Part shown: positions 1 through 49,603 of the stretch, one piece after another | Layout of the letters: the number at the start of each line of letters is the position of its first letter | Numbering within the stretch: position 1 is the stretch's first letter | Source: Myxococcales bacterium | Lineage (GTDB): Bacteria; Myxococcota_A; UBA9042; JABWCM01; BTVJ01 | Reading direction: 5' to 3' | Assembly: GCA_045863395.1 (NCBI GenBank) | Contig: BTVJ01000056.1 | Location: 1 to 49,603, forward strand | Length of the DNA stretch: 49,603 bases | The notes under the pieces: model-generated | Seen by the model: only the letters and a program-made list of their open reading frames with translations | Told to the model about the DNA's origin: nothing | Database searches by the model: none | Made by a program: the position numbers and the translations under genes

Positions 1-79
<79 letters not shown>

Positions 80-360
80 GCCGCCGCAACTGGGACCCGT
101 CGGATCTCCCCGCCCTGCTGACGGCCTGACGACGGCGTGCGGCACGAGGGCCCCGCGTCGCAGCGGCGCGCGAATCGCAGGCGGCGTGCGGGACGCGGAC
201 GGCGCCGGCGCTGCCCGCCCCCCAGGGCGCCCCACCGGTTGCAGCGACCGGCGGCCAGGGGCTCTGCGCGTCCTTGCGGGGGCAGCGACGTGGGCGCTAG
301 TCTCTCCCATTGCCGACGGCGCCCCGCCGCGGCGACACCCCTCGCGAGCCCAGGACGCCC

Positions 361-1947
361 ATGAGGAGCTGCCCCACCTGCGAACGGCGGCACCCTGACG
401 GGGTGGAGCGCTGTCCCGACGACGGGACGCAGCTCGTGGCGCCCCAGACGGACCCGCTCGTCGGGCGCGAGCTGGACCGGCGCTTCACGCTTCAAGAGCG
501 GATCGGCGTGGGTGGCATGGGCGCCGTCTACCGGGCCCTGCAGCACTCCATGGCCCGGAGCGTCGCCATCAAGGTCCTGCACCCTTCGGGAGCGGACCCG
601 ACGGGCGCGACCCTGCGCTTTCAGCGGGAGGCGCGCGCCCTGAGCCGCCTGAGCCACCCCCACACCATCCGTGTCTTCGACTTCGGCCAGACAGAGGACG
701 GCCTCCTCTACCTGGTCATGGAGCTGCTCGACGGAGCACCGCTCAGCGCGCTGGTCAGGGAGGCCCCGGGTGGACTGGATGCGCGGCGAGCCGTCGATCT
801 GGTGGCGCAGGCCTGCGAGAGCGTGGCCGACGCCCACTGGGGGGGCGTGCTGCACCGGGATCTCAAGCCCGACAACCTGTTCGTGGGGACCCGCGTCGGG
901 CGGGCCGACTTCGTGACGGTCCTCGACTTCGGCATCTCGAAGGTCCTGGACGTGGCGGAGCCCGCGCTCACAGGGACGGGCGTGTCCTGCGGCACGCCCC
1001 TCTACATGAGCCCGGAGGCCGCCCTCGGGCAACCGGTGGATGGCCGCGCGGACGTCTACTCCCTGGGCGTGATCCTCTATGAATTGCTCACCGGGCGGCC
1101 CCCCTTCGACGGCGCGAGCGCCACCGCCGTGATGCTCCAGCAGGCCTCCGCCCGGCCGCCAGAGCTGCCCGCGAGCAACGCCTCAGGGCCCATCCCGGCG
1201 GCCTTGGGAGCCGCCGTCGCGCGGGCCCTGTCCAAGGAGCCAGGCATCCGCCAGCCGACCCCGCTGGCCTTGGCTGCGGAGATCCGCAGCGCCGTGCCGA
1301 CACCTGCCTCGGACCCGGCCCTGGCCGAGACCGCCATGGCCCCGACGGTGCCAGCGCGGTCAGCGCTCCGCGACACGGCGCCGGCGCGAGGCCGGCGCCC
1401 AGAGCCCGAGACAGCGAGCCCCGAGGGCAGCCGGGCGGAGGCACCAGCCGCGCCGCCAGCGGGGGCCGCGGCCCCGGAAGGAGCCCCGGGTCCCTCACCG
1501 GAGGCGGTGTTCGCCGGACCAGGGACGCTGACGCGCGGCACGCGCCTCGCCGGGCGCGCCCCCTCGCGGCGCCCGCTTCGTTGGCTCGGGTGGCTCGCCG
1601 TTGCGGGGGCGGCGTCCGTCGTCGCGCTCTCCCTGGAGTCACCCCCGTGGTCAGCCTCACCGGGTTCTGGTGCACGCGGCCCTGGCAAGGGGGCCACCCC
1701 TGAGGTCGGATCCCAAGCCACCGCTCCCCTCCCTGGGCCGGCTCTGGAAACGCCAGGCGGAGACCCTACCCCAGTGGCAGCGCCGTCTGCGGAGTCTCCG
1801 GCCGTCGCCCTCCCCCCCGGGACCGAGGCGCCCCTCTTCCCGGGGCTCAGCCGCCGCTCGGCCGAGCCTGAGGGCCCCCGCGCACCTCGCTACGGCGCAG
1901 CGGTGAAGCTGCCCGCGGGCTCCCTCGGAGCTCCCGCGGGCGGCTGA
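361..1947 (+). CDS. Hanks-type Ser/Thr protein kinase with N-terminal zinc ribbon and C-terminal TM/Pro-rich tail
   Basis: CPTC...CPDDG ribbon; IGVGGMGAVY, VAIKVL, HRDLKPDN, DFG, GTPLYMSPE, DVYSLG motifs; hydrophobic WLGWLAVAGAASVVAL segment. ATG at 361 chosen over the longer ORF start. Confidence 0.93.
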   Translation: MRSCPTCERRHPDGVERCPDDGTQLVAPQTDPLVGRELDRRFTLQERIGVGGMGAVYRALQHSMARSVAIKVLHPSGADPTGATLRFQREARALSRLSHPHTIRVFDFGQTEDGLLYLVMELLDGAPLSALVREAPGGLDARRAVDLVAQACESVADAHWGGVLHRDLKPDNLFVGTRVGRADFVTVLDFGISKVLDVAEPALTGTGVSCGTPLYMSPEAALGQPVDGRADVYSLGVILYELLTGRPPFDGASATAVMLQQASARPPELPASNASGPIPAALGAAVARALSKEPGIRQPTPLALAAEIRSAVPTPASDPALAETAMAPTVPARSALRDTAPARGRRPEPETASPEGSRAEAPAAPPAGAAAPEGAPGPSPEAVFAGPGTLTRGTRLAGRAPSRRPLRWLGWLAVAGAASVVALSLESPPWSASPGSGARGPGKGATPEVGSQATAPLPGPALETPGGDPTPVAAPSAESPAVALPPGTEAPLFPGLSRRSAEPEGPRAPRYGAAVKLPAGSLGAPAGG

Positions 1948-1956
1948 CCCAGCCTC

Positions 1957-3210
1957 TCAGCTCCGCCTTCGCCGCGGCCTGGGAGAGGCTGGGCGGGTCC
2001 CCACCTGCTCCGCCAGCGCGATGATCGGCTTCGGCAGCAGAACCCCTTTGAAGCGGTGGACGGCCACCGGGGCGGTCTCCAGGTCCTCCTGGCTCGCGCG
2101 GAGCCGGTCGCTCACCGCGAGGATGGCGTTGGGGGCACCCCCTCGACCCAGCCCCTTGAGCCGCGGCTCCAGGGAGCCCTTGCGCCAGAACCAGATGATC
2201 TCCAGCAGAGCGACCCGCCCGTCCTCGTGGCGGAGCGCGTAGTCGGGGATCAGTACGGCGCCGCCCCCGAGATCCACGATGCCGGGCTCCTCGTCCAGTG
2301 ACCAGGGCCCCCCGAGCTCCCGGAACCTGTCGGCGAACCATCGCTGCTCCTCGCTCTCCCAGACGCCCCGGTCCCTGACGTGGCTGACGAGGCCGTCGCT
2401 GGGACCGAGGGTCAGGGTGGCCCGGACGCGCTCGGTCCACTGCACCGTCGCCTTCAGGGACCACCCTGACTCCATGTTGAGGACGACGGGCAGAAAGGAG
2501 GCCATCTGGACGCCGTACTTCTGGGACAGGCGGAACAGGGACAGTGGCCCGTCGAGCACGATGCGCCAGCCCTCCCCTTCCCGGTTCACCGTGTGGATGA
2601 GCCCGAAGAAGCGCATGGAGCGGAACAGGGCGCGGTAGCGGGGCTGGGTCTGGCCCTCCACGGTCAGGACGAGCTCGGTCGCCTTGAGCAGCACGGCCTG
2701 GGCAAGCGCGGTGTTGTAGCGGTGGAGCAGCGCGTCGGGCTCCAGGGGCTCGAAGGCCATCAGGCGCTGCTCGTCCTTGAGGTCCGCGTGGAAGGCCTGC
2801 TCCACGTCCGCCGCCGTGACGCCCAGCTCCTTGGCCACCGCCGCGATCAGCTCGTCACGGTGGACGCCGCGCCCCTCGCCCCGGCCCTCCAGGCAGACGG
2901 GGCCCTCGGTGGCGGCCAGCAGGAAGAGCCGGCGCCGCACCTCCACCGGGTCCACCGCCGCGTGGGTGTCGAACTCCGAGCGGTCGAGGAGCACCTTGAC
3001 CAGGCCCCGGTAGAGCACGATGCGGGTGCTGTCACCGAAGACCCCCTCCAGGGCGTCGTCCAGAGCCCACCGCGGCCGCCCCACGTGCTGCTGGAAGATC
3101 TCCACCAGCTCGCGGGCGACCTCCAGCAGCGCGGGGTCATCAGGCCGGACCCACCGGGGGACGACCACCCCCTTGCGCACGTCGGCGCGGACCAGGTCAC
3201 CGGTAAGCAT
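1957..3210 (-). CDS. DUF790 family predicted endonuclease (Bax1-like)
   Basis: MLTGDL N-terminus, RYNTALAQAVL, LDGPLSLF..SQKYG, and a C-terminal PD-(D/E)xK-like IPDY...LLEIIWFW; overlaps the helicase stop. Confidence 0.85.
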   Translation of the reverse strand: MLTGDLVRADVRKGVVVPRWVRPDDPALLEVARELVEIFQQHVGRPRWALDDALEGVFGDSTRIVLYRGLVKVLLDRSEFDTHAAVDPVEVRRRLFLLAATEGPVCLEGRGEGRGVHRDELIAAVAKELGVTAADVEQAFHADLKDEQRLMAFEPLEPDALLHRYNTALAQAVLLKATELVLTVEGQTQPRYRALFRSMRFFGLIHTVNREGEGWRIVLDGPLSLFRLSQKYGVQMASFLPVVLNMESGWSLKATVQWTERVRATLTLGPSDGLVSHVRDRGVWESEEQRWFADRFRELGGPWSLDEEPGIVDLGGGAVLIPDYALRHEDGRVALLEIIWFWRKGSLEPRLKGLGRGGAPNAILAVSDRLRASQEDLETAPVAVHRFKGVLLPKPIIALAEQVGTRPASPRPRRRRS

Positions 3211-4558
3211 CGTGCTGCCTCCGGCGCCAGCTCTGGGCCTCCTCCACCGTGCCCGTCGTGATCACCTCGTAGAGCACCGCCTGCTTGTCCCCGTCGCGGC
3301 GAAGGATACGCCCCAGCCGCTGCACGTGCTCCCTCACCGTGCTGGTCCCGGACAGCACGATGCCCACTGCCGCCGACGGCACGTCCACCCCCTCGTTGAG
3401 CACCCGGCTCGTCACGATGGCGCGCAGCGTGCCATCACGAAAGCGGTCCAGGATCTCCTTGCGCTCCTTCGCGTCGGTCTGGTGGGTGATCGCCGGCACC
3501 AGCAGGGTCCGCGAGATCAGGTAGGCCGTGCGGTTGTCGTTGGTGAAGATCAGCGCGCGGTCCCCATGGTGGTGGCGGAGCAGCGACTCGACAACCCGGA
3601 GCTTCGCACGGGGAGCCTGGGCGATGCCCTTCTGCTCCCGGTGCGCCTGGAAGGCGCGGCGCCCCGCCCGGCTGCGCGACGCCGCCTGCAGGAAGTTGCG
3701 CCAGCCGTCGTGGCCACGAAGCGAGATGCGGTTCTCGTCCACGAACCCGCGGAACAGAGCCCGCGCCTCGTCGTAGCGGGCGCGCTCGTCGCTATCCAGC
3801 TCCACCTCGAGGGTCTCGACGGTGTACTCGGCGAGGATGTCCCCCCGCAGCTCCGTCACGTCCCGCCGGTAGCAGGGCGGGCCCACGAGAGCATCGAGGA
3901 TGGCGTGGGCGCCGTCCTCCCGCTCCAGGGTGGCCGTCAGGCCCAGGCGGAACGGCGCGAGGGAGCCCTCCGCCGCCTGGGAGTAGGCAGGACCCGGCAA
4001 GTGGTGCACCTCGTCGAAGATCAAGAGGCCGAAGCGGTTGCCCAGGCGCTCCAGGTGGATATAGGCGGAGTCGTAGGTGGTGACCGTAACATCCCGGAGG
4101 TCGTAGTTCCCTCCCCCGACGAGCCCCACCTCGATGCCGAAGGCCATGCAGAGGCGGTCGTACCACTGGTTGAGCAGCTCGATGGTCGGCACCACTACGA
4201 GCGTGCTCCTCTGTGCCGCAAGCATGGCAAGCTCCGCCACGTAGCTCTTGCCGGCGCCGGTGGGCAGCACCACGGTTCCACGCCGCCCGGCGGCGACCCA
4301 CGCAGCGACGGCCTCCGTCTGGTGGGGGAACGGCTCCCGGTGGGCGTGGTGGACGAGCGACAGGGTGGAGAAGGCGCGGGCCTCGTCGGTCCAGGGGGCG
4401 CGGGCGCGGTGCAGGGCGGTGGCGACCTCCCTGTAGCAGCGGGCTGGCGCGCGCAGGCGACCGACGCGGGGGTCGACGACGAATCCGTCGGGCAACCACC
4501 CGTCCTCCGGGGTGCCCTCGATGAGCAGCGTTCCCTTGTCCCAGCGCAGAGTGATCAT
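3197..4558 (-). CDS. XPB/Rad25-like superfamily 2 DEAH-type helicase
   Basis: LPTGAGKS (motif I), DEVHH (II), LTAT (III), LNEGVDVP (V), QRLGRILR (VI). Confidence 0.92.
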   Translation of the reverse strand: MITLRWDKGTLLIEGTPEDGWLPDGFVVDPRVGRLRAPARCYREVATALHRARAPWTDEARAFSTLSLVHHAHREPFPHQTEAVAAWVAAGRRGTVVLPTGAGKSYVAELAMLAAQRSTLVVVPTIELLNQWYDRLCMAFGIEVGLVGGGNYDLRDVTVTTYDSAYIHLERLGNRFGLLIFDEVHHLPGPAYSQAAEGSLAPFRLGLTATLEREDGAHAILDALVGPPCYRRDVTELRGDILAEYTVETLEVELDSDERARYDEARALFRGFVDENRISLRGHDGWRNFLQAASRSRAGRRAFQAHREQKGIAQAPRAKLRVVESLLRHHHGDRALIFTNDNRTAYLISRTLLVPAITHQTDAKERKEILDRFRDGTLRAIVTSRVLNEGVDVPSAAVGIVLSGTSTVREHVQRLGRILRRDGDKQAVLYEVITTGTVEEAQSWRRRQHDAYR

Positions 4559-4736
4559 GAGCTGCCGACCCTAACGTGCCTGTGCCCTCGCGTCCAGGCC
4601 CGCCCTCGGGGCCGGCGCGACGGGCGCAACGGGGCGCGTGCTCGTCCCCCTGCGCCCGACGTTGCCCGCGTTCTCGGAGCGCCCCGTCTGTGGCGCTGCG
4701 TACAGCCGGGGTGTATCCTCCCGGGCCGGAGGCGCG

Positions 4737-5045
4737 ATGAGGCGGCTGTTTGCGACAGTGATGGTCCTCGTGGGGTGCGACGTCCAGCCCGGCGCGGGGG
4801 ACGAGTGCAGCTCGTTCTCGGGCTCGGACTGCGAGAAGATCGTGCAGTGCTGTGACTTCGTCCAGTCGAACAACCCGAGCGGCACGGCGGCGCAGGCGTG
4901 CGTCCTGAAGCGACCCGTCGCGGCCGCTGCGAAGGCGTCGGGCGACCCGACCGACGATGCCCAGTGCGCGACCATGGTGAAGGACGCCGCCTTCGCCGAG
5001 TGTGAGCTGACGTGCGAGAGCATATCGGCATCTGGAGGTGACTAG
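4737..5045 (+). CDS. Small Cys-rich lipoprotein
   Basis: GGAGG RBS; MRRLFATVMVLVGC lipobox; 8 further Cys; stop overlaps the next start codon. Confidence 0.7.
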   Translation: MRRLFATVMVLVGCDVQPGAGDECSSFSGSDCEKIVQCCDFVQSNNPSGTAAQACVLKRPVAAAAKASGDPTDDAQCATMVKDAAFAECELTCESISASGGD

Positions 5046-5839
5046 TGGCCGGACGAGGGTGGCTGCTCATCGCATTGCTGCTGGCGTGCGACAAGGACGA
5101 CGGCACACGGGGCTGGGCAGTGGCCTCGTCGGGCAGCGACGGCGCGACGAGCGCTGAGGACACAGCGGGGAGCGCCGACACGGGCGGGTCGGGGACCCAG
5201 GGTGCGACGGACTCCGCGACGGGTGATGCGACCGCGGCAGCGACCAGCGACAGCGCGGGCGACACGGCTGAGCCGGGGGGCGACGGCGGCGTCGCCACGA
5301 CCGACGGCCACGGGTCCCCCGCGGGGGACTCCGTGGCATCCGAGGAGGTCCACGAGGGGGTCAACGAGCCCCCCGTGTTCTCCCTGATGGACCTCAACCC
5401 GGCGAGCGGGAGCTACACCCAGACCCTGGGCAGCGGCAAGCTGAGCGGCAAGCTGGTGCTGGCGGTGTTCCACAACGCGGCGGACAGCGACAGCCGGGCG
5501 CGCGCCGTGGCCCTTGAGCAGCTCCGGGCGAGCTACGAGGGCCACGAGGGACCGGCGCCCGCCATCGTCGCCATCAATGAGCTGGGGACTGGCGCGTCCA
5601 TCACCGGCTACGTGGAGCAGGGGTCTACGACCGTCCAGTTCCCCGTGCTCCAGGACACGGAGGTGGACGCCGTGTGGCTGAAGTTCGGAGCCGAGCGCCA
5701 GGACATGCTCCTCCTCGACCTCCAGGCCGGGCTACCGGGCGCCATCGTGCGCTACTGGACCGGGGCGGACCAGCTCGACCCCACCGACTCGACCCAGCGG
5801 GCCGCGCTGCAGCAGGCCATCGCGACCTGGCTCAAGTGA
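5045..5839 (+). CDS. Lipoprotein with acidic linker and thioredoxin/AhpC-like domain lacking CxxC
   Basis: LLIALLLAC lipobox; S/G/D/T-rich linker; PVFSLMDLN...GKLVLAVF...AIVAINE...FPVLQD pattern of the AhpC/TSA fold. Confidence 0.7.
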   Translation: MAGRGWLLIALLLACDKDDGTRGWAVASSGSDGATSAEDTAGSADTGGSGTQGATDSATGDATAAATSDSAGDTAEPGGDGGVATTDGHGSPAGDSVASEEVHEGVNEPPVFSLMDLNPASGSYTQTLGSGKLSGKLVLAVFHNAADSDSRARAVALEQLRASYEGHEGPAPAIVAINELGTGASITGYVEQGSTTVQFPVLQDTEVDAVWLKFGAERQDMLLLDLQAGLPGAIVRYWTGADQLDPTDSTQRAALQQAIATWLK

Positions 5840-7488
5840 ACGCCGTCTGGGTCCTCGACACGGGGCTCCCGGACGACCCCATCACGGACCGCCCCTCAGC
5901 CACGCTGGACGAGCAGTGCAGGCAGGCCGCCCTTCGCATCCTGGAGCGGCGTCCCGCCCTCCGGCGCCAGGTCGACGGCCTCTACTTCGGCTCCATGGGC
6001 ATCTTTGCCGGCGACACCCGCGGGCGTCGCGTGCCGTCCCACATTCCGCGCTTCCTGCGCGAAGAGCTGGGCCTGACCGCGCTGCGCGAGGGGGGGCTCT
6101 ACGGGTACGCGAGCACCTCCGAGTCGGGGGGGGTAGCGCTGCTGCGGGCCTTCCGGGACGTGGCGCGCGGCCACACCCGCACGGCGCTTGTCGTGGCCGG
6201 CGAGCAGATGTTCAGCGTCGACCGCGCTTCACGCCCGGAGGACCGTCGCGGCGTCGCGGCGTGGATCCGGGGCGTCCTGGACCCACGGGAGGCACACCCC
6301 TACGGCCTGTCCATGCTCGCCATCGGCGACCTCCTGATGGACCACCTGGCGTGGGGCTCCGGGCTGCCCGCCTCCGACTGGCGTGCCGTGCTCGAGACCG
6401 TGGCGCTGGACAAGTACCGCCGGGCCGCGCTCCACTCCCACACAATGCATGGGGCGAAGGAGCGGGCCCGGGGAGCGGTCGTGGACCTGGCGACCTACCG
6501 CGACGAGCGCGCCAACCCCTGGGCGAGCCCGTGGTTCCGGCGAGACGACGTGTGCGCCAGCGCCAATGGCGCGACGGCGCTCCTGCTGACCTCGGACCCG
6601 GGCCTGCTCCCCGCCGAGGGACCCAGGGCACGCATCGCCGCGATGGGGGAGGGCTCCGCAGCAGTCCACTTCGCTGGGCGCCCTGGGCCGCTCCGGCGCT
6701 TCGGCGCCATCCGGGCGTCGCTCCGCCAGCTCCTGAGGAGCGGCCCTGGCCTGGGGCTGCTCCGGGATCCCGCGTTGAGCGCCGCCCTGCTCCACGACGC
6801 CTTCCCGTCCATCGAGCTCGCCTTCCTGACCGAGCTGGCCCCTCGGCACTCCTGGCGGTGGGCCCTGGAGCGGCTCATCGGAGGCTGGACCAACCCCCTC
6901 GGCGGGCTCTGCGGCGGCGGGCATGCGCTGGGAAACTCGGGGCTCTTCCAGGCCGCGAAGGCGGCGCAGCTCCTGCTCGACGACCGGAGGCACCTGCTGC
7001 CGGGGGCCCCGGAGAGCGCCGCAATCTATCTGCTCACCAACGTGGGGAGCGCTCTGACCAGCGTGGTCAGCACGGTGCTGTGCGACGACTCCCGGCCCGA
7101 GGTAGTGGAGGCGCTGAGGCGTCCCGCCACGCGGCTCGCGTTCGCCCCCGCGACGAGCGGCCCTCCCCTTGGGGTTGCCGCCACCGCCCTCGACCCGGAC
7201 GAGCTGATCGTGGCCGCCCGCACCAAGGTGACCCTCGAGGGCGAGCCTCGGTGGGTCCTGCTGGGCGCCGGCACAGCGGGTACGCGGTTCGTGCTCCACG
7301 CGCCGCAGGAGGCACCCGCCATTGGCACCGTGGTGCGCGTCGTGCCTCGGGGTGACCGAGTGGTCGTCGCCGCGGTGGAGCGTCCAGTCCTGTCCGCTCC
7401 GATCATGGCTCGGGAGGACGTGGAGGCGGTGCGCACCGCGGTCGCGACGGTCCGCTCGGGTAGGCTGGCTCCCCGGATCGGCGCATGA
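5836..7488 (+). CDS. Thiolase-like (SCP2/Ltp2-type) protein with C-terminal extension
   Basis: GTGA overlap with the upstream gene; ALVVAGEQM, NGATALLL, HDAF and NPLGGL..GHALGNSG thiolase motifs; the usual CASG Cys position reads TSESGG. Confidence 0.75.
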   Translation: MNAVWVLDTGLPDDPITDRPSATLDEQCRQAALRILERRPALRRQVDGLYFGSMGIFAGDTRGRRVPSHIPRFLREELGLTALREGGLYGYASTSESGGVALLRAFRDVARGHTRTALVVAGEQMFSVDRASRPEDRRGVAAWIRGVLDPREAHPYGLSMLAIGDLLMDHLAWGSGLPASDWRAVLETVALDKYRRAALHSHTMHGAKERARGAVVDLATYRDERANPWASPWFRRDDVCASANGATALLLTSDPGLLPAEGPRARIAAMGEGSAAVHFAGRPGPLRRFGAIRASLRQLLRSGPGLGLLRDPALSAALLHDAFPSIELAFLTELAPRHSWRWALERLIGGWTNPLGGLCGGGHALGNSGLFQAAKAAQLLLDDRRHLLPGAPESAAIYLLTNVGSALTSVVSTVLCDDSRPEVVEALRRPATRLAFAPATSGPPLGVAATALDPDELIVAARTKVTLEGEPRWVLLGAGTAGTRFVLHAPQEAPAIGTVVRVVPRGDRVVVAAVERPVLSAPIMAREDVEAVRTAVATVRSGRLAPRIGA

Positions 7489-7515
7489 TCGCGTCAGAGC
7501 GGCGACCCGGGCAGC

Positions 7516-7902
7516 CTACACCCGCTCCCAGGCCCTGCGGATGCGGTTCTCCACGTCCTCGGCGAGGGGGCCCAGGTCGTCGCGCCGGATGAGCTGGAAG
7601 ATGGCTCTGGGGCTGGCGAACTTGACCATGGCGCCCGCCTCCTCCTCCCACACCACCACGTTGCAGGGCAGGAGCAGGCCGATGTCCAGGTCAGCGCTCA
7701 GGGCGGCGTGGGCGATCTTCGGCTGGCAGGCCCCGAGGATGGCGTAGGGCCGGAAGTCCACGTCCAGCTTCTCTTTCATCGTCTTGCGGACGTCGATCTC
7801 CGTGATCACGCCGAAGCCCTGCTCCTTGAGAGCCGCGGTCACCCGCAGTATGGCCTCCTCATAGCTCACACCTTCGAGCAGCTTGCCGTATCCGAGCTCC
7901 AT
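7516..7902 (-). CDS. DUF302 domain protein
   Basis: LKEQGFGVITEIDV, YAILGACQP, IGLLLPCNVVV; AGGAGG RBS. Confidence 0.92.
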   Translation of the reverse strand: MELGYGKLLEGVSYEEAILRVTAALKEQGFGVITEIDVRKTMKEKLDVDFRPYAILGACQPKIAHAALSADLDIGLLLPCNVVVWEEEAGAMVKFASPRAIFQLIRRDDLGPLAEDVENRIRRAWERV

Positions 7903-7968
7903 GGTGTCCTCCTGTCCGTGTCGAGGGTCGAGTGGGCCCGAGCAGAGCCAACAGCCGCGCTCGTAGGT

Positions 7969-9096
7969 TCACGCCCGTGCGCGCGCCATGAACCGCTCCT
8001 TCAGCTCCCGCGGCGTCATGGTCGGGCGGCCCAGGTCAGACCTGGCGCCCTTGCAGACCCGGATCTCCAGGAAGCCGGGGCCGTCGCCAGCCACGAAGCC
8101 TGGCAGCACGTCGCGCAGCTCCTCCTCGCTGCTCACCCGCACCGTGCTTGCGTACCCGCACGCCGCCGCGACGGCACAGAGATCCACCTGGAAGGCGACG
8201 GTCGGCTGGCCGCCCACGCTGTCGTGGGCGCCGTTGTTGACCACGATGTGCCGGTAGTTCCTCGGCGCAAGGGTCCCCACCATGCCGAGGGAGCCCATGT
8301 GCATAAGGACGGCGCCGTCCCCATCCAGGCAGACCACCGTGCGCTCGGGGCGCTCCAGGGCCACCCCCAGCGCGATCTGCGAGGTGTGGCCCATGGAGCC
8401 GACGGTCAGGAAGTCGCCGTCATGTGGCTCCCCGCGCAGCTCACGCTGCTCGAAGAGCTCCCGGGACGGCATGCCCGTGGTGGAGACGATGAGCGTGTCG
8501 GCCGGGAGAGCCGTCGCCACGAGGCCGATGGCGTGCTCCCGGGTCATGGGGTACACGTCGGGGGCAGCGCTCTGGAGCTTGTACTTGGCGAAGGTCCCCT
8601 TGCGGACCAGCAGCGCGAAGGGCGCCGAGCGCTCGCGGGCCCATGACAGTGCGCGCTCGAGCACGGGCAGCGCCTCGTCCATGGTGTCGGGGAGCACGGC
8701 CTGCTCGACGCCCAGGGCCGTGACCACGTCGGGCGTGATGCGCCCCATCTTCACGTGCTGGGGCTCGTCCTTGACCCCCGGCTCGCCCCGCCAGCCGACG
8801 ATCAGCAGCATGGGGATGCCATAGACCTCCGGGTCCGCCAGGGACGTCACCGGGTTGACCGTGTTGCCCAGCCCTGAGTTCTGCATGTAGACGACGGGCA
8901 CCCTCCCGGTCGCCAGGTGGTGCCCTGCGGCGAGACCCACGGCCCCGCCCTCGTTGGCGGCGATCACGTGGCGCTCGGCCGGCGCGTGGTCGGTCACGTA
9001 GGCGCAGAGGTCCTTGAGCAGGGAGTCGGGCACGCCCGTGAAGAACGACACGCCCCGCGCCTCCAGGGCCGAGAAGAAGTCACCAGGATGGATCAT
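7969..9096 (-). CDS. aepY: Phosphonopyruvate decarboxylase (ThDP-dependent)
   Basis: FFTGVPDSLLK, AANEGGA, YMQNSGLGN, DEPQH, STTG..SRELFE, DFLTVGSMGH, DGDGA..MHMG, NNGAHDSVGGQPT; GAGGAGG RBS before ATG 9096. Confidence 0.88.
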   Translation of the reverse strand: MIHPGDFFSALEARGVSFFTGVPDSLLKDLCAYVTDHAPAERHVIAANEGGAVGLAAGHHLATGRVPVVYMQNSGLGNTVNPVTSLADPEVYGIPMLLIVGWRGEPGVKDEPQHVKMGRITPDVVTALGVEQAVLPDTMDEALPVLERALSWARERSAPFALLVRKGTFAKYKLQSAAPDVYPMTREHAIGLVATALPADTLIVSTTGMPSRELFEQRELRGEPHDGDFLTVGSMGHTSQIALGVALERPERTVVCLDGDGAVLMHMGSLGMVGTLAPRNYRHIVVNNGAHDSVGGQPTVAFQVDLCAVAAACGYASTVRVSSEEELRDVLPGFVAGDGPGFLEIRVCKGARSDLGRPTMTPRELKERFMARARA

Positions 9097-9251
9097 CGCA
9101 CACCTCCTCGCGGGTCCGGCCCGCATCGCGCGCAAACCTATTCCAATCCGGGGCGGCGGTCGACCCCATAGACACGACGGCCCACAGGCGGTACGGTAGG
9201 TGGCACGGAAGCCGGTGGGAACTGCCTGGGCGCGACGCCCCGGACCTGACC

Positions 9252-11627
9252 ATGGAGCCGAACGAGGACGTGGAGCCGAAGGAACGTAGAGGCGTGGCCA
9301 CCGTCGACCGCATCGATGGCCGCCTGACTCCTGCAGGCCCCCGCCAGGCCGAACGCGACCGCTTCGAGGGCCTCCTCTCGGCAATCCCGGGGGTCGTGTG
9401 GGAGGCGCTCGGCGACCCGGACCAACCCGACCAGCAGATCCGCTTCGTCAGCAGCTACGTAGAGCAGATGCTCGGCTACACGGTCGAGGAGTGGGTCTCG
9501 AAGCCAAACTTCTGGCTGGACATCGTACACCCGGACGACCGGGAGCACGCTGCGTGCGAGGCAGCACGGACCTACCGGAGCGGGTCTCGCCATGGGTCGC
9601 TCCAGTTCCGTTGGCTTCGAAAGGACGGGCAGCCCCTCTGGGTGGAGTGCCAGTCCACGGTGGTATGCGACGACGCGGGACGCCCGGTGGGGATGCGCGG
9701 CATCACCCTGGACATCTCGGAGCGCAAGCGGGCCGAGGAGGCGCTGCGACGATCCGAGGAGCGCTTCGCGACGGCCTTCCGCTCGAGCCCGACCGCGCTG
9801 TTCCTGACCCGGGCGTCCGACAACGCGATCCTGGACGTCAACGGGCGCTGGGAGGAGCTGTTCGGTCTTCGCCGGGAGGATGTCGTCGGGCGCGCCGGCG
9901 TGGACGTAGGGATCAGCCGCAGGCCCGAGGAGTCGCAGCGAGCCGCCGCAGCCCTTGCCGAGTGCGGGCGGCTCGTAGACCTGGAGATGCACCTCGGGAC
10001 GGCCAACGGCGAGCGCGAGGTGCGGATGTCCATAGAGACCGTCCGCGTCGATGGGGTGCCATGCCTTCTCGGCTTCGTCGAGGACATCACCGACCGCCGG
10101 CGGGCGGCCGCCGACCTGGCCGGGGAGGAGGAGCGCCTCGCCGTCACGCTGCGCTCCATCGCTGACGGGGTCATCGCCACGGACATGGAGGGGAACGTCA
10201 CGATGATCAACCCGGTCGCAGAGGTGCTGACCGGCTGGAGCGCAGACGAGGCTGTGGGGCGGCCGGTCGGTGAGGTCTTCCACGTCTTCAGCCGGCGCAC
10301 GGGGCTGCCCGCGCCGGTTCCGGTGACCCGGGTGCTGGAGACCGGGGAGCAGGTGGGGCCGCACCACCACGCGCGGCTGGTCTCGCGAGACGGGACGGAG
10401 CGCATCGTCGAGGACAGCGCGGCGCCCATCCGCGACCGCCAGGGTCGGGTGCGCGGGGTGGTGCTCGTGCTCCGCGACGTGACCCGGCAGGAGCGCATCG
10501 AGGCGGAGCTGCGGCGCGCGAGCAAGCTCGACTCCCTGGGCGTGCTCGCCGGCGGCATCGCTCACGACTTCAACAATCTGCTGACAGGCATCCTTGCGAA
10601 CCTGTCGATTGCCCACGTGGAGGCGGGCGCGGGGTCTGCTCTGGCGGAGCGCCTCGCCAAGGCGGAGCGGGCAGCCCTGCGCGCGCGGGACCTCACGCAA
10701 CAGCTCCTGACGTTCGCCAAGGGGGGGGAGCCCATCCGGCGCCCCACGTCGCTGCGTGAGCTGATCACCGACTCGGCGATGTTCGCCCTGGCGGGGACGA
10801 GCGTGTCCACGGAGATGCGCTTCGAGGAAGGTCTCTGGACGGCGGAGGTCGACGCGGGGCAGATCGCGCAGGTCATCCAGAACCTCGCGATCAACGCCCA
10901 GCAGGCGATGCCCGAAGGGGGACGCCTCACGGTGCGCGCCTGCAATCTGGTGATCGAAGGAGACGAAGGGCCGCCGCTGCGCCCTGGGCGCTATGTCCAC
11001 ATCGAGGTCTCCGATCAGGGGGGCGGGATTCAGGCCAGCGCGATCCCCCAGGTCTTCGACCCCTTCTTCACCACCAAGCCCCAGGGCAGCGGCCTCGGCC
11101 TCGCGACGGCCTACGCGATCATCCAGAAGCATGGCGGATACATCTGCGTGGAGCAGACGGGGCCTTCTGGGACGACCTTCGGCGTCACCCTTCCGGCGTC
11201 GGAGCAGCAGGTCTCTGCCATCGAGCCGGAGGCCTTCCAGTGGATGGGCCGGGGCCGGGTGCTCGCCATGGACGACGAGCCTCTGATGCGTGAGACCTTG
11301 CTCGAGACGCTGCGGGCGCTGGGCTTCGAGGCGGTGGCCGTGCGGGACGGCGGCGAGGCGCTCGCCGAGTACGCGAGGGCGGCCAGGCAAGGCGAGCCCT
11401 ACGACGCCGTTATCCTCGACCTGACGGTGCCGGGAGGGCTCGGGGGGCGGGAGACCATCGGCCGGCTGCTGGAGCTGGACCCGAACGTGCGCGCCATCGT
11501 CTCCAGCGGCTACTCCGACGACCCGGTGATGTCGCGCTTCCGGGAGCACGGGTTCGCCGGGGTCGTCGCCAAGCCCTACACGCTGGCGGAGCTGCGGGCC
11601 ACCATGCGCGCGGTGCTGGAGCGGTAG
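9252..11627 (+). CDS. Cytoplasmic hybrid sensor histidine kinase (3 PAS-HisKA-HATPase-REC)
   Basis: PAS/PAC motifs (VHPDD, DISERKRAE, DITDRRRA); GIAHDFNNLL H-box; NLAINA, DQGGG, FFTTK, GLGL; receiver MDDE...DLTVPG...KPY. Confidence 0.95.
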   Translation: MEPNEDVEPKERRGVATVDRIDGRLTPAGPRQAERDRFEGLLSAIPGVVWEALGDPDQPDQQIRFVSSYVEQMLGYTVEEWVSKPNFWLDIVHPDDREHAACEAARTYRSGSRHGSLQFRWLRKDGQPLWVECQSTVVCDDAGRPVGMRGITLDISERKRAEEALRRSEERFATAFRSSPTALFLTRASDNAILDVNGRWEELFGLRREDVVGRAGVDVGISRRPEESQRAAAALAECGRLVDLEMHLGTANGEREVRMSIETVRVDGVPCLLGFVEDITDRRRAAADLAGEEERLAVTLRSIADGVIATDMEGNVTMINPVAEVLTGWSADEAVGRPVGEVFHVFSRRTGLPAPVPVTRVLETGEQVGPHHHARLVSRDGTERIVEDSAAPIRDRQGRVRGVVLVLRDVTRQERIEAELRRASKLDSLGVLAGGIAHDFNNLLTGILANLSIAHVEAGAGSALAERLAKAERAALRARDLTQQLLTFAKGGEPIRRPTSLRELITDSAMFALAGTSVSTEMRFEEGLWTAEVDAGQIAQVIQNLAINAQQAMPEGGRLTVRACNLVIEGDEGPPLRPGRYVHIEVSDQGGGIQASAIPQVFDPFFTTKPQGSGLGLATAYAIIQKHGGYICVEQTGPSGTTFGVTLPASEQQVSAIEPEAFQWMGRGRVLAMDDEPLMRETLLETLRALGFEAVAVRDGGEALAEYARAARQGEPYDAVILDLTVPGGLGGRETIGRLLELDPNVRAIVSSGYSDDPVMSRFREHGFAGVVAKPYTLAELRATMRAVLER

Positions 11628-11647
11628 GGCGGGCACTCCGCGGGTCC

Positions 11648-11676
11648 TTGCATCCGTCCGGGGCCTGTGCAATAAG
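11648..11676 (+). promoter_or_regulatory. Candidate promoter/operator upstream of the purine cluster (TTGCA-N15-TGCAA)
   Basis: TTGCA at 11648-11652 and TGCAA at 11668-11672 form an inverted repeat that overlaps a TTGCAT/-35-like and CAATAA/-10-like pair in the intergenic gap. Confidence 0.3.
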
Positions 11677-11745
11677 TCGCCCGACTCTGCCGCCCGTCGG
11701 CGCGGATCGGCCGCCCGACGGCGCAGTCGACCCCCGGAGCCGACC

Positions 11746-12900
11746 ATGACACTGCTCGCAGACGCTTACGCGGCCCTCGAGGGCCTCAGCCACGATTCGC
11801 TCCACGCGCTCTTTGGGCGCAGCATGCTCCTGACGTCGGACTGGTCCGACGCGGACATCGAGGCACTGTCCCGCCTGGCGGAGACCTTTGCCGCGCTGGA
11901 CCGGGCGGGAGTGGCCACGCCGCTGTTCCCGAACCAGCTCAACACCGCGCTCTTCTTCGACAAGTCGACCCGCACGCGCTCGAGCTGGGCCGGCGCCTCG
12001 GCGCGCCTCGGGTCGCAGCCCTTCATCGTCGACGGCTCCGCCACGCAGGTCGCCCACGGGGAGACGGCGGAGGAGACCGGCGCGATGCTCGGCATGAACA
12101 GCCACGCGCTCGGCGTGCGCCACGATCTGGTGCTCGGCGAGGGCAACACCTTCATGCGCAAGGCCAAGAGCGGCATCGACGACTACCTGGCCGCGACCGG
12201 GGACGGGCGCGTCGTGCCCATGGTGAACCTCCAGTGCGACATCGACCACCCGACCCAGACCATGGCGGACCTGCTGTGGCTGCGGGAGAGCTTCGGGCGG
12301 GACCTGCGGGGGCGGACCATTGCCGTGAGCTGGGCCTACTCGCCGAGCTACGCGAAGCCGCTGTCGGTGCCGCAGGGGCTGATCACGCTGCTCACGCGCT
12401 CCGGCATGAACGTGCGGCTGGCGCGCCCCGAGGGCTACGACCTGATGCCGGAGACCCTGGCCATCGCGGCCCAGAACGCCGAGCGCAACGGCGGCACCTT
12501 CACGGTGACGAACGACATGGACGCGGCGGTGGAGGGGGCGGACATCGTCTACCCGAAGAGCTGGGGCCCCTACGAGCTGATGCTGGAGCGGGTCGAGGCG
12601 AGCGCCAACCGGGACCAGAACGCCATGGACGGCATCGAGCGCCGGGCCCTGGAGCGCAACCGGGCGCACAGCGACTGGATCTACGACGAGCGGCGCCAGG
12701 CGCTGACCGCCGGCGGCAAGGCGCTGTACATGCACTGCCTGCCCGCAGACATCGGCGCCGAGGTGAGCCCCGGCGTCATGGACGACTTCCGGGTGCACGT
12801 CGCCCGCGAGGCCAACAAGAAGGTCTACGTGATCATGGCGCTGCTGGCTGGCGCCAAGGAGCCCGCGCTGTACGCGCGGTTGAGGGCGCTGCTGCCCTGA
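11746..12900 (+). CDS. ygeW: YgeW-type knotted carbamoyltransferase
   Basis: KSTRTRSS, HGET..ETG, NLQCDIDHPTQ, SWAYSPSYAKPLSVPQG, YPKSW, MHCLPAD. Confidence 0.88.
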   Translation: MTLLADAYAALEGLSHDSLHALFGRSMLLTSDWSDADIEALSRLAETFAALDRAGVATPLFPNQLNTALFFDKSTRTRSSWAGASARLGSQPFIVDGSATQVAHGETAEETGAMLGMNSHALGVRHDLVLGEGNTFMRKAKSGIDDYLAATGDGRVVPMVNLQCDIDHPTQTMADLLWLRESFGRDLRGRTIAVSWAYSPSYAKPLSVPQGLITLLTRSGMNVRLARPEGYDLMPETLAIAAQNAERNGGTFTVTNDMDAAVEGADIVYPKSWGPYELMLERVEASANRDQNAMDGIERRALERNRAHSDWIYDERRQALTAGGKALYMHCLPADIGAEVSPGVMDDFRVHVAREANKKVYVIMALLAGAKEPALYARLRALLP

Positions 12901-12909
12901 GGGTGAGCG

Positions 12910-14445
12910 ATGGAGACCAACCTGGAAGCGCGCGTCGCCGAGCTGGCGCGCGAGTATCTGCCGATTGCCGTGCAGCTCCTGAAGGACGTGATCCGCATCC
13001 CCGCGGACTACGTGGACAGGCCCGTCGAGGCGGGTGGGGATCCGTCGTGTGGGCTCTCGAACCACGAAGGACCGCGCCTGGAGCTGCTGCGGCGCCGCAT
13101 CATCGAGCTGGGGGCCGTCGACTCGCCCGATGACGTGGGCTTCGACCGCTACGGCAACCTCTGGTGGAAGGTGGAGGACCCGGACGACGGGGTGGCGCCG
13201 GCGGACAAGACGGTGGTGTGGCTCGACGGTCACACGGACACGGTCAAGGCGCTGCGGCACCAGTGGCGGGAGTCCATCGGCGGCATCGACGCCTACGACG
13301 GGGTCGTGGACGCAGGTACGGTGAACCGTGAGTTCCTGCGCGGCGAGCTGGGCACGCTGCCGCCGGACGACGAGTGGCACCACCTGGTGTTCGGGCGCGG
13401 GTCGGCGGACCAGCTCTCCGGCGTGGTGTGCCAGGTCCTCGCGACGAAGATCGCCCGGGAGCTGCGGCCCCTCGGGGCACTGCGGGGGGCCGTGATCTGG
13501 AGCTACGGCACCGCCGCGGAGGAGGACAACGACGGCGCCGGCCCCATGTACCTGGTACGCCAGGAGCTGCCAGGGGCGCCGGAGCGCGTGCCCGACGCCG
13601 TGATCCTGAGCGAGGGCACGGGCGACAGCCGGTATGGCGCCGTGGGCATCTACCGGGGCCAGCGCGGGCGCATGCAGATCGAGGTGGAGGTCACGGGGAG
13701 GAGCTGTCACGGCTCCATGCCGTGGGAGGGGCGGAACCCGCTGGAGGCCGGCGGGCGCATCCTGGCGGAGGCTGCGGACGCCTACGACCGGCGCGAGGGC
13801 TTCCTGGACAACGACTTCCTCGGGCACGGCACGCGCACGGCGAGCTGGTGCAAGCTCGACACCCCGAGCGACTGCGCGGTGCCCCACCGCTTCACGTTCC
13901 GCTTCGACCGGCGGCTGACCGTGGGGGAGACGCCCGAGCAGGCCGTCGCCGACGTGGCGGGGCTGCCGGCGGTCCTGCGAGCGCGGGAGGCGGGCTTCGA
14001 GGTGGACGTGCGGGTGCCGCTCTACGACGAGCCGACATGGCGGGGCTACCGGCCGGGCAACGCGCAGATCTACCCGGGGTGGATGACCCCGGCGGACCAC
14101 CCGGCGATCCTCGCGGCGGAGGACACCTACCGCCGCGTCTGCACGCCGCTGGTCGAGGTGGAGGGCGGCCCTGGCGGGCTCCGGCGAGAGCCACGTGTGT
14201 CGCGGTGGATCTTCTCCACCGACGGCGTTGGCTTCCCCATCCCCGTAGAGGATGAGAGCGTCGCCGTGCCCCCGTCCAAGCGGTGGGTGACGTCGGGGGC
14301 GTTCAAGCACCCGGCCATGTTCGGCGTGGGCCCGGGCATCGAGCAGAACACGCACAAGATCGGCGAGTGCGTGGACAGCCGCGAGATGGCCCTGGCCATC
14401 GCGTTCATGGCGCGGTTCCCGAGCCTTTTCCACGCGTCGAGGTAG
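12910..14445 (+). CDS. ygeY: M20 metallo-hydrolase, YgeY-like
   Basis: DGHTDTV, GRGSADQ, EEDNDG, YRGQRGRM, GRSCHGSMP, DRRLT.GET, W.FSTDGV; follows ygeW. Confidence 0.8.
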   Translation: METNLEARVAELAREYLPIAVQLLKDVIRIPADYVDRPVEAGGDPSCGLSNHEGPRLELLRRRIIELGAVDSPDDVGFDRYGNLWWKVEDPDDGVAPADKTVVWLDGHTDTVKALRHQWRESIGGIDAYDGVVDAGTVNREFLRGELGTLPPDDEWHHLVFGRGSADQLSGVVCQVLATKIARELRPLGALRGAVIWSYGTAAEEDNDGAGPMYLVRQELPGAPERVPDAVILSEGTGDSRYGAVGIYRGQRGRMQIEVEVTGRSCHGSMPWEGRNPLEAGGRILAEAADAYDRREGFLDNDFLGHGTRTASWCKLDTPSDCAVPHRFTFRFDRRLTVGETPEQAVADVAGLPAVLRAREAGFEVDVRVPLYDEPTWRGYRPGNAQIYPGWMTPADHPAILAAEDTYRRVCTPLVEVEGGPGGLRREPRVSRWIFSTDGVGFPIPVEDESVAVPPSKRWVTSGAFKHPAMFGVGPGIEQNTHKIGECVDSREMALAIAFMARFPSLFHASR

Positions 14446-14580
14446 TCAGGGCGGGCGCGGGGCGGGTTCCGGGTTGTGCCCCGGCCGGGGTGGCGGCATG
14501 ATGGGGGCTCCGAAGCGCAGACGGCCGAGGCTCCTGCCTTCGGGCGGCTCCTCGACCGACCTCTGACTCAGGTGACCCTC

Positions 14581-17219
<2,639 letters not shown>

Positions 17220-17223
<4 letters not shown>

Positions 17224-18431
17224 CCTGCGTCGTGGGGCCGGACAGGCGGGGGGCGTGGCTGGTGCTCCAGGGGCCGCAGATCGCCGACGTGGGGAAGGGG
17301 CCTCCACCGGACGAGCCCGGGGCAGACCACCTGGACTGCAAGGGCGGGCTCATCCAGCCGGGCTGGGTCAACGCCCACACCCACCTCTACTCGGGGCTCG
17401 CCCCGCTGGGGATGCCAGCGCCGGCGGAGACACCCGAGACCTTCGTGCAGATCCTGGAGAAGGTCTGGTGGCGCCTCGACAGGGCACTGGACCCTGCGTC
17501 CCTGCGGGCCGCTGCGCGATACTACATCGCCAACGCCCTGCTGTCGGGGACGGTGGGGCTCGTCGACCACCACGAGTCCCCGGGTTTCATCGCGGGGTCC
17601 CTCGACGTGCTGGGCGACGCCTGCGAGGAGCTGGGGATTCGCGCCGCCCTGTGCTACGGCGCCACGGAGCGCAACGGGGGACGGGAAGAGGGGGCGCAGG
17701 GGCTCCTGGAGTGCCGCCGATTCGCCGAGGCCGGCGGGCGCCCCCTTGTGCGGGCGCTGGTGGGCCTCCACGCCTCCTTCACGGTGTCGGACCAGACCAT
17801 CCACGCGGCGGGGGAGCTGTGTCGGGCGCTCGGAGCGGCGCTGCACGTCCACGTGGCGGAGGACCTGGCCGACGTGGAGGACGCCCGGGCGAGAGGCTAT
17901 CTGGACCCACTGGACAGGCTGGCGCGCCTCGGCGCCCTGGTGGATGGATCCGTACTCGCCCACGGGGTGCATCTCGGGGAGGACGCGGTGCGGAGGGCAG
18001 CGGACGCGGGCTGCTGGCTCGTGCACAACCCACGCTCCAACCGCGGGAACCGGGTCGGGTACGCGGCGGCGCTCGGAGCGAGCGACCGAGTGGCGCTGGG
18101 GACCGACGGCTACCCGGCGGTGGTGGCCGACGAAGAGGCGGCGCTCCGCGAGGAGGCCGAGGCGCACGGGGAGGAGTGGTCGGCCGTGTGGCGCCGCGCC
18201 AGCGGCGGCGCGGAGCTGCTCGCGGAGCTCTTCGACGTCCCCGACGCGCTGGAGGTCGGCGCGCCGGCAGACTTCATCGTGACCGACGGGGCAGACCGCG
18301 TCCGTCACGTGGTGGTGGACGGGCGAGTGGTCGTCCGAGACGGCCGCCTCCAGACGGGGGACATGGACAGCATCAAACACGAGGCAGAGGCCGAGGCCGC
18401 CCGCTTGTGGGCGCGCATGGCCGCCCTCTGA
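17220..18431 (+). CDS. ssnA: SsnA-like metallo-amidohydrolase
   Basis: ATGA overlap with xdh; [54 protein letters not shown]. Confidence 0.82.
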
Positions 18432-18444
18432 CGCAGGAGCACGC

Positions 18445-21233
<2,789 letters not shown>

Positions 21234-21252
21234 CCGGACCGGGGAGGCACTG

Positions 21253-23352
21253 TCAACGTCGGGCAGGCACATCGGCGAGCGCCCACGAGCCCACGCCATC
21301 GATGGCAACCTGGACACCATCGGCGGCGAATGCCTGCGCCTCGTCATCCGGCGTCCCCCCACGCCGCGAGACGATCCAGTGCTCGACCAGTGACTGCTGC
21401 TCAGCCGCCTGCCTTGCGACCTCTCGGAGTACGAGGGCTTGGTAGCTGGTCGCGCCCGCGTCGCACACCGCGATGGACTCCGCGTTGCCGAGGCGCGGCG
21501 CCAGGGCGCGAAACAGGGAGCCCACGAGGGTGGAGGCGTCCCGCGCGGGTCTGCCTTCGCGTTTGGGCGCCGGTGGCTGGGAACCGTCGTCCATGGGTAC
21601 GAGCAGGAAGGAGGCATCCCTCACATCGTCGCTCGATGGCGCGCCCCCACCGCTGGCGCTCCACGCGCAGGTGAGCCGCTGCGCGTCCTTCCACGCCACC
21701 TCGACCCACCGGGCAGGCAGGTCGAGGTCCCCTGCCTTGCACGCCGCCTGGAGCCATGACGTGCCGTCACGTCGCGTCGCCCTGAGGGCCTCCCGGCTCG
21801 CGAAGAGGAGCAGGCAGAAGCCGTCGCCGAGTCGGGTCCTCGCGGCGTGGAGCGCGTGCGCGAGGGCTCCGGCCCTCCTCGTGAAGGGCAATGCCATCGC
21901 CAGAACGCCAAGCCCGGTGGGCAAGGCCTGCGCCGCAAGACAGCCCGCCCACTCCAGGTGGAAGCGCAGGACGGACCAGAGATCCTCGATCTCCCTGGCG
22001 TAGTCCGCCTCGGTCCACGTGGGCTTGCGCGCCGCGTGTGCGAGGTCATTTCGGAGCTGCGTGAGCCGCTTGAGCTTCTGGGCTACCGCGATGTCGTCGT
22101 CAGTGGCACCGCGTGCCCGCAACACGTTCTGCAGAGCCTGGTCCCGAGGGGCAGAGAAGTAGCTCAGCGCCCCGAGCAGGCGCTCGCCGCGGCTCCGCCG
22201 CTCCCGCAGCCAGGAATCGGTCTCCGCCCCTCTCCGTTTGGCGTCCGCGAGCTGCAGCGCGCTCACGCAGTACTCCCGCACGTGCAAGAGCGCATCGGCG
22301 GACCGTCCGTGGCGGAGCAGAAGATCGACGACCCGCGCGTGCCGGTCGAGATCCGCGTCGTCGAGGACCCAATCGCCCTTCTTCACGGGAACGCTGTGGA
22401 CGCGCCAGTCGGCGGTTGCGGACACGATGTCGGCGAGCAGACTCGATACGAGAGTGCCCCGACCAGACGACGCGGGCAGCGCGGGTGCAAGGCCGGGATC
22501 AGCGGCCGCGCGCGCAGCCTCCATGTCCAGGGCGAGCTGGGCGGAGCGAATGAACTGGTGCAGCGGCGCTGGAAGCTGTGCCGAGGGGCTGATCCGCTGG
22601 ATGAAGCCCTCCGCCGACCGGAGATCGAGGCCTCGCGCCAGGTGCGTGACCGCCGTGGCCGCCGCCATGGAGTCGAAGAAGGGTGTCGTGTCGAAGCCTC
22701 TCCCCGAGGCGGCAGCAGCGGGCCTCGGACGAGCGACCGCCGCGCCATCCTGCTCGAACCAAGCCGGAGCCGAGGCCTGCACGAGCTCGCCATAGAGCGT
22801 GGCGACCCGCTCAGAGAGCCCTCGCGCCTCTTTCAGGTAGGCGGTCGCCAGCAGGAGTCCGAGCGCGATGGGCCGCAGCCCCGCGCTGACGTCGACGAAG
22901 ATCCGCTGATACTGCTCGAAGACGCGTCCCCCGTCGGCCTCGGAGAAGAAGGCCCTCGCCACGGCGTCCTCAACCCGCGCCGGCATTCCGGCCAGGTAGT
23001 CCACGATGTCGGGCGCCTCCTCCCAGTCGGCGCGCAGGCTCCCGAAGTGCACCTCCCCAGTGTGATTCTGCCGTCGGGCTACGGCCTCCAGATCCTTCGT
23101 CGCCACCTGCAGCGCGGAGAGATAACCCTCGGAAGGGGGTCCCTCGATGGGCTCTGTGGCCTTTGTCGTCACCAGCAGGAAGTCCACCCTCGACGTGGGA
23201 TCGAGCGCGGCGAGAGCGAGCCCTGCGGGGAGCCTCGCGCGCAGCGTCTCTTCCCCACGGCACTCCCAGCGGCCGATTGCGGCAGGTCGCCGGTAGTCGA
23301 CTTCGCTGAGCATGACCCCGACCGCACTCAGCACGAGAACGCGCTCACTCAT
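21253..23352 (-). CDS. Csx1/TM1812-like CARF-HEPN protein with extra C-terminal CARF-like domain
   Basis: IFVDVSAGLRP (variant of the DxTHGxR CARF motif) followed by LLLATAYLK and LYGE; HEPN RNDLAH (RxxxxH) at about 22036-22053; C-terminal beta-alpha segment with a DAGATSYQ loop. Confidence 0.68.
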   Translation of the reverse strand: MSERVLVLSAVGVMLSEVDYRRPAAIGRWECRGEETLRARLPAGLALAALDPTSRVDFLLVTTKATEPIEGPPSEGYLSALQVATKDLEAVARRQNHTGEVHFGSLRADWEEAPDIVDYLAGMPARVEDAVARAFFSEADGGRVFEQYQRIFVDVSAGLRPIALGLLLATAYLKEARGLSERVATLYGELVQASAPAWFEQDGAAVARPRPAAAASGRGFDTTPFFDSMAAATAVTHLARGLDLRSAEGFIQRISPSAQLPAPLHQFIRSAQLALDMEAARAAADPGLAPALPASSGRGTLVSSLLADIVSATADWRVHSVPVKKGDWVLDDADLDRHARVVDLLLRHGRSADALLHVREYCVSALQLADAKRRGAETDSWLRERRSRGERLLGALSYFSAPRDQALQNVLRARGATDDDIAVAQKLKRLTQLRNDLAHAARKPTWTEADYAREIEDLWSVLRFHLEWAGCLAAQALPTGLGVLAMALPFTRRAGALAHALHAARTRLGDGFCLLLFASREALRATRRDGTSWLQAACKAGDLDLPARWVEVAWKDAQRLTCAWSASGGGAPSSDDVRDASFLLVPMDDGSQPPAPKREGRPARDASTLVGSLFRALAPRLGNAESIAVCDAGATSYQALVLREVARQAAEQQSLVEHWIVSRRGGTPDDEAQAFAADGVQVAIDGVGSWALADVPARR

Positions 23353-23645
23353 CGACGTTCCTTCGCAGCTCGCAGGTCGCCCCGACGTGCGCTCGATGCA
23401 CTCAGACTCTCTGCGCTACGAGCCCCTGCGTGTGTTCGCTCCCAAGTCTCTCTGATAGCACGATGGCATCTCTGAGGGCAACCTCGCCGCACACACCGGA
23501 ACCAGACAGGCGGCTCGATGTGAGGTGAGGGGAGATGGGTGGGCTGGCTACAGGGCACGGCGATCGCCGACAGGTCGCACGCCAGCGCCCTCCGGCGCGT
23601 ACCTGCGTGCGCCTCCTGCGACGTCCGCTCGCCCCTCCGGGCCGG

Positions 23646-23896
23646 TCAGAGCACCGCAAGGGCGGCGGCGAGGGGGTCGAGCAGCGCGACCATGCCGGCG
23701 AGCCACGCGGCGCACCCGATCTGGGCGGTCCAAACCAAGGACCGGCTCAAGCAATCCACGTCGCCGTCAGCGCGACGACCCACCCAGCCACGACAATGGC
23801 AGGCAGTGCCCAGGGCAGCACGGCCAGGACGACATGGCGGACCGACCCGCGACCAGTGACTGGAGGCACGGAGGGCGGGAGCATGGGTTCCTCCAT
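23646..23896 (-). pseudogene. Possible frameshifted remnant of a small membrane protein
   Basis: One frame gives VVLAVLPWALPAIVVAGWVVALTATWIA then stops at 23747; an overlapping frame continues LVWTAQIGCAAWLAGMVALLDPLAAALAVL. Confidence 0.3.
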
Positions 23897-24258
23897 GGCT
23901 GGGGGGCTCGTCTGGCCCGGGCGACCGCATCCTGCCCGGTGCTGCCGCGCCTGTCGAGCGGGCGGGGCACGGGGTTGTAGCTGGCCAGGACCAGGGGCAG
24001 CCATGCAGCGGCCGCAGTCCCACCCTGCAGCCGTCGTCCTGTGCCTGGCACGTCTCCCGCCCGACCGCTCCGCAGCCATCCGTTGCCCACGCCGCGGCGC
24101 CGTGGCATCATCGCCCGCCGCGAAGAGCCCCATCGTGGTGAGGGACCTTGCGGCCACGGGCGTGCGGACTCATGGGCCGGATGGAGGCACAGTCGCAGCT
24201 TGCCCCGAACGAGCGCCGTGACCGGGCGCCTGCCAACGGACGAGGCGGAGAGGCTGCC

Positions 24259-24939
24259 ATGAGGACCAGGGAGGACGTGCTGCGGCTCATCGACGAGGAC
24301 GCCCGCCTGCGCGCGGCGTGGGGCCGCGCCACGAAGGAGGACCACGGCGACGCGGCCCACGACGTGGAGCACCTGCTCCGGGTGGCCCTGTGGACCGTGC
24401 GCATCGGGGGCGCCGAGGTGGACCCGCGTGAGGCAGTCGCTGCGGCCCTGCTCCACGACGTGGTCAACGTGCCCAAGGACTCGCCAGACCGCGCCCTCGC
24501 GTCCGCCCTGTGCGCCGAGGAGGCGCGCCGCGTCCTCGCCGAGGCCGGGTTTCTCGCCGACGCGGTCGACCGCATGGCGGGCGCCATCCTCGATCACAGC
24601 TACTCCAGGGGCGCCACGCCGCGCTCCCCGCTCGGGCGCGCCCTGCAGGACGCAGACCGGCTGGAGGCCCTCGGGGCGCTGGGCATCATGCGCACCATCT
24701 CGACGGGGGCGCGCATGGGGTCGCGTTACAGCCACCCGAGCGACCCCTGGGCCCTCGGGCGCCCGCTCGACGACGTCGCCTTCTCCGTGGACCACTTCTT
24801 CACGAAGCTCCTGGGGCTGGCGGCGACCATGTGCACGGAGACGGGCCGCGCGGAGGCTGCACGCCGCACGACCCACATGCGGGCGTTCCTCTCTCAGCTC
24901 GCCGACGAGCTGGGCGCCCCGCTGCCCGAGACCGTGTGA
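24259..24939 (+). CDS. HD domain phosphohydrolase (YedJ-like)
   Basis: DAAHDVEH..RV, AALLHD, HSYS, LQDADRLEALGA.G, DHFFTKLL. Confidence 0.9.
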   Translation: MRTREDVLRLIDEDARLRAAWGRATKEDHGDAAHDVEHLLRVALWTVRIGGAEVDPREAVAAALLHDVVNVPKDSPDRALASALCAEEARRVLAEAGFLADAVDRMAGAILDHSYSRGATPRSPLGRALQDADRLEALGALGIMRTISTGARMGSRYSHPSDPWALGRPLDDVAFSVDHFFTKLLGLAATMCTETGRAEAARRTTHMRAFLSQLADELGAPLPETV

Positions 24940-24969
24940 AGGCTGGGGCAGCACTGGCCCGAGGCGCTC

Positions 24970-24989
24970 GGGAGGCGCTGGAGCCTCCC
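24970..24989. terminator. GC hairpin between convergent genes
   Basis: GGGAGGC-gctgga-GCCTCCC stem-loop; no U-tract. Confidence 0.3.
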
Positions 24990-25012
24990 CCAGCACCCGA
25001 ACCGGGGCTGAG

Positions 25013-26710
25013 TCACGCGCGCCGCGCCGACTCCGAGAGCCGCACGATGCCCGTCACCCGGTCGCCGATCTCCTCCATGTGCGTGATCATGTCGAGAAAC
25101 GCGAGGCCCGTCTTGAGGTCCTCGTGGAAGGACGACATGTCCTCGATGTGCTTGGCGCGGAGGTCACGGCGCGAGTCGTCGATCTCGTGCTCGATCTCTT
25201 CGGCGCGCTTGGCCGGGCTCCCCTCCGCCAGGTAGACACCCAGGTTGGCGAGCGCCCGGTCCACCAACGCGCCGAGGGCCACCAGCTCGGCGATGGTCTC
25301 GGGGGTGAAGCGCCGCCCCGACTCGTAGTTGCGGCGCGCGATCCGGACCATGACGGCGCAGTGGTCCGCGATGCGCTCCACACGGTGGGTGTTCTGGATC
25401 AGCGCCGCGATGCGCCGGCTGGTCTCGGTGGTCGTGGAGGACTGGGCCGTCAGGGTCAGGTGATCGATGATCTCGCGCTCCAGATCGTCGCAGACCGCCT
25501 CTCGCTCCAGGGTGCGCTCCACGAGCCCCCCGAGGTCGCGGTCCGGGTGGGTGATGATCTCCATGGCGTCGCGGAACATGGTGCGCGCCTCGTCGGTCAT
25601 GCGGCGCAGCTCCTTGCCTGCCTGCACCAGCAGGAGCTCTGGCGTCTCGATGTAGGCCAGCGAGAGGTGCTGGGCGCGGCGGACGACCGGGGCCTCCTGC
25701 GCCGACGGTACCCACCGGCGGACGATGCGCTCGATCACCCCTACGAAGGGCACCAAGATCGTTGTGTTGGTGACGTTGAACAGCGAGTGGAAGGCGGCGA
25801 GGTGCATGCTGACGACGCCGGCCGCCGCGGCATCTCCCCCGCCCGCGCCCAGGGCTCCGTGCGGATCGCCCGGTACCAGCAAGTCGACCACGGGCAGGAG
25901 GTAGACGTGCATCAGCGCCAGGGCCCAGGCGGCGCCGAACAGATTGAACAGGGTGTGGGCCCGGGCCGCTCGCTTGGCGTCGACGCTGGCGCCGATCGCC
26001 GCCAGGTTGGCGGTCGCGGTCGTGCCGATGTTCTCACCGAGCACCATGCCGACGGCGACCTCGTAGTTGATCCATCCCACCGCGGCGAGGGTCAGCGTGA
26101 GGGTCGTGGTGGCGGAGCTGCTCTGCAGGACCACGGTCAGGGCAGTCCCCAGGGCCATGAAGAGCAGGACCGAGCCGAAGCCATAGCCGGAGATCTCGCC
26201 GACCCACGCGAGCTGCTCCGGATCGTCGATGGATGGCACCGCGTCCTTGAGCAGGGCCAGCCCCAGGAAGAGGAGCCCGAACCCGACCAGGGCCTCGCCC
26301 CAGAGGCGCCTCTGCTCGGTCTTCAAGAACGACATCAGGAACCCGATCCCGATGGCGGGCAGAGCGAAGGCCGCGATCTTCACCTTGAACCCGAAGACCG
26401 CGACGATCCACGCGGTCATGGTCGTGCCGATGTTGGCGCCCATGATCACGCTGATCGACTGGGTGAGGGTGAGCAGGCCCGCGGTGACGAAGCTGACCAC
26501 CATGACGGTGGTCGCGGAGCTGGACTGAACGGCGATGGTGACCCCGACGCCCGTCGCCACCCCGCTCAGCCGGTTGGCCGTCATGCGCCCGAGCAGACCC
26601 TTCATGCGGTCGCCAGCCACGTTCTGCAGGGCCTCGGACATGAGCTTCATGCCGAGGAGGAACACCCCAAGCGATCCCAAGAGCTCGAGCAGGCGGCTGA
26701 CGGCGGTCAC
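25013..26710 (-). CDS. Na+/Pi cotransporter with C-terminal PhoU domain
   Basis: Two QSSSATT repeats, GANIGTT and GENIGTT, multiple TM helices; PhoU-like ERIADH and EEIGD. Confidence 0.93.
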   Translation of the reverse strand: MTAVSRLLELLGSLGVFLLGMKLMSEALQNVAGDRMKGLLGRMTANRLSGVATGVGVTIAVQSSSATTVMVVSFVTAGLLTLTQSISVIMGANIGTTMTAWIVAVFGFKVKIAAFALPAIGIGFLMSFLKTEQRRLWGEALVGFGLLFLGLALLKDAVPSIDDPEQLAWVGEISGYGFGSVLLFMALGTALTVVLQSSSATTTLTLTLAAVGWINYEVAVGMVLGENIGTTATANLAAIGASVDAKRAARAHTLFNLFGAAWALALMHVYLLPVVDLLVPGDPHGALGAGGGDAAAAGVVSMHLAAFHSLFNVTNTTILVPFVGVIERIVRRWVPSAQEAPVVRRAQHLSLAYIETPELLLVQAGKELRRMTDEARTMFRDAMEIITHPDRDLGGLVERTLEREAVCDDLEREIIDHLTLTAQSSTTTETSRRIAALIQNTHRVERIADHCAVMVRIARRNYESGRRFTPETIAELVALGALVDRALANLGVYLAEGSPAKRAEEIEHEIDDSRRDLRAKHIEDMSSFHEDLKTGLAFLDMITHMEEIGDRVTGIVRLSESARRA

Positions 26711-26955
26711 GGCGTCCTCTCCCTCGTGGTTCGGGGCGCTGCCGAACGCGGGTCCCTGGCACTTCAGACCCCGGCCGCGGTGTGCTCGACACGCCGGCGC
26801 GACCCTAGCCGCTGTCGATGGACCACGTCAACCACGACCGCTCCGCGCGTGTCCCACGACCCGTAACCCGCGGAAACTGCTGGCACAGCCAGGGTCGACC
26901 GGCACGGGTCGCAGGGGCGGGGCGCGCTCGCGGTCCCTTCCGCGAGGCACGAGGT

Positions 26956-27690
26956 TCAGGGCTCCATGCCAAAGCGGCGCCGCCAGGCCGCGTAGGCTGG
27001 CAGCAGCTCGGGGGCGGCCTGGGCGAGGGCCTCGCCCGTCCGCTCCACGGCCGCTCGCTCCAGGCGCAGGTGCTCACCGTGACCCGGCTGCCCGGCGCGT
27101 GTGTCGCGTGGCCCATCGAGGCGGACCGCAGGGTCCGTCACGGGGTGCGTCTCCTCGTGGAGGATCTGGCAGATGACCTGGTCGGGGGGCTCCGCGAGGC
27201 TGGTCGCCACCACCCGCTGGCCCCGGACGGTTGCCGCCCGGCCATGGCCCCGAAGGGACGGCGCGTGCAGGACCCGCAGCGGCGGCGGTCTACCCGGAGC
27301 CCACAGGGCGGCACGGACGCGCTCGATGGGGGCGGAGAGGGAGGCGCCCGACCAGCGGGCCCCTCCCCGCGCTGCATGCGCGGCGGACGACTCCCGCGCG
27401 GCCTCCACGAACAGCGCCCCCAAGGTCCGCCCGGCGGGGTCGCCGAGCGCAGGGGTCCGGGCGAGGAGGGAGACGAGCGCCCCGACGTCGCGCTCGTCGT
27501 CGGCCAGCCACAAGGGCGCCCAGTGCAGCCACAGGCGGCCCGGGGCCGCGGCGTAGGCGTCGAGCAGGGCGCGGGGGGCGGCGGGCAGGAACGGATCCCA
27601 CACGGAGGCGGCGTCGGCCCCCAGGTCCAGGCGCGCCAGCACGTAGAAGGCGAGGTCCGCAGCGGGGCACTCGACGAACCGGATGCTCAC
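26956..27690 (-). CDS. HExxH-motif protein (possible metallopeptidase), last gene of the radical SAM operon
   Basis: GTGA overlap with the upstream gene; ILHEETH followed by a downstream E (LRLERAA), a zincin-like arrangement. Confidence 0.65.
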   Translation of the reverse strand: MSIRFVECPAADLAFYVLARLDLGADAASVWDPFLPAAPRALLDAYAAAPGRLWLHWAPLWLADDERDVGALVSLLARTPALGDPAGRTLGALFVEAARESSAAHAARGGARWSGASLSAPIERVRAALWAPGRPPPLRVLHAPSLRGHGRAATVRGQRVVATSLAEPPDQVICQILHEETHPVTDPAVRLDGPRDTRAGQPGHGEHLRLERAAVERTGEALAQAAPELLPAYAAWRRRFGMEP

Positions 27691-29855
27691 GGTCCCGGCT
27701 CCCGAAGCCAGCCCTCGCGGCCCGCGACCACCGGCACCTGCGAGCGCGCGACGACCCGCTCAGTCAGCTCATCCCCCCGCCGCACCAGCTCGACCAGGTC
27801 CTGGGGCCGGAAGCGCGGACCGAGCCATGTGACGGCGCGCCCGCCTTCCCGGAGCCGCCCTCGCAGCGCCGCTGGGAACCGGGGCAGCGCCGCCCCGAGG
27901 TACAGGCCGTCCAGGTCCTGCGCCTCGGGTCCAACCGAGGGATCCGCGGGGACGACCCGAACATGCGACGGGAGGAGCGCGGCGAGGCGACGGCGCCCGA
28001 GGAAGCCCGCCGTGGTGCCGGCAAGCACCTCCCCTCCGGGCCCGACCAGCGCCGCGAGGAGCGCCGCGACCCAACCGCTCGCTGCGCACAGGTCTGCCAC
28101 CCGGTCCCCGGTGCCGGCCTCCAGCGCGCCCAGCGCGAGGGCGGTGGGGGTGAAGCCGATCCAGCGCGGCGCCTCCCCCTCCCGGGCGGGCTCGTCCCCC
28201 TGGTCCCGGAGCATGGCGGCAGCCTCAGGCACCCCGAGGAATGGCTCCGGGGCGACCGTCAGGAGCACCTCGACGAGCGCCTCGTTGCGCAGGGCGCCCC
28301 GCTCCAGCAGGCGCCGCACGGCCTCCTCCCGGCGCCGCACCCGCTCGTCCCGCACGTGGAGCCCGATGGGGGTGGCGATGTCCAGGGCGACGCTGTCCCG
28401 GGCGGGGGCCGCCTTCTTCAGGATCATGTCCCGGTTCTCGGGGCTCAGGGTACGCACCTGCTCCGCCATGCTGCGCTCGAACACCCGGTCCACGCTGCGC
28501 CCCTGTCCCCGGAACCGACCCGCGATCTCCCGCACCAGAGGGCCGTAGGCGTCGTGCATGAAGCGCACCCGGTCCGCGAAGGACAGCGCGCCGCTCGGAT
28601 CCAGGTGCTCCGCGCGCAGCGGCCCGTCGTACCAGGCCCGCCACCACTCGCGGTGGTGGAACCGCGCCCCGTGGGCCGCCTCCAGCGCGTCCATGGTCTC
28701 GTACACCATGGACCCCGGGTACAGCCGGAAGGGGTCGATGGAGAGCCACCCGCAGGTCTCCCGCGCCGACGTGAACAGGTCGGTCAGGAAGGCGTGGGTC
28801 TCCCGCAGGGTCTCCGGAGTCTCTCCTGGGTGGCCTACGATGACGTTGGTCGCCCAGGTGAGGCCGTGGTCGCGGCTCCGCGCCGCCAATCTCCGAATGG
28901 CCCCCAGATAGCGCTCTGGATCCCGGGTCTTGTTCATGAGGGCGAGCATGGCGGGGCTGCCGCTCTCCAGGCCGATGCCGATGGAGAAGCGCGCCCGCGC
29001 CAGCAGGGCGATGTCCTCGTCGTCCAGGTCGTCGGACCGGGTCAGGGTCCAGAATTGCCGCGGCACGAGCCCGTGGCGCACGATCCCCTCGAGGACGTCG
29101 CGGCGCCACCGGCGCTTGAAGCCGAATAGCGGATCGGCGATGTTGACCACCCAGCGCCCCAGCTCCGTGAAGCGCGCGAGCCGCTTCAGCTCGTCGAGCG
29201 CACGCTCCTCCGACCAGGCGCGCCAGGTGTAGTCGGTCTTTGCGCGCTCCATGCAGAACGTGCAGTGGTAGGGGCACCCCCGCGACAGCACAATCTGGAG
29301 CTTGCGCCCTATCTCATGAGCCCGGGGCCAATATCTCCCCAAGAGGTCCCAGCGCTGGGGGGGCAGCGCGTCGATGGACGGGAGGTTCCGGGGCCCCACG
29401 ATGGGTCCGGGCAGGATCTCGCCCAGACGGCGCCCCCCGAGGAGCCCCTCGACCATCTCACCGAGGGGCACCTCCCCTTCCCCCACCACCACCGCGTCGA
29501 AGGGAGACCCCTCGAACGCGAGATCCCCAGGTCTGGCGCTGGCGTGGTAGCCGCCGGTGACCAGCGGCACGTCCGGGTAGAGCCCCTTGAGGAACCGGCC
29601 GAGCGTCATGACGCGGCGGTAGTCGTAGCTCGAGTAGCAGGAGACGCCAATCAGCAGGAAGGGGCCGAGCTCCTGGAGGGTCCGCTGGAGACCGGCGTGA
29701 TCGCTGGCCTCGTAGCCCAGGTCCAGGATCTCCACACGGGCGCCGGTGCGCTCCTTGACCCACGTCCCGAGGCTCACCAGGTGAGGGAGCCCGAAGTCCA
29801 CGTCCGTCCACTTGAGGATGCCGGGGCTCAACAAGAGGACGGCGGGCCCCCTCAC
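27687..29855 (-). CDS. Cobalamin-binding radical SAM protein fused to a degenerate protein-L-isoaspartate O-methyltransferase (PIMT)-like domain
   Basis: B12 domain IGVSC, VTGGYHAS, VVGEGE; SRGCPYHCTFC; IGLESGS, IVGHPGET; C-terminal VAPEPFL, GDRVADLCAASGWVAALLAALVGPGG, LREGGRAV. GTG at 29855 overlaps the upstream stop. Confidence 0.88.
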   Translation of the reverse strand: MRGPAVLLLSPGILKWTDVDFGLPHLVSLGTWVKERTGARVEILDLGYEASDHAGLQRTLQELGPFLLIGVSCYSSYDYRRVMTLGRFLKGLYPDVPLVTGGYHASARPGDLAFEGSPFDAVVVGEGEVPLGEMVEGLLGGRRLGEILPGPIVGPRNLPSIDALPPQRWDLLGRYWPRAHEIGRKLQIVLSRGCPYHCTFCMERAKTDYTWRAWSEERALDELKRLARFTELGRWVVNIADPLFGFKRRWRRDVLEGIVRHGLVPRQFWTLTRSDDLDDEDIALLARARFSIGIGLESGSPAMLALMNKTRDPERYLGAIRRLAARSRDHGLTWATNVIVGHPGETPETLRETHAFLTDLFTSARETCGWLSIDPFRLYPGSMVYETMDALEAAHGARFHHREWWRAWYDGPLRAEHLDPSGALSFADRVRFMHDAYGPLVREIAGRFRGQGRSVDRVFERSMAEQVRTLSPENRDMILKKAAPARDSVALDIATPIGLHVRDERVRRREEAVRRLLERGALRNEALVEVLLTVAPEPFLGVPEAAAMLRDQGDEPAREGEAPRWIGFTPTALALGALEAGTGDRVADLCAASGWVAALLAALVGPGGEVLAGTTAGFLGRRRLAALLPSHVRVVPADPSVGPEAQDLDGLYLGAALPRFPAALRGRLREGGRAVTWLGPRFRPQDLVELVRRGDELTERVVARSQVPVVAGREGWLREPGP

Positions 29856-30916
29856 GAGACACCCCCGCCACGGCCCGCTGAGACAGACTGGCGCAGGAAG
29901 GGCTCCGGGTCCACCAGAGAACCAAACGCGGCGAATCCGCTCTCCTTGCACCCCCCCTGGCAGGCGCGCTCGAAGCGACAGCCCCGGCACATCGCCGGCA
30001 CGGACCGGGGAAACTCCCGGAGGTAGGGAGACGCCATGATCTCGGCCCAGGGCTGGCGCAGGACGTTCCCGAGCACGTGGCTCGACAGGTTGCAGCTCCG
30101 CACGTTCCCAAGAGGATCGAGCACGATGTTGGGAGACTGACTCCCCACGCTGCAGAACCCGAACTTCACCCAGGAGTAGCGCTCCAGGCGCACGAGGCAG
30201 GGGGGGATCGGCATGGCCGTCGAGACGCGGATGCCCCAAGCGCGCCCGAGCCGCTCCGCGGAGTCCAGATTCTCTTCGATCCGGGCCGCAGACGGGACCA
30301 TGGTGTCGATGGCGCGGGCAGCCGCCCCGGCCGCCGACATGCGGTTGTAGCTGACCGCGCGCACCCCGAGGGCGAAGCAGAGCTCCAGTACGCCCGGGAA
30401 GTCCTCGCAGGAGTCGCGGGTGGCGACGAAGCACACCTGCGCCGGGACACCTGCGTCCTGCAGGTCCACGATGGCGCGGACGGTCTCGTCGAAGCAGCGC
30501 GCGCCCTTGCGGCGGTCGTGGCGGTCCCGGTCGGCGCTGAGCAGCGTGAGCTGGACGGCGCGGACCCCGAGCGACGCAAGCCGCTGCGCCGTCTCGACCG
30601 GCACGTGGCTGCCGTTGGTGATGATCTGCACCGATGGCACCAGCGAGCAGGCACGCTCCACGATACGCAGCGCATCCTTCCGCAGCAGGGGCTCGCCGCC
30701 GGTCAGCGTCAGGTGCTCGGCGCCGCTCCCGCGGACGGCCGTCTCCAGCATGGCGAGGGTGTCGTCGGTGGAGAGCTGCCCCCGTGGGTAGCCGCCCTGC
30801 GGCTCGCCGTCCTTGGCGCCCCACACGTTGTAGCAGTGCCCGCAGGCGTGGTCACAGCCCGTGGTCAGCTCGAAGTCGAGCCGCGGGATGCTCGCCGAGC
30901 CCGACAGGACGCTCAT
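29852..30916 (-). CDS. Radical SAM/SPASM domain protein
   Basis: CDHACGHC, LTGGEPLL, ITNG; SPASM C...GNVRSC...LGNV...CRGC....CQGGC; no N-terminal PqqD/RRE extension. Confidence 0.93.
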   Translation of the reverse strand: MSVLSGSASIPRLDFELTTGCDHACGHCYNVWGAKDGEPQGGYPRGQLSTDDTLAMLETAVRGSGAEHLTLTGGEPLLRKDALRIVERACSLVPSVQIITNGSHVPVETAQRLASLGVRAVQLTLLSADRDRHDRRKGARCFDETVRAIVDLQDAGVPAQVCFVATRDSCEDFPGVLELCFALGVRAVSYNRMSAAGAAARAIDTMVPSAARIEENLDSAERLGRAWGIRVSTAMPIPPCLVRLERYSWVKFGFCSVGSQSPNIVLDPLGNVRSCNLSSHVLGNVLRQPWAEIMASPYLREFPRSVPAMCRGCRFERACQGGCKESGFAAFGSLVDPEPFLRQSVSAGRGGGVS

Positions 30917-31659
30917 GCGCGGGGGCGGTCCCGCAGGCGGGCGAGCAGGTCGGGCGGCAGGGCACCGGACGCCGCCAGCCGGGCGCGGGCCTCGGCGCGG
31001 GCCACCTCGCGGGGCGGCAGCGCAGGCGCAGGGGCCATGGTCGTCTCACCGTCCGATGCGTCGGCCGGTGGCGCGGACAGGCAGGGGCCAATGCCGGAGT
31101 CCTCGGGGCCCACGTCGCTGAGGCAGGGGCCCACGTCCCAGGCGCGGGACAGGCACGGGCCCACGTCGCTCTCGGCATCCGGGCCCGCGTCCCACTCGGG
31201 GGTGAGGCAGGGGCCGACGTATGTGTCACCGCCGTCGCCCGAGTCCGGGCCGGCGTCCCAGCGAGGCTGGAGGCACGGGCCCACGTCCCAGGCGCGGGTC
31301 AGGCACGGGCCCACGTCCTCGTAGGGCATCCCGAGGCAGGGGCCCACGTCCTGCCGCGGCGAGAGGCAGGGGCCGACGTCGTCGATCCGCTGGGACAGGC
31401 ACACCCCTACGTTGGTGTCCATGTCCGCGTCGGGCACATCTGGATCGTAGACCGCGGACAGGCACGTCTGCGCGCAGCCCGTCTCGGTCGTCGTGATGCC
31501 GGCGATGAGGGCCACGGCGGCGAGGACGCTGACCACCGCCCCCGCGACGCCCCCGACGACGGACACCGTGCAGGCTGCGGTCGTCGACAAGGCGAGCAGC
31601 ACCCCGGCGCCGATCAGCAGCCGCCGGCGCCAGCGCTCCATGCGAGAGAATCCGGACAT
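30913..31659 (-). CDS. Membrane-anchored repeat protein with (D)VGPCL cores; putative radical SAM substrate/precursor
   Basis: AGGAGG RBS before ATG 31659; two N-terminal hydrophobic segments, each ending in Cys; 8 GPCL motifs plus VGVCL and QTCL; ATGA overlap with the SPASM gene. Confidence 0.8.
   Translation of the reverse strand: MSGFSRMERWRRRLLIGAGVLLALSTTAACTVSVVGGVAGAVVSVLAAVALIAGITTTETGCAQTCLSAVYDPDVPDADMDTNVGVCLSQRIDDVGPCLSPRQDVGPCLGMPYEDVGPCLTRAWDVGPCLQPRWDAGPDSGDGGDTYVGPCLTPEWDAGPDAESDVGPCLSRAWDVGPCLSDVGPEDSGIGPCLSAPPADASDGETTMAPAPALPPREVARAEARARLAASGALPPDLLARLRDRPRA
31079..31413 (-). repeat. Coding repeat AGGCA(G/C)GGGCC(C/G)ACGTC (= DVGPCL on the minus strand)
   Basis: Copies start at 31079, 31121, 31151, 31205, 31271, 31301, 31334, 31364 and 31397 (degenerate); all spacings (30-66 nt) are multiples of 3. 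Confidence 0.9.
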
Positions 31660-31869
31660 GGGGACCTCCTTGGGGCACAAGTCGCCACTACTATGGACTC
31701 ACGGTCGATGCCTGGTCAATGAACCTCTGCTCCCGGCGACTCGCTCGGTTGCGCCCCACGGGGCACGGCCATCACTGGCGTCCGTTGGGGATGGCAGGAG
31801 TCCGCCGATCCGGGCGCCCTCGACGCCCGCCGGGGCGCCGTCGTAGGATGGCTGCCGGAGGTACCCCCC

Positions 31870-32883
31870 ATGACCAACGTGCTTCGGACGACCGAGACGG
31901 CCTGGACGGACTACAAGAAGGAGCCCGGATTCGGGTGCGACCTGATCTCGCTCCACTCCTTCCCTCTCGTGACCCTGGGCGTGAGCCTGGAGCAGCTCCC
32001 GCCGGGCAACGCGATCTGCCCGCTCCACTACCACATGGTCGAGGAGGAGCACCTCTACGTCCTCGAAGGGACCCTGACCGTCCGTGAGCTGCTCCCGGAC
32101 GGGACCCACCGAACGTTCGACGTCCATGACGGCGAGCTGATCGCCTGGCCAGGGGGCACCCGGATCGCCCACCAGACGCAGAACCGGGGTGATCGCCCCG
32201 CGCGCTTCCTGGCCATCTCGGATACCTGCCCGCAGGAGGTCGCCTTCTACCCGGACAGCGGCAAGGTGCTGCTCCGGGGCGCCGGCATCGGCGTGTTCAC
32301 CGAACGAGGGAAGACGGCGCTCCCGCTGGACGGGCACTTTGCCGCGGCGCGGGCAGCCACGGCGCACCCGGCCACGCCAGTCGCAGACGACGCGCGCCCG
32401 CCCCACGTGGCAGGCCCGGCGCAGGTCCCCGAGCGCGCCCTGGGGCTGGGCGGCTTCGGGCGCCCCCTCGCCCGGGCCGCGGGCGCACAGTCCGTGTTCG
32501 TCAACGTGGACCGCCTCCCGCCGGGCGCCCGCACCCCGGACCTGCACGCCCACCTCGCCGACGAGGAGCTCGTCTACGTGCTGAGCGGCCACCCGACGCT
32601 CCGACAGATCCGCGGGCGGCGCGAGGGGCGCACGCCGGTCTTCGACGCTGCAGCGGAGCGCGTGCCGCTGTCGCCCGGCGACGCGGTCCACTGGGCCCCG
32701 GGCGATCTCGTGGCGCACCAGATCCTGAACGAGACCTCGGAGGACACCCACCTGCTGGTGATCGGCACCGACTGCGCGCGCGACATCGTGCTGTTCCCGG
32801 AGCGCGGCGAGATCTACGCGGCGGTGATCGACACCCTCGGCTCCCTGGGGCACACGGACTACTTCGCGGGCGAGTCGCGCTGA
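31870..32883 (+). CDS. Tandem (bi-)cupin domain protein
   Basis: Two cupin motif sets: HYHMVEEEHLYVLEG...AHQ and HAHLADEELVYVLSG...AHQ; GGAGG RBS. Confidence 0.88.
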   Translation: MTNVLRTTETAWTDYKKEPGFGCDLISLHSFPLVTLGVSLEQLPPGNAICPLHYHMVEEEHLYVLEGTLTVRELLPDGTHRTFDVHDGELIAWPGGTRIAHQTQNRGDRPARFLAISDTCPQEVAFYPDSGKVLLRGAGIGVFTERGKTALPLDGHFAAARAATAHPATPVADDARPPHVAGPAQVPERALGLGGFGRPLARAAGAQSVFVNVDRLPPGARTPDLHAHLADEELVYVLSGHPTLRQIRGRREGRTPVFDAAAERVPLSPGDAVHWAPGDLVAHQILNETSEDTHLLVIGTDCARDIVLFPERGEIYAAVIDTLGSLGHTDYFAGESR

Positions 32884-32933
32884 CGGTCCCCCGACGCCAG
32901 GCGCGTGAGGGCCTGGATTCCCGGAGTGCTCCG

Positions 32934-33506
32934 ATGACGAAACGGGTCCAAGCGATCATGGTGTCCGGCCTCGTCGCGGGCGCCGCGGGAGGCTGCGGCG
33001 TCGGACTCCACGCAACCGCCGGTCCGACCGTGACCACGAGCGGCGAGGTCGGGTGGCGCGCCGGCGGAGGCCTGAGCTTCGGCGGAGCGGCCAGCGCCCA
33101 CAACCTCATCGAGCTTCGGCAGAGCGTCGTGGCCCAGGGGGGCGGCGCCCCGGTAGGCCTGGGCCTCGTCAGCACGCTGGGCTGGCACCACGTCGCGGCG
33201 AGGGACGCGCCACCGGTCGGCGCGCTCGCGGGCATTCGGCTGGCGACGGCGGCGCCCATGGACGTCGCGGCGGACGACCCGAGCGCGCCGGTCTCGCTGG
33301 GCATCGCCGCCGGGCCGCTGTTCACCCTCGCGGGCAGCCTGAGCCGCGGCCAGCTCCTCTGGGCGCCGAGCACGTCGGGGATGGTGATCACGGCCGGCCC
33401 GGAGCTGGACTTCGGCTGGACGCTACGGGATCAAGGCGGCGGCACCTTCGGCATCTTCGGGGCCAACATCGTGCTCGACTGGGTGGCCGTGTACGCACCC
33501 GACTGA
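32934..33506 (+). CDS. Hypothetical exported protein/lipoprotein with beta-strand pattern
   Basis: Signal-like N-terminus ending AGGC; alternating hydrophobic strands. Confidence 0.55.
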   Translation: MTKRVQAIMVSGLVAGAAGGCGVGLHATAGPTVTTSGEVGWRAGGGLSFGGAASAHNLIELRQSVVAQGGGAPVGLGLVSTLGWHHVAARDAPPVGALAGIRLATAAPMDVAADDPSAPVSLGIAAGPLFTLAGSLSRGQLLWAPSTSGMVITAGPELDFGWTLRDQGGGTFGIFGANIVLDWVAVYAPD

Positions 33507-33645
33507 CGCTCCGGCTCCAGTGTGCGAGCGCCGCCCACGGGGCGCGGAGCCCACCAGCCCATCGAGCGGTTCCCGCGCCGCCCTCCTGGTGCTATCCTGG
33601 CCCCCCCGGTTCAGCACGCAGCAGTCCGCCGGGGGCGAGGATGCC

Positions 33646-36261
33646 ATGGCCGATCCCATCTCCAGACCATTCCCGGCGCCGCGCACGGTGTACGGGACCA
33701 CGACGCCCTTCGTCGGGCGCACCGCCGAGGTGGAGGCCCTCTACACGGCGCTGCGAAAGGTGGCGCTCCGCAAGCGCCTGCGCCACGTGAGCGTCCACGG
33801 GCCCGCGGGCATCGGCAAGACGCGCCTCGTCGAGGAGCTGCTGTCGATCATCGGGCTCCGAGCCCGCGGCATGACCGTCTACCGCGCTACCTTCCCCTCG
33901 ACCGTGCACGCGCCCGCCTTCGCCGTCCTCTCGCAGATGATGGCCCAGCGCTTCGGCGTCGCCGGCGTCGACGAGGACGAGGTGGTCCGGTCCACGGTGC
34001 TCGACGCGCTGTCCACCACCCTGGACGCCCGGCGCGTGCGAGACGCCTGGCACCTGCTCGCCTACCTGCTGGAGCTGCCGCGCGACAAGGACGCGGGCGA
34101 CGCGGAGTGGGGGGACGTTCCGCGCCGGGCGACCCAGCTCGCCCACGAGCTGCTGCGGGTAGACGCCGGCTCGGGGACCCTCGTGCTGGTCCTCGACCGA
34201 TGGGAGCAGGCCTCTCCAGCGGCCCGTCAGGGGCTGGCCGACCTGGCAGAGGCCCTGGCGGACGTCCCGGTGCTCCTGGTGACCCTGTCGCGAGAGCCCG
34301 TGGAGTGGCGCCCCCCCGAGGGCACGCGCTTCATCCGCCTCCCGCTCCCCCCCATCACGCCCGCGGACGTGGAGCGGCTCCTGTCTGCCTTCGTGCCCCC
34401 GGGGAGCCGGGTGCCGCCGCGGCTCGTGTCGCTCCTGTCCGAGCGCGCCAGCGGCAACCCGCGCCACGTCGAGAACCTGATCCGCCTGCTGGTGAGGCGG
34501 GGCGTCCTCGCCTTGGCGGAGGACGGGTTCCGAGTGCGCCTCGACCTGCTCGAGAAGGCGCCCCTCCCGGCGACCGCCGATGCCCTGGCCCGCGAGCGCG
34601 TCGGCGCCCTGAGCGGACCGGAGCGCGACGCACTGACCGCGGCGGCGGTGATCGGTTCTACCTTCTGGCTGGGGGCGGTCCGCTCCATGCTGCGGGGCGG
34701 TGACGCCGCCGTCGTGGCCTACGACCTGCTCGATGATCGCTCCGACCTGGCGCTCCACGAGACCCTCGGCCGGCTCATGGAGGCGGACCACGTCCGCGCC
34801 GAGGGCCGGTCGACGGTCCAGGGTGACCAGCAGCTCGCGTTCGTGAACCCCGACGAGCGCCACGCCCTGCTGGAGTCCGTCGAGGCCGGCCAGCTCCGCC
34901 GCTTGCACCGCCTGGCCGCGCAGTGGATGGAGGGCGCGCGCCCGCACGAGCCGGTGCCCTTCTACATCGCCACGGCGGCGCACCTCCAGGCAGGGCGGCG
35001 GCCCAACAGGGCCGCAGTGGCGCTCCAGAAGGCGGCGCAGGGGGCGCTTGCAGCCCAGGACACGCCGCGCGCCCGCACCCTGCTCCAGCGGGCCCTGGAG
35101 ATGGCGGACACGGACCAGGCAGCCGCCAAGGCGTCCATCGCCTTCGATCTGGCGTGGACGACCCTGATGGCCGGCGCCTACGCCGAGGCGGAGGCCCTGT
35201 ACCACCGGGCAGCCGCCTTCGCGTCGGTGGTGAGCGATGAGCGACTGATGGCCCGATCCGCGAACCACATCGGCAAGGTGGAGCTCGCCCGCGGGCGCTT
35301 CGACGCGGCCCGCGCCGCGCTGGACCGCGCCTTCGAGCTGTTCGAGCGGGTCGAAGACATGGACGGCATCGCGTCGGTGCGCGAGGACCTGGGCAAGCTG
35401 ATCTGGCACCGCGCCGCACCGGGCGCCTACAAGGAGGCCCTGGAGTCCTTCCGGCGCTCCCTGTCGCTCCGCCGCTCGACCGGGGACAAGAGCGGCATCG
35501 CCCGCTCCCTGACGCACATCGCCAACATCCAGGGCCTGACGGGGCGCATGGCCGAGGCAGAGAAGGCCCACCGGGACGCCCTGACGCTGCGGCGTGAGGC
35601 GGGCGACCGCCGGGGCGAGGCCATGACCCTCAACGGCCTCGGCGTGACGCTGGCCGAGAAGGGCGTCCTGGACGAGGCGCTCACCCTGTGGGAGCGGGCG
35701 CGCGCCATCGCGACGGACGTAGGAGACCGCACCCTCTACGCGCTGGTGCTCGGCAACATCGCCGAGGCGCGCATGGGCCAGGGCGCCCTGGACGAGGCGG
35801 AGCGCCTGCTCACCGAAGCGGAGGACACGGCCCGTGACATCGGCAACACCCGCATCCACGGCTACGCCCTCCAGACCCACGCGCAGCTCCTGCAGAAGCG
35901 GGGCGACGTGGACGGCGCCATCGGGAAGGTAGGCGAGGCGGTCACCATCGGCGAGCAGACCGGCAACCGGCACCTGCTCGCCACGTGCCTGCGCACACGG
36001 GCGCAGCTCGCGGCATCCCGCCTCAACCCGACCGGAGACATGACGCTGCCCGTGGGCACCCCTGCCTTCGTGGAGGACGCCATGGAGGACCTGACGGCGG
36101 CGCTCCGCATCTTGGAAGAGCTGGGCGACATGCCCGCCCTGCACCGCACATTGGACGTGAAGGCGACCATCTTGGAGGGGGTCGGGCTGCTCGGAGAGGC
36201 GCTGCCACTCCGGCTGCGTGCGAGAGAGATTCGCAAGCACCTCGGCTGGAAGGGTGCCTGA
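33646..36261 (+). CDS. AAA_16/STAND-like ATPase with C-terminal TPR array
   Basis: PFVGR..E, GPAGIGKT Walker A, LVLVLD Walker B, SGNP motif, then multiple TPR-like repeats (NHIG, NGLG, GNIA). Confidence 0.88.
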   Translation: MADPISRPFPAPRTVYGTTTPFVGRTAEVEALYTALRKVALRKRLRHVSVHGPAGIGKTRLVEELLSIIGLRARGMTVYRATFPSTVHAPAFAVLSQMMAQRFGVAGVDEDEVVRSTVLDALSTTLDARRVRDAWHLLAYLLELPRDKDAGDAEWGDVPRRATQLAHELLRVDAGSGTLVLVLDRWEQASPAARQGLADLAEALADVPVLLVTLSREPVEWRPPEGTRFIRLPLPPITPADVERLLSAFVPPGSRVPPRLVSLLSERASGNPRHVENLIRLLVRRGVLALAEDGFRVRLDLLEKAPLPATADALARERVGALSGPERDALTAAAVIGSTFWLGAVRSMLRGGDAAVVAYDLLDDRSDLALHETLGRLMEADHVRAEGRSTVQGDQQLAFVNPDERHALLESVEAGQLRRLHRLAAQWMEGARPHEPVPFYIATAAHLQAGRRPNRAAVALQKAAQGALAAQDTPRARTLLQRALEMADTDQAAAKASIAFDLAWTTLMAGAYAEAEALYHRAAAFASVVSDERLMARSANHIGKVELARGRFDAARAALDRAFELFERVEDMDGIASVREDLGKLIWHRAAPGAYKEALESFRRSLSLRRSTGDKSGIARSLTHIANIQGLTGRMAEAEKAHRDALTLRREAGDRRGEAMTLNGLGVTLAEKGVLDEALTLWERARAIATDVGDRTLYALVLGNIAEARMGQGALDEAERLLTEAEDTARDIGNTRIHGYALQTHAQLLQKRGDVDGAIGKVGEAVTIGEQTGNRHLLATCLRTRAQLAASRLNPTGDMTLPVGTPAFVEDAMEDLTAALRILEELGDMPALHRTLDVKATILEGVGLLGEALPLRLRAREIRKHLGWKGA

Positions 36262-36349
36262 TTCACAATCTGGCGCTGGACCTTCGTTCATGCGCTCTTT
36301 GAGCTGTCTCACGGGTCCCGTTCCGGGGCCGCCTGGACAGGGAGGAACC

Positions 36350-37654
36350 ATGAGCGAGGGACACTACATCGCGCTCTCCCACCACCGGGTCATGCTGCTC
36401 GATCAGGCGCGCATGGACGCCTACGAGGCGGCTGTGCGCGCCGTCGTCCGGCCCGGGGACGTGGTGGTGGATCTGGGCACGGGGACCGGCGTCCTCGCGC
36501 TGTGGGCCGCCCGGGCCGGGGCCCGCAAGGTCTACGCCATCGACCCGGCGCCGATCATCCAGCTCGCCCAGCGGCTCGCAGAGGACAACGAGGGCGGGGA
36601 CCGTGTGGAGTTCATCCAGGCGGACGCGCGGCGGGTCTCACTGCCCGAGCCCGCTGACGTGCTGGTCAGCGAGTGCATGGGCAACTTCTTCGTCACGGAC
36701 GACCTGGCGCCGGTGCTGCGGGACGCGGCCCGCTATCTGAGGCCGGGCGCCCGCGTGGTCCCACGGCGCATCCGCCTCTGGGTGGCGCCCGCCTTCTACC
36801 CCATGCTCGACGACGTGACCTTCTGGACGTCGCCCATCCACGGCCTCGATCTGAGCGGTGCCCGCAGCTACGCGCTCCAGACCACCTACGTGCGCCACGT
36901 GGACCCGGCGCTCCTCGTGGCACCGGCCGCGCGGGTGGCGGACTTTCCCATCCTGGAGTCTCCCGACACGGTGGAGTGCGCCGTCTCGTTCGTCGTGGAC
37001 AGGCGCTGCACCGTCCACGGCCTGGTGGGCTGGTTCGACGCCGAGCTCTCGGACGGCGTCCTGCTCGACACGGCGCCTGGCTCCAACACCCACTGGGCGC
37101 AGACCTTCTTCCCCATCGAGCCGGTCTCCCTCGCCGCGGGTTCCCGGCTGGACGCCCGCCTCCACCTGGAGACGGACGCGGCGTACCGCACCCGCTGGCG
37201 CTGGAGCGCGGAGGTTCGTGATCCGCAGGGACACCTGATCGCTCGCTCCCGACACGACACCAGCGTCCGGCTGCCGCCCTCACGCATCGTGGTCACGGAG
37301 GCCGACCGGGACCACCTCGGCGCGCTCCTGCTTGCGCGACAGGCACAGGAGCTGGACACGTCCGGCCCGCTGCTCGCCGAGCTGGAGCGCGCGACGGTGA
37401 TGTCGGCGGATGACCTCCCGACGGACGTCGTGACCATGAACTCGCGCGTGGCGCTCGAGGATCAGGAGTCCGGCACGCGCGACGAGGTGGCGCTGGTCTA
37501 CCCCCGCGACGAGGACCGCGACGCGGGCCTCGTGTCTGTGTTGAGCCCCCACGGCTGGCGGCTGCTCGGCAAGCGCGTCGGCCAGTCGGTGGTGTGGCAG
37601 GCCCCGTGTGCCCCGCCGCGCCACCTGCGCATCGTGGAGGTCAGGTGGCCGTGA
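36350..37654 (+). CDS. Protein arginine methyltransferase (PRMT)-like enzyme fused to an Rnk/GreA-family domain
   Basis: H..ML.D..R..AY, VVDLGTGTGVL, VSECMG (double-E loop region), GWFD, THW loop; C-terminal IVVTEAD...LLAELERA...DVVTMNSRV...LVYP...VSVLSP.G..LLG..VG of Rnk; GGAGG RBS. Confidence 0.85.
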   Translation: MSEGHYIALSHHRVMLLDQARMDAYEAAVRAVVRPGDVVVDLGTGTGVLALWAARAGARKVYAIDPAPIIQLAQRLAEDNEGGDRVEFIQADARRVSLPEPADVLVSECMGNFFVTDDLAPVLRDAARYLRPGARVVPRRIRLWVAPAFYPMLDDVTFWTSPIHGLDLSGARSYALQTTYVRHVDPALLVAPAARVADFPILESPDTVECAVSFVVDRRCTVHGLVGWFDAELSDGVLLDTAPGSNTHWAQTFFPIEPVSLAAGSRLDARLHLETDAAYRTRWRWSAEVRDPQGHLIARSRHDTSVRLPPSRIVVTEADRDHLGALLLARQAQELDTSGPLLAELERATVMSADDLPTDVVTMNSRVALEDQESGTRDEVALVYPRDEDRDAGLVSVLSPHGWRLLGKRVGQSVVWQAPCAPPRHLRIVEVRWP

Positions 37655-37751
37655 GGGGCTGCGGAAGGAACGCCCGTTGCCGGTGCGGCACCGACCGTCT
37701 ATGCTGCCCCGTGCCGCTCCGTCACGGACTGCCACCATCGGGAGGTGCGGG

Positions 37752-38705
37752 TTGCGAATCGAACGAATCCTACCGCTGATCATCATCGCCGCCACGAGCT
37801 GCGATGACGTCGTCGTCACGCCGCTCGGCAAGTTCGGGGACCTCGGGAACGGATACTTCCAGTACGAGTGCACCAACACCTGGGACGTGATGTGCCGGTA
37901 TGGGGCCTACGCGAGCGACTTCCCGCGCCAGATCGCGCTCGGGGCCCGCTTCTCCATGGCCTACGAGGCGACGAACGGGGACCTCAACAACATCCCAATC
38001 ACCGTAGAGCCCGTGTCCGTGGAGTGGATCGCGCCGGCCGGGGCCGCCTTCCAGACCAAGAAGCAGGGCAACGTGGCGATCATCGCCCGGAGCACCAAGG
38101 ACGGCCGCGTCGTGGACTACATCCACGTGGACGTCGTGCAGGCCTTCGACCTGGACGTGCTGACCGAGGCGGGGGGCGTGCCTCCGAAGACCGTGTTCGC
38201 GGGCGCGGAGGTGTCGCTGGTCGCGACGCCCTACGACGTCTACGGCGACTCGCTCCCCGGCAGCCTCGCGTGGACCTGGGGCACGAGCAACGACGCGGTG
38301 GTGTCTCTGGCGACGGTCAACGGCACGCCGAAGATGCTCTTGTACGCCAACGGCAAGGGAGCCGCCGAGGTCACCGTCGCGTCGGGCGGCACGACCCGCA
38401 CGCTGAAGTTCGAGGTGCTCGCCAAGCCCGGCGGCGGCTACGGGTCCGATGCGGGCGGGTCGGACGACGTGGGGGGCTCGGGCGACGTGTCCTCTTGGGA
38501 TGCGGGCGGGAGCGACGCCGGCGGGGGCGACGCCTGGGACGAGGACGCGGGCACGGGAGACGCCTGGGAGGACGACGCTGGCACCGGAGACGCGTGGGAG
38601 GACGACGCCGGTGGCATGGACGTCGAGGGACCGGACACCGCGGGGGAGGACGTCTCGGGCTCAGACACCGCCGAGGACACCGGAGGCGACGATGCGAACG
38701 ATTGA
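37752..38705 (+). CDS. Lipoprotein with Ig-like domains and acidic repeat tail
   Basis: GGAGG then TTG; LIIIAATSC lipobox; TW.TS..AVV..GKG.A.VTV Big_2-like pattern; D/G-rich tail. Confidence 0.7.
   Translation: MRIERILPLIIIAATSCDDVVVTPLGKFGDLGNGYFQYECTNTWDVMCRYGAYASDFPRQIALGARFSMAYEATNGDLNNIPITVEPVSVEWIAPAGAAFQTKKQGNVAIIARSTKDGRVVDYIHVDVVQAFDLDVLTEAGGVPPKTVFAGAEVSLVATPYDVYGDSLPGSLAWTWGTSNDAVVSLATVNGTPKMLLYANGKGAAEVTVASGGTTRTLKFEVLAKPGGGYGSDAGGSDDVGGSGDVSSWDAGGSDAGGGDAWDEDAGTGDAWEDDAGTGDAWEDDAGGMDVEGPDTAGEDVSGSDTAEDTGGDDAND
38529..38618 (+). repeat. Three 30-nt tandem coding repeats (DAW(D/E)(E/D)DAGxx)
   Basis: gacgcctgggacgaggacgcgggcacggga / gacgcctgggaggacgacgctggcaccgga / gacgcgtgggaggacgacgccggtggcatg. 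Confidence 0.85.
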
Positions 38706-39105
38706 GCTGCGCGCGCTCCTGCTGAGTCTGGCGCTCCTGCTGGCTGCCTGCGGCCCCGACTACTCACACATGGAGTTCGAGCAGATCGCCATCTCTCCCG
38801 GCACGCTGACGTTCACGAGCGAGAAGATCGTGATGTCCGAGGCGGCAGCGGCCCGCGTCTCGGCGCAGGCCTACTGGGACAACGGAGAGGCCATCGACAC
38901 CGGCGAGACCAGCGTCCGGCTCACCTCGGCGGACCCGGACATCTTCGGCGCCGACACCATCATCGGCGACTCGGCCCTGCTCTTCTACGGCATCGCGCCC
39001 GGGGACTCCTTCCTGGTGGTCCGCGTGGACGGAGACGTCGTGGAGCGTATCCCGGTCAAGATCGTCCCGCAGAAGCCAGGAGTCGAGGACACGCCGCCCG
39101 AGTGA
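38692..39105 (+). CDS. Small lipoprotein, Ig-like
   Basis: GGAGG RBS; LLLSLALLLAAC lipobox; overlaps the upstream stop. Confidence 0.75.
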   Translation: MRTIELRALLLSLALLLAACGPDYSHMEFEQIAISPGTLTFTSEKIVMSEAAAARVSAQAYWDNGEAIDTGETSVRLTSADPDIFGADTIIGDSALLFYGIAPGDSFLVVRVDGDVVERIPVKIVPQKPGVEDTPPE

Positions 39106-39133
39106 CCCACCCTCCGCGAAGGATCCCACACCC

Positions 39134-39940
39134 ATGAATCTCTGGGAAGCCGCGCTGCTCGGCCTCATCGAGGGCGTCACCGAGTACCTGCCCGTCAGCT
39201 CCACGGGGCACCTGCTGGTGGCCGGGACCTTCCTGGGTGTCGGCGGCGACGACGCGGGCAACGCCTACGCCATCGCCATCCAGGCCGGGGCAATCCTGGC
39301 GGTGCTGGGGCTCTACCGCATGCGCGTGGGGCAGATGGCGGCGGGGCTCGTCGGGCGCAACACCGGCGGGCGACGTCTGCTCCTCCTCGTGATGCTGGCC
39401 TTCCTGCCGGCGGCGGTGGCAGGCCTGCTCTTCGACGAGCCCATCGAGCGTGTCCTCTTCGGGCCCTGGCCCGTGGTCGTCGCCTGGCTGGTCGGGGGCC
39501 TCGCCATCCTGGCCGTGTCGCCGCGGCTGGAGCGGCGACCAGGGCGCGCATTGGAGCAGCTCGACGCCCGCGCGGCGCTCATCGTCGGCCTGATGCAGTG
39601 CCTCGCGCTGTGGCCAGGCACGAGCCGCAGCCTGGTCACCATCCTCGGCGGCCTCCTGGCCGGGCTGTCCCTGGTCGCCGCGGTGGAGCTGTCCTTCCTG
39701 CTGGGGCTCGTCACGCTGGGGGCCGCGACCGCCTACAAGGCAGCGCAGCACGGCGACACCATGGTGGACGCCTACGGCTGGGGTCCAATCCTCGTGGGGC
39801 TCGCCGTCGCGTGGCTATCCGCGACGCTCGCCGTGCGCTGGATGGTCGCCTGGCTCAATCGCCACGGCCTGCGCCTGTTCGCGTGGTGGCGCATCGGGGC
39901 GGCGGCCATCGTGACCGTGGCGCTGTTGGTGCGGGGGTAG
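39134..39940 (+). CDS. uppP: Undecaprenyl-diphosphate phosphatase (BacA family)
   Basis: GLIEGVTEYLPVSSTGHL, IQAGAILAV, PGTSRS; multi-TM. Confidence 0.95.
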   Translation: MNLWEAALLGLIEGVTEYLPVSSTGHLLVAGTFLGVGGDDAGNAYAIAIQAGAILAVLGLYRMRVGQMAAGLVGRNTGGRRLLLLVMLAFLPAAVAGLLFDEPIERVLFGPWPVVVAWLVGGLAILAVSPRLERRPGRALEQLDARAALIVGLMQCLALWPGTSRSLVTILGGLLAGLSLVAAVELSFLLGLVTLGAATAYKAAQHGDTMVDAYGWGPILVGLAVAWLSATLAVRWMVAWLNRHGLRLFAWWRIGAAAIVTVALLVRG

Positions 39941-39979
39941 AGGGACCGCCCCTACGCAGGGTGATGACCTCACCCCCGG

Positions 39980-42268
39980 TCACGGCTCGCAGCTCCCCCC
40001 GTCCCGCCACGCGAGGACCTGCCCCTTCCCCTCCGTGATGAACCCGTAGGCGCGTGCCACCCAGTACGGCTCGATGAGATCGAGGCCCGGAGACTGCTCG
40101 GCGCCTTCCATCCAGTGGGCGGAGCCGAGCTTGTACGGGTTGCGCTGCCACATGAAGTCCTCGTGGACCCGCAGATCCATGGGGACGCCGTAGCTCGCCA
40201 GCGCGCGGACGCAGAGGCCACCCTCCACCGGGCAGTCCGTCGGGGCGCCGGTGCACTCGACGGTGATCTTCTTCTGCTCGACCGTGATGCCAAACAGGGT
40301 GATCCCCTGCTCGCAGAGCTGGCGCTCCGCCTCCGTCGGGCAGTCGACGACGGTGCCCTCGGGCAGGTGGTCGATGGCGTACTGGGGGTCGATGGAGTAC
40401 GACCGGCGCGGGTCGTCCAGCACGCCGCCGCTGCCGCCGAGCGCGTGCAGGCTCTCCAGGGCCTCCGCCAGCAGCGCCGCCTTGTTCGGGGCCATGGCGT
40501 CCGGCACCGTCCCGGCGATCATGAGCTGAGCCTCGACGTTCCTGCGCCCGACCAGCTCCTTGGCCCACATCTCTTCGATGAACACCTGCTGCATGTGGGT
40601 CTTGAGCTCACCGTCGGCGAGCTGGCTGATGAAGGTCCAGAGCGGCGTGTAGGTGATATGGGCGCCGAAGAAGGAGTTGCACCACTTCGGGGCAGTAAAG
40701 GCGCCCATGATGTGGGCGACCTCCAGGGTCTTGATGTTGCCGACCAGCTCCTCCCAGAGAAACTCCCGGTACTGCTCCTCGCCGGTCATGCGGTAGGCGA
40801 TGGTCGCCAGGTTCATCATCTGCATGGCGTCCCCGCCGCGCACGTTGGGGATGTAGAAGTGGTCGATCTGGTTCGGCGTGTCGTACTTGTGCGTCTGCAT
40901 GTCCTTGGCGAGCGCGGCGAGATCCAGCAGGAAGCTCGGCGCAGCCGCGTCGATGATGCGCTTCGGCTCCAGCATCACGTGGTCGGGGCAACCCACCTCG
41001 AAGGTTCCCTCGTTGTAGCTGTTGGGCTGGAGCATCACGTACATGACGATGGTGTCCATGGTCAGCGGGTCGTAGTCCCCCGGGTCGAGCTGGACCGCGC
41101 CGCCGGCGAAGAAGGCGGCCACCGCGTCCAGCGCCTCCTTGTTCTGCTGGAGATTGCGGACCTCGATGCGGCTCAGCCGCTTGAGATAGCACGTGAGCTG
41201 GTACGCCATGCGCTGCTTGAGGGCCTCGTCCTTGACGAGATCCCAGGCGAGCGTGAACGACGTGGTGAAGCCCGAGTATTGGTCGATGGACGGGTTGCCG
41301 TGCCACATGGGCGTCGCCTCCCACACTCCGCCTTCGATCGGCACGCCCGTGGTGAACTCTGGAGGCAGATCCTCGATGCCGGTGGGATCGAACGCGTGGT
41401 CGCCCCCGTCGAGGGTGCCCGTCCGAAGGATGAGATCGTCTCGCTTCGGCGGCGGCGTCGCGCCGTGGAGATACGGATAGCGCGCCAGGTAGCCCGGGAT
41501 CCCCGTCACCTCGAACAGCACAAGCATCTGGCGAATCTTCTTCTCGATGCGGGCGTAGTCCGCCTCGGTGCCCGTCTGCAGATATCGCAGGATGTACGCC
41601 GTCAGCGCCTTGCCGGTCCAGATGGGGCCGTCGCCCACGCCGCCGTGCCACGCGAAGTGGTCGAGGGAGCCCCACTCCGCTTCGGGCGTGCCCGCGGGTG
41701 TGGCCCCCACGAAGGCCCGGTCGGCGGTGATGCCCATGGGCTGGTGGTAGAGGTCGTACCAGCGCTCGAACAGCAGCACGCGCCGCAGGAGGGAGTCCGG
41801 CTCGGCGACGAAGGCGGCGGCGGCCAGGTCGTAGACGTCGCAGACCTGGGAGACTCCCTCGTGGCAGCGCTCCGCCTCGAAGACGGCGCAGCTCTGGACG
41901 CCGCTGCCCGCGAGCGGGTCGGACGGCGCGGCGCCAAAGGGCGTGACCGTCTCCAGAGGTGGGAGCGGTCCGCTGTCACCCTGGGCGTCATCGGGGGGCG
42001 CGACGTCGCTCGCGACGTCGCTCGCGACGTCCCACGAACCCGTGTCCTTCACGTCCGGGCCTGGCTCGGAGCCGTCCTTGACGGCATCCGGGATCGTGAC
42101 GTCCGACGCGTCGGTGCCCGCGCCGGAGTCCTGTGCATCGGCAGCCGCGACGTCGGGGCTGGCGTCGCCCCCGCCGGCGTCGGAGGTCGCGTCCTCGGCC
42201 CCCGGCGAGGGCTCCCCCTCGTCGGGGCAGCCACTCAGGAGCAAGACGGCCAGCAACAGGCGCTTCAT
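39980..42268 (-). CDS. Large lipoprotein of unknown function (helical enzyme-like core)
   Basis: MKRLLLAVLLLSGC lipobox; acidic linker; globular region with DGPIWTG, TGIPGYLAR, SIDQYSG motifs; strongly coding-like codon usage. Confidence 0.8.
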   Translation of the reverse strand: MKRLLLAVLLLSGCPDEGEPSPGAEDATSDAGGGDASPDVAAADAQDSGAGTDASDVTIPDAVKDGSEPGPDVKDTGSWDVASDVASDVAPPDDAQGDSGPLPPLETVTPFGAAPSDPLAGSGVQSCAVFEAERCHEGVSQVCDVYDLAAAAFVAEPDSLLRRVLLFERWYDLYHQPMGITADRAFVGATPAGTPEAEWGSLDHFAWHGGVGDGPIWTGKALTAYILRYLQTGTEADYARIEKKIRQMLVLFEVTGIPGYLARYPYLHGATPPPKRDDLILRTGTLDGGDHAFDPTGIEDLPPEFTTGVPIEGGVWEATPMWHGNPSIDQYSGFTTSFTLAWDLVKDEALKQRMAYQLTCYLKRLSRIEVRNLQQNKEALDAVAAFFAGGAVQLDPGDYDPLTMDTIVMYVMLQPNSYNEGTFEVGCPDHVMLEPKRIIDAAAPSFLLDLAALAKDMQTHKYDTPNQIDHFYIPNVRGGDAMQMMNLATIAYRMTGEEQYREFLWEELVGNIKTLEVAHIMGAFTAPKWCNSFFGAHITYTPLWTFISQLADGELKTHMQQVFIEEMWAKELVGRRNVEAQLMIAGTVPDAMAPNKAALLAEALESLHALGGSGGVLDDPRRSYSIDPQYAIDHLPEGTVVDCPTEAERQLCEQGITLFGITVEQKKITVECTGAPTDCPVEGGLCVRALASYGVPMDLRVHEDFMWQRNPYKLGSAHWMEGAEQSPGLDLIEPYWVARAYGFITEGKGQVLAWRDGGSCEP

Positions 42269-42292
42269 GGGAACCTCACAGGGTGTTGGGTT

Positions 42293-42820
42293 TCAGGGCT
42301 GCGGCCTGTACCACAGCAGGGCCTCGCCCGCCGCCGCGGCCTCAGCCGCAGCGGCCCGCAGCGAGACGACGAACTGGAGGAAGCTCTGGACCACTCCGTC
42401 GTCGTCGTCGATCTCGCTGGCGGGGCTGGCGGAGCGGATGCGCGGGGCCAGGGGCCCGGCGTCAAGCAGGTCCTCGGCCTCGGGCCCGAGTCCAGCCCGC
42501 AGGTCCGGCACACCGCCCTCCAGGCGCTCGAGCACGGTGGTGAGCGCCTTGGAGGCCCGCGACGCCTGCGCGCGCCCGAGCACGCACATCTCCGCCTCCA
42601 GGAACTCGAGGCCCGAAACGGACCACTGCTCGCAGAGCGCCGCGATCACCGCCTGGTGCCACCAGTTGGTCGACGTGGACTCGGTGAGCCCCGACGCCTC
42701 CGCGTCGGCATACGCCTCGCCGATGAGCGCCTTGGCGCCCACGAGGTCGTCGTCGTCGATCTCGTCGGTGGGGATGGGCAGGAAGAACACGGGGATTCTG
42801 TGGCTCATTGGCAGCTCCAT
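42293..42820 (-). CDS. Hypothetical acidic protein
   Basis: Coherent ORF with protein-like composition between two genes; start could be 42808. Confidence 0.6.
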   Translation of the reverse strand: MELPMSHRIPVFFLPIPTDEIDDDDLVGAKALIGEAYADAEASGLTESTSTNWWHQAVIAALCEQWSVSGLEFLEAEMCVLGRAQASRASKALTTVLERLEGGVPDLRAGLGPEAEDLLDAGPLAPRIRSASPASEIDDDDGVVQSFLQFVVSLRAAAAEAAAAGEALLWYRPQP

Positions 42821-42935
42821 GGTCTTTGGGGGCGCGCTCGGTCAGGCATGGTGCCCCAAGTCCCCGCCTCCTGTCGAGGCTTGCGCGCGCCCGCGCTGGC
42901 TGGTACCTCTGTGGCCCCCACGCATGGAGGGTCGG

Positions 42936-43769
42936 ATGGGCTTCAACAAGTTTCAGGGCACCGCGAGCTACATCGTGTCGGCGGAGCTGCGCGACGCGGT
43001 CAACGTGGCCGTCGCCCTCGGGCGCCCGCTCCTGGTCAAGGGCGAGCCGGGCACCGGCAAGACGCTGCTGGCGCGCGCCATCGCCGAGGGGCTCGGCATG
43101 GACCTGCTCACCTGGCACGTCAAGAGCACGTCCAAGGCGCAGGACGGCCTCTACGTCTACGACACGGTGCAGCGCCTGAACGACAGCCGCTTCGGCGACA
43201 AGGACGTGGGCGACATCCGCCAGTACATCAAGCTCGGCCCGCTGGGGCGCTCCTTCGCTGCCCCGGCCCGGGTCGTGCTGCTCATCGACGAGATCGACAA
43301 GGCGGACCTGGAGTTCCCGAACGACCTTCTGCACGAGCTGGACCAGATGTCCTTCACCATCGCCGAGACGGGCGACACGGTGACCGCCACGAAGCGCCCG
43401 GTCGTGATCATCACGTCCAACGCCGAGAAGGAGCTGCCCGACGCCTTCCTGCGCCGCTGCGTGTTCCACTATATCGCGTTCCCGGACGAGGCGCTGATGC
43501 GCGACATCGTGGGCGTGCACCACCCGCGCCTCGACGAGGCGCTGCTCGCCAAGGTGCTCGTGAAGTTCTACTGGCTGCGGGGCCAGGCCGAGATCCGCAA
43601 GCGCCCGTCCACGAGCGAGCTCATCGACTGGATAGGCGCCCTGATCCGCGGCGGCGTCGACCCGGCCCGCGTCGAGGAGGAGCTGCCCTTCGCCGGCGTC
43701 CTGATCAAGAAGGAGGAGGACCTGGCCGCGGTCTCCCGCGTCGCCACCCGCGCCACGCGGCGCTGGTAG
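42936..43769 (+). CDS. MoxR family AAA+ ATPase (CoxD-like)
   Basis: GEPGTGKT, YDTVQRL.D, LLIDEIDKAD.EFPNDLL, ELPDAFLRRC; GGAGG RBS. Confidence 0.93.
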   Translation: MGFNKFQGTASYIVSAELRDAVNVAVALGRPLLVKGEPGTGKTLLARAIAEGLGMDLLTWHVKSTSKAQDGLYVYDTVQRLNDSRFGDKDVGDIRQYIKLGPLGRSFAAPARVVLLIDEIDKADLEFPNDLLHELDQMSFTIAETGDTVTATKRPVVIITSNAEKELPDAFLRRCVFHYIAFPDEALMRDIVGVHHPRLDEALLAKVLVKFYWLRGQAEIRKRPSTSELIDWIGALIRGGVDPARVEEELPFAGVLIKKEEDLAAVSRVATRATRRW

Positions 43770-43775
43770 CGCACC

Positions 43776-44951
43776 GTGTTCGTCGACTTCTTCTTCCACC
43801 TGCGCCGCCGCGGCCTCCCGGTCAGCGTCACGGAGTGGATGACGCTCATGGAGGCGCTCAAGGCGGGCCTCGGGCACGAGTCGCTGCTCGGCTTCTACGC
43901 CCTTTGCCGGGCGCTCTGCGTGAAGACCGAGGCCCACTTCGACCTCTACGACCAGTGCTTCGCCGAGTACTTTCGGGGAGTCGAGGCGCCCGAGGGGGCC
44001 CTGGACAAGGTGCTCGACTGGCTCGCGGAGCCCATCCTGGCGCGAGAGCTGAGCGACGCGGAGATCGCTGCCTTGGAGGAGCTCGACCTGGACGAGCTGC
44101 GCCGCCGCTTCGAGGAGCGCCTCGCCGAGCAGACCGAGCGCCACGACGGGGGCAGCCACTGGATCGGGACCGGCGGCACGAGCCCCTTCGGCCACGGAGG
44201 AACCCACCCGGGCGGGGTGCGGGTCGGCGGCGGCGGCGGTGGGCGCAGCGCGATGCAGGTAGCGACGGCGCGGAGGTTTCGCAACTTGCGCCACGACGTG
44301 GTGCTCGACGTGCGCCAGATCGCGCTCGCGCTCCGGCGCCTGCGCCAGCTCGCCCGGGAGGGGCGCCCCGACGAGCTGGACCTCGACGGCACCATCGACG
44401 CGACGGCCCGCAACGCCGGGGAGCTTGAGCTCCTGATGCACCCCGAGCGCAAGAACACGGTCAAGCTCGTGCTGCTCCTGGACGTCGGGGGCTCCATGAC
44501 CCCGTTCACGCGCCTGTCGGAGCGCCTGTTCACGGCCGCCCACAAGGCCACGCACTTCAAGGCGTTCCGCCACTTCTACTTCCACAACTGCGTCTACGAG
44601 AAGCTCTACACGGACATGGAGCAGCGCCAGGGGACTCCGACCACCAAGGTGCTCGCGGATCTGGACCCCACCTGGACCTGCATGCTCGTCGGGGACGCCA
44701 GCATGCACCCGGCGGAGCTGACCCACGCGGGCGGCGCCATCGACTACTGGCACCGCAACGCGGAGCCAGGCCTCGTGTGGCTCCACCGTATCAAGCAGAG
44801 ATTGCCCCGCAGCGTCTGGCTGAACCCAGTCTCCGAGCCCTTCTGGGGCCAGATGTCCGTGGCGCTCATCCGCGATCTGTTCCCGATGTTCGAGCTGACC
44901 CTGGACGGCCTCGACGACGCCATGGCCCACCTGCGCGGCCAGAGAGTGTGA
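43776..44951 (+). CDS. VWA domain protein (CoxE-like), MoxR partner
   Basis: MIDAS DVGGSM, YFHNC.Y, VGDA.M.P.EL, WLNP; WIGTGGTSPFG motif. Confidence 0.9.
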   Translation: MFVDFFFHLRRRGLPVSVTEWMTLMEALKAGLGHESLLGFYALCRALCVKTEAHFDLYDQCFAEYFRGVEAPEGALDKVLDWLAEPILARELSDAEIAALEELDLDELRRRFEERLAEQTERHDGGSHWIGTGGTSPFGHGGTHPGGVRVGGGGGGRSAMQVATARRFRNLRHDVVLDVRQIALALRRLRQLAREGRPDELDLDGTIDATARNAGELELLMHPERKNTVKLVLLLDVGGSMTPFTRLSERLFTAAHKATHFKAFRHFYFHNCVYEKLYTDMEQRQGTPTTKVLADLDPTWTCMLVGDASMHPAELTHAGGAIDYWHRNAEPGLVWLHRIKQRLPRSVWLNPVSEPFWGQMSVALIRDLFPMFELTLDGLDDAMAHLRGQRV

Positions 44952-45132
44952 CTCGACGGCGCCCGGTGCGGACGCGCAAGACGGTGTATCTCTATTCAGC
45001 CTGCCCCGAGCCGCCGCACCGTTGCGCTCGCGCAGTGGGGGGTGCCTCGCGGCGGAGTGGCACCGATGTATCGCGGCGGCCCTCCGCTCGTAGTGATTCC
45101 GCCGAACTCTCGCCCAATGGACTGGAGGCCCC

Positions 45133-48100
45133 ATGTCACTCCGCAGGCTCGCTCCGCTCTGCGCACTCGCCATGTTCATCGCTGGTTGCTCGGACTCCCC
45201 GCCCGGGGGGACCACCGGTGACGCAGGGGCGGACGAGCCGGCCGACACGGGCGCGGCCGACGCAGGCTCCGGTGATGGCGCCGCTCCGCTGGACGCACCC
45301 GGCGCCGGCGGTCACGCCTGCTCCATCGCCGAGGACTGCGCGGGCCTCTTCCCGGAGCTGCTCCCCTGCGAGGTCGTAGTGTGCGGGGCGGACGGGACCT
45401 GCCGCGTCGACGCCCTGCCGGACGGGTCGTCGTGCAAGGACGGTCTCGCGTGCACCGGCCCCGACTTCTGCATCGGCGGCAAGTGCGGTGGCGGCCCCCT
45501 CAACTGCGAGGATGGCGACCCCTGCACGGCGGACTCCTGTGACTCCAAGGTCGGCTGCGTGCACGTGCCAGCCGATGGCGGCCCCTGCGACGACGGGAAC
45601 CCCTGCACCGAGGGAGACGCCTGTGCCAGCGGTACGTGCACAGGGCCCGTCTCGGTGGCCGGCTGCTGCACCTGGGACGCGGAGTGCACCGACGGCGACC
45701 CTTGCACCGAAGACTCCTGCGTCGGCCACGCCTGCGCCTACACCTACGGCTATGCCCCTTGCGACGACGGCAACCCATGCACGCTCAAGGATCACTGCGA
45801 CGGAGAGGGTGGCTGTGGCGGCGACCTGCTGACCTGTGACGACGGGCACCCCTGTACGACCGACGTGTGCGACCCGGCGACCGGGAGCTGTGTGGCCAGC
45901 CCGGCTCCAGACGGGACCCCGTGCGAGGATGGGAACCCATGCACCACCCCCGACCTGTGCGAGAGCGGCGCGTGCGTGGGCCAGGGCAGCCTCTGCCAGT
46001 GCACGTCGGACGCCGACTGCGCTCCCTTCGAGGACGGCGACCTGTGCAATGGCACACTCCGCTGTGCGAGCTTCGTCTGCCAGGTGGACCCGCTGTCCGT
46101 CATCGCGTGCAATCCCACCGCGGACACGGCCTGCGTCAAGGCCGTGTGCACCGCCGCCACCGGGCAGTGCGCGCCAGCGCCGGTCCCGGGCCAGCCGCCC
46201 TGCGACGACCAGAACCCCTGCACGGTGGACGACTCCTGCGTGAACGGTCTGTGTGTCGGCGCAGCGGGCTCGTGCGACGATGGCAACGAGTGCACCTTCG
46301 ACGGGTGCAGCCCCGTGGACGGGTGCGTTCACGTGCCCCACGCGCTGCCCTGCGACGACGGGGACGCCTGCACGGCCAACGACCAGTGCGGGGCGGGCGT
46401 GTGTGCCGGCGACGCGGTCCCCTGTGACGACGGCAACCCCTGTACGACGGACGGGTGCAATCCGGTGGCCGGGTGCAACACCACGCCGGCGGTTGCACCG
46501 TGCGACGACGGCAACCCCTGCACGGTGGGCGACACCTGCGCGGGTGGAGCCTGCGTCAGCGGTCCCAACACGTGCGAGTGCGTCTCCCACGGAGACTGCG
46601 CCGACAAGGAGGACGGCAACCTGTGCAACGGCACGCTCCGGTGCGAGGGTGGGCAGTGCGAGGTCGATCCGCTGACGGTCGTGACGTGCAACACCACCGG
46701 CGATACGGCGTGCGCGAAGACGACCTGCCTCGCGGCCAGTGGCGCCTGTGTGAAGGCCCCCCTCGCCGACGGCACGAAGTGCAGCGACCTGGACTCTTGC
46801 ACGCTGGGGGACGCGTGCGTCGCGGGCTCGTGTGTCGGGACGGTCGCGTCCTGCGACGACGCCAACCCGTGTACGACCGACGGCTGCGACCCGGCGAAGG
46901 GGTGTGTCAACACGCCCAACACGCAGATCTGCAATGACGGCAACCCCTGCACCGGCAACGACAAGTGCAGCGGCGGGGCGTGCAGCGGCGTCCCGATTGC
47001 GTGCGACGACGGCAACCCATGCACGGTCGATGGCTGCACCCCCGCCAGCGGCTGCACATCCACGCCGGCAGCGAATGGCACACCCTGCAACGACGGGAAC
47101 GTGTGCACCGTCCTGGATGTGTGCGCGGCGGGGGTCTGCGGCGGGGTGCCTGCGTCCTGCGACGACCACAACCCGTGTACGGCGGACACCTGCTCCAACC
47201 CGGCGGGCTGCGCAAACAAGACGGTCGCGAACGGCACACCCTGCGACGACGGCTCGAGCTGCAGCACAGGAGACACATGCCAGGGTGGGGTGTGCGCCGG
47301 CAACCCGCCCTCCTGCGACGACGGCAACCCGTGCACCGTGGACATCTGCGACGCCGTGCTCGGCTGCACGTCCAAGGCCGCGGCCAACGGGACGGCCTGC
47401 TCGGACGGAGACCCCTGCACCGGGGGCGACGCCTGCGACAAAGGCACGTGCAAGGGCGGCGGGCCCATCTGCGAGTGCCAGGTGACCGTGGACTGCGCAG
47501 CGAAGGAGGACGGCAACCTGTGCAACGGGACTCTCGTGTGTGTGGCCAACGCGTGCAAGGTGGACCCGGCGACCGTGGTGACCTGCACGGCGCCCGGCGA
47601 CCCCTGCAAACAGAGCACGTGCGCGCCGGCCACGGGCAAGTGCCAGATTGGGGCAGGCCCGAGCGGCGCGCCCTGCGATGACGGAGACGCCTGCACGACC
47701 AACGACTCCTGCTCGGCGGGGACGTGTGGCGGTCTCCCCAAGGTGTGCAATGACGGCAACCCCTGCACCGCAGACTCGTGCACCGGGGGCGCCTGCACGA
47801 CCAAGCCTGCCTTCGACGGCACCCTCTGCGCCGACGACGGGAACTCCTGCACCCTCGACGTGTGCGCCGCGGGCGCCTGCACGCACAAGGGCCTCGCGGA
47901 CGGCGTCGCCTGCGCGGACGACGGCAACGTCTGCACGGCGGACGCCTGCAAGGCCGGGACCTGCGCCCACACCGCGATCAACGAGGGCTTGCCGTGCCAG
48001 GACGACGGCAACCCCTGCACCTACGACCGCTGCGCCGCGGGCGTCTGCCAGCACGTGTCCAACGACCCGGCGCCGGTGGGCTCCGGCCAGTGCTTCGCCG

Positions 48101-49170
48101 TGGCATCGATCACGGCGGACACGGGGACCGTCAGCGGATCCTTCAGCGACTGCGGAGCGGCCGACCAGTTCACCTACAAGTGCCAGGGCGCCAAGTGCAG
48201 CACGACGGGCGCCATCGACACCTGGCCGTGCGCCGACCCGAGCTTCCTCTACAGCGGCGCAAACACCGGCTATGAGTACGCCTACGCCTTCGTGTCCCCG
48301 GTGGACGGCGTCTGCACGCTCATCGAGTACGAGGAGGGAATCAAGCTCTCCGGGGGCGGGCTGTTCGGGGTCCTCGACTGGTTCATCCTCAGCGGTGGCG
48401 CGTGCGGCGCGGGGGCATGCTTCGACTACATGTGGGAGAACAAGACCAGCGACCCGGTCTGCGGCGGCAAGACATGCTCCTACAAGTCCTTCCCGGTAAC
48501 CGCGGGCCAGTCGTTCACGTTCGTCGCCGACGTCTTCGACGGGGTCAACAGCCACGAAGGCTACACGGTGCCAAAAGGCTGGACCATCGAGGTCCGCTGC
48601 GACGCCAGCAAGAAGCTGCTGCTCAACGAGGACTTCACCGACGGCCAGTGCAGCGGCTGCACCCAGTCGGTGACCGCGGGACCGACCTGCAAGAGCTTCG
48701 GCTGGCACGAGATCGGCGGCTTCTCCACCATGGTCACGGCGATGTACCTGGGCCAGCTCCAGAACAACACGCTGCTGGGCTACGACTGCGGCGCCACGAC
48801 CGCCACGCTGACGTTCCCTTCGGTCGCCCTTCCCTCGAACGCCACCTCCTGTACCCTGAGCTTCGACTGGTTCGCGAGCCTGGACCCGGCCAACGACGGC
48901 GACTGCGTGAACGACATCGTGACGGTGATGCTCAAGGTGGGGGGAGGCGCAGCGCAGCCGGTCGCGGGCAAGCCGTGTGTACCCCTCATGTCTGGGTCGA
49001 ACCCGATTGGATCGAGCTCGCAGCCCAACGCGCTGACCATGTCCTACGACATCACCGCCTCGAAGGGGACCACGGTGACGGCCTCGCTCGCCTGGAGCGC
49101 CAACGCGACGGCGAACAACGGGCTCGGCGTGATCATCGACAACGTGAAGATCAGTTGCAGCGTGCCGTGA
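45133..49170 (+). CDS. Giant Cys-rich repeat lipoprotein (CDDGNPCT..D.C repeats) with non-repeat C-terminal domains
   Basis: GGAGG RBS; FIAGC lipobox; more than 20 C(D/N)DG(N/D)xCT repeats over about 900 aa; beta-rich C-terminus ending IIDNVKI. Confidence 0.9.
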   Translation: MSLRRLAPLCALAMFIAGCSDSPPGGTTGDAGADEPADTGAADAGSGDGAAPLDAPGAGGHACSIAEDCAGLFPELLPCEVVVCGADGTCRVDALPDGSSCKDGLACTGPDFCIGGKCGGGPLNCEDGDPCTADSCDSKVGCVHVPADGGPCDDGNPCTEGDACASGTCTGPVSVAGCCTWDAECTDGDPCTEDSCVGHACAYTYGYAPCDDGNPCTLKDHCDGEGGCGGDLLTCDDGHPCTTDVCDPATGSCVASPAPDGTPCEDGNPCTTPDLCESGACVGQGSLCQCTSDADCAPFEDGDLCNGTLRCASFVCQVDPLSVIACNPTADTACVKAVCTAATGQCAPAPVPGQPPCDDQNPCTVDDSCVNGLCVGAAGSCDDGNECTFDGCSPVDGCVHVPHALPCDDGDACTANDQCGAGVCAGDAVPCDDGNPCTTDGCNPVAGCNTTPAVAPCDDGNPCTVGDTCAGGACVSGPNTCECVSHGDCADKEDGNLCNGTLRCEGGQCEVDPLTVVTCNTTGDTACAKTTCLAASGACVKAPLADGTKCSDLDSCTLGDACVAGSCVGTVASCDDANPCTTDGCDPAKGCVNTPNTQICNDGNPCTGNDKCSGGACSGVPIACDDGNPCTVDGCTPASGCTSTPAANGTPCNDGNVCTVLDVCAAGVCGGVPASCDDHNPCTADTCSNPAGCANKTVANGTPCDDGSSCSTGDTCQGGVCAGNPPSCDDGNPCTVDICDAVLGCTSKAAANGTACSDGDPCTGGDACDKGTCKGGGPICECQVTVDCAAKEDGNLCNGTLVCVANACKVDPATVVTCTAPGDPCKQSTCAPATGKCQIGAGPSGAPCDDGDACTTNDSCSAGTCGGLPKVCNDGNPCTADSCTGGACTTKPAFDGTLCADDGNSCTLDVCAAGACTHKGLADGVACADDGNVCTADACKAGTCAHTAINEGLPCQDDGNPCTYDRCAAGVCQHVSNDPAPVGSGQCFAVASITADTGTVSGSFSDCGAADQFTYKCQGAKCSTTGAIDTWPCADPSFLYSGANTGYEYAYAFVSPVDGVCTLIEYEEGIKLSGGGLFGVLDWFILSGGACGAGACFDYMWENKTSDPVCGGKTCSYKSFPVTAGQSFTFVADVFDGVNSHEGYTVPKGWTIEVRCDASKKLLLNEDFTDGQCSGCTQSVTAGPTCKSFGWHEIGGFSTMVTAMYLGQLQNNTLLGYDCGATTATLTFPSVALPSNATSCTLSFDWFASLDPANDGDCVNDIVTVMLKVGGGAAQPVAGKPCVPLMSGSNPIGSSSQPNALTMSYDITASKGTTVTASLAWSANATANNGLGVIIDNVKISCSVP

Positions 49171-49229
49171 TCGCCCTCCGTGTCTGAGTGCGGCCTTGGT
49201 CATCGGTTCGGCCACCGGCCATGTTTCCG

Positions 49230-49323
49230 CTCCGGGCTCCGGGCCTCGGGCTCCGGGCTTCAGGGAGGAACGTACGCAGTCAACGCGATCACGGCTGAGC
49301 CCTGAAGCCTGAAGCCTGAAGCC
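49230..49323. repeat. Inverted heptamer tandem arrays (CTCCGGG-like x5 ... CCTGAAG x3)
   Basis: ctccggg ctccggg cctcggg ctccggg cttcagg (49230-49264) and cctgaag x3 (49301-49321); GGCTTCAGGG/CCCTGAAGCC are perfect reverse complements. Confidence 0.75.
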
Positions 49324-49603
49324 GTTACGCAACTTGTGGGCGCTGGCGCGGCGCAGGACCACAGGTGGCCGAAACGATGACCAAGGCCCTGAGTGCCTCG
49401 CTTCTCCAATTGTACGGTTCTGCCCAAAGGCAGGGCAGCGCGGTCGTTTCGTTGTAGCACATTTATGCTATGACCGCCTGGACTTTGATTCGATATCACG
49501 GACCAAAAATTGGGACGTTCGTCCAATTCACGAATCGCGCCAGTACGGTACATTGAGCTTCAATACAAGTTCGTCCGCTTTTCCAACCACCGGCCACGTC
49601 GCC

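Follow-up and report, generated by a model that had tools for sequence, protein, structure and literature searches.

The SPASM radical-SAM enzyme QhpD introduces cross-links into QhpC, the gamma subunit of quinohemoprotein amine dehydrogenase; thioethers form at several Cys residues of QhpC located shortly before Asp or Glu, and the modified subunit is then moved out of the cytoplasm. In freyrasin (PapB), a Cys...Asp motif is repeated and every unit is cross-linked. PIMT-type O-methyltransferases of RiPP pathways include the aspartimide-forming enzymes of lasso peptides, graspetides, lanthipeptides, and imiditides; the FxLD system also has one. Bufferins are ribosomal products with an export signal whose Cys residues are modified in the cytoplasm and which function in the envelope; they are not known to contain repeats, a lipobox, or a tail. 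They are reported to be RiPPs that bear a signal peptide and owe their Cys modification to MNIO enzymes (PMC12452194). Alpha-ketoglutarate-dependent HExxH oxygenases that are fused to radical-SAM enzymes, namely ChlB (8s5f) and PflC/PosC, have also been described (PMC12636437).

The window (the whole 49.6-kb stretch of DNA analyzed here) carries 4 minus-strand genes that probably form a self-contained, translationally coupled maturation cassette, the substrate of which would be the product of the first gene, P0001; this judgment is made jointly with the whole explanation given below. Comparison between the cassette and QhpD/QhpC revealed that (i) in both, the substrate of the SPASM enzyme would be a protein and not a short peptide; (ii) as in QhpC, Cys is followed by a nearby Asp in the window repeats, located at exactly +6 in 6 of the 9 P0001 repeats and at +3 or +7 in the remainder, a weak likeness since Asp is abundant all through the repeat region and the spacing may therefore be incidental; (iii) neither a qhpA/B dehydrogenase subunit nor any other qhp gene is conserved near the cassette; (iv) unlike QhpC, the cassette substrate would be disordered, built of repeats, and lipoprotein-like at its start; and (v) the cassette has 2 further members, the B12-radical-SAM enzyme and the HExxH protein. 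As with bufferins, the proposed product would be Cys-modified in the cytoplasm, signal-bearing, and located in the envelope, whereas the enzyme class differs (2 radical-SAM enzymes versus MNIO).

Organization and conservation of the cassette

A check of the coordinates of the 4 ORFs confirmed the minus-strand genes with 4-nt ATGA/GTGA overlaps that had been read in the original prediction. P0001 (positions 30913–31659, 248 aa, start ATG at 31659) encodes the putative precursor or substrate protein; P0002 (29852–30916, 354 aa) encodes a radical-SAM/SPASM enzyme; P0003 (27687–29855, 722 aa) encodes a radical-SAM enzyme that has a B12-binding domain and a fused PIMT-like domain; and P0004 (26956–27690, 244 aa) encodes an HExxH protein of zincin-like fold and unannotated family. 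The junctions, all on the minus strand, are ATGA at 30916–30913 (P0001/P0002), GTGA at 29855–29852 (P0002/P0003), and GTGA at 27690–27687 (P0003/P0004). The Shine-Dalgarno sequence AAGGAGG (31665–31671, minus strand), as read off the sequence, lies 5 nt before the P0001 ATG. Located 5' of the same gene is a sigma-70-like match (31690–31719, minus strand; TTGACC, an 18-nt spacer, and CATAGT), a consensus match only, which is the single promoter-like match within 26650–31900; shuffled sequence averages 0.1.

We compared 73 orthologous loci, nearly all from Myxococcota MAGs, together with the cultured Paraliomyxa miuraensis. The SPASM gene is kept in 67 of the 73 loci and the HExxH gene in 60 (56 on the same strand and 4 on the reverse strand). 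The check set in advance by the original prediction, that is to say, whether homologous enzymes have Cys-repeat genes beside them, returned Cys-Leu-repeat genes in at least 61 of the 73 loci (60 by script and L059 by eye, most misses lying at contig ends). These loci hold 1 to 4 precursor genes, with 2 to 13 repeats per precursor; such variable precursor copy and repeat number is typical of RiPP substrates. Because dozens of other genomes carry the same gene set, the P0001–P0004 arrangement is far beyond chance, and the comparison supports the 4 genes being one conserved unit.

The window-type clade (approximately 55%–67% identity) has GPCL repeats and the order precursor-SPASM-B12/PIMT-HExxH. 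The distant clade (approximately 36% identity) has PQ[VI]CL repeats, a precursor gene located between the SPASM and B12 genes, a Tat-type RRxFLI precursor start (RREFLI or RRAFLI), and a canonical PIMT motif. The repeat motif thereby co-varies with the enzyme clade (GPCL versus PQ[VI]CL), and the pairing of enzyme and repeat protein persists between clades at approximately 30% identity despite the rearranged gene order. Natural fusions join B12-rSAM, PCMT, and HExxH (P0048 and P0101) or B12-rSAM and HExxH (P0113, P0129, and G016). The HExxH family is nearly private to the cassette. It was found in 30 of 401 sampled genomes of the phylum and is single-copy in 29 of these 30 (the match in G141 consists of 2 adjacent pieces); a search of 1.84 billion sequences yielded 253 representatives at E ≤ 1e-3.

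The ORFs flanking the cassette in the window match none of the compared loci, and the only recurring ORFs in the flanks of 8 other loci encode an MBL-fold protein (in 12 loci) or a kinase (in 5). In the flanks compared, we found no conserved gene for a transporter, a second protease, a dehydrogenase, or a cofactor-using partner, and none that could otherwise supply a substrate. The original prediction had not recognized the combination as a described class, and the cassette is indeed absent from the curated NCBIfam and Pfam families and from the literature searched. Most likely, the cassette places a modification of an undescribed kind on each Cys-Leu repeat.

The radical-SAM enzymes and the HExxH protein

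The domains named in the original prediction were borne out by Pfam for P0002 (Radical_SAM and SPASM) and P0003 (B12-binding, Radical_SAM, and PCMT), and the HExxH motif of P0004 was located as HEETH. P0002 belongs to the radical SAM/SPASM superfamily, with a CxxxCxxC motif, a seven-Cys C-terminal region, and scores above the Pfam cut-offs (PF04055, 82.8 bits, 4.2e-23; PF13186, 27.3 bits against a cut-off of 21.5). All 62 orthologs keep C21, C25, C28, C240, C255, C275, C310, C313, C319, and C323. In sequence, P0002 is best matched by the ranthipeptide/sactipeptide maturases StsB and SkfB, StsB being the best curated NCBIfam family (9.5e-30) and the SkfB structure 6efn the top PDB match (1e-14). 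Membership in the maturase families was nevertheless rejected, with scores far under the curated cut-offs for StsB (103.8 bits versus 625), SkfB (57.7 versus 300), and AlbA (44.9 versus 850). Unlike those maturases, P0002 also has no RRE/PqqD domain (no Pfam match at E ≤ 0.1; the radical-SAM domain begins at residue 16 of 354), and the cassette precursor, with 248 aa and a predicted membrane anchor, differs from the leader-core peptides of sacti- and ranthipeptides. The curated-family matches of P0002 include MftC (6e-22) and PqqE (8.8e-22), both far below their cut-offs. P0002 is about equidistant from the sactipeptide maturases and the heme or cofactor enzymes AhbD, NirJ, MftC, and PqqE; therefore, thioether formation is only one option for its reaction.

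P0003 has the Class B (cobalamin-dependent) radical SAM architecture, in which a B12-binding domain (residues 39–133; 29457–29741, minus strand; PF02310, 42 bits against a cut-off of 32.1) is followed by a radical-SAM core (residues 188–357; 28785–29294, minus strand; PF04055, 9.3e-19, 68.6 bits). This architecture and the CxxxCxxC motif (C194/C198/C201, invariant in 54 of 54 orthologs) are of the type of TokK (7kdx), TsrM (6wte), ApyD, and PoyC, and among solved chains TokK (3.3e-14), AprD4, and the PIMT 2yxe come closest. With all of their Fe-S Cys residues invariant, P0002 and P0003 both look intact. Unlike the B12-rSAM C-methyltransferases, P0003 reaches no curated cut-off, and its assignment to a named B12-rSAM family was rejected (PhpK, the best, 71.1 versus 600; ApyD, 48.2 versus 750; TIGR03975, 42.9 versus 281.85). 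A B12-rSAM enzyme with a C-terminal PIMT-like or HExxH fusion was not found in the literature searched.

The PIMT-like domain of P0003 (residues ~507–716; 27708–28337, minus strand), identified by Pfam and alignment, resembles the RiPP PIMTs in its homology to PF01135 (33 bits against a cut-off of 20.3), in its location within a peptide-modifying cluster with an Asp-rich substrate, and in the canonical SAM motif kept by the distant clade. It matches PDB 2yxe at 5e-9 over domain residues 9–217 and misses the PIMT equivalog cut-off (36.7 versus 159). By contrast with the RiPP PIMTs, the domain is fused to a radical-SAM enzyme, is missing altogether in some relatives, and has a degenerate SAM-binding motif I in the window, which reads vadlCaaSGw (DLCAASGW) versus vleiGtGxGy in 2yxe, 4l7v, and 3lbf (E[IL]G[TS]GxGY). 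The acidic residue after strand 2 is also absent, the aligned "siE" position lacking its Glu. GxGxG is retained by only 5 of 65 orthologs, all from the distant clade (L081–L085); the other 60 are degenerate like the window. Judged from this loss of the SAM loop, the PIMT-like domain of the window and of these 60 orthologs is probably not a methyltransferase. The original proposal that the PIMT homolog forms aspartimide or isoAsp is thus not upheld for this clade.

P0004 contains the HEETH motif at residues 178–182 (27145–27159, minus strand, read from the sequence), and every one of the 52 family members has H178, E179, H182, D186, H207, E211, R151, T197, and W236. In the AF2 model (pLDDT 96), helices span residues 169–188 and 202–225. 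P0004 was compared on these points with gluzincin-type metallopeptidases, in which a zincin fold places HExxH on one helix and a Glu ligand on a later one. The fold matches are weak and within the range of chance arrangements (ERAP1, Z 6.8; YbeY, Z 6.9), and the match to the aKG-HExxH protein ChlB (8s5f_E; Z 4.5, RMSD 4.8 over 147 residues) is no better than those to peptidases. None of the 52 members has a Pfam, NCBIfam, or PDB sequence match in the libraries searched, which may not include the IPR026337 model. As in ChlB/PflC, the HExxH protein is genetically coupled, and sometimes fused, to a radical-SAM enzyme (PMC12636437); unlike them, the P0004 family matches no NCBIfam or Pfam model and its structural match to 8s5f is weak. 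Since the predicted fold is only a generic zincin and the family is unannotated, P0004 may act either as a protease or as an oxygenase.

The repeat protein and the fate of its product

P0001 is acidic, rich in Pro and Gly, and predicted to be disordered (Atlas model pLDDT 0.42); it has no match in Pfam or NCBIfam, and its gene is single-copy in its own genome. The repeat region (31078–31410, minus strand, read from the sequence) contains the 8 GPCL units that had been counted as cores in the original prediction, plus 1 GVCL unit, and the ORF also holds 1 QTCL. In a six-frame scan of the whole window, GPC[LIVM] occurs 11 times, with 8 of the occurrences inside the P0001 ORF. TRF analysis of the repeat region gave a degenerate periodicity (30/54 nt). 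The clade consensus unit is D-x-[VI]-G-P-C-L-[ST]-P-P-x-P-D, present in 9–10 copies in an acidic region.

The N-terminus (residues 1–30; 31570–31659, minus strand), which reads RWRRRLLIGAGVLLALSTTAAC, comprises RWRRR and a hydrophobic stretch to TAAC and may represent a lipoprotein- or Tat-like signal; Thr at −3 is non-canonical compared with the lipobox [LVI][ASTVI][GAS]C, and the Tat pattern used for comparison is RRxFLK. It is followed by a second hydrophobic segment, rich in Gly, Ala, and Val (residues 31–56). This layout is shared by 23 of 67 candidate precursors, and a strict lipobox pattern is passed by 37 of the 67, including 16 with RR. Most precursors have a lipoprotein-like basic-hydrophobic-Cys start, which is Tat-like in one clade. 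On sequence grounds, the 2 hydrophobic segments of the window-type N-terminus could leave the repeats cytoplasmic, and the single-segment relatives look exported.

The C-terminal tail (residues 215–248; 30916–31017, minus strand) carries the motif ..L..SGALPPDLLARL, and L20, P21, and D23 are invariant in an alignment of 60 tails (A3). This LPxDVxxRL tail, a helix-turn-helix, is conserved in the precursors of the window's clade and is similar to helix 1 of the PIMT-like domain (hhalign P 5e-4, reached by 0 of 40 column shuffles). One genome keeps the tail though its enzyme is without the PIMT domain, and therefore PIMT cannot be the tail's only partner. We strongly infer that P0001 is the substrate of the cassette enzymes. 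The signal-like start together with the conserved tail points to a modified envelope protein, not a released peptide.

Release would be expected if P0001 were a classical multi-core RiPP precursor, in which the GPCL cores are cyclised or methylated and the HExxH protease excises small bioactive peptides. The many repeated cores of variable number, the existence of tandem precursor genes, the small precursors of some relatives (84–103 aa), and the zincin-like fold of P0004 suit such a precursor. We regard it as unlikely, however: the inter-core spacers differ greatly in length and sequence with no conserved cleavage site seen, most candidate precursors open with a Cys-terminated hydrophobic stretch that looks like an anchor or signal, neither a transporter nor a second protease is conserved in the flanks compared, and P0004 has no signal peptide and an altered motif (HELVLLH) in its distant-clade homolog. 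Of the 2 fates allowed by the original prediction, a displayed envelope protein is favored by the signal-like N-termini, and a released peptide is less likely because no transporter is conserved and the precursor N-termini are lipoprotein- or Tat-like.

Proposed maturation of P0001

On balance, we favor the explanation that the cassette matures its own repeat protein into a modified envelope protein. The substrate would consist of an N-terminal basic-hydrophobic-Cys anchor or signal, the disordered acidic repeat region, and the C-terminal tail. In the cytoplasm, the SPASM enzyme P0002 would act on each repeat Cys, most likely to form an intramolecular thioether, for example, to an Asp located 5–6 positions downstream, by analogy with QhpD/QhpC and PapB. 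P0003 would then alkylate (methylate) an unactivated carbon in the Cys-bearing repeat unit, and its PIMT-like domain, having lost the SAM site in this clade, may be a non-catalytic module for substrate docking or scaffolding. P0004 may act as a metal-dependent finishing enzyme, either hydrolytic (e.g., in tail removal) or oxidative. Finally, the N-terminal signal would insert or export the modified P0001, giving an envelope-attached string of small modified loops. We only weakly infer each chemical step and the topology.

The first of these steps could instead involve another Cys chemistry with no Cys-Asp thioether, such as oxidation by P0002 to an anSME-like formylglycine or other Cys-derived group, or a Cys-Leu-derived structure built by the 2 radical-SAM enzymes together. 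Among 449 repeats, near-invariance is confined to Cys (100%) and the next residue (Leu 85%, Val 11%), with the Asp positions at only 18%–27%, which suits such a chemistry. SPASM enzymes that act on proteins without an RRE do exist, anSME being an example, and P0002 is likewise without one. The repeats do not show the sulfatase signature C-x-P-x-R, and no anSME family occurs in the best 25 of the 66 NCBIfam matches of P0002. We regard this chemistry as improbable.

It is very improbable that the cassette is a sacrificial-peptide route to a PQQ- or mycofactocin-like small cofactor, with Cys-Leu blocks cross-linked and then cut by the HExxH hydrolase: MftC and PqqE are among the P0002 matches and the cassette includes a metallohydrolase, but those scores are far under the family cut-offs, the flanks compared share neither a dehydrogenase nor a partner that would use the cofactor, and a sacrificial peptide needs neither a membrane anchor or signal nor a conserved C-terminal tail. 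That P0001 is a mere conserved neighbor (e.g., an envelope or metal-binding protein) of enzymes with another target, conceivable in that its relationship to the enzymes is deduced, is hardly credible given the overlap of its stop with the P0002 start codon, the pairing kept across clades with a co-varying motif and rearranged gene order, and the absence of an alternative conserved substrate gene in the flanks compared.

The operon also occurs on contigs from the metatranscriptome libraries of 2 studies, such RNA-library contigs not amounting to proof of transcription, and one metatranscriptome-library contig covers positions 27746–31592.

Gene layout and conservation of the cassette

The cassette comprises 4 minus-strand genes, which encode a 248-residue candidate precursor, P0001 (30913–31659), a radical-SAM/SPASM enzyme, P0002 (29852–30916), a B12-binding radical-SAM enzyme with a PIMT-like domain, P0003 (27687–29855), and an HExxH protein, P0004 (26956–27690). 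The gene positions and overlaps read from the window sequence agree exactly with those of the original prediction, which had proposed a RiPP or surface-protein modification operon: the starts of P0002, P0003, and P0004 each lie within the stop codon of the preceding gene, with overlaps of ATGA, GTGA, and GTGA, respectively. An AAGGAGG sequence ahead of P0001 ends 5 nt before the ATG, and a single sigma-70-like match (a consensus match), the only promoter-like one in 26650–31900, is located directly upstream of this gene.

A search of 40 related genomes with P0003 revealed full-length or nearly full-length relatives in 5, three of which (G023, G020, and G016) share about 60% identity with P0003 and two (G009 and G031) about 37%. 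A pattern scan with one genome per species yielded 78 loci, 73 of them true orthologs (L018–L090). By title, nearly all of these are Myxococcota MAGs (Nannocystaceae, Bradymonadia, Polyangia, and “Myxococcales”), and they include cultured Paraliomyxa miuraensis SMH-27-4 (L036) and a Persicimonas MAG (L045). MAG loci titled “uncultured Enterobacterales” (L040, L041, L042, L058, L059, and L061) carry the cassette, elsewhere confined to Myxococcota, at 56–59% identity, and these titles are probably taxonomic mis-assignments.

The SPASM gene adjoins in 67 of the 73 loci, and the HExxH gene adjoins on the same strand in 56 and on the opposite strand in 4. The expectation that homologous enzymes have Cys-repeat neighbors was borne out: a script detected at least one Cys-Leu-repeat ORF in 60 of the 73 loci, and one more (L059) was found by eye; most of the remaining misses are contigs without any upstream sequence left. 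L087 was flagged at a looser threshold only, and a GC3 filter that failed on the lower-GC locus L013 was relaxed. Two loci (L037:8250–9674 and L075:9107–10808) have their precursor genes, of which L075 has three, on the downstream side of the HExxH gene and not upstream of the SPASM gene; therefore, the clade does not keep to one gene order. In L019 (G023:C9), the HExxH gene is not beside the cassette despite 6 kb of downstream sequence, and the HExxH gene of this genome sits on another contig (G023:C396:1947–2684). In L090 (6503–8604 of a 3.4-Mb contig), the B12-radical-SAM match begins only at query residue 245, the HExxH gene is there, and neither a SPASM gene nor a repeat gene was detected up to 6 kb away; this locus may be a decayed cassette.

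The surroundings of the cassette are not conserved. The window ORFs that flank it, encoding a 565-residue multi-pass membrane protein (25013–26710, minus strand) and proteins of 263 residues (24148–24939, plus strand), 337 residues (31870–32883, plus strand), and 913 residues (33520–36261, plus strand), are not conserved as neighbors of the cassette elsewhere, with matches in 0 of the 78 loci. When ORFs from 8 other loci served as queries, the only recurring ones were an MBL-fold ORF and an unnamed ORF, each in 12 loci, and a kinase in 5 loci, and no conserved transporter was present near the cassette among the loci compared. The MBL-fold ORF has a metallo-beta-lactamase-fold domain (PF13483, 6.6e-9), and its 12 loci, out of 78, carry it on the upstream side (for example, L047:2213–4186 and L060:2607–4070).

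The candidate repeat precursor and its pairing with the enzymes

P0001 contains 8 GPCL motifs, 1 GVCL motif, and 1 QTCL motif, and 8 of the 11 GPC[LIVM] occurrences in the six frames of the 49.6-kb window fall inside its ORF. The 30/54-nt periodicity detected by TRF is degenerate, which marks the repeats as old, diverged copies and not as the product of recent DNA duplication. P0001 matched no Pfam model at E ≤ 0.1 and no NCBIfam model, had no usable annotation in the Atlas, and is predicted to be disordered by its Atlas model (pLDDT 0.42). The repeats number 2–13 per precursor gene and the precursor genes 1–4 per locus, with a single precursor gene in the window’s own genome. Two minimal precursors of 84–103 residues (L059:4145–4456 and 4519–4773), each of which combines a lipoprotein-like start and an LPxDVxxRL tail with just 2 Cys-Leu units and a long (Asp-Thr)n spacer, may represent the smallest functional substrate.

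The start of P0001, RWRRRLLIGAGVLLALSTTAAC, is laid out like a lipoprotein signal, with basic, hydrophobic, and Cys parts in this order, and a second hydrophobic stretch downstream, rich in Gly/Ala/Val, ends in TETGC. This double layout is common to 23 of the 67 candidate precursors; other candidates have one short “K-L-P-P-S-x-L-x-A-L-G-L-x-x-C” start. By pattern matching, a strict lipobox occurs in 37 of the 67. A single hydrophobic segment would imply that the repeats are exported, and two segments could leave the repeats in the cytoplasm.

The C-terminal tail is strongly conserved, with L20, P21, and D23 invariant in 60 aligned tails. Within this tail (window 30916–31017), the first helix is similar to the initial helix of P0003’s PIMT-like domain (domain start, 28290–28349): the pair “REVARAEARARLAASGAL” and “RVRRREEAVRRLLERGAL” aligned in hhalign with a P of 5e-4 over 20 columns (45% identity for the window pair), a score reached by 0 of 40 column shuffles. 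This likeness, which we treat as a lead only, could reflect mimicry, docking, or common origin. The tail is retained even in a genome whose enzyme is without the PIMT domain (P0183).

Comparison of the window’s clade with the distant clade (L081–L085 and relatives) revealed that (i) P0003 identity is 51–67% in the former and 35–37% in the latter; (ii) the gene order is precursor(s)-SPASM-B12/PIMT-HExxH in the window’s clade, whereas the precursor(s) lie between the SPASM and B12/PIMT genes in the distant clade; (iii) the repeat consensus is D-x-[VI]-G-P-C-L-S-P-P-x-P-D in the window’s clade and D-D-A-P-Q-[VI]-C-L-S-P-P-x-P-D in the distant clade; (iv) the basic-hydrophobic-Cys N-terminus is replaced in the distant clade by a Tat-type RREFLI or RRAFLI followed by Cys; (v) the ..LL..G.LP.DV..RL tail has no counterpart in the distant clade; and (vi) the HExxH homolog is on the same strand with an intact HExxH in the window’s clade, whereas that of the distant clade is convergent, has about 345 residues, and carries HELVLLH or HELVLLQ. 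The repeat protein stays paired with the two enzymes while the motif, gene order, and signal type all change, and no other available argument speaks as strongly for its being their substrate. The altered HExxH homologs of the distant clade (L084:8076–9113 on the minus strand, L082, L085, and L081) keep a downstream GHxxHxxxE block, and the L076 homolog keeps HECCH.

The radical-SAM enzymes and the HExxH protein

P0002 contains the Pfam domains Radical_SAM, Fer4_12, and SPASM, and P0003 contains B12-binding (residues 39–133), Radical_SAM (residues 188–357), and PCMT (residues 570–699) domains. Both gave many weak NCBIfam matches, none close to a curated cut-off: the best match of P0002 was StsB (103.8 bits against a cut-off of 625), followed by AhbD, NirJ, MftC, and PqqE, and that of P0003 was the PhpK family (71 against 600). 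The radical-SAM domain of P0002 starts at residue 16, and no RRE was detected in the protein. The 3 cluster Cys residues and 7 C-terminal Cys residues of P0002 (62 orthologs) and the CxxxCxxC motif of P0003 (54 orthologs) are invariant; therefore, both radical-SAM enzymes look functional. The cassette resembles known radical-SAM maturation systems in its working, yet lies outside every named family tried: the sacti- and ranthipeptide maturases, Scm, GeoRSP, the B12 families that have names, PIMT in its active form, and the qhp gene context.

The PIMT-like domain of the window matches solved PIMTs at 5e-9, but the alignment places “vadlCaaSGw” at the SAM motif (“vleiGtGxGy” in the solved PIMTs) and shows that strand 2 does not end in an acidic residue. 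By contrast, the distant-clade domain matches at 1.9e-21 and keeps “velGcGtGy” and “syEid”. Among the 65 loci whose match spans the motif region, GxGxG is kept in 5, all of the distant clade, and the other 60 are degenerate. Because the SAM motif is lost, the domain in the window’s clade is likely a non-catalytic remnant, and this reading contradicts the aspartimide chemistry that had been suggested for the window locus. The active-looking PIMT of the distant clade thus provides a natural active-versus-dead pair for one domain. G016 and the database proteins P0113 and P0129 lack the PIMT-like domain; in these, the B12-radical-SAM enzyme continues straight into the HExxH domain as one fusion protein.

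The motif Q-[VI]-[LF]-H-E-x-x-H-x-x-[TS]-D of P0004 is kept in all 52 full-length orthologs examined, in which H178, E179, H182, D186, H207, E211, R151, T197, and W236 are invariant. No family member matched a Pfam or NCBIfam model, a 52-member profile found chance-level matches only among PDB sequences, and the Atlas leads (unnamed clusters and DUF4932/DUF2268/M61/M48/M78-like) all fell below the naming bar. Of 42 database homologs, all that have a source name are called hypothetical. When 1.84 billion representatives were searched exhaustively with the family profile, only 253 matched at E ≤ 1e-3, which include fused B12-rSAM-PCMT-HExxH (987 and 970 residues) and B12-rSAM-HExxH (750 and 726 residues) forms; with so few homologs and these fusions, the family is almost private to the cassette and has a physical link with the B12 enzyme.

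The AlphaFold2 model of P0004, built with the ortholog alignment (pLDDT 96, pTM 0.92), had no Foldseek match in the PDB at E ≤ 1e-3, the best being an M61 peptidase (E 0.06). VIA-align gave Z values of 6.9 for YbeY, 6.8 for ERAP1, 5.7 for Wss1, and 4.5 for the ChlB alpha-ketoglutarate HExxH domain (8s5f); these values show a generic zincin-like arrangement in the model and cannot separate a hydrolase from an oxygenase. HExxH proteins of RiPP clusters, some of them fused to radical-SAM enzymes, can be alpha-ketoglutarate oxygenases (PMC12636437). P0004 may have either activity.

Proposed maturation and occurrence

SPASM enzymes mostly form Cys-to-carbon thioethers or other cross-links in peptides and proteins, among which QhpD and PapB join Cys to Asp/Glu, and class B radical-SAM enzymes mostly methylate unactivated carbons. 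Because of this known chemistry, we propose that Cys cross-linking in each repeat and C-alkylation would take place in the cytoplasm, that the putative metalloenzyme P0004 would perform a finishing step, and that the product would afterwards be inserted into the membrane or exported via its N-terminal signal; recognition would involve the dead PIMT domain and possibly the precursor tail as well. The direct facts behind this route are the gene set, the intact Fe-S motifs, the conservation, the co-variation, the fusions, and the loss of the SAM motif, and the disorder of the substrate is a prediction.

Chemistry centered on Cys and its neighbor, not on Asp, is a serious alternative, because Cys-Leu alone is near-invariant in the repeats. 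In 449 repeats of the window’s clade, where Cys is 100% by construction, Cys is followed by Leu in 85% and by Val in 11%, Pro occupies position −1 in 60% and Gly position −2 in 57%, and Asp occurs at +6/+7 in only 18–27%.

A tentative joint reading of the proposed route, rather unlikely to be right as a whole, would be an undescribed Myxococcota class of ribosomal, radical-SAM-tailored envelope proteins, in which 2 radical-SAM enzymes install a new Cys-Leu-centered alkylation or cross-link on as many as a dozen sites of a Tat/Sec-targeted lipoprotein, the PIMT domain is recycled as a catalytically dead docking module for a follower tail that mimics its first helix, and the finishing falls to a new family of HExxH metalloenzymes. 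Searches of curated libraries and of open-access papers and bioRxiv found no description of the cassette, no lipoprotein-like Cys-Leu-repeat substrate, no B12-rSAM-(pseudo)PIMT fusion, and no such private HExxH family; an earlier description elsewhere is possible.

Radical-SAM tailoring of ribosomal products is a main source of new peptide chemistry, and, to our knowledge, its study has dealt almost entirely with short, secreted leader-core peptides. By contrast, the candidate substrate here is a long, repeat-built, putatively membrane-targeted protein in a well-defined, conserved, and apparently expressed set of 4 genes. The cassette, whose function we infer, is a well-supported and tractable candidate for new chemistry. 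It merits follow-up for its 2 different radical-SAM enzymes, which would act together and one of which is fused to a degenerate methyltransferase domain, for its unannotated metalloprotein family, and for the comparison of the active-looking distant-clade PIMT with the probably dead one; it may offer a route to new Cys chemistry and a case in which an enzyme domain has become a docking module. The cassette is also relevant to envelope display by little-studied aquatic and wastewater Myxococcota, and the cultured carrier P. miuraensis SMH-27-4 makes genetics possible.

Twenty runs of 9 studies, covering metagenomes of wastewater, sludge, bioreactors, and aquatic sites, contain DNA nearly identical to window 26000–32600, and one of these runs may be the source; this occurrence suggests that the carrier is a widespread activated-sludge organism. 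Seven of these runs are RNA libraries. Operon contigs at 95–100% identity came from 4 metatranscriptome runs of 2 studies, one covering 27746–31592 and another 29353–31717; they are only suggestive of expression, since DNA can contaminate RNA libraries. The stretch between the operon and the divergent gene (about 31718–31867) had no cover in any of the 4 runs. The X15 and X18 contigs, both from one study, stop at 31671 and 31672; we base no claim of a transcription start or of an expression level on this coverage. With the HExxH profile as a marker, the cassette was traced in 30 of 401 genomes across the phylum and in 25 of 340 high-quality genomes. All carriers have a single HExxH match except G141, in which one match is split into 2 adjacent pieces, and the carriers cluster in a small number of families.

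Follow-up and report, generated by a model that had tools for sequence, protein, structure and literature searches.

The window, a stretch of 49,603 nt of Myxococcales DNA, carries on its forward strand a gene (36350..37654, +) that encodes a type-I-PRMT-like methyltransferase (residues 1-310) fused to an Rnk module (residues 311-434). As the initial annotation had claimed, both parts lie in one uninterrupted frame of 434 codons, running from the ATG at 36350 to a TGA stop (37652-37654). A ribosome-binding site, GGAGG (36341..36345, +), could be read from the sequence about 4-8 nt upstream of the ATG, and the orthologues start at the same position (MSEGHY/MSQGHY). From its N-terminus, the protein consists of (i) a PRMT catalytic core, residues 1-290 (36350..37219, +), delimited by Pfam, AlphaFold2 and Foldseek and comprising a Rossmann SAM-binding domain, a dimerisation arm (approximately residues 150-178) and a beta-barrel, (ii) the PRMT C-terminal tail DPQGHLIARSRHDTSVRLPP (37220..37279, +), (iii) the Rnk N-terminal short coiled coil, residues 311-352 (37280..37405, +; Pfam Rnk_N), and (iv) a Gre-family C-terminal globular domain, residues 353-434 (37406..37651, +; Pfam GreA_GreB), without the usual YQPE tail. 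The underlying Pfam matches were Methyltransf_25 (residues 39-133), PRMT_C (residues 154-274; 48.3 bits, cut-off 27), Rnk_N (residues 312-350; 25.8 bits, cut-off 23.7), and the GreA_GreB C-terminal domain (residues 357-431; 62.8 bits, cut-off 26.9).

All the PRMT motifs that the initial annotation had named were found in their places, namely the MLxDxxR helix (MLLDQAR, residues 15-21), motif I VVVDLGTGTGVL, which is of the VxDxGxGxG type and forms the SAM-binding glycine loop (residues 38-49; 36461..36496, +), the SECMG or double-E loop SECMGNFFVTDD (residues 107-118; 36668..36703, +), the GWFD segment of the beta-barrel (residues 227-230), and the THW loop (T247-H248-W249; 37088..37096, +). 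Comparison of 264 PRMT-like sequences showed that D41, G43, G45 and G47 are conserved in 257 to 261 of them, and R21 is likewise retained in the window protein. The column of the post-I acidic residue, D65, holds E in 216 sequences and D in 45, while that of Glu108 holds E in 226 and D in 36; in the THW loop, T occurs in 195 sequences, H in 169 and W in 244. The double-E loop carries Asp117 instead of the second Glu, and this residue, which had also been pointed out beforehand, does align with the second Glu of CARM1 and plant PRMT4.2. In type I PRMTs the two glutamates of this loop hold the guanidinium group; Asp117 is still acidic, although a Glu to Asp change at this position lowers the activity of PRMT1. 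Asp is as common as Glu there among the 264 relatives (114 versus 109), so Asp117 is probably no sign of decay.

The fold is in line with these motifs. A sequence search against solved structures retrieved CARM1, PRMT1 and PRMT4.2 with E values of 1e-24 to 6e-29 over residues 6-267, and Foldseek matched the PRMT model, across its entire core, to PRMT1 (1ori; TM 0.84, rmsd 2.8 A) and to CARM1 (E 2e-29), identity to the eukaryotic PRMTs being 24-29% in the structural alignments. Block-mean pLDDT of the AlphaFold2 model was at least 91 across residues 11-300, except for one block at 83, and the two helices of the arm were modelled at residues 154-160 and 169-175. Having the SAM-binding motif I, the post-I acidic residue, the THW loop and the beta-barrel with its arm, the PRMT module looks catalytically intact; it would be predicted to methylate arginine, and is probably dimeric through the retained arm.

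For the C-terminal part, the search against solved structures returned E. coli Rnk (3bmb; E 6.9e-16, residues 312-433). In the full-length model, built from a PRMT-rich alignment, the Rnk part reached a pLDDT of only ~36-70, so that no arrangement of the two domains relative to each other was deduced from it; the Rnk part was folded on its own alignment. This separate model (pLDDT 86.7; helices at domain residues 13-28 and 35-42) shows the short N-terminal coiled coil and the Gre-type C-terminal globular domain of Rnk; it matched 2pn0 with a TM of 0.90 (rmsd 2.0 A) and 3bmb with an E value of 1.5e-10 (TMq 0.75), while scoring only ~0.5 against GreA, GreB and Gfh1, so that the best matches are Rnk-type and not the long-coiled-coil Gre/Gfh1 structures. 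In an alignment of 30 rows the window Rnk agrees with every invariant column, as it must, its own sequence being one of the rows, and it deviates at two nearly invariant positions (PTD versus PPD, and GWRLLG versus GxALLG). The module had been described as a complete Rnk, and this holds insofar as Rnk_N and GreA_GreB both exceed their Pfam cut-offs. It does not hold for the C-terminus: the protein ends ~10 residues short of the YQPE...G tail that is found in the orthologue P0003 and in the eight stand-alone Rnk frames compared, none of the other reading frames restores this tail, and the match to the NCBIfam Rnk model PRK05753 (104.1 bits; profile positions 5-126 of 137) stays just below the equivalog cut-off of 109.

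As the genome, with its 186 contigs, is an assembly of the metagenome type, the fusion might have been an assembly chimera or a sequencing artefact, and the initial annotation had itself called for a check of the region around 37260-37290. The junction at ~37280 is bridged by contigs from three studies other than the window's own: X5, from an RNA library, covers 36666-37404 with 0 differences, X7, a 2191-nt DNA contig, covers the whole gene with 1 difference, and X13, from the third study, covers 37235-37750; no indel or joint was reported across the junction in any of the three. The presence of X5 in an RNA library is not in itself proof of transcription, and a further RNA library, X16, gave no contig over 37256-37307 and is hence uninformative on the junction. 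The samples that contain the gene come from sludge and wastewater. GC3 is uniform over both halves, at 0.926 for codons 1-310 and 0.935 for codons 311-434. Moreover, the fusion recurs in relatives. P0003, a 444-aa orthologue that is encoded on a contig of 42 kb and is 80% identical overall, has the matching architecture, with an identity of 86.9% in the PRMT core, 61.9% in Rnk_N and 67.1% in the Gre C domain, and junction residues 298-316 are identical between P0001 and P0003; two more fused variants, P0002 (99.8% identity) and P0321 (97.5%), were also found. With the bridging contigs, the orthologue and the uniform GC3, an artefact is effectively refuted, and the fusion is maintained under selection in two diverged lineages. 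No linker has been added between the modules, since the stand-alone relatives, too, end in the PRMT tail that here precedes the Rnk part; P0004, for example, ends in FEHDTTDRFEPR.

The PRMT-Rnk fusion is very rare, having been found in one small Myxococcota lineage only, and its selective value is uncertain for this reason. It was not found in 40 relatives or in GTDB species representatives, and no other cluster carried it among the best 150 matches from 1.84 billion representatives. Scanning of JGI metagenomes with window-specific peptides yielded no further fused relatives, and with conserved peptides a PRMT match was seen in none of the best 80 of 485 confirmed stretches. The three fused rows cluster together in a quick tree (SH-aLRT 99), surrounded by stand-alone PRMTs, which suggests that the fusion arose once, within the clade of stand-alone 311-aa PRMTs. 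The PRMT family itself is far from rare in bacteria, and the statement that THW-loop PRMTs are mainly eukaryotic could not be upheld: of 201 genomes sampled from the window's phylum, 28 have PRMT_C genes, which are also present in large bacterial clusters across several phyla. A literature search, which covered few subscription journals, found no paper on PRMT-Rnk, GNAT-Rnk or myxobacterial PRMTs.

The genome encodes a separate GreA, a separate GreB and a third Gre-like protein, its sole Rnk module being that of the window gene, which also accounts for the genome's single Rnk_N match. Its RpoC is 1371 aa long, with residues 590-820 taken as the beta-prime rim-helix/funnel segment and the rim helices themselves placed at about residues 630-700. 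Neither the gene neighbours nor synteny revealed a link to transcription, tblastn of ten window neighbours against 68 loci detected no shared neighbour, and no Rnk gene lay beside a stand-alone PRMT in any of 13 loci (flanks up to 8 kb). The conserved neighbours of the stand-alone PRMTs, namely a glycosyltransferase, a polysaccharide deacetylase, a radical-SAM protein, an FKBP, a ResB-like protein and a Dicty_CTDC repeat protein, point to no substrate, and the nearest stand-alone relatives have no conserved peptide-cluster neighbours. Within the window, a radical-SAM/SPASM gene is located ~5 kb upstream on the opposite strand; PqqD, lasso and other peptide-maturation gene sets were absent from ten ORFs scanned between 29852 and 44951 and from twelve further ORFs. 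A crude six-frame scan of the genome (71% GC) for RG/RGG-rich stretches returned 49 open frames, mostly off-frame noise. Three of them were checked and corresponded to a weak PHP-domain match, an SLT/TPR protein and an acyltransferase, none of which is linked to RNA polymerase (RNAP). The promoter scan (0 sites) and the terminator scan (2 sites, one lying within the gene, where 0.9 were expected) are uninformative at this GC content.

What the Rnk module may do has to be judged from E. coli Rnk, which binds RNAP in competition with GreA, GreB and DksA, its coiled coil being too short to attain the RNAP active centre; in vitro, Rnk-type factors displace Gre factors and DksA and have been proposed to be anti-Gre/anti-DksA factors (PMC4598747). 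E. coli Rnk is the only Rnk for which binding is documented, and RNAP is the only documented partner, while the protein's own function is listed as unknown and its name is traced to an effect on nucleoside diphosphate kinase (PMC4598747). By homology to E. coli Rnk, the window module would be expected to bind RNAP. With middling confidence, we favour the reading that the window protein is an RNAP-tethered protein arginine methyltransferase, for which RNAP binding, activity and substrate are all predicted. The globular domain of Rnk would dock where the secondary channel of RNAP opens, and the methyltransferase, being joined without a linker to the Rnk N-terminus, is proposed to be held just outside the channel. 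There it could methylate an arginine that lies on a flexible part of either RNAP or a factor bound to RNAP, and so alter transcription; the bound PRMT-Rnk protein might also exclude Gre factors from RNAP. The RNAP-targeting interpretation, which the initial annotation had already advanced, is in part supported, because (i) the fusion is genuine and has been maintained by selection in two diverged lineages, (ii) the Rnk part retains its invariant residues and fold, (iii) the PRMT part retains its SAM-binding and catalytic motifs and fold, (iv) binding of Rnk to RNAP is documented (PMC4598747), and (v) independent GNAT-Rnk proteins have the same domain order. We count against it the missing tail, the sub-cut-off Rnk score, the two departures in Rnk and Asp117, as well as the peptide-tailoring link of bacterial PRMTs, the lack of transcription-linked neighbours, the narrow lineage, and the origin of the Rnk name in an effect on nucleoside diphosphate kinase.

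In one review, the bacterial proteins most closely related to PRMTs are placed, as 'peptide methylases', in peptide secondary-metabolite operons (PMC3417536). These relatives, together with the spread of PRMT_C in bacteria, make a peptide or another non-RNAP substrate a live rival: the substrate of the PRMT module would be a peptide natural product or some unrelated protein, which has been proposed for many bacterial PRMT-like enzymes, and Rnk would have another role, for instance with a different partner or through the nucleoside-diphosphate-kinase link. The radical-SAM/SPASM gene ~5 kb away on the other strand also fits such a role, as does P0181, a PRMT-PqqD fusion, PqqD being a peptide-recognition domain. 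We nevertheless regard a substrate of this kind as unlikely, given that no peptide-maturation set was present in the ORFs scanned, that the nearest stand-alone relatives lack conserved peptide-cluster neighbours, that the GNAT-Rnk fusions suggest a theme of protein modification, and that the sole documented Rnk partner is RNAP (PMC4598747).

Alternatively, Rnk might be the effector, as a secondary-channel blocker of the anti-Gre/anti-DksA type, with a regulatory or structural PRMT domain through which affinity, valency (as a PRMT dimer) or activity would respond to SAM/SAH, RNAP itself being left unmethylated. The displacement of Gre and DksA by Rnk-type factors in vitro (PMC4598747), the retained dimerisation arm and the replacement of the second catalytic Glu by Asp would all accommodate this arrangement. 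It appears quite improbable to us, as the PRMT part is the more conserved half (86.9% versus 62-67%), the SAM-binding and catalytic-loop positions, including THW, are all kept, which is unexpected for a mere scaffold, and Asp117 is as frequent as Glu among the 264 relatives. A near-neutral gene fusion, in which two independent functions stay uncoupled, would agree with the confinement to one small lineage and with the absence of adjacent PRMT and Rnk genes at the 13 stand-alone loci (flanks up to 8 kb). Against it, the junction peptide is identical despite a 20% residue difference between the orthologues, no linker exists that could decay, the two halves are intact, and the order of enzyme then Rnk recurs independently with GNAT; we consider this uncoupled state quite improbable as well.

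As a natural joining of the two families, PRMT-Rnk serves as a 'Rosetta stone', pointing to RNAP as a concrete and testable candidate target of an arginine methyltransferase in bacteria. We raise as a tentative and rather doubtful extension that Rnk is a general adaptor bringing protein-modification writers, a methyltransferase here and an acetyltransferase in Devosia, to the rim of the secondary channel. In that case, arginine methylation would regulate RNAP in bacteria, or a factor that binds RNAP. Eukaryotic PRMTs methylate RNA polymerase II and SPT5, and such regulation would be the bacterial counterpart. Together, PRMT-Rnk and GNAT-Rnk suggest that the docking site at the secondary channel delivers enzymes of covalent modification in addition to transcript-cleavage or ppGpp co-factors. 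Were this true, the long-orphan Rnk family would gain a function, and a new layer of bacterial transcription control would come with an experimental route to the two orphan families. Bacterial PRMT-like enzymes are common, functional tests of them were not found in the literature searched, and the GNAT-Rnk version occurs in cultured strains (Devosia, Paradevosia).

Compared with the eukaryotic type I PRMTs (PRMT1, CARM1/PRMT4, PRMT2 and PRMT6), the window protein, which belongs to a bacterium, shares the core of Rossmann domain and beta-barrel with dimerisation arm, as well as motif I, the first Glu of the double-E loop, the THW loop and the MLxDxxR helix. It differs in having Asp where they have the second loop Glu, in what we take to be a reduction of the N-terminal YFxxY helix of PRMT1 to a single aromatic residue, and in carrying, in place of the eukaryotic N-terminal targeting domains, a C-terminal bacterial Rnk module of the RNAP-binding type. 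The stand-alone Myxococcota PRMT-like proteins (~311 aa, e.g. P0004-P0012), which the quick tree places as sister to the fused clade, are 60-67% identical over residues 1-310, have the same SECMGNFFVTD(D/E) loop and HDT..RF C-terminal tail, and stop where the Rnk module of the window protein starts. Automatic annotation usually names them SAM-dependent or 'L11' methyltransferases.

With Rnk of E. coli (3bmb) and Nitrosomonas europaea (2pn0), the window module has in common the short coiled coil followed by the Gre-type C-terminal domain, at 34-35% identity, and is distinguished by its position behind a 310-aa enzyme and by the lack of the last ~10 residues. NCBIfam calls this family (PRK05753) 'nucleoside diphosphate kinase regulator'. 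Among 23 Rnk-containing proteins of 238-760 aa, 17 proved to be a GNAT acetyltransferase followed by Rnk, in the same N-to-C order as in the window. These proteins of Devosia and Paradevosia (P0126-P0142) likewise place a modifying enzyme before Rnk_N and the Gre C domain; unlike the PRMT of the window, their enzyme is acetyl-CoA dependent and of the Acetyltransf_3 type, and they come from another phylum. GNAT-Rnk appears to be a fusion independent of PRMT-Rnk. Their NCBI name is 'bifunctional GNAT family N-acetyltransferase/nucleoside diphosphate kinase regulator', and some are from cultured strains. Bulky N-terminal additions also have a precedent in the Gre-family models PRK14720 (906 positions) and PRK06330 (718 positions; named 'transcript cleavage factor/unknown domain fusion protein'), to whose C-terminal ends the window Gre C domain aligns; in contrast to the window protein, they are of the GreA type, their coiled coil is long, and their extensions have no assigned enzymatic function. 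Finally, other bacterial PRMT-like proteins bear C-terminal TPR or PqqD modules, P0181 being of the latter kind, and the C-terminus of the bacterial PRMT-like proteins thus looks like a swappable targeting module, occupied in the window protein by Rnk.

The fusion gene (36350-37654, plus strand) consists of one uninterrupted frame of 434 codons, with a GGAGG ribosome-binding site 4 nt 5' of its ATG, and GC3 is 0.926 over codons 1 to 310 and 0.935 over codons 311 to 434. Pfam placed Methyltransf_25 at residues 39-133, PRMT_C at 154-274 (48.3 bits; cut-off 27), Rnk_N at 312-350 (25.8 bits; cut-off 23.7) and the Gre C-terminal domain at 357-431 (62.8 bits; cut-off 26.9), and residues 311-432 matched the NCBIfam Rnk model PRK05753 (E = 4.9e-30) with 104.1 bits, below its cut-off of 109. 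Sequence searches against solved structures matched residues 6-267 to CARM1, PRMT1, PRMT4.2 and related enzymes (E = 1e-24 to 6e-29), and residues 312-433 to E. coli Rnk (3bmb; E = 6.9e-16). All the motifs named in the initial annotation were found where it had placed them. The HDT..R(F/L) tail ahead of the Rnk module is also the C-terminus of stand-alone PRMTs, so the two modules are joined end to start, without a linker.

The fusion claimed from the contig sequence proved to be real. Its junction, at about nucleotide 37280, is bridged by assembled contigs from sequencing runs of other studies, with no indels or joints reported in them: (i) an RNA-library contig (run X5) spans 36666-37404 with 0 differences, (ii) a 2191-nt contig (run X7) spans the whole gene with 1 difference, and (iii) a contig from a third study (run X13) spans 37235-37750; run X16 has a hole at the junction and is uninformative there. 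The protein database also contains an 80%-identical orthologue with the same architecture, encoded on a 42-kb contig (P0003, 444 aa). Identity between the two proteins is 86.9% in the PRMT core, 61.9% in Rnk_N and 67.1% in the Gre C domain, and the junction-spanning residues 298-316 are identical. Near-identical fused variants (P0002 and P0321) lie on further contigs. That an assembly chimera explains the architecture is exceedingly improbable.

The model of the PRMT half has a block-mean pLDDT of at least 91 across residues 11-300, with the exception of one block at 83, and superposes on PRMT1 (1ori; TM 0.84, rmsd 2.8 Å), as well as on CARM1, PRMT2 and PRMT6, with about 315 columns aligned and the dimerisation arm among them. 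Columns were counted in the 264 PRMT-like sequences gathered in this analysis and read by the known roles of PRMT1 residues. R21 is the common residue of its column (253/264), as are D41, G43, G45 and G47 (257-261 of 264), while T247, H248 and W249 are shared by 195, 169 and 244 sequences, respectively. Position 108, E in the fusion protein, is E in 226 and D in 36 of the 264. The second loop glutamate position is occupied by Asp117 and, because 114 of the 264 sequences have D in this column and 109 have E, the alignment identifies the aspartate as a family trait rather than a sign of decay.

Folded with 30 Rnk sequences, the Rnk module gave a model (pLDDT 86.7) which resembles the Rnk-type structure 2pn0 (TM 0.90, rmsd 2.0 Å) and E. 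coli Rnk (3bmb; E = 1.5e-10); the long coiled coils of Gre and Gfh1 proteins keep the TM to them at only about 0.5. The module has all invariant columns of the 30-row alignment, which contains the fusion's own sequence. It carries PTD where the Rnk family has PPD (variant P0321 has PPD) and GWRLLG where the family has GxALLG. The protein ends in ...IVEVRWP (37631-37654), without the C-terminal YQPE...G tail of about 10 residues that is present in P0003 and in eight stand-alone Rnk frames inspected among loci L105-L171. No other reading frame at the end of the gene restores this tail, and the stop codon is the same in four runs.

Of the 23 proteins with an Rnk domain and a length of 238-760 aa, 2 were PRMT-Rnk, 17 were GNAT acetyltransferase-Rnk, and 4 had N-terminal extensions without a Pfam match. 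GNAT-Rnk thus named is a second enzyme-Rnk architecture (P0126-P0142, about 303 aa; cluster members P0322-P0333), with an N-terminal GNAT of the Acetyltransf_3 type at residues 9-150, Rnk_N at 177-214 and the Gre C domain at 221-292. Its hosts are Devosia and Paradevosia, cultured strains with complete genomes among them, and NCBI names it 'bifunctional GNAT family N-acetyltransferase/nucleoside diphosphate kinase regulator'. When 22 longer bacterial PRMT-like proteins were scanned, 10 had C-terminal TPR matches, mostly under Pfam cut-offs (nine of the ten being P0154, P0155, P0164, P0165, P0167, P0179, P0217, P0221 and P0278), and one (P0181, 498 aa) had a C-terminal PqqD peptide-recognition domain (66.5 bits). 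The GNAT-Rnk, PRMT-TPR and PRMT-PqqD proteins indicate that the PRMT core takes swappable C-terminal recognition modules, and Rnk N-terminal enzymes.

Other Rnk arrangements were also seen. At L105:2974-3801 (plus strand) and in P0124, the Rnk module follows about 140 residues that look, by eye, hydrophobic and membrane-spanning; these modules are possibly membrane-anchored. Tandem or closely spaced Rnk-like matches, two or three per locus, occur at L035, L039-L041, L045, L059 and L069, from Planctomycetota, Omnitrophota and Nitrospiraceae. At L137:3637-5709 (plus strand), a 691-aa open frame continues into an Rnk module that shares 47% identity with the fusion's; this may be another fusion, or a pair of genes sharing one GC-rich frame without an intervening stop.

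In a search of 5.8 billion proteins, 2 of the best 120 matches contained both halves (P0002 and P0003), the next-best among these 120 being stand-alone PRMT-like proteins from Myxococcota MAGs, with lengths of about 311 aa and 60-67% identity. When 1.84 billion representatives were searched exhaustively, the one match over residues 1-434 among the best 150 was the fusion protein's own cluster, and the best-scoring stretch stopped at query residue 331 or earlier in 148 of the 149 others listed; the match to P0202 extends to residue 353, and Pfam found no Rnk or Gre domain in P0202. The fusion was found in none of 40 relatives searched; a stand-alone orthologue of the PRMT was present in 11 of them (E ≤ 3e-59), with Rnk-like genes on other contigs. 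GTDB species representatives yielded 14 loci with a PRMT alone, 40 with an Rnk alone and not one with the pair; no Rnk lay near the stand-alone PRMT at 13 loci with flanks of up to 8 kb, and of 485 confirmed JGI metagenome loci, the best 80 were free of PRMT matches. The nearest stand-alone Rnk is just 48-52% identical to the fusion's module. In a midpoint-rooted tree of 55 PRMT domains from a quick maximum-likelihood search, the three fused sequences cluster together (SH-aLRT 99), with stand-alone enzymes branching around them. This grouping, the database rarity and the lack of PRMT/Rnk adjacency make the fusion look like a single derived event, not one from neighbouring genes.

In the source genome (97% complete, 186 contigs), the fusion gene is the sole match to both Rnk_N and PRMT_C, and there are a separate GreA gene, a GreB gene and a third Gre-like gene. 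Of 201 genomes sampled from the phylum, 28 have PRMT_C genes, and the ESM Atlas holds large bacterial PRMT_C clusters from several phyla, mostly mislabelled as L11 methyltransferases. The fusion gene has a STAND-type AAA/TPR protein upstream and is followed by two putative lipoproteins and UppP. Beyond the STAND ATPase on the upstream side, 29852-32883 contains a radical-SAM/SPASM gene, an ORF without a Pfam match and a double-cupin gene, with no precursor peptide or PqqD seen around them. A minus-strand pair at 1960-4570 comprises an XPB/ERCC3-like helicase, which carries an XPB damage-recognition domain, and an adjacent DUF790 protein. Downstream, at a distance of 7.5 kb from the fusion, 45097-49167 (plus strand) encodes a very large protein that carries cysteine-rich Dicty_CTDC repeats; giant repeat proteins like it stand directly upstream of stand-alone PRMTs at four loci (L018:1298-7018 and its counterparts at L019, L026 and L028), a proximity that could be chance in this phylum.

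The Gre C domain contacts the beta-prime rim helices of RNAP. As described in the review PMC4598747, Rnk binds RNAP, its coiled coil is too short for reaching the RNAP active centre, and it has no known function, its deletion being without phenotype in normal growth conditions; such properties are those of a pure docking module. In the predicted models, the first Rnk strand (IVV, residues 313-315) lies directly before the coiled coil, beside the globular domain, so the attached methyltransferase should sit outside the RNAP channel mouth. The Rnk module would then tether the PRMT to RNAP, and the enzyme, held at that place, would methylate an arginine on RNAP or on an RNAP-bound factor. To this reading of the protein as a putative RNAP-tethered arginine methyltransferase we give an even chance.

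That the substrate is a peptide or something else is unlikely, with the PRMT-PqqD fusion P0181 in its favour, as well as a review that places the nearest bacterial PRMT relatives as 'peptide methylases' (PMC3417536). None of the fusion gene's neighbours hints at a role in transcription or at a peptide-maturation cluster. Somewhat less probable is a SAM-responsive channel blocker, and a fusion of two functionally uncoupled modules is slightly more doubtful still. A literature search, with most subscription journals outside its reach, found no paper on the PRMT-Rnk architecture. Returning to the tethered methyltransferase, eukaryotic PRMTs methylate RNA polymerase II and SPT5. Both the PRMT and the Rnk families are already known; their combination, and the idea suggested by it, are new.
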